Source of the DNA: Negaprion brevirostris
Lineage: Eukaryota
Assembly: GCA_030324005.1 (NCBI GenBank)
Contig: JARDVH010000154.1
Location: 30,268,212 to 30,332,211 of the forward strand
Direction of reading: 5' to 3'
Length of the DNA: 64,000 nucleotides
The notes below the pieces were generated by a model, which was not told where the DNA came from, did no database searches, and was given only the letters and a program-made list of their open reading frames with translations. Of the stretch, positions 1 to 64,000 are shown in pieces (positions within the stretch are counted from its first letter, which is position 1; each line of letters begins with the position of its first letter). The position numbers and the translations under genes are program-made.

Positions 1-579
1 GTTTAAAACTTGGCAAGCCATGTTGCAGCTTTATATAACCTTAGGCCGCACTTGGAATATAGTGTTTGATTCTGGTCGCCCCACTTCCAGAAGAATGTGG
101 AGGCTTTGGAGAGGGTACAGAGATTTACCAGGATGCTGCCTGGTATGGAGGGCATTAGCTATAAGGAGAGGTTGGAGAAACTTGGTTTGTTCTCACTAGA
201 ATGACAGAAGTTGAGGGGCAACCTGATAGAAGTCTACAAGATTGAGAGGCATGGACAGAGTGGATAGCCAGAAGCTTTTTCCCAGGATGGAAGAGTCAGT
301 TACTAGGGGGCACTAATTTTAAGGTGCGAGGGGCAAGCTTTAAAGGCAGATTTTTTACAGAAAGGGTGGTGGCTGTCTGGAACTTGTTGCCGGAGGAGTT
401 AGTGGAAGCGGATATGGTAGTGACTTTTAAGGGGCATCTTGACACACACGAATAGGATGGGAAAGAGTAATATGGTCCCTGGAAGGGTAGAAGGTTTTGG
501 TTACGTTGGGCAGCATGGTTGGTTCCGGCTTGGAGGGTCAAAGGTTCCGTTCCTGTGCTGTAATTTTCTTTGTTCTTTG
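1..579 (+). mobile_element. CR1/HER1-type LINE 3' fragment (end of ORF2 + 3'UTR)
   Basis: Degenerate ...LVRPHLEY...FWSPH...LERVQ(R)RFTRMLPG-type coding, then 3'UTR ending in (TTCTTTG)n. Confidence 0.9.
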
Positions 580-750
580 CATAACTTGGTCCCATGATAA
601 TAAGCGATTCTATGTTAACCATACAGTTTATCTTGAAATATAGAGATTAAAATTAAGAGTAATATGTGAACCAGTAATAATAGCAGATTTGAAACTAAGG
701 TATTTTTAAATTAACTTTTATTTTACATTCATTCAAGTGACAGACATTTA

Positions 751-850
751 AGCAAAATATTGCGGATGCTGAAATGTGAAACAGGATCAGAGACTGGTAG
801 GGAGGGAAGACAGAGTTAATATTTTGAGTCCATTTGGTTCTTTGTCAGAT
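751..850. mobile_element. Penelope-like element tail fragment
   Basis: agcaaaatattgcggatgctgaaatgtgaaa...gacagagttaatattttgagtcc resembles the shark PLE tail also seen at 7355-7400 and 8528-8680. Confidence 0.55.
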
Positions 851-1543
851 CTAAACAAAGGGAGAAATGTGTTAGATATTAAAGTGTAGCTGTGAGAGAT
901 TGCAGTAAAATGTAGCAATTTTAAGAGCAAAAGACCTGGAAGAGTGGGTGGGGTATTACATTGAGGCAATGGATACATGGAATATTTAAAATATATTTAA
1001 TGTTGGGAATTAATAAATTAGTTTCACGTATAAAACTTACAGCCAGCAGAAAGCAGGTTTTCTTGCCAAAAGCACAGAACTGGATTCAAATCTACCTTAA
1101 AAATTGGTCTGATGTGCCACCCAGATCCTCAGGAACTTGTTCTTTACTCTGACCTCTTTCTCAACTTTCCTGTTGACTTGGCACCATTAACGAAGAATGT
1201 TGACAAGCTATCCACTAAGGATGCCGTGAGAATTTATTTAGCAGCTATGCATGATCTTGCAACTCTTAGCGGAATTAATGCATCACATCTACTTTGGATT
1301 CTACTGCATTTGTACAGATCTTACACCATCTGCTGCTGGATCTGAATCTGTTAGCAGCGAAGACAAAGGCTGTTGAACATTCCTTTTGGGAAAGGACTCT
1401 CTTGGTGTAATTCTTGCTGATTGCAATACTTGAAAAATGTGCAGCTTTTTTCCATTTGCAAATTGGGCTTGCATAGAGTTTCTCACCTGAAGTGAAAGCG
1501 ATGGTCCATTCCACTTCCATTTGTTGCAGATGTAAGGAAGAGC

Positions 1544-2270
1544 TTTAATTTTATATGACATTATTCACAACACCAGGACATTTGAAAATGCCCCATTGAT
1601 TGCTTTCAAAGTGTAGTCACCATTATAATGTGGACAAATATGGCAACTCGTTAATGGACGGTAAGATTTGACAAAAAATATTTTAAAAAGGCATAATAAA
1701 TAGGAGCAAGAGTAAGCTATTCAGTTTTTTGAACTTGCTCTGCCATTTAATACAGCCATGGCACATGATCTGCCTTGATTCCATTTTTCCTCATTTTCCT
1801 TGCATCTTTGTGTCCAAAAATCGATTGTTCTCTCTCGAATAGATGCAGTGATTGAGCATTTACAATCCTGTGGGATAAGGACTTCTAATGATCCACAATA
1901 TTTTGAATGAATAAGAGTCTCCTTGTTTTGATCCTAAATGATCAACAGCTTATTCTGAGACTGAACCCTTTTAAATTTCCCATCCAGGAGAAACATCATG
2001 AGTAAAATAATTAAATAATTTGTTTCAGTAATATTGGTTGATCGAGAGCTAAGTGTTGTCCAGCGTATTGGAGAAACCCCATGCCTTTCCTGTAGTGTCA
2101 ATTGACTTTTACTTGTCCAACTGAAGAAAGGTGAGACTTTGGTTTAACATTTCATCCGAAAATATCAATCTCTCAACACTGATGTGTCAGTCTAGGTCAC
2201 GTACTGAAGTCTCTGGAATGGGCTGGAATTCATGCTCATTTAACTTGAGAAGTGAGTGTTCTACCATAAT
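1544..2270 (-). mobile_element. DeuSINE (SacSINE1/AmnSINE1-like), split by a CR1 3' fragment at ~1692-1997
   Basis: Deu-core-like motifs tttcaaagtgtagtcaccattataatg and ggtttaacatttcatccgaaa...gtgtcagtctagg...aagtctctggaatggg; intervening segment is a minus-strand CR1 3' end. Confidence 0.7.
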
Positions 2271-2296
2271 CTATTTGAAGCCAAAGTACAATTGTA

Positions 2297-2634
2297 GAAA
2301 CCCTACAGTACAGAAAGAGGCCATTTGGCCCATCGAATCTGCACTGACCACAAACCCACCCAGGCCCAAACCCCCCCGCCCCTGTCCATACATAACTACC
2401 CACTAATCCCTCTAANNNNNNNNNNNNNNNNNNNNNNNNNNNNNNATTTAGCATGGTCAATCAACCGCACCTGCACATCTTTGGACTGTGGGAGGAAACC
2501 GGAGCACCTGGAGGAAATCCATGCAGACACGAGGAGAATGTCCAAACTCCACACAAACGGTGGTCCAAGCTGGGAATTGAACCCAGGTCCCTGGAGCAGT
2601 GAAGCAGCAGTGCGAACTGCTGTGCTACCGTGCC
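2297..2634 (-). mobile_element. HE1-type tRNA-derived V-SINE
   Basis: V-domain core cacatctttggactgtgggaggaaaccggagcacctggaggaaa, B-box-containing head (ttgaacccagg) and CR1-like tail (gaggccatttggcccatcga). Confidence 0.9.
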
Positions 2635-2744
2635 ACTGTGTATATCTGTGTAGGGTGAAACTCCATGTTCTATAACAGGTTTGTGTAAGAACATGGTTCC
2701 TTTTAATCTGAGTTCACTATATAGAATAAATTGGGGGCCTTTAT

Positions 2745-2888
2745 GGGCAAATTTTTCTGGCCGCACTTGCCCCAAGGCCGGAAAAACCCCCCGAAGTTGA
2801 AAAATTCCCCAAAGTCAACATAACTTTGCGTGGTCTGTGTCCTGCCCACTTTGATTCCCATGGTGGATGGGATGGGAAAATTCCGGCC
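2745..2888. mobile_element. Short non-autonomous DNA transposon (MITE)
   Basis: Imperfect TIRs gggcaaatttttc / gaaaattccggcc; related copy at 12291-12415. Confidence 0.6.
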
Positions 2889-3079
2889 GTTGTTTTATCT
2901 AACAGATAAGTATGGTTAGTGCATTAATACTTTTGTTTTCTTTTATTTTTGGCGCAAGGATCAATTCAGTCCATTTGATTAGTTAAAATATACGTGACTG
3001 TTGGCCTGTGTAAATTAATGGGGTGTTGTGTAAGTTATCTAATAAAGGAAATATTTTTAAAATAAAAATTGTAGGGGAC

Positions 3080-3280
3080 TGGGTGGTGTAATGTACCTAC
3101 ACTTAAGCTCTCAGCACTGGGGTTGAATGCAGACCATGTGGAATGATAATCTGTATTTGCTGCTTGCATTTGAGGATCGTGCATGAAATTGTTGCCTGCT
3201 CATGCTAGTTCCCCTTGTGGCAGCAGTCCCAAAATGAACAAGTATCATGAATTGGCATTACACTGGCAGCTCCATCACCC
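3080..3280 (+). mobile_element. Ancient tRNA-SINE remnant, LF-SINE-like
   Basis: Ordered motifs ggttgaatgcagacc ... catgaaat ... ctagttcccc..gtgg ... aattggcattacactggcagctc resemble a recalled LF-SINE consensus; highly diverged. Confidence 0.35.
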
Positions 3281-4115
3281 ACCATAATGGTTACAGTGGG
3301 AAATTGATGCACACAGTTCACCAGGGTGTTTTTCTGCATTTGGGACAAAGCCGTTTCTTACTGAGAGCAGCAAGAAAGGAACTTGGACCTGTTATGTTTC
3401 CGTGTTGTCAAAGTGAGTGTACTGGCTGCAATCTTTCCAATTTTTTTCTCCATCTCAGTGGAGAAATTTCTTTTCTCCCTGGAGGGTTGCACACGTTTGA
3501 ATGTGACACTGAAGACCACAATTATACAACGTCCTATAGCATTCTGTCACCTTTACTTTCTGTTTAAGCCTATATTTGTTTTCAAATCTGAGTTTGTACC
3601 TGTCAAATGAAAATATGTGCTCTGGCTCACGTTCAGACTTTTCCAGGATTCTGCAGCTTTTGTCTTTCACGTTCAAATTTTCCAGCCTGCATGTAAATGC
3701 AAGGAGAAATAGTTGTTGCCACTTTTACAGCGATGCTGGCCTGTTGTCCAATTTAAACCTTTATCCTTTAGAACAGGATGTCCCATCAGGATGCAATTCC
3801 AAGTCCGATCTTTTGGAATTGGTGGAATAAGAACTGATGCACTTGTACAGTGTTATGGATGCGCATTTTCCTGTTTCTTTCCTCTCCTGCTTAGTCGTAG
3901 TTTTGTGGGTTCTAACAACCTCAGATAATTTTATCTAATAACTCATTCAGTCTCTGACTATCAGCTGAATGATTGCATAGGACATTAAATCTAAACCTAA
4001 CAGATATATTCCAGCAGTGGTTATTGCATAAGATTGGAGTTTGTGAACTTGGACTGATGGACACAGTGAGGCCAGTTGCAGGCCAATTGATGCCTTGTTC
4101 AAATGGTTTAACTTA

Positions 4116-4485
4116 GTTGTTGTTGTTGGTCCATTGTCCTCGATGAGGACCTCGACACCATTAGTCATTTTGAGGCTGGATGCGGTGTGTCCAGAGATGA
4201 CTGATCTCTGTGACTACAGCTCCCAGAGTATGCACCTGCTGCTTCGTCACTCTCCCAACGCCACAGGATTTCAAAGGTTGAACAGAACGACGATGATGGT
4301 ATTGAGACCAGCGCTTGATTTGGATTAAAGTGAGGGAGAGTTGCGCAGTGTCAGTCTCGCTCTCTGTTCCCAATTCCCATCTGGATCCAGTGGCAAGACG
4401 AGTCGAGACGGCTGGAAGTTGAACTAGACCCATTGGATGACCAGGACGTCTTCTGTGTCTTGTCCTGCTCTTCGCGTTCCACAAT
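4116..4485 (-). mobile_element. RTE-related non-LTR fragment (tentative)
   Basis: CpG-retaining block beginning with (GTT)n and containing ctggatccagtggcaagacgagtcgagacggctgg. Confidence 0.4.
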
Positions 4486-4825
4486 ACCAGCAGACTGCAG
4501 TTAAAACAGGAACTTATCCATTGAGCTATTTTAAAAGTTGTGCCTCTTCAAATGCTTGAAGATGATTCTTGAAAAATGAAAGTTTTTGTTGCCTCCTGAG
4601 AGATGTGCCTTTCGTCGTAACACTATGACAACAATGTTGGTATTAGAAGTCTTTGTTCTTTCCACCACTTGATGAGAAGATAGTTGTTGTCTTCCAGTCC
4701 ATTTTGTAATTTAATAAATATGGTGAAGTCCAGAACTGCTCACGTGCTTGGAGAGGAAGATTTTGGATTATTTCACGATGACTAGCAATAGAGTTAGGAA
4801 GAAGCATTTTAAGAAGGCTTAGATA

Positions 4826-4905
4826 TTTGCATTTATATAGCATCTTTCATGACCTCAGGAAGTCCCAAAATATTTTACAGCCAATTAAGTACTTTTGAAA
4901 TCACT
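4826..4905 (-). mobile_element. DeuSINE (SacSINE1-like) 3' tail fragment
   Basis: ttgcatttatatagcatctttcatgacctcaggaagtcccaaa...ttacagccaattaagtacttttgaa. Confidence 0.65.
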
Positions 4906-5060
4906 TTAAATATAGAGCGTATAAGAAGGTCCAGCTTAACTTCTACTGTTACACATTAATCCTGAAATGGCTGAATACAAAATGAGTGGTAACTGTCTTC
5001 ATGATATTTGGACATGTTTCTACCATGAATGTGACAGGCTGAAAGCCATATGAATACATT

Positions 5061-5502
5061 GGGCTGAATTTTTGATTTGCTATCGGTACCCATTATTGGG
5101 TGAATTTCCAGGCCTCACCAAGAGCAAGCCAATTAGTAACTAGGGTCTGGGCTCGACAAGTAAGGAGAGCAGGTGAGCTCCTGAGGCTGGATGGCCATTG
5201 GCCATCAGAGTTGGACGCTAGCAGTGCAGGCAGAGGAGAGAGAGTGAGTGCATGCCTCAAGATGGAAGCAAACTTTGACAAGGATTTAAAATTGTTTTAT
5301 ATTTAAAAACAGCCACAGATGCCAGGCTGTCATCTTTGAGGAGCAACCCTCAGCTGTGCTTTGGCCATGTAGGTGCGTGGTGGGGGTTGAGTTTCCTTGA
5401 TATGGAGCGTGAAAATTCCAGTTGGCACGTGGAGACTGGCTTCAGTGGGCTGTTTTAATTGACCTAATTGTCTGCAAGAACTGGCTGGAACAAAATAGGT
5501 CC
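5061..5502. mobile_element. Non-autonomous DNA transposon (MITE-like)
   Basis: Starts gggctgaattttt and ends aaaataggtcc (imperfect TIR), GC-richer interior. Confidence 0.4.
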
Positions 5503-5975
5503 TACCTTTGTGGCCATTCAAACATTTGCTGCTTCATGACTGACAATATTGCAGATTTTCCATTGACATTCAAAATGCAGCTTCATGTTGTTTGAGGATA
5601 CCTTTAGCTTTGTGGTGAAATGATTGGTATTTATTTTTTTCTCTCTTTATGCTGCAGAACACAATCTCCAAAGGCTGACTTTTCAGATTGAGCTGCTTTC
5701 ATTTTGCTGATGTATAAACATTGCGGATCGAAAATAGACAAATCTGAATGTAATGTCATCCTGTGCAAGAAAAATCCTTGTTCCCCATGCTTGGAATACT
5801 GTCATGTCATGTTGGCTCTGATTTTTGGCTGCTTTAGCCATAAATTGTGATTGTGGAAGATTCTTTTTTCTTTTGTTATTTCCTTTGTACTAGGTATTAC
5901 TCCAGACAGTGGAGGCATTTCCCCCTGATTCACGTTCCAATTTTGCTATGGCTCCTTGATACCATATTCGGTCAG

Positions 5976-6925
5976 ATGTTGCCTTGATAAGGGCCATCAC
6001 TCTGAGCTCATCTCTGAAATTCAAATCTTTTCTCCGTGTTTGGGCCAAAGCTGTAATGAGGCCTGAATGGCTCAGGCGAAACCCCAAACTGAGCATCAGT
6101 AAGCAGGTACTGCTGAGTAAGTGCTGCTTGACAGCACTGTTGACACCTTTCATCACTGTTGATGTTCGAGAGTAGACTGATGGGGTGATAACTGGCTTTA
6201 TTGTGTTTGTCTTTTTTTTTGTGGATTGGTCATANNNNNNNNNNNNNNNCACGTCGCTGTGTAGATGCTAATGTTGTAGGTATTCTGGAACAGCTTGGCT
6301 ACGTGTGCAGCTAATTCAGGAGCTTCAGCTTCAGGGCTGTTGCTGGAATGTTATCAGGGCCACAGTCTTTGCAATATCCAATACCTTCAGCCATTTCATG
6401 ATATCAGGTAAAGTGCATCGAATTGGTTGAAGACTGATGCTGGGGTCCTCATCAGGAGAAGGCCCAGATGGATTATCCATGTGTTACTTCTAGCTGAAGA
6501 TTGCTGATGCTTAGCCTTATGATGTACTCGGCTCCCTCATCTTTGAAGATGGAGATATTTGCGGTGCCTCCTCCTTCATTTATTTAATTATCCAACACCT
6601 TTCATGGCTGGATGTGGCAGGATTGCAGAGCTTAGATCTGATCAACTGGGGGCCCGTAAGCGCAGGCAGCATGCAATGGATAATACTGTTCGGCCTGCAA
6701 GTCGTCCTGTTTTGCAGCTTAAAGATGACACTTCTGCTTTCTTCGCATGCCCTCCTGCACTCCTTATTGAACCAAGGTTGATAGCCCGGCTTGATCGTCA
6801 TGGTAGATTGGGGGATATGCAGAGCNNNNNNNNNNGCCATGAGGTTATAGATTGTAGTTGAATACATTGCTGCTGTTGATGACTCCCAGCATCATATGGA
6901 TGTTGTGTTTTGCATTGCAAGTTCT
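5976..6925 (-). mobile_element. Second non-LTR retrotransposon family (CR1/L2 group), ORF2 fragment
   Basis: Minus strand encodes degenerate RT (..LTPVITPSVYSRTSTVMKGV..KQHLLSS.CLL..; ELRV.AL.IKA.(F)DR.W.QG); same family at 14250, 31020, 45670-48680, 54140, 56020. Confidence 0.8.
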
Positions 6926-7410
6926 GAAATCTTCACACACAAGTTTGGCTTTTGTTCTGTGACATATAAAAGTTGCACAGATAAATCTGATTTTTGTTCC
7001 CTTTTAAATGGATCTTCATAGTTTTAATTTTTGGTCCATACTTTGTGATCTGTGAAACCAGATTAGTTAATTTTGGAGCTAAAGTAGTAACTAAATATGG
7101 CTAATTGAATTTACTTGAGGGTATTGCTGTCAGGTGGTTGTAGAGCAAGAACATTAAATTGCCAGTTTTTGCTGACTTGTCTTGGATCTCGTTTCCTAGT
7201 GTACTGATATTTTTAAACCTGTTGACATGCTATAGTTGTGTAGATTATTTTCTATTTCTACATTAGACTTGAATTATTTTCTGCTTAAGTATAATCTAAA
7301 AAAAATTAAAATTATTCAAGATAGCAAAATTTTCTTGCAAAATGTTACATAACTAAAAATAGAAAATGCTAGGTATACAGAGCAGGTCAGACAGTGTCTG
7401 TAACGGATTA

Positions 7411-7815
7411 TAGAATCCCTACAGTGCAGGAGGAGGCTATTCGACCTTTTGAGTCTGCACTTACCCACAATCCCATCCAAGCCCTATTCCCGTAATCCCA
7501 CATACATACCCTACTAATCCCATGACGGTCAATTTAGCATGGCCAGTCAACCTAAACTGTACATTTTTGGACTGTGGGAGGAAACCCATGCAGACACGGG
7601 GGAGAATGTGCAAACTCCAAGCAGACAGTGAACTGAATTGGAATTGAACTCTAGTCCCTTGGCACTGTGAGGCAGCAGTGCTAACCACTGTGCCACTGTA
7701 CTGCCCTGGAGTCCCTTGGTGCTGTGAGGCAGCAGTGCTAACCACTGTACTGCCCTGGAGTCCCTTGGTGCTGTGAGGCAGCAGTGCTAACCACTGTGCC
7801 ACTGTACTGCCCTGG
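7411..7815 (-). mobile_element. HE1-type V-SINE with triplicated tRNA head
   Basis: Tail and V core as in other HE1 copies; head unit repeated three times at 7653-7815. Confidence 0.9.
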
Positions 7816-8527
7816 ATCTGGAAGATGCATCTGGAGGATTGAGCAGCAAGTACAGAACCAAAGGAGGAAAAAATAAAGGAAGGATGGGAGTAAGTGTAGG
7901 AAAGAAGGAAAGGAAAGATCTGTGTTAGGCGGAGGGCAGTGCTGATTAAATTAATGATTCTTAAGACTTGTGCCCAAAGGCTGTGGGGTGGTGGGGGAGG
8001 TGCGGGGGCAGGAGAGGTTGGAGTTGCAGAGCCCTTGCAAGAGAGCCTACTGCAGCATTAGCTCAGGGTGCAATAGTTGACCATCAAGTGTGTTATGGCC
8101 GGCGACATGCTTGGCTCCCACTTCCTGTTCTCTCCTAATCTTCTCCAGGCTCCTGCAGGTCTTCTGTCATGCTTCCTCCATATTCTGCTCTTTGTGTTCT
8201 GTCAAGGATAGACAGGGAGCACAATGAGAAGCTGACACCGTTTACCTGCAAGTCACTATCTATTTTCTTAAAAGCATTATTAAAAGAGCACATGCAGTGC
8301 TTTCGTATTGTGAGTATTATTGTATTATAATTTGGATGCGATTCTGTGGACACCAATTTGTTTGAAAAGAGGTCCTTCAATAAAAAAGGTTTCAGAATTT
8401 CTGGATTTATTGACCTTTAGTGGTGATGCTGCCAGGCAGAAAAGGTGGGTGATGGGTACAAGGAAAGAAACACAAGCTCGATCCAGAGAAGATAGCAACA
8501 GCAAGAGAATAATTACCAAGTCTTTAC

Positions 8528-8680
8528 AAAAGCAAAATCATCCACTGCTGGAAATCTGAAATAATAGAAACAGCTGGAAATACTAAGTTGGCCAAGCAGC
8601 ATCTGTGGAGAGAGAAATAGGCCAGTGACCTTGAAAAGATGCTGCGCAATGCTGAATATTTCCACCATTTTCTGCTTTTC
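8528..8680. mobile_element. Penelope-derived inverted-tail element
   Basis: gaaacagctggaaatactaag...gcagcatct and agatgctgc...gctgaatatttccaccattttct are imperfect inverted arms. Confidence 0.55.
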
Positions 8681-9339
8681 TATCACTTTACCAGCACCCT
8701 TTGACTGGGGAAAGGGGAGTGAGGGGTGCGGGGCGAGGGCACCTTTGGATTTGTTTTTCCCCTCTCAATCCAAATTTTTTTNNNNNNNNNNNNNNNNNNN
8801 NNNNNNNNNNNNNNNNNNNNNNNNNNNNNNNNNNNNNNNNNNNNNNNNNNNNNNNNNNNNNNNNNNNNNNNNNNNNNNNNNCACCTTTGGATTTGTTTTT
8901 CCCCTCTCAATGTGCATATTTTGGAAAGATAACATCTGGCAAAACAAACTTTATCAAATATGTTGAAGTATTAAGAAAGTAAACAATTTCTGAGCAATGT
9001 CAAGGCATTAATTTGATAAGTTTAAAAAAAACTAGGTAGAGTAAATGTATATGTGTACCTGGCTCATTCAGTCTTGAGTTACTCGCTTGCTCAGGGCAAG
9101 TGGGTGTGTGCTGATGTGGGATGATCAGAGCGAGTGAGAAACTTGAGACTGGGAGTAAGGCACAAAGTTTCAACCACACACACTGCCTCTCCTCACATGC
9201 CCCCTCACCCCACAAACATACCCATAGTGCTTCTCAGGCCCCGTGGCCTGCCTGCCTCACCCATCCCAACAGCCCCCGTCTGCCCTCAGGGCCACATCTG
9301 ACCAGTGGGCCAATGGATGGACAAGCTTGAGTTAGCGTA

Positions 9340-10478
9340 GGATCTGTCATATGAAAAGTGCGAGAATCCATTATGGTGGTTGTCACTCAGTACTTAGAAA
9401 ATCATAATGTGAGCAGGCAGTCAAAATGGCTTTTTGAAAGAGGAATCATGCCTAAGTAATGGAATTGAGCTTTTCGACAAAGTAACATTCAAGATAGACA
9501 AAGGGAAGCCAGTGGATGTGGTATACTTGGATTTACAAAAAGCATTTACGAAGGTGCCACATCAAAGTTTATTACACAAGATAAGAGGCCATCCTTTAGG
9601 GGGTAATATATTATTATGGATAAGACTGGTTAGCTAACAGCAAGCAGAGACTAGGGATAAATGTCTTTTTTTCAGATTGGCAAGCTGTACTTCATGCCAT
9701 GACATAGGGCTCAGTGCTGCATCCTCAACATTTTATCTATTTCAATACCTTGAATGAAGAGACTGAATGTCTGGTAGCTAAGTTTGATGATGACACCAGA
9801 ATTAAGCTGTCAAGAGGGAGTACATAGGAACATAAGAACATGAGAAATAGGAGCAGGAGTAGGCCATCTAGCCCTTCGNNNNNNNNNNNNNNNNNNNNNN
9901 NNNNNNNNNNNNNNNNNNNNNNNNNNNNNNNNNNNNNNNNNNNNNNNNNNNNNNNNNNNNNNNNNNNNNNNNNNNNNNNNNNNNNNNNNNNNNNNNNNNN
10001 NNNNNNNNNNNNNNNNNNNNNNNNNNNNNNNNNNNNNNNNNNNNNNNNNNNNNNNNNNNNNNNNNNNNNNNNNNNNNNNNNNNNNNNNNNNNNNNNNNNN
10101 NNNNNNNNAATGTCTACAATTGTTGAGGCTCTGAATTTGACTTGATTTGATTGAATTGGAATAAAAACAAAAAAAATCTGTGTTCTGCTACCTGAATCTC
10201 TGTTATTATGCCGATGCAGTGGATGATTAGGAATGTTGGTATTTATTGCAAGAGGAATTCAATATAAAAAGGAAGTTTATTGCAGTTGTACAGTGCCTTG
10301 GTGATTCTGCACCTAGAGTACTGTGTACAGTTTTGGCTTCTTAATTTGAAAAATAATAGCTGCTTCAGAAATAGTTCAGAGAAGGTTCATTTGACTAATT
10401 TCTGGGCAGTCAGACTTACCTTATGAAGAACAGTTAAACAGGTTGGACTATACCCACTCCGTTTAGAAGAATGGGAGG
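9340..10478 (+). mobile_element. CR1 LINE RT fragment interrupted by younger insertions and a gap
   Basis: ORF 9434-9637 ..IDKGKPVDVVYLDLQKAFTKVPH.. is CR1 RT; resumes at ~10205 (LHLEYCVQFW). Confidence 0.85.
10109..10176 (+). mobile_element. 3' end of the U2-headed SINE-like family (second copy)
   Basis: aatgtc..aa.ttgttgag.ctctgaatt.gacttgatttgatt..ggaataaaaacaaaaaaaa matches 39807-39871; 5' part lies in an N gap. Confidence 0.85.
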
Positions 10479-11149
10479 TGAACTTATTGGGCCTGAACTC
10501 CCATGGAATGGCAGTTGGAGTCGAATTGCCACTGTGCTCCTACTTTGTCACCTGGAAATCTTTCCGATCCAGTCATTCTGACCTTCCAGCTTCCAACCCT
10601 GCGAGAACCTGCCAGGGCAGCGTGCTCTGGAGGCCTTCAACCAAACGCTGCAGAATTAGCTGAAGGTGGCCACACCCCCTTTTTATGACACTGGCTAAAT
10701 TTAAAAATCAATTTGGGAGAAGTAGATTTCTCGGGTAAATTGTTAGAATTTTCGAGAGGGGTGATGGGTCACATAGGTCGGACAGCAAATGGGGGCATGG
10801 AGATGGTGGAGCATTCAGTCAGGGGTGGGCAGTGGGCTGGTCAGACTGTTGGGGGGGGGAACTAGGAGGTGGACCTGGTACTTCGGGGGTTGGGGTGATG
10901 GTGAGTCTCCTGAGGATTTGGGAGCTAGTGGTCAGTCCTCTTGGGGTTTGGAGGAGGCTGGGAGCGAGTGTGATGATGAGTTCCCTGAGGGTTGGGGGGG
11001 TAGTGGTCAGTCCGTTGATGGTTATAACAAAGAAAGGGACAGAGAAGTGGGAGCGATATGGCAAAATAAAATGGCACATGACTTGAAACTTAGAGTCATG
11101 TTCAGTATTCAGCAAAGCAATCACTTAATTTGCATTTGGCCTCCCCAGA

Positions 11150-14100
11150 GATAGGAAATAGTAGAAGAAGTAGGCAATATGGCCCTTTGTATCACTTCTG
11201 CTATTCGTTATGATCATGGCTGATCGTCTAACTCAGTAGCCTGATCCTGCCTCCTCCGTCATATTCTTTAATCCTTTCGCCCCAAGAGCCAAATCTAACT
11301 CCTTCTTGAAAAGTATTTTGGCTTCAACAGCTTTCTGTGGTAAAAAATTCCACAGGCTTACCACTCTCTGGATAAGAAACTTTTCCATCCCAGTCCTAAA
11401 AGATTTATCTGGTGCCCTTAAATTAGAGGTTATCTAGATCTCATTGCACATTCCCCTCTCAATTTAGAGACATTCAGATACTCATCTGCCTTCCTGTTTT
11501 TGCTACCAGTGGGGATTTCCTCAAATTTATCCACATTATACTGCATCTGCCATGCATTTGCACATGTTCTCAGCTTGTCCAAATCACAATGAAGCATTTC
11601 TGCATTCTCCTCACAGCACCACCTCCCATCCAGCTTTGTATCATCAGCTAATTTGGAAATATTACATTTAGTTCCCTCATCTAAATCAGTACTATATATT
11701 GAGAATATCTGGGTTCCTGGCATTGATCACTGCTTGCCATTTGGATATTACCTGTTTTTTCCAACTCTGTTTGCTGTCTGCCAGCCAGTTTTCTATCCAT
11801 CTCAATACCCCCAATCCGATGTGCTTTAATTTTACACACACATCTCTTATGTCAACTTTGTTGAAAACCCTCAATCCAAATGAACCACATCCACTGGCTC
11901 CCCCTCATCAAGTCTAGTTACGTTCTTGAAATATTCCAGTAGATTTGTCAAGCACGATCTTTTTTTGGAAATCCATGCTGACTCTCCCATTTTACCTCTG
12001 TTTATCAAGAGCTCTGGTATTAAATCTTTGATAATTTGTTTCTAGCATTTTCCCCACTGCTGACCAATCTATAATTCCCTGTTTTCTCTCTACCTCCCCT
12101 TTTTATATAGTGGAGTTGTATTAGCTACCCTCCAATCTGTAGGAACTGTTNNNNNNNNNNNNNNNNNNNNNNNNNNNNNNNNNNNNNNNNNNNNATTTTT
12201 AGGGCTACTTTCTTAAATACTCTGGGATGTAGATTAGCAGGGCCTGCGGATTTATCGGCCTTCAAATCCATCAATTTCCCTAACACCAGTGGTTGGGATT
12301 TTCCAGCCGTGCTCCCCCGAAGACTGGAAAATCCCACCCAAGGTCAATGAACCTTTGCACAATCCTGTCCTACTGCTATAATTCCTGTGGCAAATAGGAC
12401 AGGAAAATTCCACCCTGTTTCTCTACTGATACCCTTCAGTTTTCTCCCTCTTACTAAACCACGTATTCCCCAACATTTCTGATTTTATTTGTGAAGATAG
12501 AACCAAAGTATGTATTTAGTTAGTTATCTATTTCCTTGTTCCCCATTATAAATTCCCCTGCTTCTGACTGAAGGGACCTACATTTGTCTTCACTGATCCC
12601 TTTTTCTTCACATTCCCTGTGAGCTTACTCTGTTCCCCTGCTCCTCCTTTGCATTCTAAATTGCTCCCAATTCCTAGGTTTGTTGTCTTCCCTGGTCACT
12701 TTGAATGCCTACATCTTGGAGCTAATACTATCTCTGATTTCCTTCCTAAGTCATGGTTTGACCACCTTTCCCATTTTACTTTTGCGTCAGACAGGAATAA
12801 ACAATTGTTGCAATTCACCCATGCGCTCTTTGAATGTTTGCCATTACCTATCCACTGCCATTCCTTTAAGTAATCCATCATAGCCAACTCGTGCCTCATA
12901 TTATCGTAATCATCTTTAAGAAGATTCAGATCCTCTTCTCAGAATCAATTACGTTACTCCAACCTGATGAAGAATTCTATCATGCTGTGGTTGTTGATCC
13001 TCAAGAAGGTATGCACAACCTGGCTTGCCAATTTTCCTTTCTCATTAGACAATACCCAATTTGGGATGGCCTGCTCTCTATTTGATTCCTCAATGTATTG
13101 ATCTGGAAAACCACCTTCTCTATACACTTTAGGAATTCCTTCTGTACAGCATTGTGAATAATTTGATTTGTCCAGTTTACATGCAGATTAAAGTCACTCA
13201 TTATGCATAGTCCTTTATCGCATGTGACTCTAATTTCCTGTTTAATGCCAACTCCATCAACAATACAGTTATGTCGTATGTTCTATATGCTACCCCAGCA
13301 AACATTTTTGCCCTTTGGTGTTTCTCAGCTTTTCCCATACAGATGTCACACTGTCGGAGGTAATATCTTCCCCCCTATTGTGGTTATTTCCTCTCTAACC
13401 AGCAATACAACTCTACCGCCTTTTCTGTTTGTCTGCCTTCCCCAAATACCCCTGCTGTTCAGTTCCCATCACTGTTCACCCTGCAGCCATGTCAACGCCA
13501 TTCCAACTAGATCATACCAATTTACATCTATTTGTGCAATTAATTCATCCACTTCATTGCAAATACTTCATGCACTAATGCATGAAATTGTCCTTTTAAC
13601 ATTACTTGTCCTGCTCCCACTATCTTTCAGTGGCTCTGTTTGATTCTGGCCCATGATTTCTGTGCTTGTCATTTTTTTTAATTCTCTCTTCTATATTTTT
13701 TTGTCCTTGATTTCCCCCTCTTCTGACTCCTTGCATAAGTTCCTATCCCATTTCCATTTTAGTTTAAACCCCCTCCAATCATTCTAGTAAATACTCCCCT
13801 TAGAACATATGTCCTGGTCCTGTCCATGTATAACCCATCAGTTTGTACTGGTCCCAGTGTCCCAGGAATGTGAAACCATCCCCCTCACGTCATCTCTTCA
13901 ACCATGTACTCATCTGATATATCCTGCTGTTTCGATTCTGACTCTCACGTGCCATTGATAGTATTCCTAAAGTTTCTCCCTTTTGAAGTCCTACTTTTCC
14001 TACTGCCTAACACCCTACATTCATCCTTTTTTTTAAACTTTTGTCGTTTGTACCAATGTGTAGCACAACCACCGGTTGTTTCCTCTCCCCGCCAGAATGT

Positions 14101-14245
14101 TGTGCAAACTGCTCTGTGATATTCTTGACCCTAGCACCAGGGAGGCAATGTGACATCCTGGAGTCTCACTTGCAGTCACAGAAGCGCCCATTAATTCCCA
14201 TTACAATTGAATCCCCTATGATCATTGCATTCCAACACTTTTTAC
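11150..14245 (-). mobile_element. Long degraded CR1 LINE (3'UTR, RT, endonuclease, part of ORF1)
   Basis: Minus-strand remnants DLDEGTKCNISKLADDTKL, DKSAGP.NLHPRV.K.VA, DFNLHVNW; CR1 3'UTR at 11150. Confidence 0.9.
12291..12415. mobile_element. MITE inserted in CR1
   Basis: TIRs ggttgggattttcc / ggaaaattccaccc; CR1 sequence continues on both sides. Confidence 0.7.
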
Positions 14246-14249
14246 TCTG

Positions 14250-14755
14250 ACCAATGGCAGCTGGTGGAGCTTAAATTCAGTTAATGATTTAGAATTGAAA
14301 AATTTGTCCCAATGATGACCATGAAACACTCATTGATTATCATAAAAAAAACCCACCAAAGTCACTAATATCCTTTGGGTTTCCTTGCCTGGTCTGGCCT
14401 ACACGTGACATCAATCCCACAGCAATGTGGTTGATTCAGCTGCCGTCTGAAATGCTGTGGCAAGGCACTCAGTTCAAGGGTATTTAGGAATAGGCAATAA
14501 ATGCTGGCCTTGTCAGTGAAGAAGTGGAAAAGCTGGAGTTGGACTGGAATAAACACAGCAAGAAATCTCACAGCACCAGGTTAAAATCCAACCAGTTTAC
14601 CTGATAGTAAACCCTTCCTTCCACACACCTGATGAAGGAACAGCGTTTCTGAAAGCCTGTGGGTTTACTATCAAATAAACTGTTTGGACTTCAACCTGGT
14701 GTTGAGAGATTTCTTTCTTGTCAGTGAAGCCCACATCCCATGAAAATAATTTAAA
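14250..14755 (+). mobile_element. 3' end of second LINE family, split by a Penelope-type insertion
   Basis: gggtatttaggaataggcaataaatgctggccttgtcagtgaag...cccacatcccatgaaaataatttaaaaa tail. Confidence 0.75.
14522..14716. mobile_element. Penelope-type short insertion with inverted arms, hammerhead relic and 13-bp TSD
   Basis: Arms 14560-14599 / 14676-14715; ctgatga..gaaa core at 14629-14654; flanking repeat cttgtcagtgaag at 14509-14521 and 14717-14729. Confidence 0.75.
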
Positions 14756-16345
14756 AATCAAATTCTGTATTCCACAATATCTTTTGTTTCTCTTTGATTC
14801 CCAGGTTCTGTAATATTTTGCCTTTGAATAAATCCACACACTACTTTTTACTTGCCCAGAATAGGGAAACTTTGGTGCTATTTTAGATTCTGAAAATGTT
14901 GAAAGCCGAACCAAAACGTCAGGTGCTTTTGCCATTTTTTCTCTGAATCCCAATCTGTCATTTTTTTCTGTAAAATACAGGATATATTCTTAGCAGCAAC
15001 TGCATTAAGATTTTTATTTTTCTCTAGTTTTAATTCTGTTGGCCACTTGTCGAGTAACTCTTGACTTTTAACATCGGCATTATATTCTAGGAAGTCTTTC
15101 CAAAACTGTTGGCAGTGGTGTCTTTTCCTTGCATGCTGTGTTGATTTGATTTCAACAAAACGGAAAGAAAGGAGTAATAAGTGAGCAATTTTAGCAATCA
15201 AGCAGCTAGTGTGATTTTACAGTCAGCAGGGTGTCCCTTTGATATTTATCTAAATGAATGCTTGCATCAAGTAAACTTAATCAAGATTCAAACAGTATGT
15301 AATGGACGGTTAGCGTTTTGGTGACAAATCTTGTCCATTTAACTGATAGTTTAGTTGCTAAATGAGGGAGGCTAAGCAGTCATCACTAGAACCTTAGGAG
15401 TGGCAACATGTCTGTCGTGGCACGGAAAGCATTTTGAAACCAGAAATAAAAGGGATTTTCTGGTACCAACTGTCAAGAGAAAGTCACGTGTGTGTTATAT
15501 CTATTTAACGTTAACAACTTTCAGAACTTAATAGGAACAAAAGCTGTCCAGCATCCAGTGCTTCAGATAGTTGAAACTGGAGTTGGTTTCGTGTCTGGAA
15601 AGGATTGGAAAGGTAAATCAGGTTAGGGAATTCGGAGTTAGTGATATCTTTTGGCAATGCAATTTCAGTCTCAGATGTTCTGAATCATAACTCATGATAA
15701 CCAGGTTCCCCTTTATTTTAGGGAATGAGCAAGTGTTTACATGGCTGCTTTCGATGACAGCCATTTCAGAATAGAGTGAGTGTGATCAGGATGGAAGTAC
15801 ATTAAATATAATTTGACAGGACTATAAGGAAGTTTTTCTCTGTTAAAGTTGTTCTTTAAATGCAAATTGTCAGCTGAACACAACTTCGTCGTATGACCAT
15901 GTGACCTGGTATTTAGGGACTTAAAATTAATTTTTGGCTGGCTTTTGTCTTCNNNNNNNNNNNNNNNNNNNNNNNNNNNNNNNNNNNNNNNNNNNNTTTT
16001 GAGCATCACCCAAACCACCTGCCTTGAGTATCTTTCAGACTCCATTCAGTTCAGGACATAATTTATCCTAGAAGCTATTTTGCTCTGCATCTCCAGTTGA
16101 ACTTTATAAATGTAAAGCCTACTTACCCTGCCATTTTTACCTTTACTAGGCATTCATTCTCAATGGGAGAATTTCGGCCGGTTTAGCCGACAAGAAAATT
16201 TCATCACTGCAGACTTTGATTGTTGTATTAATCCAGTGTCAAAGTATATTTTTAGCAGGGGTTATTGGGTAGAGGTGACGACTGGGTTATTCCAGACTGA
16301 CTTTTTTTGTTTGGTTTCACTCTATCGTGGCTCAACTCGATGATT

Positions 16346-17154
16346 TAGTAAGATACCCTTTCAGAACTGCTGTGAGCTGCTCAGCGTATGCATATGAGCA
16401 GGCCAGAAGCTCTAAGGTGTTTTATGAAAACAGCCTAGAGCCTAAGATTTTGCATTTGAATTTAGCACAAGTGAGCAGAAGGTGTTTCACTGCAGATATG
16501 ATTCAAGTGACCTACTAGAAAATGTTTATCAAACAAAGTTTATTTAAGAACGTAGTTAAAATGTAAAAGATTTAACATAGTGTTTACCAATTACAAGATT
16601 CAAACATGGTACAGTATAAAACCTTAACAGCTAGCTATCTGTGATGTTCCAAGTCAAACAACATCCCACAAACATATATCCCCTTCTAGACTCGGCTCAA
16701 AAAGCAAGTATGCTCATGTGATGCTGGATTTTGCACCTTTTTAACAGCTGCTGTGAATTGGTCCTTTCAATGTTAGATTAAAACTGAGGGTCCCCAGTCC
16801 TGGAACTTTAAGCATGCGTCTGGAGAGAGAGAGGGACAGAGACATTGCTTTCGTCTCTCATCCAAACAGTATCTGAGAAAAATGAGACTAAAACCTGTGG
16901 GGGAAAAACTGTCCCCAGGCATCACTTGACTTGACAATCATGATCTACCCAGCAGTTCCAAAGGATCATAAAATCTCAGGTCACTGCATTAGTTCAGATT
17001 AAAAACAAATATGATATCCATTATATTGCTTCAGTAACAATTAGATGACACTAGTTACAGCCAGAATGGTGCCAATAAAATGCTAGAACCTGCTTGAAAA
17101 ACCTTCAGAGAAACATGATTAAAATACATTTCTTAAAGGCACAATATTGTTACA
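16346..17154 (-). mobile_element. Possible solo LTR
   Basis: Minus strand starts TGTAACA...gtgcctttaagaaatg and carries AATAAA at ~16540; left boundary and TSD not resolved. Confidence 0.4.
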
Positions 17155-20100
17155 ATACTGATGAGCACAAGTATGTTTAATTTGCCAACAGAGGTAACAT
17201 TTTTAGTGCACTTTGATTAATTACACTCCTCCAGAGGAAATACTGCTAACTGTTAACTTAGCTGAAGTCAGAGTTGCAGTTCATTGTAAATGGAATGTTA
17301 ATCTAGGTTGATCACAACCAAGCAAAAGCAAAGGGTAAACAGAGCATGCTGGCATTGACTAAAGTGCTAAAAAAGGGATAATGAATTAAATAACCTGGGA
17401 TTGCCTTCAGTTGCTTTTAGTGAATGGTGATGGTATTGCTGCATAATCCAGAATGTGTAGAGGAATGTCCAGAAACATTGAACGTGTTGTCTTGTGACTA
17501 GATAGTAGTACTGATGTGCTCATCTTCATCTTATCTTCACTGCCATATGCTTACCATTAGAAATGAGAGCTTCAGGTGTATTTCCTCTGACAAACATGAA
17601 TCTCAGCCCCAGGCCATTAAACTTTACTGGGCATAGCTTCACCAGCTCAAACTTGAGTTGTTGGTGTCAGTACCAATACATTTTGCAAAAAGAAAGCCTA
17701 CAAAGGTAACATTGTCATCATTTGTTTTTACTCTCCTACTCTCTCCTCTCCCTTTGTTCCTGTTTCTCACTTAGCTTTTCTCATTTCAGCAGCACTTTGG
17801 CAGTGCTGCATGGGGAGACCAGGGGATGGAGTTGGTCAGGAGGCAATGGATTGGAGAGTTTGAGGGGCACTTGGCATGTTCCACAGCTTGAAAACCACTT
17901 GTTTCTGTTCTCAGTGTGATGTCATGTTTCTTCCTATGACTGCCTTAATATAGTGATTTCAGAGATTTTCAGTATAGCTGTGTCATTCTCTGAGGCCACC
18001 AATTTTATTGTCCTTGTGCATTAGACTAAGTGTCCTAATACCAAACCTTTTGGTGTGTGGGGGGAGGGGGCAGAGAAACTGGTGACGATTTAATTTTAAG
18101 TGTTACTTAAATACAACAACAATAATTTTGTTTTTCCTGCATTATAAATATCCCCTAATAAGATCTTTACTGAAATGGTGTTTCAGCTGTAGAGAATGAC
18201 CCAACCATACTTGCTATGGAAAATGGTCTCTCTTTAGCAATCCCTTTTTTAAGAAATTTTTAACATAAGCATACCAATGCTCTTATCCCATTCTCTTTCA
18301 TGCAAATTGGAAAGAGCCACAGACCCAGAAATTAATGATTTTGCTTCTTTTTTTATCTTTGTAAACGTGAAAGAAAATTGCAACAAATGTACCTGTACTG
18401 GTAAGTGTTTTGAGCTGACTAAAATGTAGCCTTGTGGTGTAGTTTATTGGTAAGAACCAGGTAAGTGTCTATTTTTAAATTTAATCAGTTTTTGTTTGTA
18501 ACCAGGACATCTGAAAACTGCTTAAGCAATGAGACCCTACACTTTAACATTGGCTTGTGTGCATGTAGCTGTGGGTGCACTGTAGTTTTAAGAAAAACAA
18601 ATCATAATTAACTTTTCTGTAGTACTTAAGAATTTCACAACTACTTTGACTTCAGAGTACATTTTATTTGGTCATTGAACAGGACCTATGTTCTGTCGTA
18701 TATTAGCAAAACATACTCAGGTAAGGTATGAAGGTATTTTTGTTGTTCTTACATATTGCATCCCATGAATAACCCTCCTGAATTGCATGCTGTTACGCTC
18801 CTGCTGATTTGATTAAAACACCTCTATAAATAAGTGATTGTTTAGATTCTTTCCAATTGTTGCTTGTGGTGTTTGCCCTGCCACATTGATTCACTTTGAT
18901 TATTTTGTGTTCTAATTAACTTTAATTTCCTTTGGGGTGGGTGGTGGCAGTGTGTAAAAAGAAATGTTTCTGAATTTCTCTTTACCTGTAATTGTGTTTG
19001 AACAGGCTTGGTTTTTTCACATAAAATACCACAAAATTAGTCTAAGTGAGACAGTGAATTTAAATTTCATTTGTTTCACCATTCAGACTGTTGAAACATA
19101 CCATTAGCAGGATGAAATGAAGTTTACCCATGATTGTTGCCAAAAATGACTTGTGGCAAATTGAAGGCTATTGAATGGAAAACTAAACCTTTGCAAGATA
19201 CAGCATGCTTCAATATAGAGTTCCCCTCAACTAGTCCCCAGCATTGAGCTTTAGTACCCAGAATTGAAGAAAGTGAATGATATTCCCAGATCAGCCCCTG
19301 TGACTGAGCTTCACAATCCACATTTATGCAGTTTCATGCCTCAGAAGAATGAAGAGGCACAAGGACATTCCTATGTAGGACTTTTCAGACAATAAATATT
19401 GTAGCTTACACAGCTCTGAAAAGCCAAAATGCAACATGTGCAATACAACTAACTCCCATCCAGTACACGCTGTTGCGAATCATCTCCCTCTGTCTCTCTC
19501 TTGGTTCACCCACCTTTCCCCATTAACCATCTGTGTGTATNNNNNNNNNNNNNNNNNNNNNNNNNNNNNNNNNNNNNNNNNNNNNNNNNNNNNNNNNNNN
19601 NNNNNNNNNNNNNNNNNNNNNNNNNNNNNNNNNNNNNNNNNNNNNNNNNNNNNNNNNNNNNNNNNNNNNNNNNNNNNNNNNNNNNNNNNNNNNNNNNNNN
19701 NNNNNNNNNNNNNNNNACAGCCCCCACCCCCAAAAGCCATCCCGGCCTTGTGTTCGCCATAAACTGTTGAGATAAATGTTTAACTCCTGGTTATTAGTGT
19801 GGACCATCTTTATTCCATTTGTAGAACGCTTGTAGAATAGTTGAGACATTCTGAATTTTAAAGAAAAGTGGTGTTCCTCTGCATGAATTTGAATTTTAGG
19901 ATTGCATTGTAAAGTAGCTCAAGGCCTTGTAGTTCAGTTTGTGTACATCAACGTGCTGCCATTTCCATGTCTTGCACCATGGATTGATGTCCATGGTGTC
20001 TCATGGCGAATTCTCTGTTTCACTGAGGCTGTGGATGGAATGAAATGAGGTAAGGTAATGTCCAAATAAGGAAACATTTCCAGACCTGGTGGTCAAGAAA

Positions 20101-20158
20101 AGGCATCCTTGTATGTATTGCATGATTGAAGTGTTTATTTGGTCCCTTGATCATGCAT

Positions 20159-20665
20159 GGGTGCTTAAAGGAAAGGTTAGATTAACTGACCCAGTTATGT
20201 TAAATGTGTCAAAGCATATAATGTTGCAAGCATGCAGAAATTAATTGAGGCACATCTAGATTTACACAGGCTAATTGAGTAGGCTGTATCCCATCAGTGA
20301 AGACTTGCTGGCAAATCAATAGAGCTACTTAATTATTTAAGTGAAATAATGAAAAGGTGAAAGCATGCAATATATTGTAAATGTTCAGTTATGAAATTTA
20401 ATTATAATAATTACACTTTTTCACTCTACCACAATAGCTTCAGTTAATTCTAAAAACTGTTTTGTCAGTACGATTTCATTTAAGTGCAAAGTTCCCAGTG
20501 GAAAGGCATTATATTTTCACCTTATTAAGGATGTTATGCTTGCTCATATTTCTTGTTCTTTGAAGGTCTGAACCTTCCTGTAGATGTATACTAAGATACA
20601 AAATTGCTAAGAGGTGTGTTTTGATTTGATCCGTTTTTAATAAAAGATACAGCACGTTCATCTTC
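20159..20665 (+). repeat. Source of ~506-bp local duplication (copy at 22327-22832)
   Basis: Near-identical direct repeat with about 7 visible substitutions outside the N gap. Confidence 0.95.
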
Positions 20666-22151
20666 TCTTTTACCAGACTTGCCATTTTTCATTAATGGGA
20701 TAGAATGCCAAGTGGTACATTCTCATCATCCTGCCCAACACAATTCTCTGCAGGACTAATTTTCCATCTCAAAGTTAATGGTCTCTATTTTAATACTGTA
20801 CAGAAGGCATTATCCGGATAAGTGGATTATAGCAAGGCCCATCTGTATTGACAAGGAAATAGACACGTGTTCAGAGATTGGTCAACTGAATAGAAACTGC
20901 CTAATTTTTAATTGATTTTCTTCGTTGCAAGTTACAGCTGGATACAAATTGTGCTTGATGTTCAAAGCCTGCATTTCCTCCTTCCCTCTGCACCTTTCTC
21001 AAGTCATACTGCTATGAGATGTTAATTACACTAACGTGTTAGGGTGCAACACCGGCTGCTGGAAGTGCATGGGACCAGGAGATGGCCATTGTTCCCCTCT
21101 ATTTGTTGAGTGGTAGAACAGGTACAAATGTTAGCTGATTTGTAGACTAACTGTCTATACCCACCTTTGCCCACATCCCTTAATACCTTTGCATAATAAA
21201 AAAAGCTGCTTATTTCAGATTTAAAAACAGCAATTGATTTATCATGTCCTATGATGAAAGGATGGGTAAACTGGACCTATACTGTCTGGAGCTCTGAAAA
21301 ATGAGGTGATCTCATTGAAACATGTAAGTTCTCAAGGGGCTTCAGATTTAAGTTTGTTAAGAGGCTTCACAAGGTGGACACAAGTTGTTTCCCCTAGTAC
21401 GGCAGTCTAGAATATTGACACACAACCACTGTGTAAGGTCAATCATTTAACGTTGACATGAGAAAATTCCAGGGTTGTGAATCATTCAAATTTTTTATGC
21501 CAGGAGGTTTTGATGCTTCATCCTTGAATGTATTCAAGGCTGGGTTAGATTGGTTTATGATCTCTTGGGGAGGTCTCTTGGAAAGCAGACAGGAAGGTGA
21601 TGCTGAGGCATAAGATCAGCCATGATCACTTTGAATGACTGGACAGGTTTGGGGTCCATATTGTCTACACCTCTTTCTTGTGTTTTTATCAACTGCAATT
21701 TGGAACACAGTCGTATAATCAAACAGTCAGTGTGGATTTACAAAAGGGAGGTCATGCTAGACAAATCTACCAGGGTTCTTTGAGGACGTAACTGTAGAGT
21801 TGAGCAGAGAGAACCAATGAGGGTGATTTATTTAGACTCTCAGAAGACTTTTTTGGCAAGGTCTCGCATAACATTACTGTATAAAGTTAAAATGCATGGG
21901 TTGCAGGTAGTGTCTTGAAATGGATAGAAAGCTAGTTTGCAGACAGCAAGCAAAGAATTGGAATAAATGGGCCTTTTCCTGATTTGCAGGCAGTGACTAG
22001 TGGGATACTGCAAGGATCTGTGTTAGGACCCCAACTGTTCACATTATATATTGATTTGGACAAGGGAATTAAATGTATGCAAATTTAGGTGGGAGGGTGA
22101 GCTATGGGGAGGATGCAGATATCAGGCAGAAACATTTCTAAACACACAAGA

Positions 22152-22980
22152 GGGTGACACGGTGGCAAAGTGGTTGACACTGCTGCCTCATGAGCGCCAA
22201 GGATCCAGTTTCAGTTTCAGTTCCAGTCTTGGGTGATTGTGTGGAGTTTACTCATTCTCCCTGTGTCTGCGTGGATTTCTTCCAGGTGCTCTGGTTTCCT
22301 CCCACAGTCCAAAGATGTGCAAGTTAGGGTGCTTAAAGGAAAGGTTAGATTAACTGGCCCAGTTATGTTAAATGTGTCAAAGCATATAATGTTGCAAGCA
22401 TNNNNNNNNNNNNNNNNNNNNNNNNNNNNNNNNNNNNNNNNNNNNNNNNNNNNNNNNNNNNNNNNNNNNNNNNNNNNNNNNNNNNNNNNNNNNNNNNNNN
22501 NATTTAAGTGAAATAATGAAAAGGTGAAAGCATGCAATATATTGTAAATGTTCAGTTATGAAATTTAGTTATAATAATTACACTTTTTCACTCTACCACA
22601 ATAGCTTCAGTTAATTCTAAAAACTGTTTTGTTAGTACGATTTCATTTAAGTGCAAAGTGCCCAGTGGAAAGGCATTATATTTTCACCTTATTAAGGATG
22701 TTATGCTTGCTCATATTTCTTGTTCTTTGAAGGCCTGAACCTTCCTGTAGATGTATACTAAGATACAGAATTGCTAAGAGGTGTGTTTTGATTTGATCCG
22801 TTTTTAATAAAAGATACAGCTCGTTCATCTTCCCAGGAAGTGTAGGCTGGGAGGATTAGTGGGGTGAAAACATGGAGTTGTGGAGATAGGGCCTGGGTAA
22901 GATGCTCCGTTGAGTGTTGATNNNNNNNNNNGATGCAAATTCAATGGGCTGAATTTTCTGCACTGTAGGGATTTCAATGA
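22152..22980 (+). mobile_element. HE1-type V-SINE interrupted by duplicated unique DNA
   Basis: Head/V core 22152-22326; tail resumes at 22833 and ends ctgcactgtagggatttc. Confidence 0.8.
22327..22832 (+). repeat. Copy of 20159-20665
   Basis: Direct sequence comparison. Confidence 0.95.
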
Positions 22981-24554
22981 TTCATCTATGATTCCAGATG
23001 TTTGTGTGATTTGATCAGGTTGAGTGGGCATATGCATTGCGGATGAAGTATACTGTGGATAGGTGTGAGGTTCTCCACTTCGGTAGCAAAAATAGGAAGG
23101 CAGATTATTATTGAATAGGCATAAATTGAGAGGTGAATACCCAATGAGACCTTTGTGTCCTTGTGCATCAATTGCTGAAAGTAAGTGTGCGAGTGCAGCA
23201 GGCAGTAAAGAAGGCAAATGTCATGTTGACCTTTCTAATGAGGATTTGAGCATAGAAATAGGGATGTTTTACTGGAATTGTACAGGGTATTAGTGAGGCC
23301 ACACCTGGAGTATTATGTGCCATTTTGGTGTCCTTATCTGAGGAAGGATGTCCTTGTTATAGAGGGAGTGCAATGAAGCTTTACCAGACAGATTCCTGGA
23401 ATAGCAAGTGTGTCATATGAGGAGAGACTAAGTCAGCTATGATTATACTCCATTGGAGTTTAGAAGAGTGAGAGGAGATCTCATAAAACTTATAAAATTC
23501 TAACAGGATTAGACAGGGTAGATTCAGAAAGAATGTTCTCGATGGTGGGGGAGTCCAGAACTAAGGGTCATAGTTTAGGAAAAGGGGCAGAAGTGAAGAG
23601 AAATTTCTTCACCCAAAGAGGGGTGAATCTGGAGTTCACAACCACAAAAAGTGGTTGAGGCTAAAATGTTGTGATTTCAGGAAGGGATTAGATATAGCTC
23701 TTGCGGCTAAAGAGATGGAGGGGTATGGGGGGAAAGTGAGACCAGAGTGTTGAATTTGATGATCAGCCATTATTATAGTAATTGGCTCGAAGGACTGAAT
23801 GGCTGCCTTCTATCTTCTGTGCAGTTAATCAGCAAAGCATGGCAAAGTGCCACATGAGTTGCACACTCTTACTCTGGCTGTCTGTTCTTGACTTTAGAGT
23901 TTTATAAAGGACAAACTTACATGTGCACAGGCTTTTAATCTTATTACAAAAAAAACTCCTAATGCCTGAAAAGAACTCTAAACTAGTGTAATAATGCTGC
24001 ACAGCACTCAAAACTGAGTTATTAATACAAAGTCTCCATTGAAAAGCATTGGCAAAACCCCACGTTTCTGCCAAGACGTTAACCAGTTCAAATCAAGCCC
24101 TTGCAACCCTTACCTTTAAAACACCGCCACAATATTCCTTCGGATCTGGTTGATACTTCTAACTTCCCACACGGTTAGAGCCGTAGATGCATGAATCAGG
24201 TTGACCGTTCCTGATTCCTCTTAATGATTGCAGTGCAAGACTCTATTGTCTTTGCTTTTTTATTACAAAACATTATCCAAAGTATCAAAGCATATTTCCT
24301 GGAGACATTCTGTTTGGATGGTCAGTGCTTAGCACCTTTTTAAACTTTTTTAGCCTGGTTCTTGTCTTGGTCCAGACAACCAGTGATCATAATATTTCCT
24401 CACCTGAAACAATGGACCCTGTTCAGGTGGGATGTTTCTGCCTCCAAGTTGGTATGCCTTGATAAAACTCATTTCTCCTTTGCTGTTGTGGATATTTGTA
24501 CAATGACTGTTTGTTTGAACCATCAGCTCTCTGGTGTATATGCACTTTCAGAAG

Positions 24555-25165
24555 ACATTTGACACAGTGTCACATAACTGACTTGTGAGGAAAATTATAG
24601 CTCGTGGAATAAAAGGGACAGCAGCAATGTGGATATAAAATTGGCTGAAGCAAAGAGAGATGATGTTGAACTTAAACAAGATACTAGTTCGATTTCAGCT
24701 GGAATATTATGTACAGTTTTGGGTGCCACACTATAGGAAGGATGTGATCGTATGAAAAGATGTACAAGAATGGTTCTAGGGATGAGACTTCAATTATGAT
24801 GATCAATTAGAGAGGTTGGGACTAGAGAAGCCTCAGAAGAGACCTGACAAAGAATCTCAAAATAATTAAGGGACTGGACGTAGTAAAAGGATCAAGAACA
24901 AGAGGACATAGATTAAAAGTGATTTGCAAAAGAAGCAGATGTGATGAGGAGGACTCTCTTTCGCACAACAAGTGGTTTGAGTCTGGAATGCTCTACCTGG
25001 AAGTGTGATGGAGGCAAATTGAATTGAGGCATTCAAGAGGCATTTGCTTCCAATGTGCAAGGGTATGGCGTAAAGGCAGGAGAATGGCACAAAGTCAGGA
25101 TGCTTGTTTGGAGAGTTGGTGCAGACATGAAGGACCAAATGGCCTCCCCCTGCGCTGTCACAGTT
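24555..25165 (+). mobile_element. CR1 LINE fragment
   Basis: LV(R)..LEY.VQF(W)..HYRKDV-type coding and CR1 3'UTR ending ggaccaaatggcctcc. Confidence 0.75.
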
Positions 25166-25649
25166 CCTAGATTTTTTAATTATCCAATGACCACTGTGTC
25201 TTTGGGATGGTAATGTCCCACTGTCTGTACGTGATATCAGCTTGGTTTTGGTATCAACATATTTTTAAGATTAACCCCTTGCAGTATTGTGTATTGAGGT
25301 TTGGCTTTTTTGTTTGCAGTGTTTATGTCCATGAAACTTTGGGGTTTTATATTTTTTAAAAAGTCCAGTTGCAGTTGATTCTGGTCCTACGTGTTTGTTT
25401 TACTTTGGATGGGTCAAGGAGGCAGGTCCCACGTCCGTCTAAGACAGAATAGGGGTCAGACCCTGTGCCATTGGGATTAATCTGCTCCACGCTACCTGTC
25501 CTAACTTAAATTTGCTAACAGCCCAACCGTTACATTTATTCATCCTGTGAGGAAGACATTTTCTCAATTATCACTACTAATTTGGTAAATTATTTTGTGT
25601 ATTCACACTGCCTTTACATCATGTTTTATTCTTGCCAGTGCTGAGCTTT

Positions 25650-26705
25650 AGAGTAATGTACTGGTGTGGATTGACAATTGGTTAACAACAGAAAACAGAG
25701 TAGGAATAAAAGGGTCATTCTCAGGTTGGCAAGCTGTGACTATTGGGGCATCGCAAGGATCCACGTTTGGGTTCCACTGTTCACAATCTTTCAATGATAA
25801 TGATTTGGGAACCAAATGTAATGTAATACAAGTTTGCTGTTGACCCAAGCTAGGTGGGAATGAGTTGAGGAAGATACAAAAGAGGCTTTGTAGGGATTTT
25901 GATTGTCTTGATGAGTGGGCAAGGACATGGAAGATGGAATATGACGTGAATAAGTATGAAATTATCCCCTTTGGTAGGAAAAACTAAAATGCATGGCTAA
26001 AAACTGGGAAGTGCTGATGTCCAGTTGGACCTGGATTCTCTTGAATCACTGAAAGCCAGTATGCAGCAATTAGGAAGGCAAATGGCATGTTGGCTGTTAT
26101 TGTAAGAGGGTTTGAACGCAACAATTAAGAAATCTTGCTGCAGTTGTATAGAACCATGGTGAGAAAATTGGCCTCCTGACTTAAAGAAGGATAAATGTGC
26201 CACGTAGGGAGTGCATCAAAAATTCACCTGACTGATTCCTAGGATGGAGGGATTATCTGATGAGGAAAGGTTGAAGAAACTGAGCCTATGTTCTATAGAG
26301 TTCAGAAGAATGAGAGGGTGATCTTTTTGAGACATATAAAGTTCTTAGAGCTGACAAGGTAGATGCAGGAAGGTTGCTTCCCCTGGCTAAAGGGTTGGGG
26401 GTGGGTTCTAAAATCAGGAGGCACTGTCTCAGAATAAAGGTAAGGTTGTTTAGAACTGAGATGAGGAATTTCTTTATTCAGACGGTAATGAATCTTTGGA
26501 ATTCTCTACCCTTGAGTGTGGTGACTCAATCATTGAGTATGCTTAAGGCAGAGATTGAAAGAAATCTAAATAGTGAAGACATCAAGGGATATGGGGATAG
26601 TTTGGGAAAATGCCATTGAGGTAGAAAATTAGTCATGATGTAATTGGTTGCTGAGCTAGCTTAAGAGGCTGAGTGGCCTACTCCTGTTCCTATTTTCTTT
26701 GTTCT
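25650..26705 (+). mobile_element. CR1 LINE 3' fragment
   Basis: Degenerate RT C-terminus and 3'UTR (gctgagtggcctactcctgttcctatt). Confidence 0.85.
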
Positions 26706-26871
26706 GCAGGTATTGGACTGCTTTAGAAGTATTCCCTTTGCCTTCCTAACGAATGTAAGGGTTACTGAAGTATGATAAAGCCTTTGATACTCAGACACGT
26801 ACATTCTTCATTTCAAAACCTAAATACATGATGTCAGCCTACCTATTCTGTCCTTGCTGAACATCTGTACA

Positions 26872-27871
26872 TTTAATATACAAAGGGATTTTAATACTTG
26901 AGTTATTTCTACTAACTCCTTTTAAGCATGATTCCAGATATGTTGGAAAACTTAAAATGATTGTAGTGTAAAGTACGGGTGATCCCTTTCAGTAGGATTC
27001 ACTGGATAATTTGTGTTTAGTACTTGTTCCTAGTTCTGGACACAAGTCTTCACCATTGCTTTGACCGGCATTGGCCTAGATTAGCACGGAACAAGGGCAA
27101 CGCTGGAGAACATTGTTGAGTGGTGCAGCATCAGTTAGTGAACTGTTTGAGTCCAAGGTATTGGACAGTTCTCATTTGAATTCCCTTGCTGATTGGTTTC
27201 AATTGCTGGAACTTGTGAAATTATCACATGAAGAGATTAGCATTGTCAAGAGTATCTGATGCTAGTGTTGTTCCACTGTTGATTATTAATAGCAAGGCTG
27301 TGCTCAGATGGCAGAATTTCACAGAATGGAAACGTTTCCCTAATAGAAAGCTCTAGATTGAGACCTGGCACTGGGGAAGAAAGCACTTTCTTCATTTTTT
27401 GAAAATACTTAGTGACTTCTGATATTTTTCCATGTTTTGATATTCATCAATTATAGTTTTAAACATTTCTGTTCCTATCTAGGAAGTCTCTGGAACATTC
27501 CCAGAACTAACAATTCAGCATTGTTTTATTATAATGACCCATTGTTTAAAACAAATTTATACGGTGAAGCACAATGCTTTTTAGTGTGAAATTAAAATGT
27601 TATGCATTAATTGCATTTGCTGTGTTTATTGGTATGTCTATTTAAATATACTTATTCCAGTGGCCTGTGCTGCTCACTAAAACAGAAACAAGCCATTTTA
27701 TTTTTTGTCTTTATAGCTGAGGGAAAAGAATTGACAAGATGCCATCATGTAATGGAAAATCTATTGTTTAATATACAAAGGGATTTTAATACTTGAATTA
27801 TTTCTACTAATTCCTTTTAAGCATGATTCCAGACATGTTGGAAAACTTAAAATGATTGTATTGTAAAGTAC
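26872..27871 (+). repeat. ~105-bp direct repeat pair (26872-26976 and 27767-27871)
   Basis: tttaatatacaaagggattttaatacttga...aaatgattgta.tgtaaagtac occurs twice with few substitutions. Confidence 0.9.
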
Positions 27872-29659
27872 CGGTAAAAATGCACTGTTCATTTTCAGTT
27901 CTGTTAAGTACTCTTTCACTCTAAGTATTGCCTGTGCATTATAAGAACATACTACAAACTGTTTTTCATCCCAAATAGATCATTTTTGTTAAGCATAATC
28001 TACTTTTGGCTTTCAACATTTTTAAAAAGAAAACAATGTATGCAGAAAATTTACCGACATAACTNNNNNNNNNNNNNNNNNNNNNNNNNNNNNNNNNNNN
28101 NNNNNNNNNNNNNNNNNNNNNNNNNNNNNNNNNNNNNNNNNNNNNNNNNNNNNNNNNNNNNNNNNNNNNNNNNNNNNNNNNNNNNNNNNNNNNNNNNNNN
28201 NNNNNNNNNNNNNNNNNNNNNNNNNNNNNNNNNNNNNNNNNNNNNNNNNNNNNNNNNNNNNNNNNNNNNNNNNNNNNNNNNNNNNNNNNNNNNNNNNNNN
28301 NNNNNNNNNNNNNNNNNNNNNNNNNNNNNNNNNNNNNNNNNNNNNNNNNNNNNNNNNNNNNNNNNNNNNNNNNNNNNNNNNNNNNNNNNNNNNNNNNNNN
28401 NNNNNNNNNNNNNNNNNNNNNNNNNNNNNNNNNNNNNNNNNNNNNNNNNNNNNNNNNNNNNNNNNNNNNNNNNNNNNNNNNNNNNNNNNNNNNNNNNNNN
28501 NNNNNNNNNNNNNNNNNNNNNNNNNNNNNNNNNNNNNNNNNNNNNNNNNNNNNNNNNNNNNNNNNNNNNNNNNNNNNNNNNNNNNNNNNNNNNNNNNNNN
28601 NNNNNNNNNNNNNNNNNNNNNNNNNNNNNNNNNNNNNNNNNNNNNNNNNNNNNNNNNNNNNNNNNNNNNNNNNNNNNNNNNNNNNNNNNNNNNNNNNNNN
28701 NNNNNNNNNNNNNNNNNNNNNNNNNNNNNNNNNNNNNNNNNNNNNNNNNNNNNNNNNNNNNNNNNNNNNNNNNNNNNNNNNNNNNNNNNNNNNNNNNNNN
28801 NNNNNNNNNNNNNNNNNNNNNNNNNNNNNNNNNNNNNNNNNNNNNNNNNNNNNNNNNNNNNNNNNNNNNNNNNNNNNNNNNNNNNNNNNNNNNNNNNNNN
28901 NNNNNNNNNNNNNNNNNTTTTTAAAAAGAAAACAATGTATGCAGAAATTTTACCGACATAACTAGTCCAAATTGTGTTTCTACACGTGAAGATCATCAGT
29001 AAAATTCAGATGCAATTGCTTTGTCATGTTGTTTTAAACAAATTTTTATTTTGGAAATGTTAGTTAACTATTTCCTGGCCTAATGTATTATTTATAAATG
29101 GACATTGCTTAATAACATCACAGGATTCTTGTGCTGAATTTTCAATTAGGCTTGCAAGTTTGAATCCCAGTGCTGCTTTTAATTGCAACCTTACTGACAC
29201 AATGGTAATGGAGAATTTTTCCATTAGCGAGGAAAATCGATATTTTGCTTCACTTAAAAGTATTGAATAATATTGGCATTGCTCATGGAGTCCACAGTTG
29301 ACTAATGCTCTCTTTTGGTTGAAATGTAATATGTAAATTGGGTGAGGATGAGAAATTGGTGCCTTTTAAATGTCTACTTGGTTAGTTTTGGGGTTAACTG
29401 CAGAATGGATAGTTAGACTGTAACGTATTGTCTGATTTGACTCTTGTTGGCTGGAATTTACAATAATAGAACCAAACATTGCCACTTATGCATTTCTTTT
29501 ATCTGTGATCAAAATTATAACCATAGGCTATTGACGGTAATGCAGTGCATGTCTGATAAAGGGTGCCATTTGTCGAGTAAAGTGCAAAATTTAAATTGTG
29601 CAGGATTTAAGGTAGATGTGGCAGTTAGTCAGACAAAAACAAGTGTTACTCCTGTATTA

Positions 29660-30250
29660 ACATAAAAAAAATAGAAAATTGGAGCAGGAATAGGCCATTT
29701 GCCCTTCAAGTCCATTCTACCATTCATTATGATCAATCTTGGCTGATCATCCAACTCAGTTACCTGTTCCCATATTCAGCCCCACTCCCTTTGATACCTT
29801 TAGCTTCACAAACTATATCTAACTCCTCCTTGAAAACAAACAATGTTTTGACCTCAACTGCTTTCTCTGGTAGAAAATTTCATATGCTCACCACTCTCTG
29901 GTTGGAGAAATTTCTCCTCATCTCAGTGCTAAATGGTTTACCCCATATCCTCAGACTGTGACTCTTGGTTCTGGAGTTCCCTGCCATCAGAAACATCCTT
30001 CCTGCATCTACCCTGTCTAGTGTTGCTCAAATTTTATAGGTTTCTATGAGATCCTTCCTCATTTTTCTCCAGCGAATATAATCATCAACTCAATCTCTCC
30101 TCATAAGTTAGTCCTGCCATCTCAGGAATCAGTCTGGCAAACCTTTGCTGCACTCCCTCCATAGTAAGAACAGTCTTCCTCAGATAAGGAGAGCAAAACT
30201 GCACACAGTATTCCAAGTGTGGTCTTACCATGGTCCTGTATAATTGCACT
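29660..30250 (-). mobile_element. CR1 LINE 3' fragment
   Basis: Minus-strand 3'UTR (ggagcaggaataggccatt) and ORF2 end. Confidence 0.9.
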
Positions 30251-31019
30251 AAAGGTTCAGAAGTGATAAATATTCAACATCAACTTCAGAATGTACCAGT
30301 GTTTGTGTTATGTTTAATTGACTATGTATTATAACCCTTCAACAATTGCAGCTATTTGGAACTATGCAGCTTTGAATAAAGAGAAATGTATCTCAATGGA
30401 AAATTTGTCCATCACTCATTTCCCCACATGCTCAAACTTCTTAATTTATTGTTGGGCTTTTCACATTAAACATTTATGTTCATGTTTTGTACATAAAAGA
30501 TAAATAAAATTTACATTTACTTATTTGTGTGTGAACATGCAGTTAATGAAAATAAACTAAAGCGTACCTTCAGAAGAAAATTTTTTTTCAGCCATAATAG
30601 TTGTCTTAATGCTTGAAAAATATTAGTATTGATTGGTGACAATTTAAAATATTTGCTAGAAATACAATTAAATAACAAACTTGTATCTAATGATTTTAAA
30701 CAATTGTCACGAGAAGTAATCCTGACTTGTATGAATGATCAAATTTGATGGTTTAAAAAATTTCTTTATAGATTACAAATTCTGAGGTTGGGGGGGAGGA
30801 GGAGGAAGGAAGATTCGACATGAGTGCTGAATTTGACTACCTGGTCTTCAAGTTTAGGAAATCTGTGAAATTGGGGTGGGTTTGGATTTCTTTTCTGTGG
30901 ATCAAGCAATAATATTTCAGAAATCAATTAAAATTCTAGTTAAGTACTAGGCTCCACCAGCATATTTGACCATTCTTTCAGAATAGTCATATTTGAAGAA
31001 GACATGTCTTTTTTAAAAA

Positions 31020-31450
31020 ATCATTCTTAATGGCTTAAGTCAGCATTTATTGCACACCCCTAATTGCCCTTGCAAAGGTGGTGGTGAGCAGCCTTGAACT
31101 GCTACAGTCCACATGGTGTAGGCACACCTGCAGTGCAGTTAGGGAGGGGCTTCCAGGATTTTGACTTAGTCATAGTGAAGGAATAGCGATATATTTCCAA
31201 GTCAGGATGGTGCATAGTTTGGTGTGCCCCTGGGTGCCTGCTGCCCTTGTCCTTCCAGTTGGGAATGGTCATAGGTCTGGAAGGTGGCTTGGTGAGTGCT
31301 TGCAGAGCAAGTGGAGAGTATTCCATTGTACTTTTGACTTGTACTTTGTTGATGTTGGACAGGCTTTTAGGAATGAGGAGATGAGATACACGCCACAGGG
31401 TTTCAAGCTTCTGACCTGCTCTTGTAACCACAGTATTTATATGGCTAGTT
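31020..31450 (-). mobile_element. Second LINE family 3' fragment
   Basis: cagcatttattgcacacccctaattgcccttg tail; ORF remnant KVQVKSTMEYSPLA. Confidence 0.8.
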
Positions 31451-31462
31451 CATTTCTAGAGA

Positions 31463-31647
31463 ACTAGACAGGGTAGATGCAGGAAGGATGTTCCTGATGG
31501 CAGGGAATTCTAGAACCAGGAGTCACAGTCTGAGGATATGGGGTAAAACATTTAGCCCCGAGATGAGGAGAAATTTCTCTACCCAGAGAGTTGTGAGCTT
31601 ATGAAATTTTCTACCAGAGAAAGCAGTTGAGGCCAAAACATTGTTTG
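31463..31647 (+). mobile_element. CR1 fragment, inverted copy of 29837-30021
   Basis: Reverse complement aligns end to end over ~185 bp with roughly 90% identity by eye. Confidence 0.85.
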
Positions 31648-31651
31648 GAGA

Positions 31652-31782
31652 ACTCTCACTTACCTGACGAAGGAGCAGTGTTCCGAAAGCTCAGAGCTTT
31701 TGCTACCAAATAAACCTGTTGGACTTTAACCTGGTGTTGTGAGACTTCTTACTGTGTTTACCCCAGTCCAACGCCGGCATCT
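31652..31782 (+). mobile_element. Penelope-type tail with hammerhead core relic
   Basis: ctgacga-aggagcagtgttcc-gaaa-gctc, then ccaaataaacctgttggactttaacctggtgttgtgagacttctt as at 14629-14715. Confidence 0.75.
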
Positions 31783-32101
31783 GGTCAGTGGTAACCCCAG
31801 GATGTTTCATTGCGTTGTATGTTGTGCCAAAGAAAACTGAATCCAATGCTATGTGTTCTACAATAAAAACTTTTTTATGATCCATGCTTTTTGAGATGAA
31901 AAGACTAAAACTACTTACACCTGTGAAAGAGATTTTTCCATTGTGTGTATTTCTAGCTCACAACTGCACATATCATGTTTCTCAAATTTTTGGTCATGCT
32001 TTTTGTTGTAATGTTAGCAAACTAGTTTTGATTGCAGTTATGCAACCTGTATGTTTCACACCTTCAGTTGTGTGGATGTTGCAAAATGAAAATTAATTAT
32101 A

Positions 32102-32504
32102 CAGACAGTCCTTGGACTTATGACACAGTTGGTTCCTGAAGTCAAAACTTATAACTCAGAAGTGATGTTGTAAATGGAGTTTGGTTTCCGAACCAAGGTC
32201 CGATGCTCTATTTTCACCAGAATCACCCAGAACTTTGTATTCTTGGAAGAAGAAATATCACTAGCACCAGATTTATGCTTTTCTGCCATTATTACGGACC
32301 AAGAAACTCTTATTTTAAAAAGAAGGAAAATCAAAAACACCAAGTTCTGTAAAAATGCACCAAGATAGCGACTGACTGTGTCTGCACGCAGGCGTAGTTA
32401 CAGAAAGTCAAAACTGACTTGGGAATGTGGAAATGGCATAAATTTATAAATGTCATAAGCACCATTCATTATAACTTCAAAGTCATAAAGTTAAGGACTG
32501 CCTG
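32102..32504. mobile_element. Tc1/mariner (Tigger-like) non-autonomous element
   Basis: TIRs cagacagtccttggacttatgac / gtcataaagttaaggactgcctg, TA on both sides. Confidence 0.85.
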
Positions 32505-32974
32505 TAAATACTTCCAAGAGACCGTGCTAACCATCAGAATGAGGCTACTCTGACTTAGGAAGTCCATACCAACAATCAAAGTCCACAGCTCCTGCAAAGA
32601 TACTGCCACTCTGGATTTGCCACTGCCATCCATTAAACTTTTGTCAGTTTTTCCATAGGAACCAGCAACCTACTGATCATCTCTGTTCCCATAGAGTTTG
32701 TCTAATCCTTAGTTGATTCTGAAACTTGCTTGAGTTTAATTCTTATCACGTGGAAGAAATCATGTAAAACTGATGATATTTTGGGTAAATTTGCTCTGAG
32801 AATAACTGGCCTTTTGAATAAAGGACGATGTCCGTCGAGCTTGCTTTTGTTTTTGATGTCAAAGTCTAAACGGAGTTTTTGGACAGTGTAAAACAATTTT
32901 AGTGTCTAGTCGATCTGAAAGTATAAAGGTGGGAAATTATTTTTTCATGTGCATTTTTGCTGTTGCTGTTAGTG

Positions 32975-33530
32975 GGGTGGCTCGATGGCATAGTGATTAG
33001 CACTGTTGCTTCACCATGCCAGGAACCTGGGTTCGATTCCTGGCTTGAGTCACTGTCTGTGCAGAGTCTGCATGTTCTCCTGTGTCTGCATTGGTATCCC
33101 CCAGGTGCTCCGGTTTCTTTCCACAATCGGAAAGATGTGCTTGTTAGGTGCATTGGCTATGCTAAATTCTCCCTCAGTGTACCCGAAGAGGTCGTCAACA
33201 ACAACAACAACACACACAGCACGGGAAACAGGCCCTTCGGCCCAACGAGCCCGCGCCGCCGTCCCATTGTCTCAGTNNNNNNNNNNNNNNNNNNNNNNNN
33301 NNNNNNNNNNNNNNNNNNNNNNNNNNNNNNNNNNNNNNNNNNNNNNNNNNNNNNNNNNNNNNNNNNNNNNNNNNNNCACACCCCCACTACCCTTTGCGTG
33401 AAAAACTGCCCTCTAATATTTGTCTTATACCTAGCCCCCCTCACCCTAAGCTCATGTCCCCTCGTTCTATCCATTTCTAATAGCGGAAGTCTGCTGGCTA
33501 GGGATTTTCTCAGTAACTTCATTGTAGTGT
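32975..33530 (+). mobile_element. V-SINE (alternative-tail subfamily) with nested minus-strand CR1 3' end at ~33205-33480
   Basis: A/B-box head (gggttcgattcc), V core, tail resumes gctagggattttctcagtaacttcattg after the CR1 piece. Confidence 0.8.
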
Positions 33531-33599
33531 TATTGTTTTTAAACTGAATATTTATTTATACTGAAGTAAAATTTAGAATCAGAGCTTCTGGAAAAACTA

Positions 33600-33689
<90 letters not shown>

Positions 33690-33692
33690 CTA

Positions 33693-33782
<90 letters not shown>

Positions 33783-34879
33783 CTACGTAAGCCTACTTGT
33801 AACATTAACTAATCAACTTGCACACTGACATGTTATCAGTTTAAAGTTTATATATGTAAATGATATGTTGATTGGTATTCAAAAAAGGCAAAACAAAAAT
33901 GTATTTTTCATTGTTTGGTCCTCTTTCGGGTTTAGGGAATAGTTTAATATTGCTTGTTAAACTTTTGCTGAACTCTGAAATTTTACTCCAGCTTTCATAG
34001 TTGTAAATCACATTCTAAAATCAATATTGGTGATTGTTTATCTAATTTTCTCAGTGTGGTGTGTCGTGTTTTGTTTTGTCTGCCAGAAGTTTGCACTTAT
34101 TTTTCTGTCCGTATTTCATGCATCTACAACAGTGAGTGGCAGAAGAGCAACAAAGAAAATTAAAATTTGAGTATCTCCCTTTATTCACTTTTCCACCCCC
34201 CTCCAGTCACCCTAACACCAAAAGAATTAAAATGGCTGAACACCAGGAACATAAATGCTCACAGATGCAGCAATGTTAGATAATTCTGCATTATTTTGCT
34301 TGAGTTAGCAGGGTTAGTTAACATCTGATTGTATAGTTGTTAGAAAAAGCAACCACTTGCCTCTGCTCTCGATGCATTTTGATCTACATTATATCTGCAT
34401 GTCTATTTACACATGGATTTCTGTATATAACGCAACTAGTGCATTATTTTTTGTAACACTTTAGTTATTCTATTATAAATGCTAAATGGCCATTGAAAAA
34501 AATACAAATCAGAATTGAAGCTTGTAATCTACAAGTATTTTCCCGTACCAAGCAATAATCTGAAAATTTGTTCACTTAATGTTGCGATTTTGGTGCGTTG
34601 AACAATATAGTTTCATTTTCGCAGCAGCAGTATAATACACTGCATTGCACAATGCATCCATGCAGCCTTTATAAAACCTTGACACAATTTGTTGGAACAA
34701 TGCATCGTGGAGTGTGTCCTATTTTCAAGCTTTTTGCTTACCCTTCTCGAAAAAACCTTGTAGCTTGCACATTGATGGATGTGTGAGGCCAACAGTAAAA
34801 ATAACCAATGATACTAACAGTGTAGTTCCTTAATATGTGTGATTTAAGGATTAAAAAAGAGAAACTAATGAGAGAAGGA

Positions 34880-35420
34880 AATGGGGTGAATTCAGGTGTA
34901 AATTAGATACAAAAAGAAAAATTAAGAGAAATAGATTGGAAAAGAAAGATTAGATTGAGAGACAATGATGGAAAGGAAAAGTTTTTTTGATTTTTACAAT
35001 CCTAGGTACAATTTATTTCTGCAAGAATGAGACTCCACATTTTGTTACTCCCTTTTTGAACAGGGAAGTTGAATGGCATTGCAGGAACGTAAATCTCATT
35101 ATTAAAAGGACTCCTGCATTGTGGAATACCAGCCCTAACTTTTGTGTGGCATGCCTAATTTGTTTTAGCAGCACTAATGCCACAATTTTTGGAAGCACGG
35201 GCGTTTGATAACCTTGCAGGGACAGAAGGTTGCGAGTGGAACAGCAATAGTGATTCAGCAGTTTGTGAATCACATGGTATCTGCTCCTCATCACAAATTC
35301 CTGAGTTATTTGCACACACGTAAAAACAATAAAATAGTGCACACATTAAGCTTGCTGTTATTTTTCCCCAGCAAATTCAGAGAAAACCTGTACCACCTTA
35401 TGAGCAGAAGAAATGTTGTT
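34880..35420. repeat. Old interspersed repeat of unresolved class (related piece ~63480-63720)
   Basis: Shared ordered motifs (GA-rich run, aaaaagtttttt, gaatga.a..cca, aatctca). Confidence 0.3.
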
Positions 35421-35439
35421 TGGTTAATGATTTCCTGTC

Positions 35440-36110
35440 TACTTGAACCTATTTTCAACTCTGTTCTGTATCTGACTCCACATGAGCTTCCGACCATACG
35501 TGCGTGCCATTACAATTTCCAACACTTGTAACAGTGTCTGACTCTGTCCCTACCTCAACTTATTTGCTGCTGAAATCCTCATCATTTCTCTCTGATCTCT
35601 AGACTATTTGTCACATTTCTGGCCAGGCTTACATCTTCCATCATAACTTCATCTAAAACTCTGCTGCCAATTGTCGTAACTCAAAAGTACCATTCATATC
35701 TCTCCAATGCTCATAGAACCACATTGGCTTCTTGTTGACCAGTGCCTTGATTATAAAGTTCTTGTCCTTGTTATCAAATCACCCCACCCCTCCACAAACA
35801 TGACCTTACTCCTCCCTATCTGTGTAAGCTCCAACAGTTCCAGCCACTTGTCCCTGGTTTTAATTGCTCAATTATTGGCAGCCTTGCCTTAAGCTGCTGT
35901 GTCCCTGAGTTGTGGAATTTCATCCCTAACCCTCTTTACCTGTCTTTTCTCCTTTTAGGGCACTTCCTTAAAATGTATCTCTTTGATGAAACATTTGTTC
36001 ATCTGCCTTAATATACATCTATGTGACGCCGTGTCAGATATTGTGTGATATCACTTTTGTAAAATGCCTTGGGCTTAACTATTTTAAGGGAGCTACATAA
36101 AATATATACT
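35440..36110 (+). mobile_element. L2 LINE 3' fragment
   Basis: Degenerate A.E.L(I)...SRLDY, NSAA, HWL.V...DYKVL motifs and L2-type tail (gtaaaatgccttggg...gctacataaaat). Confidence 0.75.
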
Positions 36111-36474
36111 CGTAAATGTTGACCTCATGATTTTTGACCTAAGAAAGTGAAATTTTTCATATATCTCGCAACAGTCAATCTTAGTTTTGTCAGGGACCAT
36201 AGTCCAAAGATTTCACAATCAAAGGCTGTGTGGGTTTTGGAAGAGAAGCCTTTGCTTCATATGCTTGGGCTATGATTGGAAAGAGAAGTGAAACCAACTA
36301 TTATTTCTCAAAACAGGTAAAGATAGCCAAAAGGTAATCCTAGTTGACATAAAAATTACAAATATAATCACAATGATGGTTTTGTAGTTGAAATTATAAA
36401 TGGTGATGTGCTTTTTTATGATGGAGAGAAACATTGCACAATGCAAGAACAGGAAATGGATTCACTGACATAAA

Positions 36475-36790
36475 TAGAATTCCTCCAGTACAGAAGGAGG
36501 CCATTAGACCCCCTAAGTCTGTACTGACAATAATCCCATCCAAGCTGTCTCCTCATACCCCCACATATTTACCCTGCTAGTACCCCTGACACCAAGGGTC
36601 AATTTAGTATGGCTAATCAACCCAACCTGCACATCTTTGGCATGTGGGAGGAAACCAGAGCACCTGGAGGAAATCCACACAGACACAATGTGTAAACTCC
36701 AAGCGGACAGTCACCCAAGGCTGTAATTGAATTTGGGTCCCTGGTGCTGTGAGGCAGCAGTGCTAACAGCTGCATCACTGTCCTGCCCAC
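36475..36790 (-). mobile_element. HE1-type V-SINE
   Basis: Tail, V core and head as in 2297-2634. Confidence 0.9.
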
Positions 36791-37711
36791 ATCCTTCCTA
36801 ACCACTTGTGTCCATTCAATGTGGCCCAAATCAAGCATACATGTCAATTGCTCAAGCGTTACTGTGTAATTCTCTGTTTCATAAAAATAAAACAGCATTT
36901 ATAATCTCTGCTACTAACCTCTCATTGTAATGTTACTTGAAACTTTTATGATGAGTGATTTATCTTTTTGCTATCTTAACCCACATTGAGAAATATTGGT
37001 TGGTTTTACTCTGGGCTTTCCAATTGTAGCCCGAGCATTTTAAAAATTGGTTTCAAAAATTTGACTTTACGTGAGTACATAAGGAAATGCAAGCTGTTGT
37101 TGGAAGAGTCTGATTCTTAATTGTTATTTTGTTACAGGATTGTATCAAAAATATAATCACTATTCTCTCATCAATGAGAAAAAAATCCACTTAAAGTGAA
37201 AATTAGTGAAGCACTAATATCTGGTTCAAAGTCATCTGGGTCCCAAAATTCAAGAGTTCAATGATGTACTTTAATTGCCACAAGTATGCTCTTAGTACCT
37301 TGTGCTCAAAGAGTTGCAACTTTTCAGGAGCAGTTGCTGATGAAGAATCTGATTATGTATTTTTGTTTGGATTGATAATGTTTCCAGATTCTGTGGTGTT
37401 ATACTGTGAATCCTCTAAATAGAACACACAGAGGAAAAGTGTAATGAATAACAGTAGATGAAGAGCTGCGCTAGAGTTAAAGTGTACTTAAAAATAGGAG
37501 ATGAAAAGCTGCATTACTTCCCTAATACAGACAAAAAAATGGAAATAGAATTATGGGCAGGAAAATTAGTGCTAAGAATGGGTCATAATCCTGCCTTATC
37601 CCAAGCTGAAACTGTCCCTGTCTTCACTATTACCTTATACTGTCCTCTTTTGCTAAGCAACACTTGTTTCTTCACTATTCCCACCTAACAAATGGTATTT
37701 CTTTTTTACAG

Positions 37712-37756
37712 CATTTTGATCGCGGAGATGTTGTGGTGATGGTAAACTTAGCAGTG
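37712..37756 (+). other. Candidate poison cassette exon of GPATCH8 (30 or 45 nt)
   Basis: CTAAC branch point 37685-37689, pyrimidine tract + CAG, donors GTAAAC (37742) / GTAATT (37757); reads G|CA TTT TGA in the phase-1 frame. Confidence 0.6.
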
Positions 37757-39560
37757 GTAATTTTTTTTTCAGACTGAATTACTATCCCTCTTTGTCATCA
37801 GTGCACCAATATAAAAGGCTTATTTTCCTTCTCTGTTTAGCGTTCATTCTGCTGCTTGATATTCATTACCTTTTTTTCTTAGTAAAGTTATTTAAATTGC
37901 ATCTGTCCTGAGTGTTAATTGTTGTCCATTAGGAAGTAAATGCTGAGAAGAGACTGTTGTTTGTGTTTCTTAAAAATTCAAATCCAATCAATATCAACTT
38001 CTAGTATTGTCCAAGAGTTGATTTTACCCGTTTGTTGGGCACTTGCACTTGCTGCTGAAAATAAATACAAAACCATTCACGAGTGCTACTAATAATTGAG
38101 AAATATTATGTTAATCTGTACAGCAACCTAGTCTGAGCCCCTTCACAATGCACCCAAATACGTAATACAAGTCAATGACTTAAATAGCATACCATTTATT
38201 GTAGTATTTGTCTTGTACAGATTAAATATGCACCCAGTTGTCTAAAATGCTATTCTGTGAATTGGCTTGCACCTAAATCAGTAATTAAAAATGTGCTTAT
38301 AAATTGCTTGGCTAATCCTACAAATCAAATTATGTCATTTTGCTGTCTAGAAATTAGCATATATTTCTCTAAAATAGATGAGCATCTAAGGTAAGTAATC
38401 TGTTCTGTCACAGCTCAGCAAACTACTGCCGAGTGTATATTTCTGACTTAGATCTGTGGTAGTAAAGTGCTAGGCTGTCCCATTTGCTTTGTTTGGCTGG
38501 TTGAGTGGATAAAAGATTTGTACGACTCTTATATATAGTTGGATTAGTACTGTTGAAAGTTTAATTTTCTTTGCAAAAAGTCCTTTTCACAGCTTAGACC
38601 TTGTTTGGTCTAAAATTCAAAAGTATTTCAGTGATGGTGGGCAAATTGCTGTTACATTTATAAATTGACTACCATAGCTTATATTCATTTATAATAATGA
38701 ATTCTAATTTTTCGATCGCCGGGATAATACTGTCAGGTTTGACCATAAAAACCTGCATGTTGAGAAAGGTTTGTGCTTAGTACTTTCTAAGCCCAACCTT
38801 AACAGATGTTTATAAAGTAAAGCCTCTGGTAGTGGTTTTGGTACGAGCCAATTCCTAGATTTCTGTACATCCGATGTTTGGATTAAAAACTTCTTTTAAA
38901 ACTATTATATTAGATCTAACAAAATGTTAAAATATTTTGTACGCTCACTCTTCAACTTGATTGTTGAGTGGTGGCAAATAAAGCTCTCTTCCCTCTCCGG
39001 ATTCCCCTGGGAAAATTAAGCACTCTAGTATGGTTTGTTAAATTTCAGTTTAAAGGGTTGTTAATTACATTGATTCCAACCCTTTGAGACACAATTCAGC
39101 AAAGCCTGAATTTATTACTTGATATAGCCTCATGAAAAGAACAGAATTGTAGTGATTTACTGCTTCAATGATTTGTTCTATTTATACATTCATTTATGTC
39201 AACTTGTTCTGTAGAAAGCTACTCAATGTGGAACCACATGCATGGGCAGGCATGCACATATATGAATATGTACACCCACCCCAACTCGCCCATGTTGTAC
39301 AAAATCTTCGCAACTTCAGCTAATGACTACAATGTGTTTTTCTATTCGCCACCTCCGCACAAACCCCCCCCCCCCGCCCAAACCCCCTCCTACTGCCATC
39401 ATAAGAAACAAAAGGAACTTAATTATATCGTTTAAAAGATGTCAGGTTACAAAAAAAAGTAAATCCTTGGCTAATACATCAATAAATCCGTCCAAAAGGT
39501 AAATGCAAATGTTTTCTTTTCTGCCCTGTTCTTTTTGTACAAAGTTAAATCTAGCTGTAT

Positions 39561-39871
39561 ATTCGCTTCTCGGCCTTTTGGCTAAGACCAAGTGTAGTGT
39601 CAACATGCTGTGCTTGGTTGAAGTCATTAGATTACATTTCAGCTTCATTTGAAGCAATTTTTAAAAGTGGCATCTCGGCCTTTTGCCTAAGATGCAAATG
39701 AGATCAAGCCTTGGAGGAGGTGCCGTGCCTACTCCAATTAGTTTGGATCATGTAGATCAAGCCCAAGACAGGAGATCAGAATCCTGCCTTGTCAGCTTGG
39801 ATCGGGAATGTCTCAACTTGTTGAGACTCTGAATTGGACTTGATTTGATTGGAATAAAAACAAAAAAAAAA
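39561..39871 (+). mobile_element. U2 snRNA-headed SINE-like retroelement
   Basis: 39561-39598 matches U2 nt 1-37 (one insertion, one substitution); ~250-bp non-U2 body; AATAAA + A-tail; second 3' copy at 10109-10176. Confidence 0.8.
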
Positions 39872-40193
39872 GTTGTAGCATTTTAAATTGTTACTTTTAT
39901 GAAACATTAGCCCATTCTGTGCTTTTTTGACTTCTACTTTTAGTATGGTAAATGATGATGTGGTAAAATGGATTCTTCAATTGTTTCAATTTGAGTAAAA
40001 TAGTGATCAGTTTGCAGATATTGCATCTGCACAATATTAAATCTTCACTATATAAAACAAACCTGTGGTGAGTGCTGATAATATTCTAAGCTGTGAGAAT
40101 GGCTTCTGTTTGGTTCACTGTAGCTTTCTGGCCTCTGCACTCTAAGGCAAGATCTTTACCCACCAGACCCTCTGAGCGAATAATTATAATTGA

Positions 40194-40325
<132 letters not shown>

Positions 40326-40804
40326 TAACAGCAAACATTCTGCATCTTGGTTTCTGTGAGAACTTACTGATCAGTAATTTTAGCACTATACTGTATATTG
40401 ATATGATCAGCAGGACTGAGGAGAGAAATCGTGGGTCCAGACTCCTCTTCTGTTTCCAGGCCCCTTATTCCTCTCAGAAATCAAATGTAAGCCAGTCTTG
40501 TCTAGCTACATCTAAGCAAATGTTAGGAATTAGGAAGACGCGCACAGACACAAATACATTCGCTGGCTACATGGCCCCTCTCACAGCCTTTGGCCAAGCC
40601 ATCTTCCAATGGCTACTTAATCTCTGGAAGTAGTATCCACTTTGAGTGGATAATCTGTTAATTTAAAAAGATCTCTTGTTTAAAAAAAACTTAAGTTTTA
40701 CCCTTTGTCATTTTTAATGGGAGAAATGATGCTGGGAAGCTGATGGCTGTATCGGATACACACATCTCTCTCTTTCTCTCTCCCTCGCACGTGCGTGTGT
40801 GCAC

Positions 40805-41178
40805 GATGCAATTAAGGCAAATGGAATTTTGTCCTTCATTGTTAGAGGGATGGAGTTTAAAACAAGGAGATCATGTTGCAGCTATACAAGGTGCTGGTGA
40901 GGCCATACCTGGATCACTGTATACAGTTTTGGTCTCACTTGAGAAAGGATGTACTGGCACTGTAGGAGGTACAGAGAAGATTCACTAAGTTAATTCTGGA
41001 GTTGAGAGGGTTGACTTATGAGGAAAGACTGAGGCTAAACTCGCAGGAATTTAGAAGAATCTTGTATAAAAAAAATTATGAAGGGAATAGATCAGATAGA
41101 AGCAGGGNNNNNNNNNNCAGGGAGGTTGTGTCCGCTGGCAAATGAAACTAGAACAAGGGGGCATAGCCGCAAAATAAG
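40805..41178 (+). mobile_element. CR1 LINE fragment
   Basis: LQLYKVLVRPYLDHCIQFW motif. Confidence 0.85.
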
Positions 41179-43126
41179 CATGCACACACGCCCCTCTCCA
41201 GCGCACTGACTCATCTCGAGCATGCGCACTTACCTCTGGCACGCCTGCCCCTCATGAATATCTTGATATGAACTCCCTTAATGCCGTTATATTTTAATTA
41301 GATTTATAACTTCCTTCATCAAACAGCAGCAAACTGGCAGGGTGGGGCTTAATGCACAGAAAGCTGTTTATGAAAAGGGAGGGTGAGAAAAGTGGCGGAA
41401 GCGATAATTATTCTAAAACTTGTGATTAGAGATGTGCTTGTTGCCTGTGGTCCAGCTTCTGCAACGAAGGGGAGCTAATGTTGATGGAAGCTAAAAACAA
41501 AGAAAAGATTGAATTCTGTACATAATGAGGTTGTTCCAAGGAACTTGATTCAAGTTTCAAAGTCAGTATTGTCCATTAACTGATGCTAGGTAGTAACTTA
41601 TTGAGAGATGGTGATTACTGATGACCATCTGATCATGATATTCCACTAGGTTGATACTTTTTTTTCCTGCAAGCTATCCATGAAAGATGCAAGTTTAAAA
41701 AACCTGTTATGAAATCTTAAGTGAAAAGCCCTCCAGCGTTGACATTTACAGTTTAGTTGAGGATTTTGCCAAGGCATAACAAACCGAATTGCCTCATGTG
41801 AAATAGAGGACTCTGCAACTAGGCCAGTAAGGTGAAGTTGAAGTTACTGAGGCAAAATTCAGGCTGGTTTTAGAGTTGCTGAGCTATCTGGTAAGGATAG
41901 TTTTAACCCTCAGTTATTTATGTCATGACTAATTTTGACACGCTGAATTAGATGTAATACGCATTTGCTGTCAAGAACTGTTGATCTCTCTCAATGTACA
42001 ATTTATACTTCAGCTTACTTTAAAATATTTTATTGTTTTGGCAATACTGTATTTAATAGTCCTTAGGCAGACAAGGGTCAATGGTTTAATTTCAGAAATC
42101 CATGACTAGTTTGATCGAGCTAGCCATTTTTTCTTGGTGTTCAGAATTTGAATTTTATGAAGTAGAAATGGCCAGACTGAAGTAACTAGAACATNNNNNN
42201 NNNNNNNNNNNNNNNNNNNNNNNNNNNNNNNNNNNNNNNNNNNNNNNNNNNNNNNNNNNNNNNNNNNNNNNNNNNNNNNNNNNNNNNNNNNNNNNNNNNN
42301 NNNNNNNNNNNNNNNNNNNNNNNNNNNNNNNNNNNNNNNNNNNNNNNNNNNNNNNNNNNNNNNNNNNNNNNNNNNNNNNNNNNNNNNNNNNNNNNNNNNN
42401 NNNNNNNNNNNNNNNNNNNNNNNNNNNNNNNNNNNNNNNNNNNNNNNNNNNNNNNNNNNNNNNNNNNNNNNNNNNNNNNNNNNNNNNNNNNNNNNNNNNN
42501 NNNNNNNNNNNNNNNNNNNNNNNNNNNNNNNNNNNNNNNNNNNNNNNNNNNNNNNNNNNNNNNNNNNNNNNNNNNNNNNNNNNNNNNNNNNNNNNNNNNN
42601 NNNNNNNNNNNNNNNNNNNNNNNNNNNNNNNNNNNNNNNNNNNNNNNNNNNNNNNNNNNNNNNNNNNNNNNNNNNNNNNNNNNNNNNNNNNNNNNNNNNN
42701 NNNNNNNNNNNNNNNNNNNNNNNNNNNNNNNNNNNNNNNNNNNNNNNNNNNNNNNNNNNNNNNNNNNNNNNNNNNNNNNNNNNNNNNNNNNNNNNNNNNN
42801 NNNNNNNNNNNNNNNNNNNNNNNNNNNNNNNNNNNNNNNNNNNNNNNNNNNNNNNNNNNNNNNNNNNNNNNNNNNNNNNNNNNNNNNNNNNNNNNNNNNN
42901 NNNNNNNNNNNNNNNNNNNNNNNNNNNNNNNNNNNNNNNNNNNNNNNNNNNNNNNNNNNNNNNNNNNNNNNNNNNNNNNNNNNNNNNNNNNNNNNNNNNN
43001 NNNNNNNNNNNNNNNNNNNNNNNNNNNNNNNNNNNNNNNNNNNNNNNNNNNNNNNNNNNNNNNNNNNNNNNNNNNNNNNNNNNNNNNNNNNNNNNNNNNN
43101 NNNNNNNNNNNNNNNNNNNNNNNNNN

Positions 43127-43200
43127 CTCTGAGTAAAGAACCTACCTCTGACATCCGTCCTATATTTATCACCCCTCAATTTAAAGCTATGTCCCCTCGT
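43127..43200 (-). mobile_element. CR1 fragment abutting gap
   Basis: Minus strand TRGHSFKLRGDKYRTDVRGRFFTQ. Confidence 0.85.
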
Positions 43201-43379
43201 GTTTACACGGAATCACATTTTTCTTAAATGGTCACCATTCAAGTACTTAAGTGGTTCAGCCAGAATAGCATGTTACCGTTGGTCAGTAATACCTTTGGTC
43301 GATATTAAGTTGATTGCTGCAGCAGTTTTATATTGCAACAACAGATTCGCGCTAGAATTTCATGTCTCAACATAGTGTG

Positions 43380-43398
43380 CCGCTCCATCTAGTGGCCT
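43380..43398 (-). promoter_or_regulatory. CTCF-like motif
   Basis: Reverse complement AGGCCACTAGATGGAGCGG fits the CTCF core. Confidence 0.55.
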
Positions 43399-45106
43399 GG
43401 TTGCAAACCGTCAAAACCTGATATGAGAATCACTAACTTCGCAGGCAAAAAAAAGCTGCGGCTGGAATTAAATACTACTGAACATACAAGCTGATGCCAA
43501 AAACCTATAAAGTTATGTTTCATTTTATTATGGAATGAAAATATTTTTAATAAGTTGAGATATCAAATTTTCATTAATTTCCAAATCAATAAGTCAAGTA
43601 GATGGAAAATAGATGTTTTTCCTGAATTTGAGGTGTTTCTGCTACAACAATCATTTAACTAGTCAGTATGGAAATTGAGTTGTGGCTTTGAGGAATTGAT
43701 TTATGGTCTTATATTTTCTTACATTAAATACACTTGGGGAATGATTTATGCTGATTGTTTGTCATGATGAAACTTGGTGTTTTTTTTAAAAACAAGAGAA
43801 GTAAAAAATACAGGGAAATACTCCATCAGTCACTTCGGAGTCATAAGAGTCTTACAGCAAGACGTCCTCCAGTGAAACTTTATATCTAGCTCCTGCCTTT
43901 ACACCTTCCCTGTTCCCTCCACTTCAAACTTTTGCTTTGGAGCTGCTCACTTCACTCCATAACTGCTCCCTCCAGATTTCCTGAGACAAGTTGGTCTCTC
44001 TCTCTTCCCAAATAAGAAAAAAGATAAATTATTTGGCGTGTACATTTCTTGGGGCCTCACTCACTCACTTGCTTGCCCGCGCGCGCTCTCTCTCTGTCTC
44101 AGTTAAGCTGAACAGAGCCTGAACTGCGTCAAGATTTTTACAGTTTGAGCAAAAGATAAACAGTTAAAAGAATATGCAGGGAACACGCCTTTCACTGGGC
44201 TAAATACAGCGATTTCAATTTGCAGCTATTTTGTTTAGTTGTCCTCCTAGGTGTAGCTGTACAGAGTAGATTTCCACATTTTATCCCAAATAGTTTTCAG
44301 TAGACTTTCTCTTGGGATGGTTGTTCTGCGATATTTGTGCACAACATTTGCGCAAAAGAAAAGCTTTATTCATTGCAGCCTTTCAGTATTTCCTTCCAAT
44401 TTCTACTCTGATGACATCTATTTTGCTTGATAAAGCAGTTCTTAAAGTCCTGCTGGCTGTATATTCTAGAGGAATTCAATTACAATTTAATTCAGTTAGT
44501 CTGCTGTTGTAATTGTATTGTAGAATGTTGTTGATGTCTCACCCCTAAAACTTTTGAACAGATTTGAGATGGCATTAAAGTGAAGAAGAGATGTGTCTTT
44601 CAACCTCGGGGATTCTTTGAGTGCTTGTTCTCTTTAAATCCTGCTTGAGTGAAATGCAAGTTCTGTATGTGGCTGGCTAGCACACCCCATTGTCTTAATA
44701 ACATTGCAGTTTATTAAAATCCAGTCAAGGTGAAGAGGCACCAGAAATTGTATCTGTTTCTTTTAAAAAAAACACATCCTTGTAACATTGCAAAGGGTGA
44801 AAGTGGGAGTGGGCAAAGAATAGACCAGGTTAGTTAAGTAGTCTGTCAGGTATGCGAAATGTACTTCGCAAGTACTTGTTATCTTTCAGTCCCCAAATAA
44901 ATTTACATTTTGAGGAAATCAATCAACCGTGTTGGAAAAAGCTAATTTAAATTCAGGCAAACAACAACACACACATTCAGAATGACTTGATTCAAGTGTT
45001 GGTTTTTATTTCACTCCATTTATATTGCTAACCTACTTTATTAGAATGCAGACATTTGTTATGATTACACATTGACTGTAACAAATGCATCTTTCCCTTG
45101 TCATAG

Positions 45107-45259
<153 letters not shown>

Positions 45260-45669
45260 TGACCAGCAATTATTATGTAGAAGCAGAAGAAAAGCTGTCT
45301 GAGCGAAGTCACAAAAATACATGCTTGTGCTTCCACTTGCTGTCTGTTTAATCTCCTGCCAGGACTTGATGTTGTGCTTGTATTTTGCATTAAAGTAGTA
45401 TCCCTGGTTTTACTGACCACTGTACTTATTACACACTAAAGTCAGCTGACATGAGCAATACTTATTTTCAATCCCTTCAAGTATTTTTTAATAAAATGAA
45501 ACACGCAATTGTAAAAGTTACGAAATTGTGTTAATGTGAACACTGACTTGAACCATTGGCAAAAAACAGTTTCTTAAAATGTGCGCACCAAAATTAATGC
45601 TTTTTAATATTAGTTGGCTAAAAGTAAATGGTGAAATGCTATAATGTTCTGAGAGAATATCTGGTTTTT

Positions 45670-48600
45670 CATTGTCGAACTGTGGGCTTCACTGGCAAGG
45701 CAAATTCCTCGTTCCTTAGTTGCCCACGAGAAAGGACTATTGAGCATCTTCCTGAACTGCTGCATCTTTCATGAATAAAGTCCTTGCACAGTGCTATCAG
45801 GTAAGAAATTTGACTCAGCACTGATGAAGGACTGGTAATATAGGCGCACATGGGATTTCTGTGCGACCTGATTTAAGAACTTGGAGTTGGTTTTCCCATG
45901 CACCCTACTGCCCTGGGTGGTGGATGCTGCTGGCTTAGGATGTATTCTTGGGCACTAAGATGTGCCTTAATCTGTGCTGTGTTAGCTTATCTCAACAAAT
46001 TGACTTTTGGTAGTACGGTTCTTTCAATTGGTTTCCATACCACTGGATTTTGGAGGTGCGAAGAGGTGGTGGCTCCTGTTTTTGATTTTTATATATTCTT
46101 TATGTGGGCATTGTTGCCTTTCCCTAATTGCCCTCAAGAAGGTAGTTCTTAAACTGTTACTGTAGTTACATCCCTGGTGCTGTTAGGGCGGGAGTTACAG
46201 CATTTTCACTCAGCAAGAGAAGGAACGGCGTTTAGATACGTGGAGAGAAACTTGCAGGTGATGGTATTCTCATGTGTTTGTTGCCCTTGTCACTGCTGAC
46301 TAGTGGTGTGCCTCAGGGGTCGGTGCTGGGACCACAGCTTTTCATAATAAACATGACCGATTTGGAAGAAGGAACTGAAGACACTATTGCTAAGTTTTCA
46401 GATGATACAAAGATATGTAGAGGGACAGGTAGTATTGAGGAAGCAGGGAGACTACAAAAGGACTTGGACAGGTTAGGAGAGTGGGCAAGGAAGTGCCAGA
46501 TGGACTACAGTGTGGAAAAGTGAGAGGTTATGCACTTTGGAAGGAGGAATTGAGGTATAAACTATTTCCTCAATGGGGAAGTACTTAGGAAATCAGAAGC
46601 ACAAAGGGACTTGGGAGTTCTTGTTCAAGATTCTCAAAGTTAACATGCAGTTTCAGTCAGCAGTTAGGAAGGCAAATGCAGTATTAGCATTCATGTGGAA
46701 ACGGCTAGAATACAAGAGCAAGGATGTACTTCTGAGACTGTATAAGGCTGTGGTCTGACCCCGTTTGGAGTATTGTGAGCAATTAAGGATGGATGTGCTG
46801 GCCTTGGAAAGAGTCCAGAGGAGGTTCACAAGAATGATCCTTGGAATGAAGACCTTGTTGTCTGAGGAATGGTTGAGGACTCTGAGTCTGTACTCGTTGG
46901 ACTTTAGAAGGATGAGGGGGGGATCTTACTGAAACTGACAAGGTATTGTGAGGCTTGGATAGAGTGGATGTGGCGAGGATGTTTCCACTAGTAGGAAAAG
47001 CTAGAACCAGAGGGCACAACCTCAGGCTAAAGGGACGATCATTTAAAACAGAGATGAGGAGGAATTTCTTCAGCTAGAGGGTGGTGAATCTGTGGAACGC
47101 TTTGTTGCAAAAGGCTAAGGAGGCCAGGTCATTGAGTATCTTTAACTCCTAGATAGATAGGTTCTTGATAAGGCGATCAGGGGATATGGGGGAAAGGCAG
47201 GAGAATGGAGCTGAGAAAAATATCAGCCATGATTGAATGGCGGAGCAGACTCAATGGGCCTAGGGGCCTAATTCTGCCCCCATGTCTTATGGTCTCTTTG
47301 AGGTCATTGGTTTGGAAAAGCTATTAAAGGAGGTGTGACAAGTTGTTGCAATGCGTCTTGTAGATGGTAGTGTGTTGACACGTGGTAGTGAAGAGAGTGA
47401 CCGTTTAAGGTGGTGAACGGAGTGCCAATCAAAAGGGCTGCTTCGTTCTGGATGGTCTTTAGCTTCTAAAGTGTTTTTGGAGCAGCACTCATCAGGCACC
47501 AACTCTTGACCAATGCCTTTAGATGATGGACAGGAAATCAGGAGGTGAGCTACTCCCTGCAGGGTTTCTAGCTTTTGATTGACTCTTGTAGTCACAGTAT
47601 TTATATGGCTGGTCCAGTTCAATTTCTGATCAATGGTAGCCCCCTAGGATGTTGAGAGTGGGGGATTCAGCAGTGGTAATAGAATTGAATGTTAAGTGGT
47701 GATGGTTAGANNNNNNNNNNNNNNNNNNNNNNNNNNNNNNNNNNNNNNNNNNNNNNNNNNNNNNNNNNNNNNNNNNNNNNNNNNNNNNNNNNNNNNNNNN
47801 NNNNNNNNNNNNNNNNNNNNNNNNNNNNNNNNNNNNNNNNNNNNNNNNNNNNNNNNNNNNNNNNNNNNNNNNNNNNNNNNNNNNNNNNNNNNNNNNNNNN
47901 NNNNNNNNNNNNNNNNNNNNNNNNNNNNNNNNNNNNNNNNNNNNNNNNNNNNNNNNNNNNNNNNNNNNNNNNNNNNNNNNNNNNNNNNNNNNNNNNNNNN
48001 NNNNNNNNNNNNNNNNNNNNNNNNNNNNNNNNNNNNNNNNNNNNNNNNNNNNNNNNNNNNNNNNNNNNNNNNNNNNNNNNNNNNNNNNNNNNNNNNNNNN
48101 NNNNNNNNNNNNNNNNNNNNNNNNNNNNNNNNNNNNNNNNNNNNNNNNNNNNNNNNNNNNNNNNNNNNNNNNNNNNNNNNNNNNNNNNNNNNNNNNNNNN
48201 NNNNNNNNNNNNNNNNNNNNNNNNNNNNNNNNNNNNNNNNNNNNNNNNNNNNNNNNNNNNNNNNNNNNNNNNNNNNNNNNNNNNNNNNNNNNNNNNNNNN
48301 NNNNNNNNNNNNNNNNNNNNNNNNNNNNNNNNNNNNNNNNNNNNNNNNNNNNNNNNNNNNNNNNNNNNNNNNNNNNNNNNNNNNNNNNNNNNNNNNNNNN
48401 NNNNNNNNNNNNNNNNNNNNNNNNNNNNNNNNNNNNNNNNNNNNNNNNNNNNNNNNNNNNNNNNNNNNNNNNNGATCTTATTGAATGGTGGGGCAGGCTC
48501 GAAGGGCTAGATGGCCTACTCCTCCTATTTCTTATGTTCTTATGTTCACCTCCACAAGAGCTGGGTGTGGCCACTCCAACCAATACAGTCATGGATTGAT

Positions 48601-48680
48601 GCATCAGTGCCAGGTGGATTGGTGAGGACGAGTAGGATTTTCCTCGGTTTCCTCCCAACCTGCCGTAAGTCCAGTTTTCC
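45670..48680 (-). mobile_element. Second LINE family fragments with nested plus-strand CR1 pieces
   Basis: Family-2 pieces at ~45670-45950, 46100-46295, 47295-47710, 48550-48680 (LNWTSHINTV; ESPTLNILG). Confidence 0.75.
46295..47295 (+). mobile_element. CR1 LINE RT/3' fragment
   Basis: TSGVPQGSVLGPQLF...KFSDDTK...LQKDLDRLGEWA and 3'UTR ending catgtcttatggtct. Confidence 0.92.
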
Positions 48681-48802
48681 AACTATGAAATGTGCAACTG
48701 TGACCTGTCGTAATATTTTGAAACTTACTTTGTAGCGTTGAATTAATATGATGGGTTTACAATATCAGGAAAATTTGTGTGCAGTTGAACTTGTAGAAAA
48801 TT

Positions 48803-49115
48803 TAATATTTTCAGAATGTGTACGATAAATAGACCAGAGATCACCACTAGAGGTCAGTAATTCGATCAAGAAATTCTCGTGTCTGCATGGGTTGCTGGCT
48901 TAGGTTGAAAATTTAAAATTGAAGAAAGATTGAATGTAAAGTGTTTTTTTACAGTATAATTAACTTTCTATTCTTCTGTGAGCAGAAAGCAAGAAAGTTT
49001 AACTGTGGGAGGATGATTTATTATTTAATAATTTGCAATTTTGCAAAATCCAAGATTATTAACTTTCTAAAAGAATGCCCAATTTATTTGGTTGCCGATG
49101 AGCGCCTGCTAAATC
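48803..49115 (+). repeat. Diverged duplication (partner 55691-55985) containing CTCF-like motif
   Basis: Collinear similarity with a 27-nt identical block agaccagagatcaccactagaggtcag. Confidence 0.8.
48841..48859 (+). promoter_or_regulatory. CTCF-like motif
   Basis: TCACCACTAGAGGTCAGTA fits the CTCF core. Confidence 0.55.
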
Positions 49116-49186
49116 CACTCACCATTTTTTGACTGGTTGTGGTTTACAAAGTGCTGTTGTTTATTGTGCTGAGCTTCATAGACTCA

Positions 49187-49510
49187 TAGATTCCCAACAG
49201 TGTAGAAGAGACCATAGGCCCCTCGAGTCTGTACTGAGTCTCTGGCAGAGTATCTTACCCAGTCTCACCCCCTGCCCTATTCCAGTAACCCAACACATTT
49301 ACCATGGTTAATCCATCTAACCTATACATCTTGGGACAGTAAGGGGCAATTTAGCACAGCCAGTCCACCTAATCCGCACATCTTTGGACTGTGGGAGGAA
49401 GTGGGAGCACCTGGAGGAAACCCATGCAGACATGAGAATGTGCAAACACCATCCAGTCACCTAAAGCCAGAATTAATCCCACGTCCCTGGAGCTGAGAGG
49501 CAGCAGTGTT
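49187..49510 (-). mobile_element. HE1-type V-SINE
   Basis: Tail, V core, head. Confidence 0.88.
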
Positions 49511-50011
49511 TGTCACCTGTCAACCCTTGTGATTTTGTGCTGCAGGGCCATGTTTACAAAGCAGCATACAAACCATTATCAATCCGATCTCTAGTTGCAG
49601 CATTGATTACTTTGGATATGTTTTGCACATTGGCAAGCAGTAATAGATATTGTGAAGGTGATAGCAGTGATCAACCATGATTGTTGTTTTACAGCGTAGT
49701 TCAAAAATTGAATTTTGCCCCAAAAGCATGGACATTTTCTTGTGTTGTACAATTGTCTGCTTGGCACTAATATCTCAAAATATACTCATAGCTTTACTGC
49801 CATTAGTGGAGTGGAACATTCTAATGTTTTGCAGTCTTCTAGACTGCTGAAATATGCATGCATTTTTCATCGTTTTCCGGCACTTAGCTGTTGATTGGTG
49901 CATGTAATGGTTTACCTCAGCACAAAATTCTTCAACCTGATCAAACAGCTGGTTAAAAATAAAGCTAGGTGTGTTTTTTGAAATGGAGGGGAAATTCAAA
50001 TGTGGAAGTAT

Positions 50012-50295
50012 TATCCCCTGGCACTAAGGGGTAAACTAGCATGGCCTATCAACCTAACCTGCACATCTTTAAACTGTGGGAGGAAACCAGAATACTCGGA
50101 GGAAACCCACACAGACGTGGGAAGAATGTGCAAACTCCACACAGGCAGTGACCCAAGCTGGGAAACGAACCCAGGTCCCTGGAGCTATGAGGGGTAAATA
50201 TGAGAGGTTATGGGAATAGGGCCTGAATGGGATTGTGGTCAGTGCAGACTCGATGGGCCAAATGGCCTCCTTCTGACTGTAGGAATTCCATGATT
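50012..50295. mobile_element. HE1-type SINE with inverted 5' portion
   Basis: 50012-50192 is the head/V core on minus; 50191-50295 is the tail on plus. Confidence 0.75.
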
Positions 50296-50609
50296 ATTTG
50301 CATCCAAGAGAGGAAATGTTCTATTACCAGGTTTGACTATTGTAATAACCTTCTGTTCTAGCCTTGAAGTTATTGTGCATACACTCGTGCATTTGGACAG
50401 TGTGAATCTAATTGCCTCATTAAAACTTAAGAAATCTTTAATTGTTCAGTTCACATTTTCTGATAATCAAGACTAGCTTTATGGGTTATATTGGTTTGAC
50501 AATTCTGACTGTTGATTAAATATTAAATTAGAGCTGGATTGAACATGAAAATAAACAAAAAACAGGGTTCCCATCACTTCATGTCCTTTCCAATAATCCT
50601 AGAATTATT

Positions 50610-50890
50610 GAATCCCCACAGTGCAGAAGGAGACCATTTGACCATTCAAGTCTGCATTGACAGTATCTTACTCAGGCCTACCACTCTGCCCTATCTAATG
50701 GCTAATCCACCTAACCTAAACATCTTGGGAAACTAAAGGACTATTTACCGTACCCAGTTAATCTAACCTACACATCTTTGGATTATGGGAGGAAACCCAT
50801 GGGGACACGGGGAAAATGTGCATATGCCACACAGTCACCTAAGGGTGGAATTGAACCCAGGTCCCTGGCGCTGAGAGGCAGCAGTGCTGG
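50610..50890 (-). mobile_element. HE1-type V-SINE
   Basis: Tail, V core, head (ttgaacccaggtccctgg). Confidence 0.85.
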
Positions 50891-51721
50891 GCCCTAAGTT
50901 GTGAGATACCAAAAAATCGCGTTTAAAAGTCATGAACCATCACTTAAGGATAACTGAAGCACAAAATCCTCACTTAATTTGCCTCAGTCTACATAAGAAC
51001 ATTTTTTTATTTGTTGTTTGCAGGCCTTGTGGGACAGTGCAAAGCAGTTTCTTTTTCTGAAGGCTAACTAAATATGGTCGGCCCATGGTCTGTTTGTGAA
51101 CAGTTTGGTACCCCATAACCAGAAATCTCAGTTTCATTTAGTACGTGATTTAGTATAGTCATTTTCTCTTGCATTTTACAGTTGTTCAGTACCAGGAATT
51201 TTAAAGTGCTTTTCTTATGCAGAAATAAATGTGATGAAAGGAATTTTTTTTGACCGTCTATATAATTGTGTCTTGTTTAAATTTGATTGGAGCTGCATGA
51301 ATGGATTTGGGCGGGTTGAGAGCATTTGTCTGAGGCAGTGTTGCACTTAATGTTGCAAATAATACTAACAAAAATGACATTCACCAAAATGTCACCTAGT
51401 TCTTTGGAGCTCCTTCATTCTGAAATGTTAATTGTGGTTAAGATGTCAGTGAATTATTTTGCATTTTTATTTGATGGATGCAGTGTTAAGGAATACAGAA
51501 ACTGAGTGGCAGTCTCTTCCACTGTCAGATAAATCGTCCTTCACAATTTAGCTTCCTTTCAGTAAAAACTACAGAATTAAAGGAGCACTGGCATGTGCAT
51601 GGACATGCTGATAAGTTACTGACATCAAAACTTCAGTGGAATATTAGTTTATGTGAGGATTCCGGTTACAAACCGATTTAGAATATAACTTCTGATTTGA
51701 TTTTCAAAATAAATTAAACAT

Positions 51722-52100
51722 TTTATTTGATTTATTATTGTCACATATCAACATTGTGAAAAGTATTGTTTCTTGCGTGATATACAAAGCATACCATTCA
51801 TAGAGAAGGGAGGAAGACAGTGCAGAATGTGGTGTTACAGTCATAGCTAGGGTGAAGCGAACAATCAACTTAATGTGAGGTAGGTCCATTCAAAAGTCTG
51901 ACAACAGCAGGGAAGAAGCTGTTCCTGAGTCAGTTGGTACGTGACCTCAGACTTTTGTATCCTTTGCCTGACAGAAGAAAGTGGAAGAGAGAATGCCCAG
52001 GGTGCGTGGGGTCCTTAATTATGCTGGCTGCTTTTCCAAGGTAGCAGGAAGTGTAGACAGAGTCAATAGATGGGAGGCTGGTTTGCGTAACGGATTAGGC
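51722..52100 (-). mobile_element. Non-LTR retrotransposon 3' end (Rex1/Babar-like, tentative)
   Basis: tttgatttattattgtcac tail then agtctgacaacagcagggaagaagctgttcctgagtc. Confidence 0.6.
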
Positions 52101-53499
52101 TAGAAAGCAAGCAGAATGCAGATGAGCGTAGGTGAGAAATAGCTTAGATACACCACTGAGCCATAACTGCACCTGTTTTTACAGCATTTAGGTAGGAGCT
52201 TTTTGTAGGTTTCAGATTGTGCTGAATTTTTATTCTGATCAGATTGAGGAATTCAATGCTAAAGCCAGCCTACCACCTCTGAGAAGCCAATTGCAACATC
52301 AAAATGTTCCTGGGACAAATATGGATAACCACATATGTTTGCAAGTATTATGCTTAATGTGAAGCTCAGAACTGCTTAGAATTGTAAGCCTGTCCACTTC
52401 TTGCACACCTTAGATTTTGAGATTACTTTAAAAAGCAGGCAGTCAGATCTAAGTCGATCTAGATACTTGGGTGTGCCATACTGGTTTCAGAATAGACCGC
52501 TGTAACTGTTGGAAGGGGAGAGAGAGGTACAATAGGTTGGCTTGATTTGAATCTTGGCCACGTTTTTAAAAAAACACTGCAGTAACCCTTATATAAACCA
52601 GCCATCTGGAAAAATTGTTTCATTAGAAGTAATTGAAAATATAATTCAATAGCATCATGATAATGGACCAAGGAACCTTTTCTCTTTTAATTTTCATGTC
52701 TTTTTAATATTTCTAATAGATTACTGTTACAATAAAGTTTTCTTTTAAAGGCATGTCGCGGTAAAGATCGATACATGATTGATGTACTGGCTGGATCCTC
52801 TCTTAGACTAATGGTTTGAGGCCAAGACTATAGGGAGAGGCTCCAGCAGTATTGAACGAAAGTGATAGAAAGCATTCCATGGCCAATGTCAGAAAAATTG
52901 CAGTTGTAGTAGTGATTGAATTCAGGGGATGGCTGTGAGAGATTGAAGATGCAGGTACTGAAAATTTCCTATAATATCCCCAATGTTATCTGTAAAGATA
53001 TGCAAGAAATTCCTTTGAAATTGTGGTGAGGCCATTATCACAAATAATTAAAAGCCTTAACTGTAAAGGTAGACCTAATTGCACCTGTAAACCACTTGGA
53101 TCTACCTATGCATTTCTGCTATTCTTGTGATTGGTTCGTGCAGCCAGCTGGTTCCCTATCTGTGTGGCTTGACTGTGTAATCTGTTTGCCACCCAGGTGA
53201 AAATTCTGTCTGACGTGTTCGTTCTCACTGATTCGCAATACACACTTGCAATGAAGCTCCACTGTAGAAACTGCTGTGATATAAAAGATAGTCATCAAAG
53301 CTCCAGATGAGCATAGGCTGCAGTCCCCTTTGAAGGGGAGAGTTGACTAGTAGTGATTTAACCTGATGATCACCACAGCTAAATATTTGTCCAAATCATA
53401 CATTTTTGAAAACAAGTAACTGTTATTCCCAAATATCTGACCATTTCTCAGAAAATTAGAGAAAGTTATATTGTGTGCTGCTGAGAAATGTTCTACAGT

Positions 53500-54110
53500 G
53501 AAAATGGTACAGCAGAGGAGGAGCCAATTAATCTCACTATGCTTGTGTCAGCTCTGTGTTAGAGCTGTTCACATAGTCCCATTCACCTGTGCCTTCCACA
53601 TAGCCCTGCAAGGTTTCCCCTTCAGATATTTATCCCAAGTTCCTTTCCAAAATGGTTAGTCAACCTGCTTTCATTACCCTTTGCAGGTGCTGCAGGCCAG
53701 ATTTTCCAAACTCTCTGCATGAAAAAAATTCTTATCTTGTCTCTGGTCCTTTTGTCAATTGCTATAAATCTGACTCTTCTGGTTACTGACCCTTCTGCTA
53801 TTGGAAGCAGTTTCTCCTCCTTTATTCTAGCAAAACTCTTCATCAGTTTGAATCTATTATGTGTTCTTCATTTTTTTTTGCTCTAAGGAGAGCAGCTCCA
53901 AATTTTCAGACTCTTCACATAACTGATGTTGCATATCCTTGCTACATGTGAGGCTTATCTCCTGTCCATCAAGATACTTGCATCCTTCCTGAAGTGTTGT
54001 GCCTGGAATTGTACCAAAACATTACTCCTAACCAGTGATTATAAAAGGTGAGAACAGTTTCTTTGCTTTTGGATTCTATGTCTCTGCTTACAAAGGCAAG
54101 TATCTTTATC
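53500..54110 (-). mobile_element. Old CR1 3' fragment
   Basis: Minus ORF remnant EKLLPIAEGSVTR...FFMQRVW. Confidence 0.7.
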
Positions 54111-54139
54111 CTTTTTTTAACAGGCTTTTTTTAATATTT

Positions 54140-54847
54140 GCTCATGAGATGAGAGTGTCACTAGCTCGGCCACATTAATTGCCCCTCCTTAATAGTGTTC
54201 AGAAAGTGGAAATGTGCTGCTCCTTCAGCTGGACTCCTTGATATGATATGTGGTCAAATGGTGCTTTGTTATCAAGGGCAGTCACTCTCACCTCACCTCT
54301 GGAGTTCAGCTCTTTCATACATATTTGGACCAAGGCTTTAGTGAGATCAGGAGCTCAGTGGACTTGGTGAAACCAAACTGAGCATCAGTGAATAGATTAT
54401 TGCTGAGTAAGCACTGTCAATGACACTTTCCATCACTTTACTGATGATTGAGAAAAGACTGATGGGCCAGTAATTGGCTGGGTTGAATTTGTTCTGCTTT
54501 GTGTGGTTAGGTCATATCTGGGCAATTTTCCATATTTGTGGGTAGATGCCGATCTTGCTGTACTGGAACAACAAGGCTTTATTTGGAGCACAAGTCATCA
54601 GTACTACTGCTGGAATGTTGTCAGGGTTCATAGCTTTTGCAAAATCCATGACCTGCAGCCATTTCTTGAGATCATGTGGAGTGAGTAGAATTGTCTAGTA
54701 TGTGAGATGCTGGGGACTTTGGGTGAAGGCTGAGATGGATCATCTTGGCATTTCTGATTGAAAATGGCTGCAAATGCTTCAGCCTTATGTTTTGCACTGA
54801 TGTGCATCTGTGAGGAAGGAGATATTTGTGGAGCAGCCTCCAGTTAG
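54140..54847 (-). mobile_element. Second LINE family fragment
   Basis: Collinear with 5976-6580. Confidence 0.8.
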
Positions 54848-55730
54848 NNNNNNNNNNNNNNNNNNNNNNNNNNNNNNNNNNNNNNNNNNNNNNNNNNNNN
54901 NNNNNNNNNNNNNNNNNNNNNNNNNNNNNNNNNNNNNNNNNNNNNNNNNNNNNNNNNNNNNNNNNNNNNNNNNNNNNNNNNNNNNNNNNNNNNNNNNNNN
55001 NNNNNNNNNNNNNNNNNNNNNNNNNNNNNNNNNNNNNNNNNNNNNNNNNNNNNNNNNNNNNNNNNNNNNNNNNNNNNNNNNNNNNNNNNNNNNNNNNNNN
55101 NNNNNNNNNNNNNNNNNNNNNNNNNNNNNNNNNNNNNNNNNNNNNNNNNNNNNNNNNNNNNNNNNNNNNNNNNNNNNNNNNNNNNNNNNNNNNNNNNNNN
55201 NNNNNNNNNNNNNNNNNNNNNNNNNNNNNNNNNNNNNNNNNNNNNNNNNNNNNNNNNNNNNNNNNNNNNNNNNNNNNNNNNNNNNNNNNNNNNNNNNNNN
55301 NNNNNNNNNNNNNNNNNNNNNNNNNNNNNNNNNNNNNNNNNNNNNNNNNNNNNNNNNNNNNNNNNNNNNNNNNNNNNNNNNNNNNNNNNNNNNNNNNNNN
55401 NNNNNNNNNNNNNNNNNNNNNNNNNNNNNNNNNNNNNNNNNNNNNNNNNNNNNNNNNNNNNNNNNNNNNNNNNNNNNNNNNNNNNNNNNNNNNNNNNNNN
55501 NNNNNNNNNNNNNNNNNNNNNNNNNNNNNNNNNNNNNNNNNNNNNNNNNNNNNNNNNNNNNNNNNNNNNNNNNNNNNNNNNNNNNNNNNNNNNNNNNNNN
55601 NNNNNNNNNNNNNNNNNNNNNNNNNNNNNNNNNNNNNNNNNNNNNNNNNNNNNNNNNNNNNNNNNNNNNNNNNNNNNNNNNNNNNNNNNNTAATATTTTC
55701 AGAAAGTGTGGAGAATAGACAGACCAGAGA

Positions 55731-55749
55731 TCACCACTAGAGGTCAGAA
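55731..55749 (+). promoter_or_regulatory. CTCF-like motif (duplicate of 48841)
   Basis: TCACCACTAGAGGTCAGAA. Confidence 0.5.
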
Positions 55750-56019
55750 ATTCAAATCAAAAATAATTTGATAGCTTGCATTGAAAATTTAAAATTAAAG
55801 AAAGGTTGATGTATTATAATACTATGTAATTAAATATTTATTCTGTTGTTGTGAGCAAAGAACAAGAAACTTCAGCTGTGCAGGAATGATTTATTTAATA
55901 ATTTGCCGCACTGCTCTTCGAGACCATGAACTTTCTAAAAGAATTTCCAGTTTATTTAACTCCTGATGAGGGCTTAATTGAATTCTGACTGCTTCCTTTT
56001 ATGCTGAACCTTCGAGAAG

Positions 56020-56350
56020 ATGGTTGTGGGTATCTGTTACCCTTGTTCTTCTTAGTAGTAGATACAGGTTGTGGGTTTGGAAGGTAATATTGAAGGAGTC
56101 TTGATGAGCTCCTGAGGTGCATCTTATTTTTGACTCTCACTGCTGCCACTGTGCGTTGGTGGTAAAGGCAGTGAATTTTAAGGCGGTAGATTATGTGCCG
56201 GTCAAACAGGTTGATTTGTTCTGGATGTTTGAGTATTTTGAATGTTATTTGAACTAATCCAGGCAAGTAGAAAGTATTCCATTGCACTCCTGACTTGAAC
56301 CTGTGGATATTGAGTACACATGGGAGTCAGAAAGTGAGGTACACACTGCT
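56020..56350 (-). mobile_element. Second LINE family fragment
   Basis: QVRSAMEYFLLAW motif. Confidence 0.75.
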
Positions 56351-56959
56351 CAAAACGGTGGGAATTCTGAGAATAACGCAGATCCTGACTTCCCAAGGTA
56401 TCTGCTATAATTCCACGAAGCATTGCGCTGGAAAGTAATAAAAACTTCTGGAATTGTGCTTGGCGTGTATTTATCATCGTAGGATGAGAAAATATAGATG
56501 TAAAAATCTCTGTTCTAGATGTCTAATAAAACTTGCTTTGAAACTGGAGGCATTTCAAAAATTGTTAATCGTTGTAGTGCATGATAGTACTCTGACATAT
56601 GAACGTGTAATATGTTAGTACTAAATTCTTCTGTCTGCTATTTGTGGCGGTAACGGAATGTCAGTTTCAGCCAATACATAATATGAAGCATAATATACAT
56701 GGGCTAGGTTGTAATAATGCTGTACCACAACCGCAAGCCTTTTGGTTTCACTATACGATAAATCACGCTTTCTAACATGGATTAGTGGCTCCTTGAGATG
56801 CATCTAACCATATCCACTTCTAACATGTGCCTTGCTCTTTGAGTGTACTGTCAGCTGTTTAGCCTTTCTGCAACTGCTGAAAACTTTGAATTGTTAAGCT
56901 ATTTTAACTCCTGAACAGTAATAAAATCAGTCTTTTTGGTAGCATGGAGTTGTGGTGAG

Positions 56960-59800
56960 ATAGAATTACAAAGAATATACAGCACAGAAACAGACCAATT
57001 GCCCCAATTACCCCAAAGAACAAAGAAATTTACAGCACAGGAACATGCCCTTCGGCCCTCCAAGCCTGCACTGACCTTGCTGCCCAACTGAACTAAAACC
57101 CCCTACCCTTTCAGGGGCCATACCCCTTTATTCCCATCCTATTCGGGTATTTGTCAAGACGTTCCTTAGAAGTCACTACCGTATCTGCTTCCACAACCTC
57201 CCTCTAGCAACGAGCTCCGGGCACCCACTACTCTACATAGGAAAAAAAAGTCTGCCTCGTACATCTCCTTTAGACCTTGTCCCTCGCACCTTAAACCTGT
57301 GCCCTCTAATAATTGACTCTTCCACCCTGGGAAAAAGATTCTGACTATCCATCCTGTCCATACCTCAATCTTGTAGACTTCTATCAGGTCAGGGGAAATT
57401 TCTCGTTGACNNNNNNNNNNNNNNNNNNNNNNNNNNNNNNNNNNNNNNNNNNNNNNNNNNNNNNNNNNNNNNNNNNNNNNNNNNNNNNNNNNNNNNNNNN
57501 NNNNNNNNNNAGTTCTGAGTTCTACAAGTGAAAACATTCTGTAGAGTATCCCCTGCTTAGGCCATTCATGATTTAAAGACCTCTATCAGGTCATCTTTAA
57601 ATCTATTTTAAAAAGAAACAAATCTCTAACCCTATTCAGTCTTCACCAGTTGCTATAATTTCTCGGTTCTAGTGCAATCCTTGCCAATCTTTTTTTTATT
57701 TCTGTGTACTTTTTATGGTGTGGAGACCAGACGATGCACTGAGACCTTCCTAGAATTCTACATAATGTAGTATAGCTTTGCTGTCTTTGTATTTTATAGT
57801 TCTAGAAATAAAAGCACTTTGTGAATATTTTAAATTGACTGGTTGATCTGCAAGCCAACTGTTAATGTATTTGCCTGTATTCTGGGATCCCTTTGCTCTT
57901 TGATCCCATTCAGTTTTTATATTTTGAAGGTGTAGCTGATCTTGTTTTTCCTATCAAAGTGCCCTCATAGTTGCCTGGGTTTGCCACCAAATACCCTGTC
58001 TGCAAGTTTTCTAATATCTTTCATTTTCTTGCGTTCTTCCTCTGTGCCAGCTATGTTCTCCACACTTTCCCAACCCCATGATTGGTGTCACCTGCAAATT
58101 TTTATTTTCAGCTCCTTGGCCATAAAACAAATTATCAATGTAGATTATAGAAAACAGTAATGTTCTTTATAAGCACATGCTATTATATTCTGTCTATTTT
58201 GTCGTCATGTTTAGTAAAAACTGAGGCGCAGTAGGTGTTCAATATTTATGAGTTTATCTTGCTCATCCTTTAGTGACCCTATCTCTACTTAATTTTCCAT
58301 TTAATTCTGTCAATAGAACACTTCTATAGTGGGATAGCTTGATCTTGGGTTTGGACATAGCTCGGCACAACATCGAGGGCTGAAGGGCCTCTGCTGTACT
58401 GTTCTGTGTTTCTATACTCCATGATCATTTAATTTTGAAATTTAGTTTTGTCTTCCTGATGGATATTTTTAGCATCTCACCTAAATTCCTTGGTCCCCTT
58501 TTGTCATCTTCTCTTTTAAAATACAAACATTTATTATGCCTTTTTAGATTCAGCTTTCTCCTTATCTGCCTTGTCCCATATTTAGCTTCCGTTTTCTGAC
58601 TCGGTGGAATACATTTCTGTTAATCTCTTGATTGCTGTTCTAAGATTTCTGAATTTTTCTGTTTTTTAAAACTTTCCCTCAGTTGACCTTTAGTAACAGC
58701 CTTATTTGCTCGTAATTACCTCTTTTACAGTCTAGTACTTTAGGCTCTGTCTGACTGTGATCACTATTGATCTGAATCTTGAACATTTCACTATGTTATG
58801 ATCATTAATACTAACATTATGCTTCTCTTATCTGCTCTGGTACATTACATGATCAAACAGATTATTTTCTTGTTGTACCCGTTGAGTGAGAACAGAGCCG
58901 TGTATCCTGACTGAAAACTTGATTTCCCTTTTTCCTTTCATTGTTTCTGCCTGAGAGTTTATTTCAGGGTAGTTGGTACTTTCTGCCTGCTCCTCATCTT
59001 GTACATTTGCCCATATATTTCTTCTTCCAATTTCTTTCAACCATTTGGTCGTGTATAGTATATTCTTATTAGGAAAATGGATCCCAATATTATCTTTAAA
59101 CTCTATCCATATGTGTTCTATCTTATGTTACATGTTTTTCTACTGTTTTTTTTACAAGCATAGTTTCCTTCTCTTTCCTTTCTAATAGGTCCTTCAATAT
59201 TTAGCTGCTAATCTTGTCATCTTATGTAGAGCCATGCTTCAGTCATCCCAAAATGGATCCTTCACAAATTATGCCCTCCAATTCATCCGTTTTGTTTTGA
59301 ATGCTACATACATTTCTGTAACAACAGGTTAAATTATTTTTACTTATTATTCCCCTCTCTTGTTTTAGTAGAAATTTTACATTTATGTTCTGACTTTATT
59401 CAACCTCTGACCAATCATGTTGTTATTTTGTCCTTTAGTTTGTACTTTACACTCTTATCCCAATAGATTCTTTAATTTCTAACAGTTCCCTGTATCTCCC
59501 CCCCACTTTATTTAAAGTTGTATTTACAGGCCTAGTTATTCTTAGGACCTTAGACTTTAAGGTGCAGCCCATTCCAGTGCTGTAGCTCCTTTCTTCCTGT
59601 CCTGATACTGATGCTAATATTCCACAAAATGAAACACTTTGAACAATACTCTTCTAGCCACTTCCCTAATCTGTTTTCCCTGATGCCAATTTTCATGTGG
59701 TTTGGCCAGTGATCTCAGTATCTGCAAGATCCTGCTTTTCAATTTAGCCCCTAACTTGTGTTACCTTAGTGGAACCTCTTCCCAAATTTTTCCCATTTCC
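56960..59800 (-). mobile_element. CR1 fragments: young 3' end (57015-57390) within older, heavily decayed CR1
   Basis: 57015-57390 is the reverse complement of the family at 1-579; downstream pyrimidine-rich decayed CR1; short plus-strand CR1 tail at ~58325-58415. Confidence 0.65.
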
Positions 59801-60007
59801 CCATCGTTTCAGATTCTACTTCAGGCATTTTGAGCTAAGAACACAAGTTGGAGAAGGAATAGACCATCCACCCCTCAAAGCTCCTCCTCCTCTCAGTATG
59901 ATAATAACTGACTATCTGCCTCAACTCAGATTCCAACTGAACTGCAGATATCATAGGTGATGTACACTTTGAGAGTCTTGACCCTGATTGCAAAATGTGC
60001 TATCTGT

Positions 60008-60265
60008 GCACAGTGGTGAGCACAGTTTTGATTCCCAGCTTGGGTCACCATCTGTGCAGAGTCTGCACGATCTTCCTATGTCTGCGTGGTTTCGTCTGGG
60101 TCCTCTTGTTTCCTCCCGCAGTCCGAAAGGCATGCTGATTAGGTGCATTGACCATTCTAAATTCTCCCTCCGCGTACGCTAACAGGCGCCACAATGTGGC
60201 GACTAGGGGATTTTCATAGTAACTTTATTGGTGTGTTAATATAGGTCTACTTGTGACACTAATAA
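60008..60265 (+). mobile_element. V-SINE, alternative-tail subfamily
   Basis: V core followed by tgtggcgactaggggattttc...ctacttgtgacactaataa. Confidence 0.8.
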
Positions 60266-60749
60266 CTACCCAGGATAGGTAGTGCACTCTTTGAGACTCT
60301 TGTTCCTGATTGCAAAATGCACCATCAACCACCTCCTAATTATAGCATTGTCTATAACTACAAGTTTGTTGAACGATACTTTCATATTACTTCTTCTATT
60401 GCTGGAATTAACAGTTTGGAGATAGCCTCAAGCTGTTGTGTACCTAAAACTACAAATAAGATTAAATTACAGAAACCAGGTATCTTCAGTGTCTGCACCA
60501 ACTGCTCTGTTTTTTTTTGTTTTAACGCTTCAGTACAAACCGTTTTTTTAAGCTGGATGTTTTGTTATGTATGGAACAGATAAAATCTTAAGAAATAGCT
60601 GTGCACAAGTTTGAGATTTTAAGACTTTTTAAAATACCTGTGGTATAGTTAAACAATTCTCTACCATGGTTTGGAGAAATACCTTACTAACAAAGAGGTG
60701 CCAGTCAGGGCCAATCATAAGTACACCCTTGAGTGAGGAGTAACTAACT

Positions 60750-60938
60750 CACCAAACCAGCATGTGTTTGGGACTATGGGAAGAAACCAAAGCACCTGGA
60801 GGAAACCCACACAGACACAGGGGGAATGTGCAGAGTCCACACAGTGACCCAAGCCGGGAATCGAACCCAGGTCTTTGGTGCTTTTTATTCCTACTTTTTG
60901 TTACTTCAATGTTTAGAGGTGGTTGCAGCTGTCCTGCA
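60750..60938 (+). repeat. Duplication of SINE fragment plus unique flank from 61737-61948
   Basis: Shared non-SINE flank tttttgttacttca.tgtttagaggtggttgcagctgtcctgca. Confidence 0.88.
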
Positions 60939-61610
60939 TCTTTCCCAGACTCCTATGGGAGCCAGCACTTTGTGTCTAATGTCACATGCTCAAAATTAAG
61001 ACAAAAGATTGGATGTGTGCTGATGGAGATAGTGGCAGTGAGAATGCAGTGGATTTATGGGCAGTGATTCAACATCACTGTGTAAATAGGGCTCAGACTT
61101 TCTGACTTGGATGTTGAACTTTTAATGATTAGGTCAGTTGAAAGCCTGTCAGTGGATTGTCGACGACTGTAATTATCTATTTGGAGCTTGTTTTAAAGTT
61201 AGAAGAACAGTTCTGAATATCAATGTGGTTTCGAAAGTCTTGACTCTTGGGGTCAGGCACAGGGTCTTCATGAATTATGAATGAAGGAAAAGTAAGCGTT
61301 AAGGAAAATGTCATGGTTGATACGTGACCCAGTTAATGATCTGAAGAATTATGTGAATCAGCTATCTCTTTTTCTTTGCTAGTAAGACAAACAGACTTCT
61401 GAAATCGGCTAATGAATTTTTAAACAACAATTCTTGCAGTGTTGCACTGTCATTTCCATCCCTAGTGTTGTACTCTGCTTGGAGCTACTGATAGAGGTGG
61501 TTTAGGAACCTTGTCAGTAAGTTTCATCAATGGGGACCAATTCCTATGGGTCTGTTAATTTACATTGAAGAATTGAATGAGTTAGTTCCTTAAAATAATC
61601 ATTAAAATTT

Positions 61611-61893
61611 CAAGTTTATTTATTAATCACAAGTAGGCTTACATAACACTGCAATGAAGTTACTGTGAAATTCCCCTAGTTGCCACACTTCGGCACCTGT
61701 TCATCTATGCTGAGGGAGAATTTAGCATGACCAATGCACCAAACCAGCACATCTTTGGGACTATGGGAAGAAACCAAAGCACCTGGAGGAAACCCACACA
61801 GACACGGGGGAATGTGCAAAGTCCACACAGTGGTCAAGCCAGGGATCGAACCCCGGTCCTTGGTGCTGTGAGGCAGCAGTGCTAACTGCTGTG
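61611..61893 (-). mobile_element. V-SINE, alternative-tail subfamily
   Basis: aagtttatttattaatcacaagtaggcttac...cccctagttgccacac tail, V core, tRNA head. Confidence 0.88.
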
Positions 61894-64000
61894 CTTTTTA
61901 TTACTTTTTGTTACTTCAGTGTTTAGAGGTGGTTGCAGCTGTCCTGCAACTGACGTGCTAAGAATATGCATCCACTGAGATGTACATTAAAACACAAATA
62001 TATTAATTTTAAAATGACAGCTCCCACAGTGGCTTGGTTCATTAAGTATCCAGCTATATTCAGCTCACACATGATTCATATTCAAGGCTTTATCTCCGTA
62101 TGTTGCAAGAAACCATTCCCTGATCTGCAAGACTTCAAAAAGTTCAACAAATTAAGTTGCAGTATAAATTGAACATAAAGGCTCTAGTGGAAAACAATAT
62201 TTGATGTAGTTTACAGTGTCTGCTTCATGATTCCACTGACACAATCAAATTTTGATGATTCACTTTTTGTAGAAACTGCATATCGATAGATTCTGCCAGC
62301 TGTTTTGTATGGGAGAATCATGGTAAATTCTGGAATCATGTTGGAATTCTGGAACAGAATCGCATCTTATAGCTGGATGTGAGGGGAGAATGGTGGGGAA
62401 CATAAATTTTGGATTGTCTACAGAAATCTGTTTGCCACTGGCTCTCTTTTCCTGATGAGTCTTATTTTGGTGTTTGCTATTTGTGCCCTAGCCTATCCAC
62501 TGTATTGATATCACCTATTTCTCTTTGTGATACTTGTCACTCCCTTGATAACTGTGCCAAATTTTGAAATTATGTCAAATGTTATTTTTGTTACAACAGT
62601 GACATTTTGAGATTTGGCACTGCAACAATACTAGTAATGACTATGTCCTCAATTGCTCTGTCTCTGCTTGACTGCCTCATATCTTGAGTTGTTGGAGTAT
62701 TGACCATCTGTCCTTAAGCTTCAGAATGACTGCCTTCCATTCAGCCCCAGTATGTCATGGGGCTTTTTGGCAAGCAATAATATCCTTTACTCAAACCAGG
62801 AATGATATTTTTCTTTAGTTAGATTGATCTTGCACCTTACTTTGAGACATGTTTTAACGAACCAGAATACTGATCACACTATCAATAATTTCATTTCCCA
62901 AATGGATAAGTTTCAGTACCTGTAGCTAGTTAATGGAGTGCTGTGCCTCAGAAGTTGTAGGGACAGAACAAGAACATCTTGTATCTGCTATTTATTGCCT
63001 CAGTCTATGCATTAGATTATCTGCTGAATGGGGTAAGTTTGAAAATGTCATGTTTCGAGATGGGCCACAATGTGTGAACTTAATACCGAATAAGCAGATT
63101 TTGAAGTGAAATTTTGAATGAAATTTGTGACCGAAGAAGATTTTGGTGAAATATATTGCTGACAGGAATGGGTATGCAGAGAAATGCACAGCATTGATGG
63201 CCAGATTTGTATGATAGGAGATGTAGGTTCAAAAATTAATGCAACTAGTCAACAACTATATCTAACATTAGTTAGGCTTGCTCTTGCCCATTTATTCTGT
63301 GATGTTTTATGCTGCAGTAATTGGAATTGAGATGGAAATGTTGGGGTGTGATCTGCAGTGTATCAGGCTTTCTGTACATACAGGGCAAGCAACCATTCAT
63401 ACTGAAGGATTCAGAAATTAACAGTGCAAGGTGTTAACAAGGAAATGTAGATTGGATTCAGTGTCAAGTCAGGTACAGAGAATAAAGACACCATTAGGTT
63501 TAGAGAGAGAGGAACAAAGCAGAAGAAATGTAAAAAGTTTTTAATTTCTTAAAATATTCTGATAACTATTAAAACTTTAAGGAATGAAATGCCATCTAGA
63601 TGTTGTTTGTGTAGTGCATTTTCCAACAGCAGCTTAATTCTTCTGCTTAATCTCACATTTTCTTTTGCTTGAATTTGATGTGTTGTTTGCACTTGTATAG
63701 CAGTGAGTGTCCTTTAGTATATAGTGTTTGATTGCTCTGCCTTACCGTAATAGACCTCCTCTACAATTTGCATGAACCACATCTTCACATAGGATTCATA
63801 ACACAAAACCCAAGAGGTGAGGTTTATTTATTGGGATGAGTTAGTTTTTGTCACTCGGTCTAAGTAGAGGGACAGTACATTGAAACCATTGAACCTAATA
63901 TAGTGTGTGTGTTTTGTTTAAGCTACTTCCCAATATTTAAATTGGAACCAGTTTGACTTGTAAGAATACTGAGTTTTATGGAAAATCCTTTGTTAGACCA

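Follow-up and report, generated by a model that had tools for sequence, protein, structure and literature searches.

A 45-nt candidate poison exon in shark GPATCH8, a likely ortholog of the mammalian GPATCH8 poison exon

The window analyzed here, a 64,000-nt stretch of the Negaprion brevirostris genome, contains a putative 45-nt exon with a stop codon within the G-patch of GPATCH8. This exon is likely the ortholog of the mammalian GPATCH8 poison exon, and its inclusion is predicted to lead to nonsense-mediated decay (NMD); we give this reading a probability of roughly 0.8. In human and mouse, both the exon and this reading of it are known already, and what is added here is a likely extension to cartilaginous fish. 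If the shark exon is a true ortholog, the switch dates to the jawed-vertebrate ancestor, which lived about 450 million years ago.

Host gene and exon map

A protein search with the open reading frame (ORF) at 40194-40325 pointed to GPATCH8 (102 of 102 candidates at E<=1, the majority named GPATCH8). When shark GPATCH8 proteins were used in tblastn searches, seven of the eight GPATCH8 coding exons (exons 1, 2, and 4-8) were found on the scaffold of the window, where they are collinear and span about 166 kb. The host gene is thus the GPATCH8 gene of a cartilaginous fish. The positions of the candidate exon and the neighboring coding exons are listed in Table 1.

The remaining coding exon, exon 3, is 73 nt long and was located on a different scaffold (C128, ~52143972-52144052, minus strand), with its splice sites intact and a 100-N gap close by. 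The search for this exon yielded one match at 93%, and the rest of the matches were weak (65% or less). The location of exon 3 on C128 is most likely an assembly misplacement. Because positions 33377-41107 of the window are free of gaps and do not contain exon 3, we place the candidate in GPATCH8 intron 3, with exon 3 itself on C128. The real exon 3 ends in phase 1 at the boundary CAG G|GT, which supplies the phase-1 G that the original prediction had assumed upstream of the candidate. A 251-nt stretch containing the candidate had one match genome-wide, and no second GPATCH8 copy was evident with either of the two queries used, exon 3 and the candidate DNA.

Table 1. Candidate poison exon, its splice signals, and the adjacent GPATCH8 coding exons (positions in the window)
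Feature	Position	Strand	Basis or remarks
Putative branch point (A, position 37688), polypyrimidine tract, and acceptor AG	37685..37711	+	Sequence; acceptor score
Putative 45-nt poison cassette exon	37712..37756	+	Stop at 37717-37719; length and intron match human exon
Possible internal donor, 30-nt form	37742..37747	+	Weak, 1.1 bits; no outside support
Putative donor of 45-nt form	37757..37762	+	Weak, 1.4 bits; each of the five scored coding-exon donors is higher
GPATCH8 coding exon 4	40237..40304	+	68 nt; second half of G-patch; contains Met79; tblastn
GPATCH8 coding exon 5	45107..45193	+	87 nt; tblastn

Splice signals of the candidate exon

The original prediction named a CTAAC branch point at 37685-37689, placed the acceptor at 37709-37711, and proposed two GT donors (37742 and 37757). 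All of these signals are present in the sequence: the branch point A is 23 nt upstream of the acceptor, and the two donors delimit exons of 30 and 45 nt. Thus, an acceptor, a branch point, and a donor are found together between coding exons, as expected of a poison exon, and the donors are weak.

To put numbers on these signals, splice sites were scored over a span that runs from exon 2 through exon 7 and has 115,565 non-N bases. Simple weight matrices were used, which were based on consensus frequencies and not on MaxEnt. The candidate acceptor scored 5.4 bits, compared to 2.9-7.8 bits for exons 4-7, and the candidate donors scored 1.1 and 1.4 bits, compared to 2.5-8.6 bits for exons 2 and 4-7. 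With the candidate's own scores as thresholds, which makes all of these counts post hoc, 90 of 3,155 AG sites matched or exceeded the acceptor, 405 and 337 of 6,796 GT sites reached the 1.1-bit and 1.4-bit donors, respectively, and acceptor-donor pairs formed 33 pseudo-exons in the gene; a pair alone was therefore not rare. When a CTAAC or CTGAC branch point was required as well, two pairs were left: the candidate and a pair at 53831-53947 in intron 5, which alone among the others combined a consensus branch point with scores at least as high as those of the candidate.

The tetramer CGCG, to which the original prediction had drawn attention, occurred 19 times in the scored span, which corresponds to a post hoc chance of ~0.7% per 45 nt. 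In a search of sequencing runs with positions 37400-38100, 20 of 22 rows held part of the region and 7 held half or more; the holders listed included no RNA, and because the search had no neutral-intron control it was given no weight here.

The human and mouse counterpart

The tables of PMC7347940 give human GPATCH8 chr17:44438671-44438715 (hg38), which is 45 nt long, as an EI_NMD exon identified from RNA-seq junctions; a call required 3 or more junction read pairs and an inclusion of 3% or more in human RNA-seq. In the tables of PMC9882217, which were filtered for splice-site conservation between human and mouse, the same 45 nt are the sole poison exon of the intron 44436546-44464471, and the class attributed to Yan 2015 is NMD_in. 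The human and mouse exon and the shark candidate share the gene, the intron that follows the 73-nt exon 3, and the 45-nt length. The relative position is the same as well, with 2,125 nt between the exon and exon 4 in human and 2,480 nt in shark. As in human, the length is frame-neutral in shark, and hence an internal stop is needed.

How easily could such a match arise by chance? A GT is found at any given position with a frequency of 5.9% in this gene, so chance is an unlikely explanation for an exact length match at the acceptor that carries the branch point in the right intron. It is therefore very likely that the 45-nt form is the shark ortholog of the catalogued mammalian poison exon, an assignment based on gene, intron, length, and position and not on base alignment. 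Of the two exon lengths originally proposed, the 45-nt form gained support from the NMD-inclusion exon catalogued in the same human intron. The 30-nt form, whose extra donor is a possible difference from the human exon, did not; its donor scored 1.1 bits, no 30-nt exon was listed among the GPATCH8 rows of the catalogues, and this form was set aside as unsupported rather than disproved.

We also considered whether the candidate goes unspliced in sharks, either as a pseudo-exon that arose by chance or as a regulatory element confined to the intron, in which case the 45-nt match to human would be a coincidence. The weak donors fit this idea, as do the 33 comparable pairs that appear if the branch point is ignored; in addition, the two lengths offered at the outset doubled the chance of a match, and the shark exon is known here from genomic sequence. 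We nevertheless judge it improbable, since a consensus branch point accompanies just 2 such sites in the 115,565 bases, and the candidate matches the human exon in its intron, length, and position.

The 45-nt exon was present in two of the five catalogues searched. The two files of PMC8091538 had no GPATCH8 rows. In 12 of the 13 files of PMC11188260, the 45-nt exon was absent and the GPATCH8 events were exons of 18 and 35 nt and the skipping of exon 3; other mouse Gpatch8 exons are given there as responding to cycloheximide. The 45-nt exon was also absent from PMC10123112, which gives two GPATCH8 intron-2 exons. A full-text literature search found no paper with the exon coordinates, and a search for poison exons and elephant shark returned a sodium-channel paper only.

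A related report comes from mouse. As described in PMC6811834 (Chapman et al. 2019) and repeated in a review (PMC8652244), two ultraconserved poison exons flank the Gpatch8 G-patch exon, with RBFOX sites alongside. These exons, like the shark candidate, are stop-carrying cassette exons that adjoin a G-patch exon, and from this description one of the two should fall in the intron of the candidate, whichever exon numbering is used. In the case of the RBFOX sites, mouse and shark differ. The TGCATG motif nearest to the shark exon is at 38754, approximately 1 kb away, which is not above the background of 0.48 per kb. Thus, the RBFOX sites reported in mammals are not evident at the shark exon.

Reading frame and predicted fate of the transcript

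Inclusion of the exon introduces an in-frame stop at nt 6-8 of the exon (codon 67) in both the 30- and the 45-nt forms, in agreement with the original prediction, and the modeled product has 66 amino acids and ends in SLQAF. The Pfam G-patch domain covers residues 41-82, and the truncation at codon 67 thus falls inside the domain, which had also been proposed. The exon-junction rule of NMD, under which a stop located more than 50-55 nt before a later junction leads to decay, is established knowledge. For the 45-nt form, junctions are located 37, 105, 192, 336, and 467 nt 3' of the stop, and all but the first are beyond this distance.

Only 198 nt separate the stop from the AUG, and stops near the start can escape NMD. 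Four in-frame AUGs lie 78-99 nt past the stop. Four out-of-frame AUGs precede Met79 at 8, 19, 70, and 73 nt past the stop; two of them, at 37728 and 37739, are inside the 45-nt exon. The early stop and the in-frame AUGs would suit a switch between protein isoforms rather than decay. Specifically, the 66-codon frame would serve as an upstream ORF, and re-initiation at Met79 would yield a GPATCH8 that lacks the G-patch and is unable to engage DHX15. NCBI isoforms that start at Met79 in exon 4, often with several accessions, were found for 15 of 18 cartilaginous-fish species (based on ten protein clusters, nine with all members and the mammalian one with 15 listed of 262), and the one such isoform that was tested, P0129, lacks the G-patch. 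These models need a frame that is broken upstream, yet an exon in intron 2 or another 5' end would fit too; hence, they are indirect evidence and not specific to the candidate exon. Moreover, automatic annotation picks the longest ORF even when that ORF is not translated. These considerations, the out-of-frame AUGs that precede Met79, and the NMD-inducing class given to the human and mouse exon in the tables of PMC7347940 and PMC9882217 make an isoform switch very improbable.

Other candidate exons in GPATCH8

A second conserved intronic element was observed at 40089-40164, just 5' of exon 4. The Logan proteins P0001, P0002, P0004, and P0008 contain translated intron that matches this element (77-89% over 18-23 residues), whereas P0003, P0005, and P0006 do not. 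Within the element, positions 40124-40146 can be read as a microexon of 23 nt that is bounded by an AG acceptor and a GC donor (AAG|GCAAGA) and lies 90 nt upstream of exon 4. Heptamers like this donor occurred 4 times in the 115,565 bases. Inclusion of the microexon would shift the frame such that translation ends in exon 6, at codon 137. It was absent from the GPATCH8 rows of the catalogue tables.

Three further candidates were located outside the window. In intron 2, 241 nt past exon 2 and upstream of the window, a 22-nt AG-GT exon (L002:1041-1062) ends in the MHLK sequence with which many NCBI shark isoforms begin. Its inclusion would produce a stop at codon 47, and it is likely another frame-breaking exon; its length is unlike those of the human intron-2 exons, which are 18 and 35 nt. 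In intron 6, downstream of the window, a possible exon of ~47 nt with a weak donor was found at L017:893-939. The start of this sequence matched part of a human isoform insertion at 7 of 8 residues (E 0.018). The human 50-nt poison exon at chr17:44407217-44407266 may be its counterpart. In intron 5, just beyond the end of the window, an alternative exon at L012:739-849 encodes a MACCY... N-terminus; this N-terminus is found in NCBI isoforms of five shark and skate proteins, and the three tested were 84-95% identical to the sequence here.

A U2-like sequence in the window

Positions 39562-39760 contain a sequence derived from U2 snRNA (RF00004, 43.8 bits relative to a gathering score of 46, E 1.7e-7). 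Its 5' end is partly repeated, and an A-rich tail is found near 39860. The sequence has the look of a retroposed copy, or of a U2-headed repeat, rather than of a gene.

Discussion

Taken as an ortholog of the mammalian poison exon, the shark 45-nt exon suggests a simple mechanism. A consensus branch point combined with a weak donor would make it a cassette exon that is included in a minority of transcripts, the low inclusion being a consequence of the donor. Transcripts that include it would stop at codon 67 and be subject to decay by the exon-junction rule, and decay would leave less full-length GPATCH8 capable of binding DHX15. The four out-of-frame AUGs ahead of Met79 would limit re-initiation into a protein that lacks the G-patch.

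As for the regulator, our likeliest guess, made by analogy with other splicing factors, is feedback by GPATCH8 or its partners, to which we give somewhat less than even odds. According to bioRxiv 2026.06.30.735655, GPATCH8 is a splicing modulator that associates with DHX15, and the RNAs it binds undergo more exon skipping when it is lost. This description fits, but does not show, a loop in which inclusion of the poison exon is promoted by GPATCH8 itself; the strings 'autoregul', 'poison', and 'NMD' each had 0 occurrences in the text. The titles and abstract openings found in our literature searches, in which coverage of subscription papers was thin, claimed no demonstration of GPATCH8 autoregulation.

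A bolder idea, which we consider rather unlikely, is that GPATCH8 has been self-tuned since the jawed-vertebrate ancestor by small frame-breaking exons near its G-patch exons, with the 45-nt exon acting as a direct sensor of GPATCH8-DHX15 branch-site activity. The members of such a battery could be the 45-nt exon, the 22-nt intron-2 exon, and the uncatalogued 23-nt microexon with the GC donor, and the 45-nt exon could sense this activity through its consensus branch point and weak donor. If this idea is correct, an antisense oligonucleotide that forces inclusion of the 45-nt exon could lower GPATCH8. The wider relevance is modest and lies in the fact that GPATCH8 dosage modulates mis-splicing by mutant SF3B1: according to PMC12137872 (citing Benbarche 2024), GPATCH8 knockdown rescues about 30% of it. 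Comparison of the shark and human exons would also indicate which cis-elements are worth mutating to find the regulator.

Besides the human and mouse GPATCH8 exons, the closest known systems include the SR proteins, for which self-regulation is established or widely accepted. GPATCH8 differs from them in that no self-regulation was found in the literature searched. The two are alike in that, as in the SRSF AS-NMD loops (described in PMC6811834), a splicing-factor gene carries a conserved stop exon that is coupled to NMD.

Follow-up and report, generated by a model that had tools for sequence, protein, structure and literature searches.

A U2 snRNA-headed, A-tailed element in an elasmobranch GPATCH8 intron and its probable kinship with SINEU-type retroposons

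The 64-kb stretch of genomic DNA analyzed here (the window) carries on its plus strand a non-coding unit of about 310 nt (39561–39871; copy 1) that opens with the 5' end of U2 snRNA, closes with AATAAA and an A-run, and lies inside an intron of GPATCH8. The question raised by this locus is whether a piece of a spliceosomal RNA was joined to a retroposon in a single accident, or whether it heads a mobile element in its own right. Based on the sequence comparisons and predicted RNA folds described below, we favor, with a probability of roughly 0.6, a SINEU-like non-autonomous retroposon of an elasmobranch, represented by one full-length copy, with a predicted self-masking U2 head and mobilized by a LINE of the L1/Tx1 type.

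The identity of the head is well defined. In an Rfam search, the only match in the window at E ≤ 1 is to U2; it begins at model position 1 of RF00004 and, when threaded over the model, spans 39562–39760 with 43.8 bits against a gathering score of 46. The segment corresponding to U2 nt 1–37 (39562–39598) carries nearly all of this signal, since it alone scores 35.9 bits (E 1.4e-6), which corroborates the U2 nt 1–37 head recognized in an earlier note on this DNA. In comparison with human U2, as printed in the portion of PMC4640811 S1 that was available, the head shows a single change over nt 2–37, U27C. The transition to the body had been described as abrupt, and identity does extend through nt 37; however, 39600–39601 agree with U2 nt 39–40, so that the head may reach nt 40 carrying A38G and the junction may fall anywhere between nt 37 and 40.

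At its 3' end, copy 1 can be read directly and is as previously described, with AATAAA (39853–39858) followed by AAC and ten adenines (39862–39871). The flanks contain the proposed short duplication as a 6/7 match, but 4.4% of 20,000 randomly drawn flank pairs match at least as well (P 0.044), and we retain it as a weak candidate for a target-site duplication. The longest stop-free frame inside copy 1 comprises 55 aa, with no homologue found. The coordinates of the element, its second copy, and the neighboring exons are collected in Table 1.

Table 1. Positions in the window of the element's parts, its second copy, and adjacent features.
Feature	Position	Strand	Basis
Assembly gap, 230 N	9879..10108	.	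Covers the 5' region of copy 2
Copy 2, 3' tail only	10109..10176	+	85% identical; 5' part in gap
TCTGT after the A-run of copy 2	10177..10181	+	Equals U2 nt 39–43; flank runs into old LINE fragment
Candidate 5' target-site duplication	39553..39559	+	6/7 identical to 39871–39877, chance P about 0.044
Outer U2 head	39561..39601	+	Rfam; human U2 in the available part of PMC4640811 S1
Head-masking hairpin	39586..39619	+	Predicted stem, strand test, simulation
5-bp hairpin and Sm-like AAU5	39642..39662	+	Predicted fold; general Sm consensus
Inner U2 fragment	39670..39695	+	21/23 identical to head; refolded as 9-pair stem
Hairpin unit A	39697..39752	+	Opens with AGATCAAG; predicted fold
Hairpin unit B	39752..39806	+	Homologous to unit A, shuffle p 0.0005
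3' tail common to copy 2	39807..39871	+	Alignment with copy 2; sequence of the 3' end
Candidate 3' copy of target-site duplication	39871..39877	+	6/7 identical to 39553–39559; random flank pairs
GPATCH8 coding exon	40237..40304	+	Protein matches
Next GPATCH8 exon	45107..45193	+	29/29 aa identical to Carcharodon and Stegostoma

The tail occurs a second time in the window. Copy 2 matches the tail of copy 1 at 58 of 68 positions with a 5-nt insertion (E 7e-17), and a 25-nt pattern common to both tails occurs twice in the window as compared to no occurrence in 100 shuffles. No similarity between the copies extends past the A-run. Starting eight bases into its right flank, copy 2 is bordered by sequence that aligns with LINE fragments elsewhere in the window; a reverse-transcriptase fragment is situated to its left (9413–9634), and the surrounding LINE is presumably CR1-like. 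Given this boundary and a flank that belongs to an old LINE fragment, copy 2 represents an independent insertion, and the previous report of the same 3' end at this second site thus holds as a separate event. It is important to note that copy 2 starts directly 3' of an assembly gap, so that its head is unreadable and copy 1 is the single readable copy (1 of 1) to show head and body joined. A repeat end that is 92% identical between 9828–9878 and 48500–48547 is located at or near assembly gaps, including the one before copy 2, and that gap may therefore conceal the rest of this repeat together with the 5' part of copy 2.

With regard to copy number, the assertion that the element belongs to a dispersed family is borne out in that the tail was inserted twice independently, but it rests on two tails and one readable head. 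An nhmmer search with the element across the window returned no third copy (next match, E 2.9). One extra copy in about 59.6 kb of called bases suggests a common repeat, for which an uncurated repeat-library entry is likely on the strength of this single observation (n = 1), and an entry in Repbase or Dfam may already be present. Blank searches of public protein sets for spurious translations argue weakly against a common repeat: for the 55-aa frame there were no candidates at near lengths and 0 of 32 longer ones at E ≤ 1, and the two matches to the 46-aa head-plus-body frame, each composed of many short stretches with 32–45% identity, were not accepted as copies. As a check for contamination, exact-motif scans of bacterial and archaeal genomes gave 0 and 0 matches, and a blastn comparison of the body with phage records gave none.

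The body had been considered non-U2, a description that does not hold for all of it. The stretch 39670–39692 is identical to the copy 1 head at 21 of 23 positions and corresponds approximately to U2 nt 4–26 (nt 7–26 by Rfam, at a weak 10.3 bits). The motif AGATCAAG, which is U2 nt 24–31, is found again at 39701 and 39754, where it marks the beginning of two homologous tandem units with a period of 53–54 nt. Both units are predicted to fold into long hairpins that have the base stem in common and differ in the upper stem. A predicted 5-bp hairpin (39642–39655) precedes a sequence resembling an Sm site, AAU5 (39656–39662), that is placed between two stems at about the position of the Sm site in U2; the Sm consensus normally has a 3' G, which is absent here. 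The 3' tail contributes a small predicted hairpin (39810–39827) and short TTGAT-like repeats.

Taken whole, copy 1 is predicted to fold more stably than any of 100 shuffles (z −3.7), as against z values of 0.2 to 1.2 for its two flanks. Folding of the minus strand is equally strong (z −3.85), and the whole-element fold alone is thus no sign of selection on the RNA. In the global predicted fold, 39697–39710 pair with 39836–39850. Alternative folds are allowed because four segments (39613–39619, 39742–39749, 39796–39803, and 39839–39846) are near-complementary to AGATCAAG. Several other interpretations of the body were tried and rejected: a full dimer of two long U2-headed monomers (similarity ends with the 23-mer, p 0.38), a snoRNA or other Rfam family (best E 8.6), a tandem array or satellite (neither locus contains a tandem repeat), and a conserved terminal hairpin at 39810–39827 (absent from the predicted fold of copy 2, z 0.44).

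In U2 snRNA, nt 25–39 hold the branch-point recognition sequence. In copy 1 these nucleotides (39586–39600) are predicted to pair without interruption, 15 of 15, with the first segment of the body (39605–39619), forming 9 Watson-Crick and 6 G-U pairs in a stem that can be extended to a 22-pair helix (39575–39630). No other uninterrupted stem with a loop of at most 10 nt is as long on either strand of the window, and the hairpin is specific to the sense strand (z −3.4 on the plus and +0.66 on the minus strand). Relative to a perfect inverted repeat of U2 nt 25–39, the 3' arm has changed at six positions (A to G at four, C to T at two), and the head contributes two departures of its own, U27C and A38G. 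All eight departures preserve pairing, with U27C and G39617 constituting a compensatory pair.

Random substitution retained the 15 pairs at P 0.0002–0.005 when 50–80% of the changes were transitions (400,000 trials) and at P 0.017–0.028 when all were, in a simulation that assumes the arm arose as an inverted duplicate and that was designed post hoc, after the data had been seen. The preservation of pairing at all eight changes suggests that head and body evolved as one RNA and would have formed one transcribed unit for some time; it constitutes the strongest argument here against a one-off chimera. Since the head shows one change in nt 2–37, the six changes in the partner arm probably predate the insertion of copy 1. 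Five of the eight changes in the hairpin are A to G on the sense strand, an excess that would be compatible with A-to-I editing of double-stranded RNA followed by reverse transcription.

Signals for the transcription of such a unit were sought against the commonly used consensus sequences. No pattern of an internal Pol III A or B box was found in the element, which contains three T4–5 runs, and the window holds no tRNA. The PSE that the earlier note envisaged for a master copy appears upstream of copy 1 at background level only (best match 10/15, equalled by 82% of background windows), and no 3' box pattern was found for copy 1. With A/B box and 3' box patterns not found and PSE-like sequence at background level, copy 1 is best regarded as a dispersed product, with transcription originating from a master located elsewhere. 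A start at U2 +1 fits the U2 promoter and fits equally a template jump onto U2 RNA. The octamer ATGCAAAT occurs at 39503–39511, 58 nt upstream of the head, and at 39692–39700, in each case followed by G; both were rejected as promoter signs and are probably due to chance, as ten octamers occur in the window.

An end composed of AATAAA and an A-run is typical of L1/Tx1 elements. No partner LINE with the tail of the element was found in the window, nor was an APE domain among its 119 stop-free stretches of at least 72 aa. Tx1 repeats have been reported in whale shark and Callorhinchus in the available text of PMC8455134. According to the accessible portions of the respective papers, Keno inserts 37 nt into U2, with the 3' flank TCTGTTCTT (PMC6136364), and Utopia uses the same target site (PMC4640811); the U2 site assigned to these elements in the earlier note agrees with this. 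Reptile Utopia families with weak specificity retain short U2-like flanks, and such short U2 matches also persist at off-target crocodilian insertions (same portion of PMC4640811).

The flanks of the two copies were compared with this target. In copy 2, the nucleotides directly after the A-run are TCTGT, which make up the 3' half of the U2 site used by Keno and Utopia; this 5-mer is present at 51 of 23,894 comparable positions (P 0.002 per site) and after 1 of 310 A-runs of at least five. Over nine bases the agreement with the Keno 3' target is 6/9 (P 0.019), weaker than the figure for the 5-mer. The 3' flank of copy 1 matches the canonical half-site at 3 of 9 positions in register; out of register, 39874–39884 agree with the U2 target motif at 8/11 positions (P 0.022), and U2 nt 38 onward, which had been anticipated downstream of a master copy, is absent there. 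Taken together, the flanks hint at, without proving, a Keno-related endonuclease behind the insertions. Where the head ends carries no diagnostic weight, because snRNA truncations concentrate in single-stranded segments anyway (available text of PMC4476161). A comparison of the tail with Utopia, likewise put forward earlier, was negative within the accessible part of PMC4640811: two tail motifs have 0 matches in S1, three reptile Utopia 3' ends compared by eye end without a long A-run, and that paper's Table 1 does not list Utopia for cartilaginous fish.

The host is indicated by GPATCH8, a coding exon of which follows copy 1 at a distance of about 365 nt in the same orientation. Its peptide is identical at 22 of 22 positions in 11 of 11 elasmobranch proteins and at 21 of 22 in 18 of 18 proteins from chimaeras (including Callorhinchus), teleosts, and tetrapods, among 29 named proteins chosen from 102 matches. 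The earlier attribution to a shark genome is thereby supported to the level of elasmobranchs. No GPATCH8 exon upstream of the copies appears among the tblastn matches listed, and both copies therefore probably lie, sense-oriented, in one long GPATCH8 intron. GPATCH8 is linked to branch-point quality control in splicing; the presence of a U2-like insert in its intron is probably a coincidence.

A simple model for the element starts from its architecture: the unit begins at U2 nt 1, contains nested U2 pieces and a duplicated hairpin, ends in AATAAA and an A-run, and its tail has been inserted at least twice independently. Such a structure would be assembled by the successive addition or duplication of U2 5' fragments on an A-tailed RNA, either by template jumps or by insertion at nt 37–38 of a U2 gene, or by both. 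The lack of an internal Pol III promoter together with the T4–5 runs suggests Pol II transcription of a master copy under the control of an external promoter; the simplest candidate, the PSE of U2, would place the 5' end at U2 +1. In the transcript, the first body segment is predicted to fold onto U2 nt 25–39 and bury the branch-point recognition sequence, so that competition of the element RNA with genuine U2 is not expected; the stem would have been maintained during the period in which the element was transcribed. Mobilization would be carried out by an L1/Tx1-clade LINE, probably a Keno relative with a relaxed preference for the U2 target, and integration would proceed by target-primed reverse transcription from the A-tail.

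This model preserves part of the origin advanced in the earlier note, in that the element is U2-headed, A-tailed, and SINEU-like, with TCTGT after copy 2 and the end of the head providing a hint of U2-targeting machinery. The derivation from a truncated Keno- or Utopia-like insertion fares less well, as additional pieces of the U2 5' end and a hairpin duplication make up part of the body, and only 3/9 positions in the flank of copy 1 agree with the target. A bolder formulation, which we consider speculative and unlikely, would posit an independently evolved elasmobranch SINEU family that depends, as a non-autonomous partner, on a Keno-like U2-targeting LINE, with a master copy residing in a U2 array under the U2 promoter and an evolved G-U-rich hairpin acting as a 'safety catch' that masks the branch-point sequence, perhaps shaped by A-to-I editing.

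The structural coupling of head and body bears most directly on a template-switch chimera, an alternative in which body and tail would constitute a separate family and the outer U2 head would have been gained in a single event, or sporadically, by a jump of the reverse transcriptase to U2 RNA. Chimeras of snRNAs and retroposons arise with several LINE clades, and the clustering of snRNA truncations in single-stranded segments would account for the end of the head (both from the available text of PMC4476161); 5' additions of U sequences are recurrent in SINEU-2 (available text of PMC4494074), and the single head observed is nearly pristine, with one change in nt 2–37. However, within its first 20 nt the body forms 15/15 pairs with the head in a G-U-rich, sense-only stem that includes both differences between head and U2, which would not be expected from a one-off jump unless the body already possessed an earlier copy of the same head. 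Moreover, the inner U2 fragment of the body would make the family U2-derived regardless. We regard a chimera as unlikely. The same fragments, together with the tandem duplication of the hairpin and the fact that no LINE sequence is recognized in the body, weigh against a second alternative, in which a Keno (Tx1) or Utopia LINE inserted at U2 nt 37/38 supplied the body of 270 nt as its 3' UTR and the copies are truncated ends or read-through products. Such an origin would explain a head ending at U2 nt 37–40, given the insertion of Keno 37 nt into U2 (accessible parts of PMC6136364 and PMC4640811), as well as the TCTGT after copy 2, and it is in line with the short matches retained at off-target crocodilian Utopia insertions (PMC4640811, same part) and with the L1/Tx1-like terminus of AATAAA and an A-run. 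But copy 1 has neither U2 nt 38 onward downstream nor a PSE upstream, and the Utopia data in the accessible part of PMC4640811 point away from that clade (no long A-run in three reptile ends and 0 matches to two tail motifs in S1; no listing for cartilaginous fish in that paper's Table 1). A LINE 3' UTR thus appears quite improbable.

Alternatively, the copies could descend by retroposition from a functional non-coding RNA, a U2 variant or decoy specific to the lineage, rather than from a selfish SINE. The threading of 39562–39760 over the whole U2 model at 43.8 bits (cut-off 46), the stem-flanked Sm-like AAU5 near the U2 position, and the strong predicted structure of the RNA are what such a variant would look like. 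Threading, however, gains only about 8 bits over the head alone, the body by itself scores only through its second copy of stem-loop I, and the Sm-like site has no 3' G. A branch-point recognition sequence that is predicted to be buried, an encoded A-tail, and PSE and 3' box patterns that were not found speak likewise against a working U2 variant, and we consider this origin very improbable.

The retroposon reading favored here is best compared with SINEU. The snRNA-headed SINEs of crocodilians, mentioned in the earlier note, are indeed described in PMC4494074, whose available text reports for SINEU U1/U2 heads, poly(A), repeated addition of 5' U pieces, and internal oligo-T; it proposes a Tx1-Mar partner and detects no SINEU outside crocodilians. 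Like SINEU-1 and SINEU-3, the present element is short (<500 bp) and non-coding, with a U2-derived 5' head, a unique body, a 3' poly(A), nested and recurrent U-derived segments, internal oligo-T, and no recognizable promoter; the same text gives the 5' U2 piece of SINEU-3 as 32 bp, and in combining U2 fragments with a duplicated hairpin the element is similar to SINEU-1, to which U heads were added repeatedly. Tx1-type mobilization is proposed in both cases. What makes SINEU a family, and not a collection of chimeras, is one structure present in many copies; one complete copy and one gap-cut tail are seen here, with the head-body hairpin as indirect support. The host of SINEU-1, -2, and -3 is crocodilian, in contrast to the elasmobranch host of the element, and this difference in host, rather than a sequence comparison of the bodies, sets the element apart from SINEU-1, -2, and -3. 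Within the available text of PMC4494074, SINEU targets Mariner-N4_AMi, whereas copy 1 is inserted in single-copy intron DNA and copy 2 in a LINE fragment with a U2-like half-site, and no head-masking hairpin is mentioned for SINEU.

Other systems are similar in single respects. With Keno, a U2-specific LINE of the Tx1 clade with an APE endonuclease, the element has in common a junction near U2 nt 37–38, an A-tailed end, and the TCTGT flank (in copy 2, 5/5 of TCTGTTCTT counted from U2 nt 39); it differs in being 310 nt long, non-coding, and outside U2 genes, with a non-canonical flank at copy 1. Utopia, a U2-targeting element of the NeSL clade, is alike in its target site and in the U2-like flanks left by weakly specific reptile families, and unlike in the 3' ends and taxonomic listing noted above for the accessible part of PMC4640811. 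The snRNA/LINE and snRNA/SINE chimeras and 3'-truncated snRNA pseudogenes in the available text of PMC4476161 likewise combine 5' snRNA with a retroposon 3' end, but they are independent events, whereas the head of the element is structurally coupled to a body that holds more U2 pieces. U2 snRNA itself (RF00004) matches in nt 1–37, which are nearly identical, and in an Sm-like run at a similar distance; unlike a U2 gene, the element falls below the gathering score, is not recognizably U2 in its 3' two thirds, is A-tailed, and has PSE-like sequence at background level and no 3' box pattern.

Among the papers listed by full-text literature searches, no title or beginning of an abstract describes an snRNA-headed SINE in sharks or rays. 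The terms 'snRNA', 'SINEU', and 'Tx1' are absent from the available text of PMC5499810, and no motif of the element occurs in 12 of the 24 supplementary files other than the repeat FASTA of the whale shark study PMC8455134; the repeat summary table of that study, as available, gives no SINE subclasses. If the elasmobranch family is real, snRNA-headed retroposons would have arisen again in a distant lineage, a second vertebrate origin that would allow the transcription and tolerance of such elements to be tested directly. The transcription of SINEU is described as an open question in the accessible text of PMC4494074 and PMC5786205. As for tolerance, a U2-headed RNA may be tolerated because its branch-point recognition sequence is predicted to be masked, an explanation that lends itself to testing.

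The window also contains other repeats. About ten copies of one repeat of 170–330 nt, 67–83% identical and in both orientations, are distributed over 2446–2636, 7407–7816, 22152–22335, 32975–33191, 36474–36788, and 49304–49516, with further sites at 50015–50295, 50698–50888, 60027–60268, 60750–60941, and 61617–61951; this repeat may be of the HE1/V-SINE type of sharks. Reverse-transcriptase (RVT_1) fragments are present at 9413–9634 and 46236–46520 and, together with many repeats of 65–80% identity, presumably represent decayed CR1 LINEs. Three two-copy pairs with 66–78% identity are unclassified (5952–6574/54234–54841, 221–579/57014–57389, and 48803–49105/55691–55973). A plus-strand segment, 53441–53656, gives a weak Pfam match to Transpos_assoc (E 0.0025, below the curated cut-off). 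Finally, 20159–20665 and 22327–22832 form a local duplication of 98% identity beside gaps, possibly an assembly artifact or a very young repeat.
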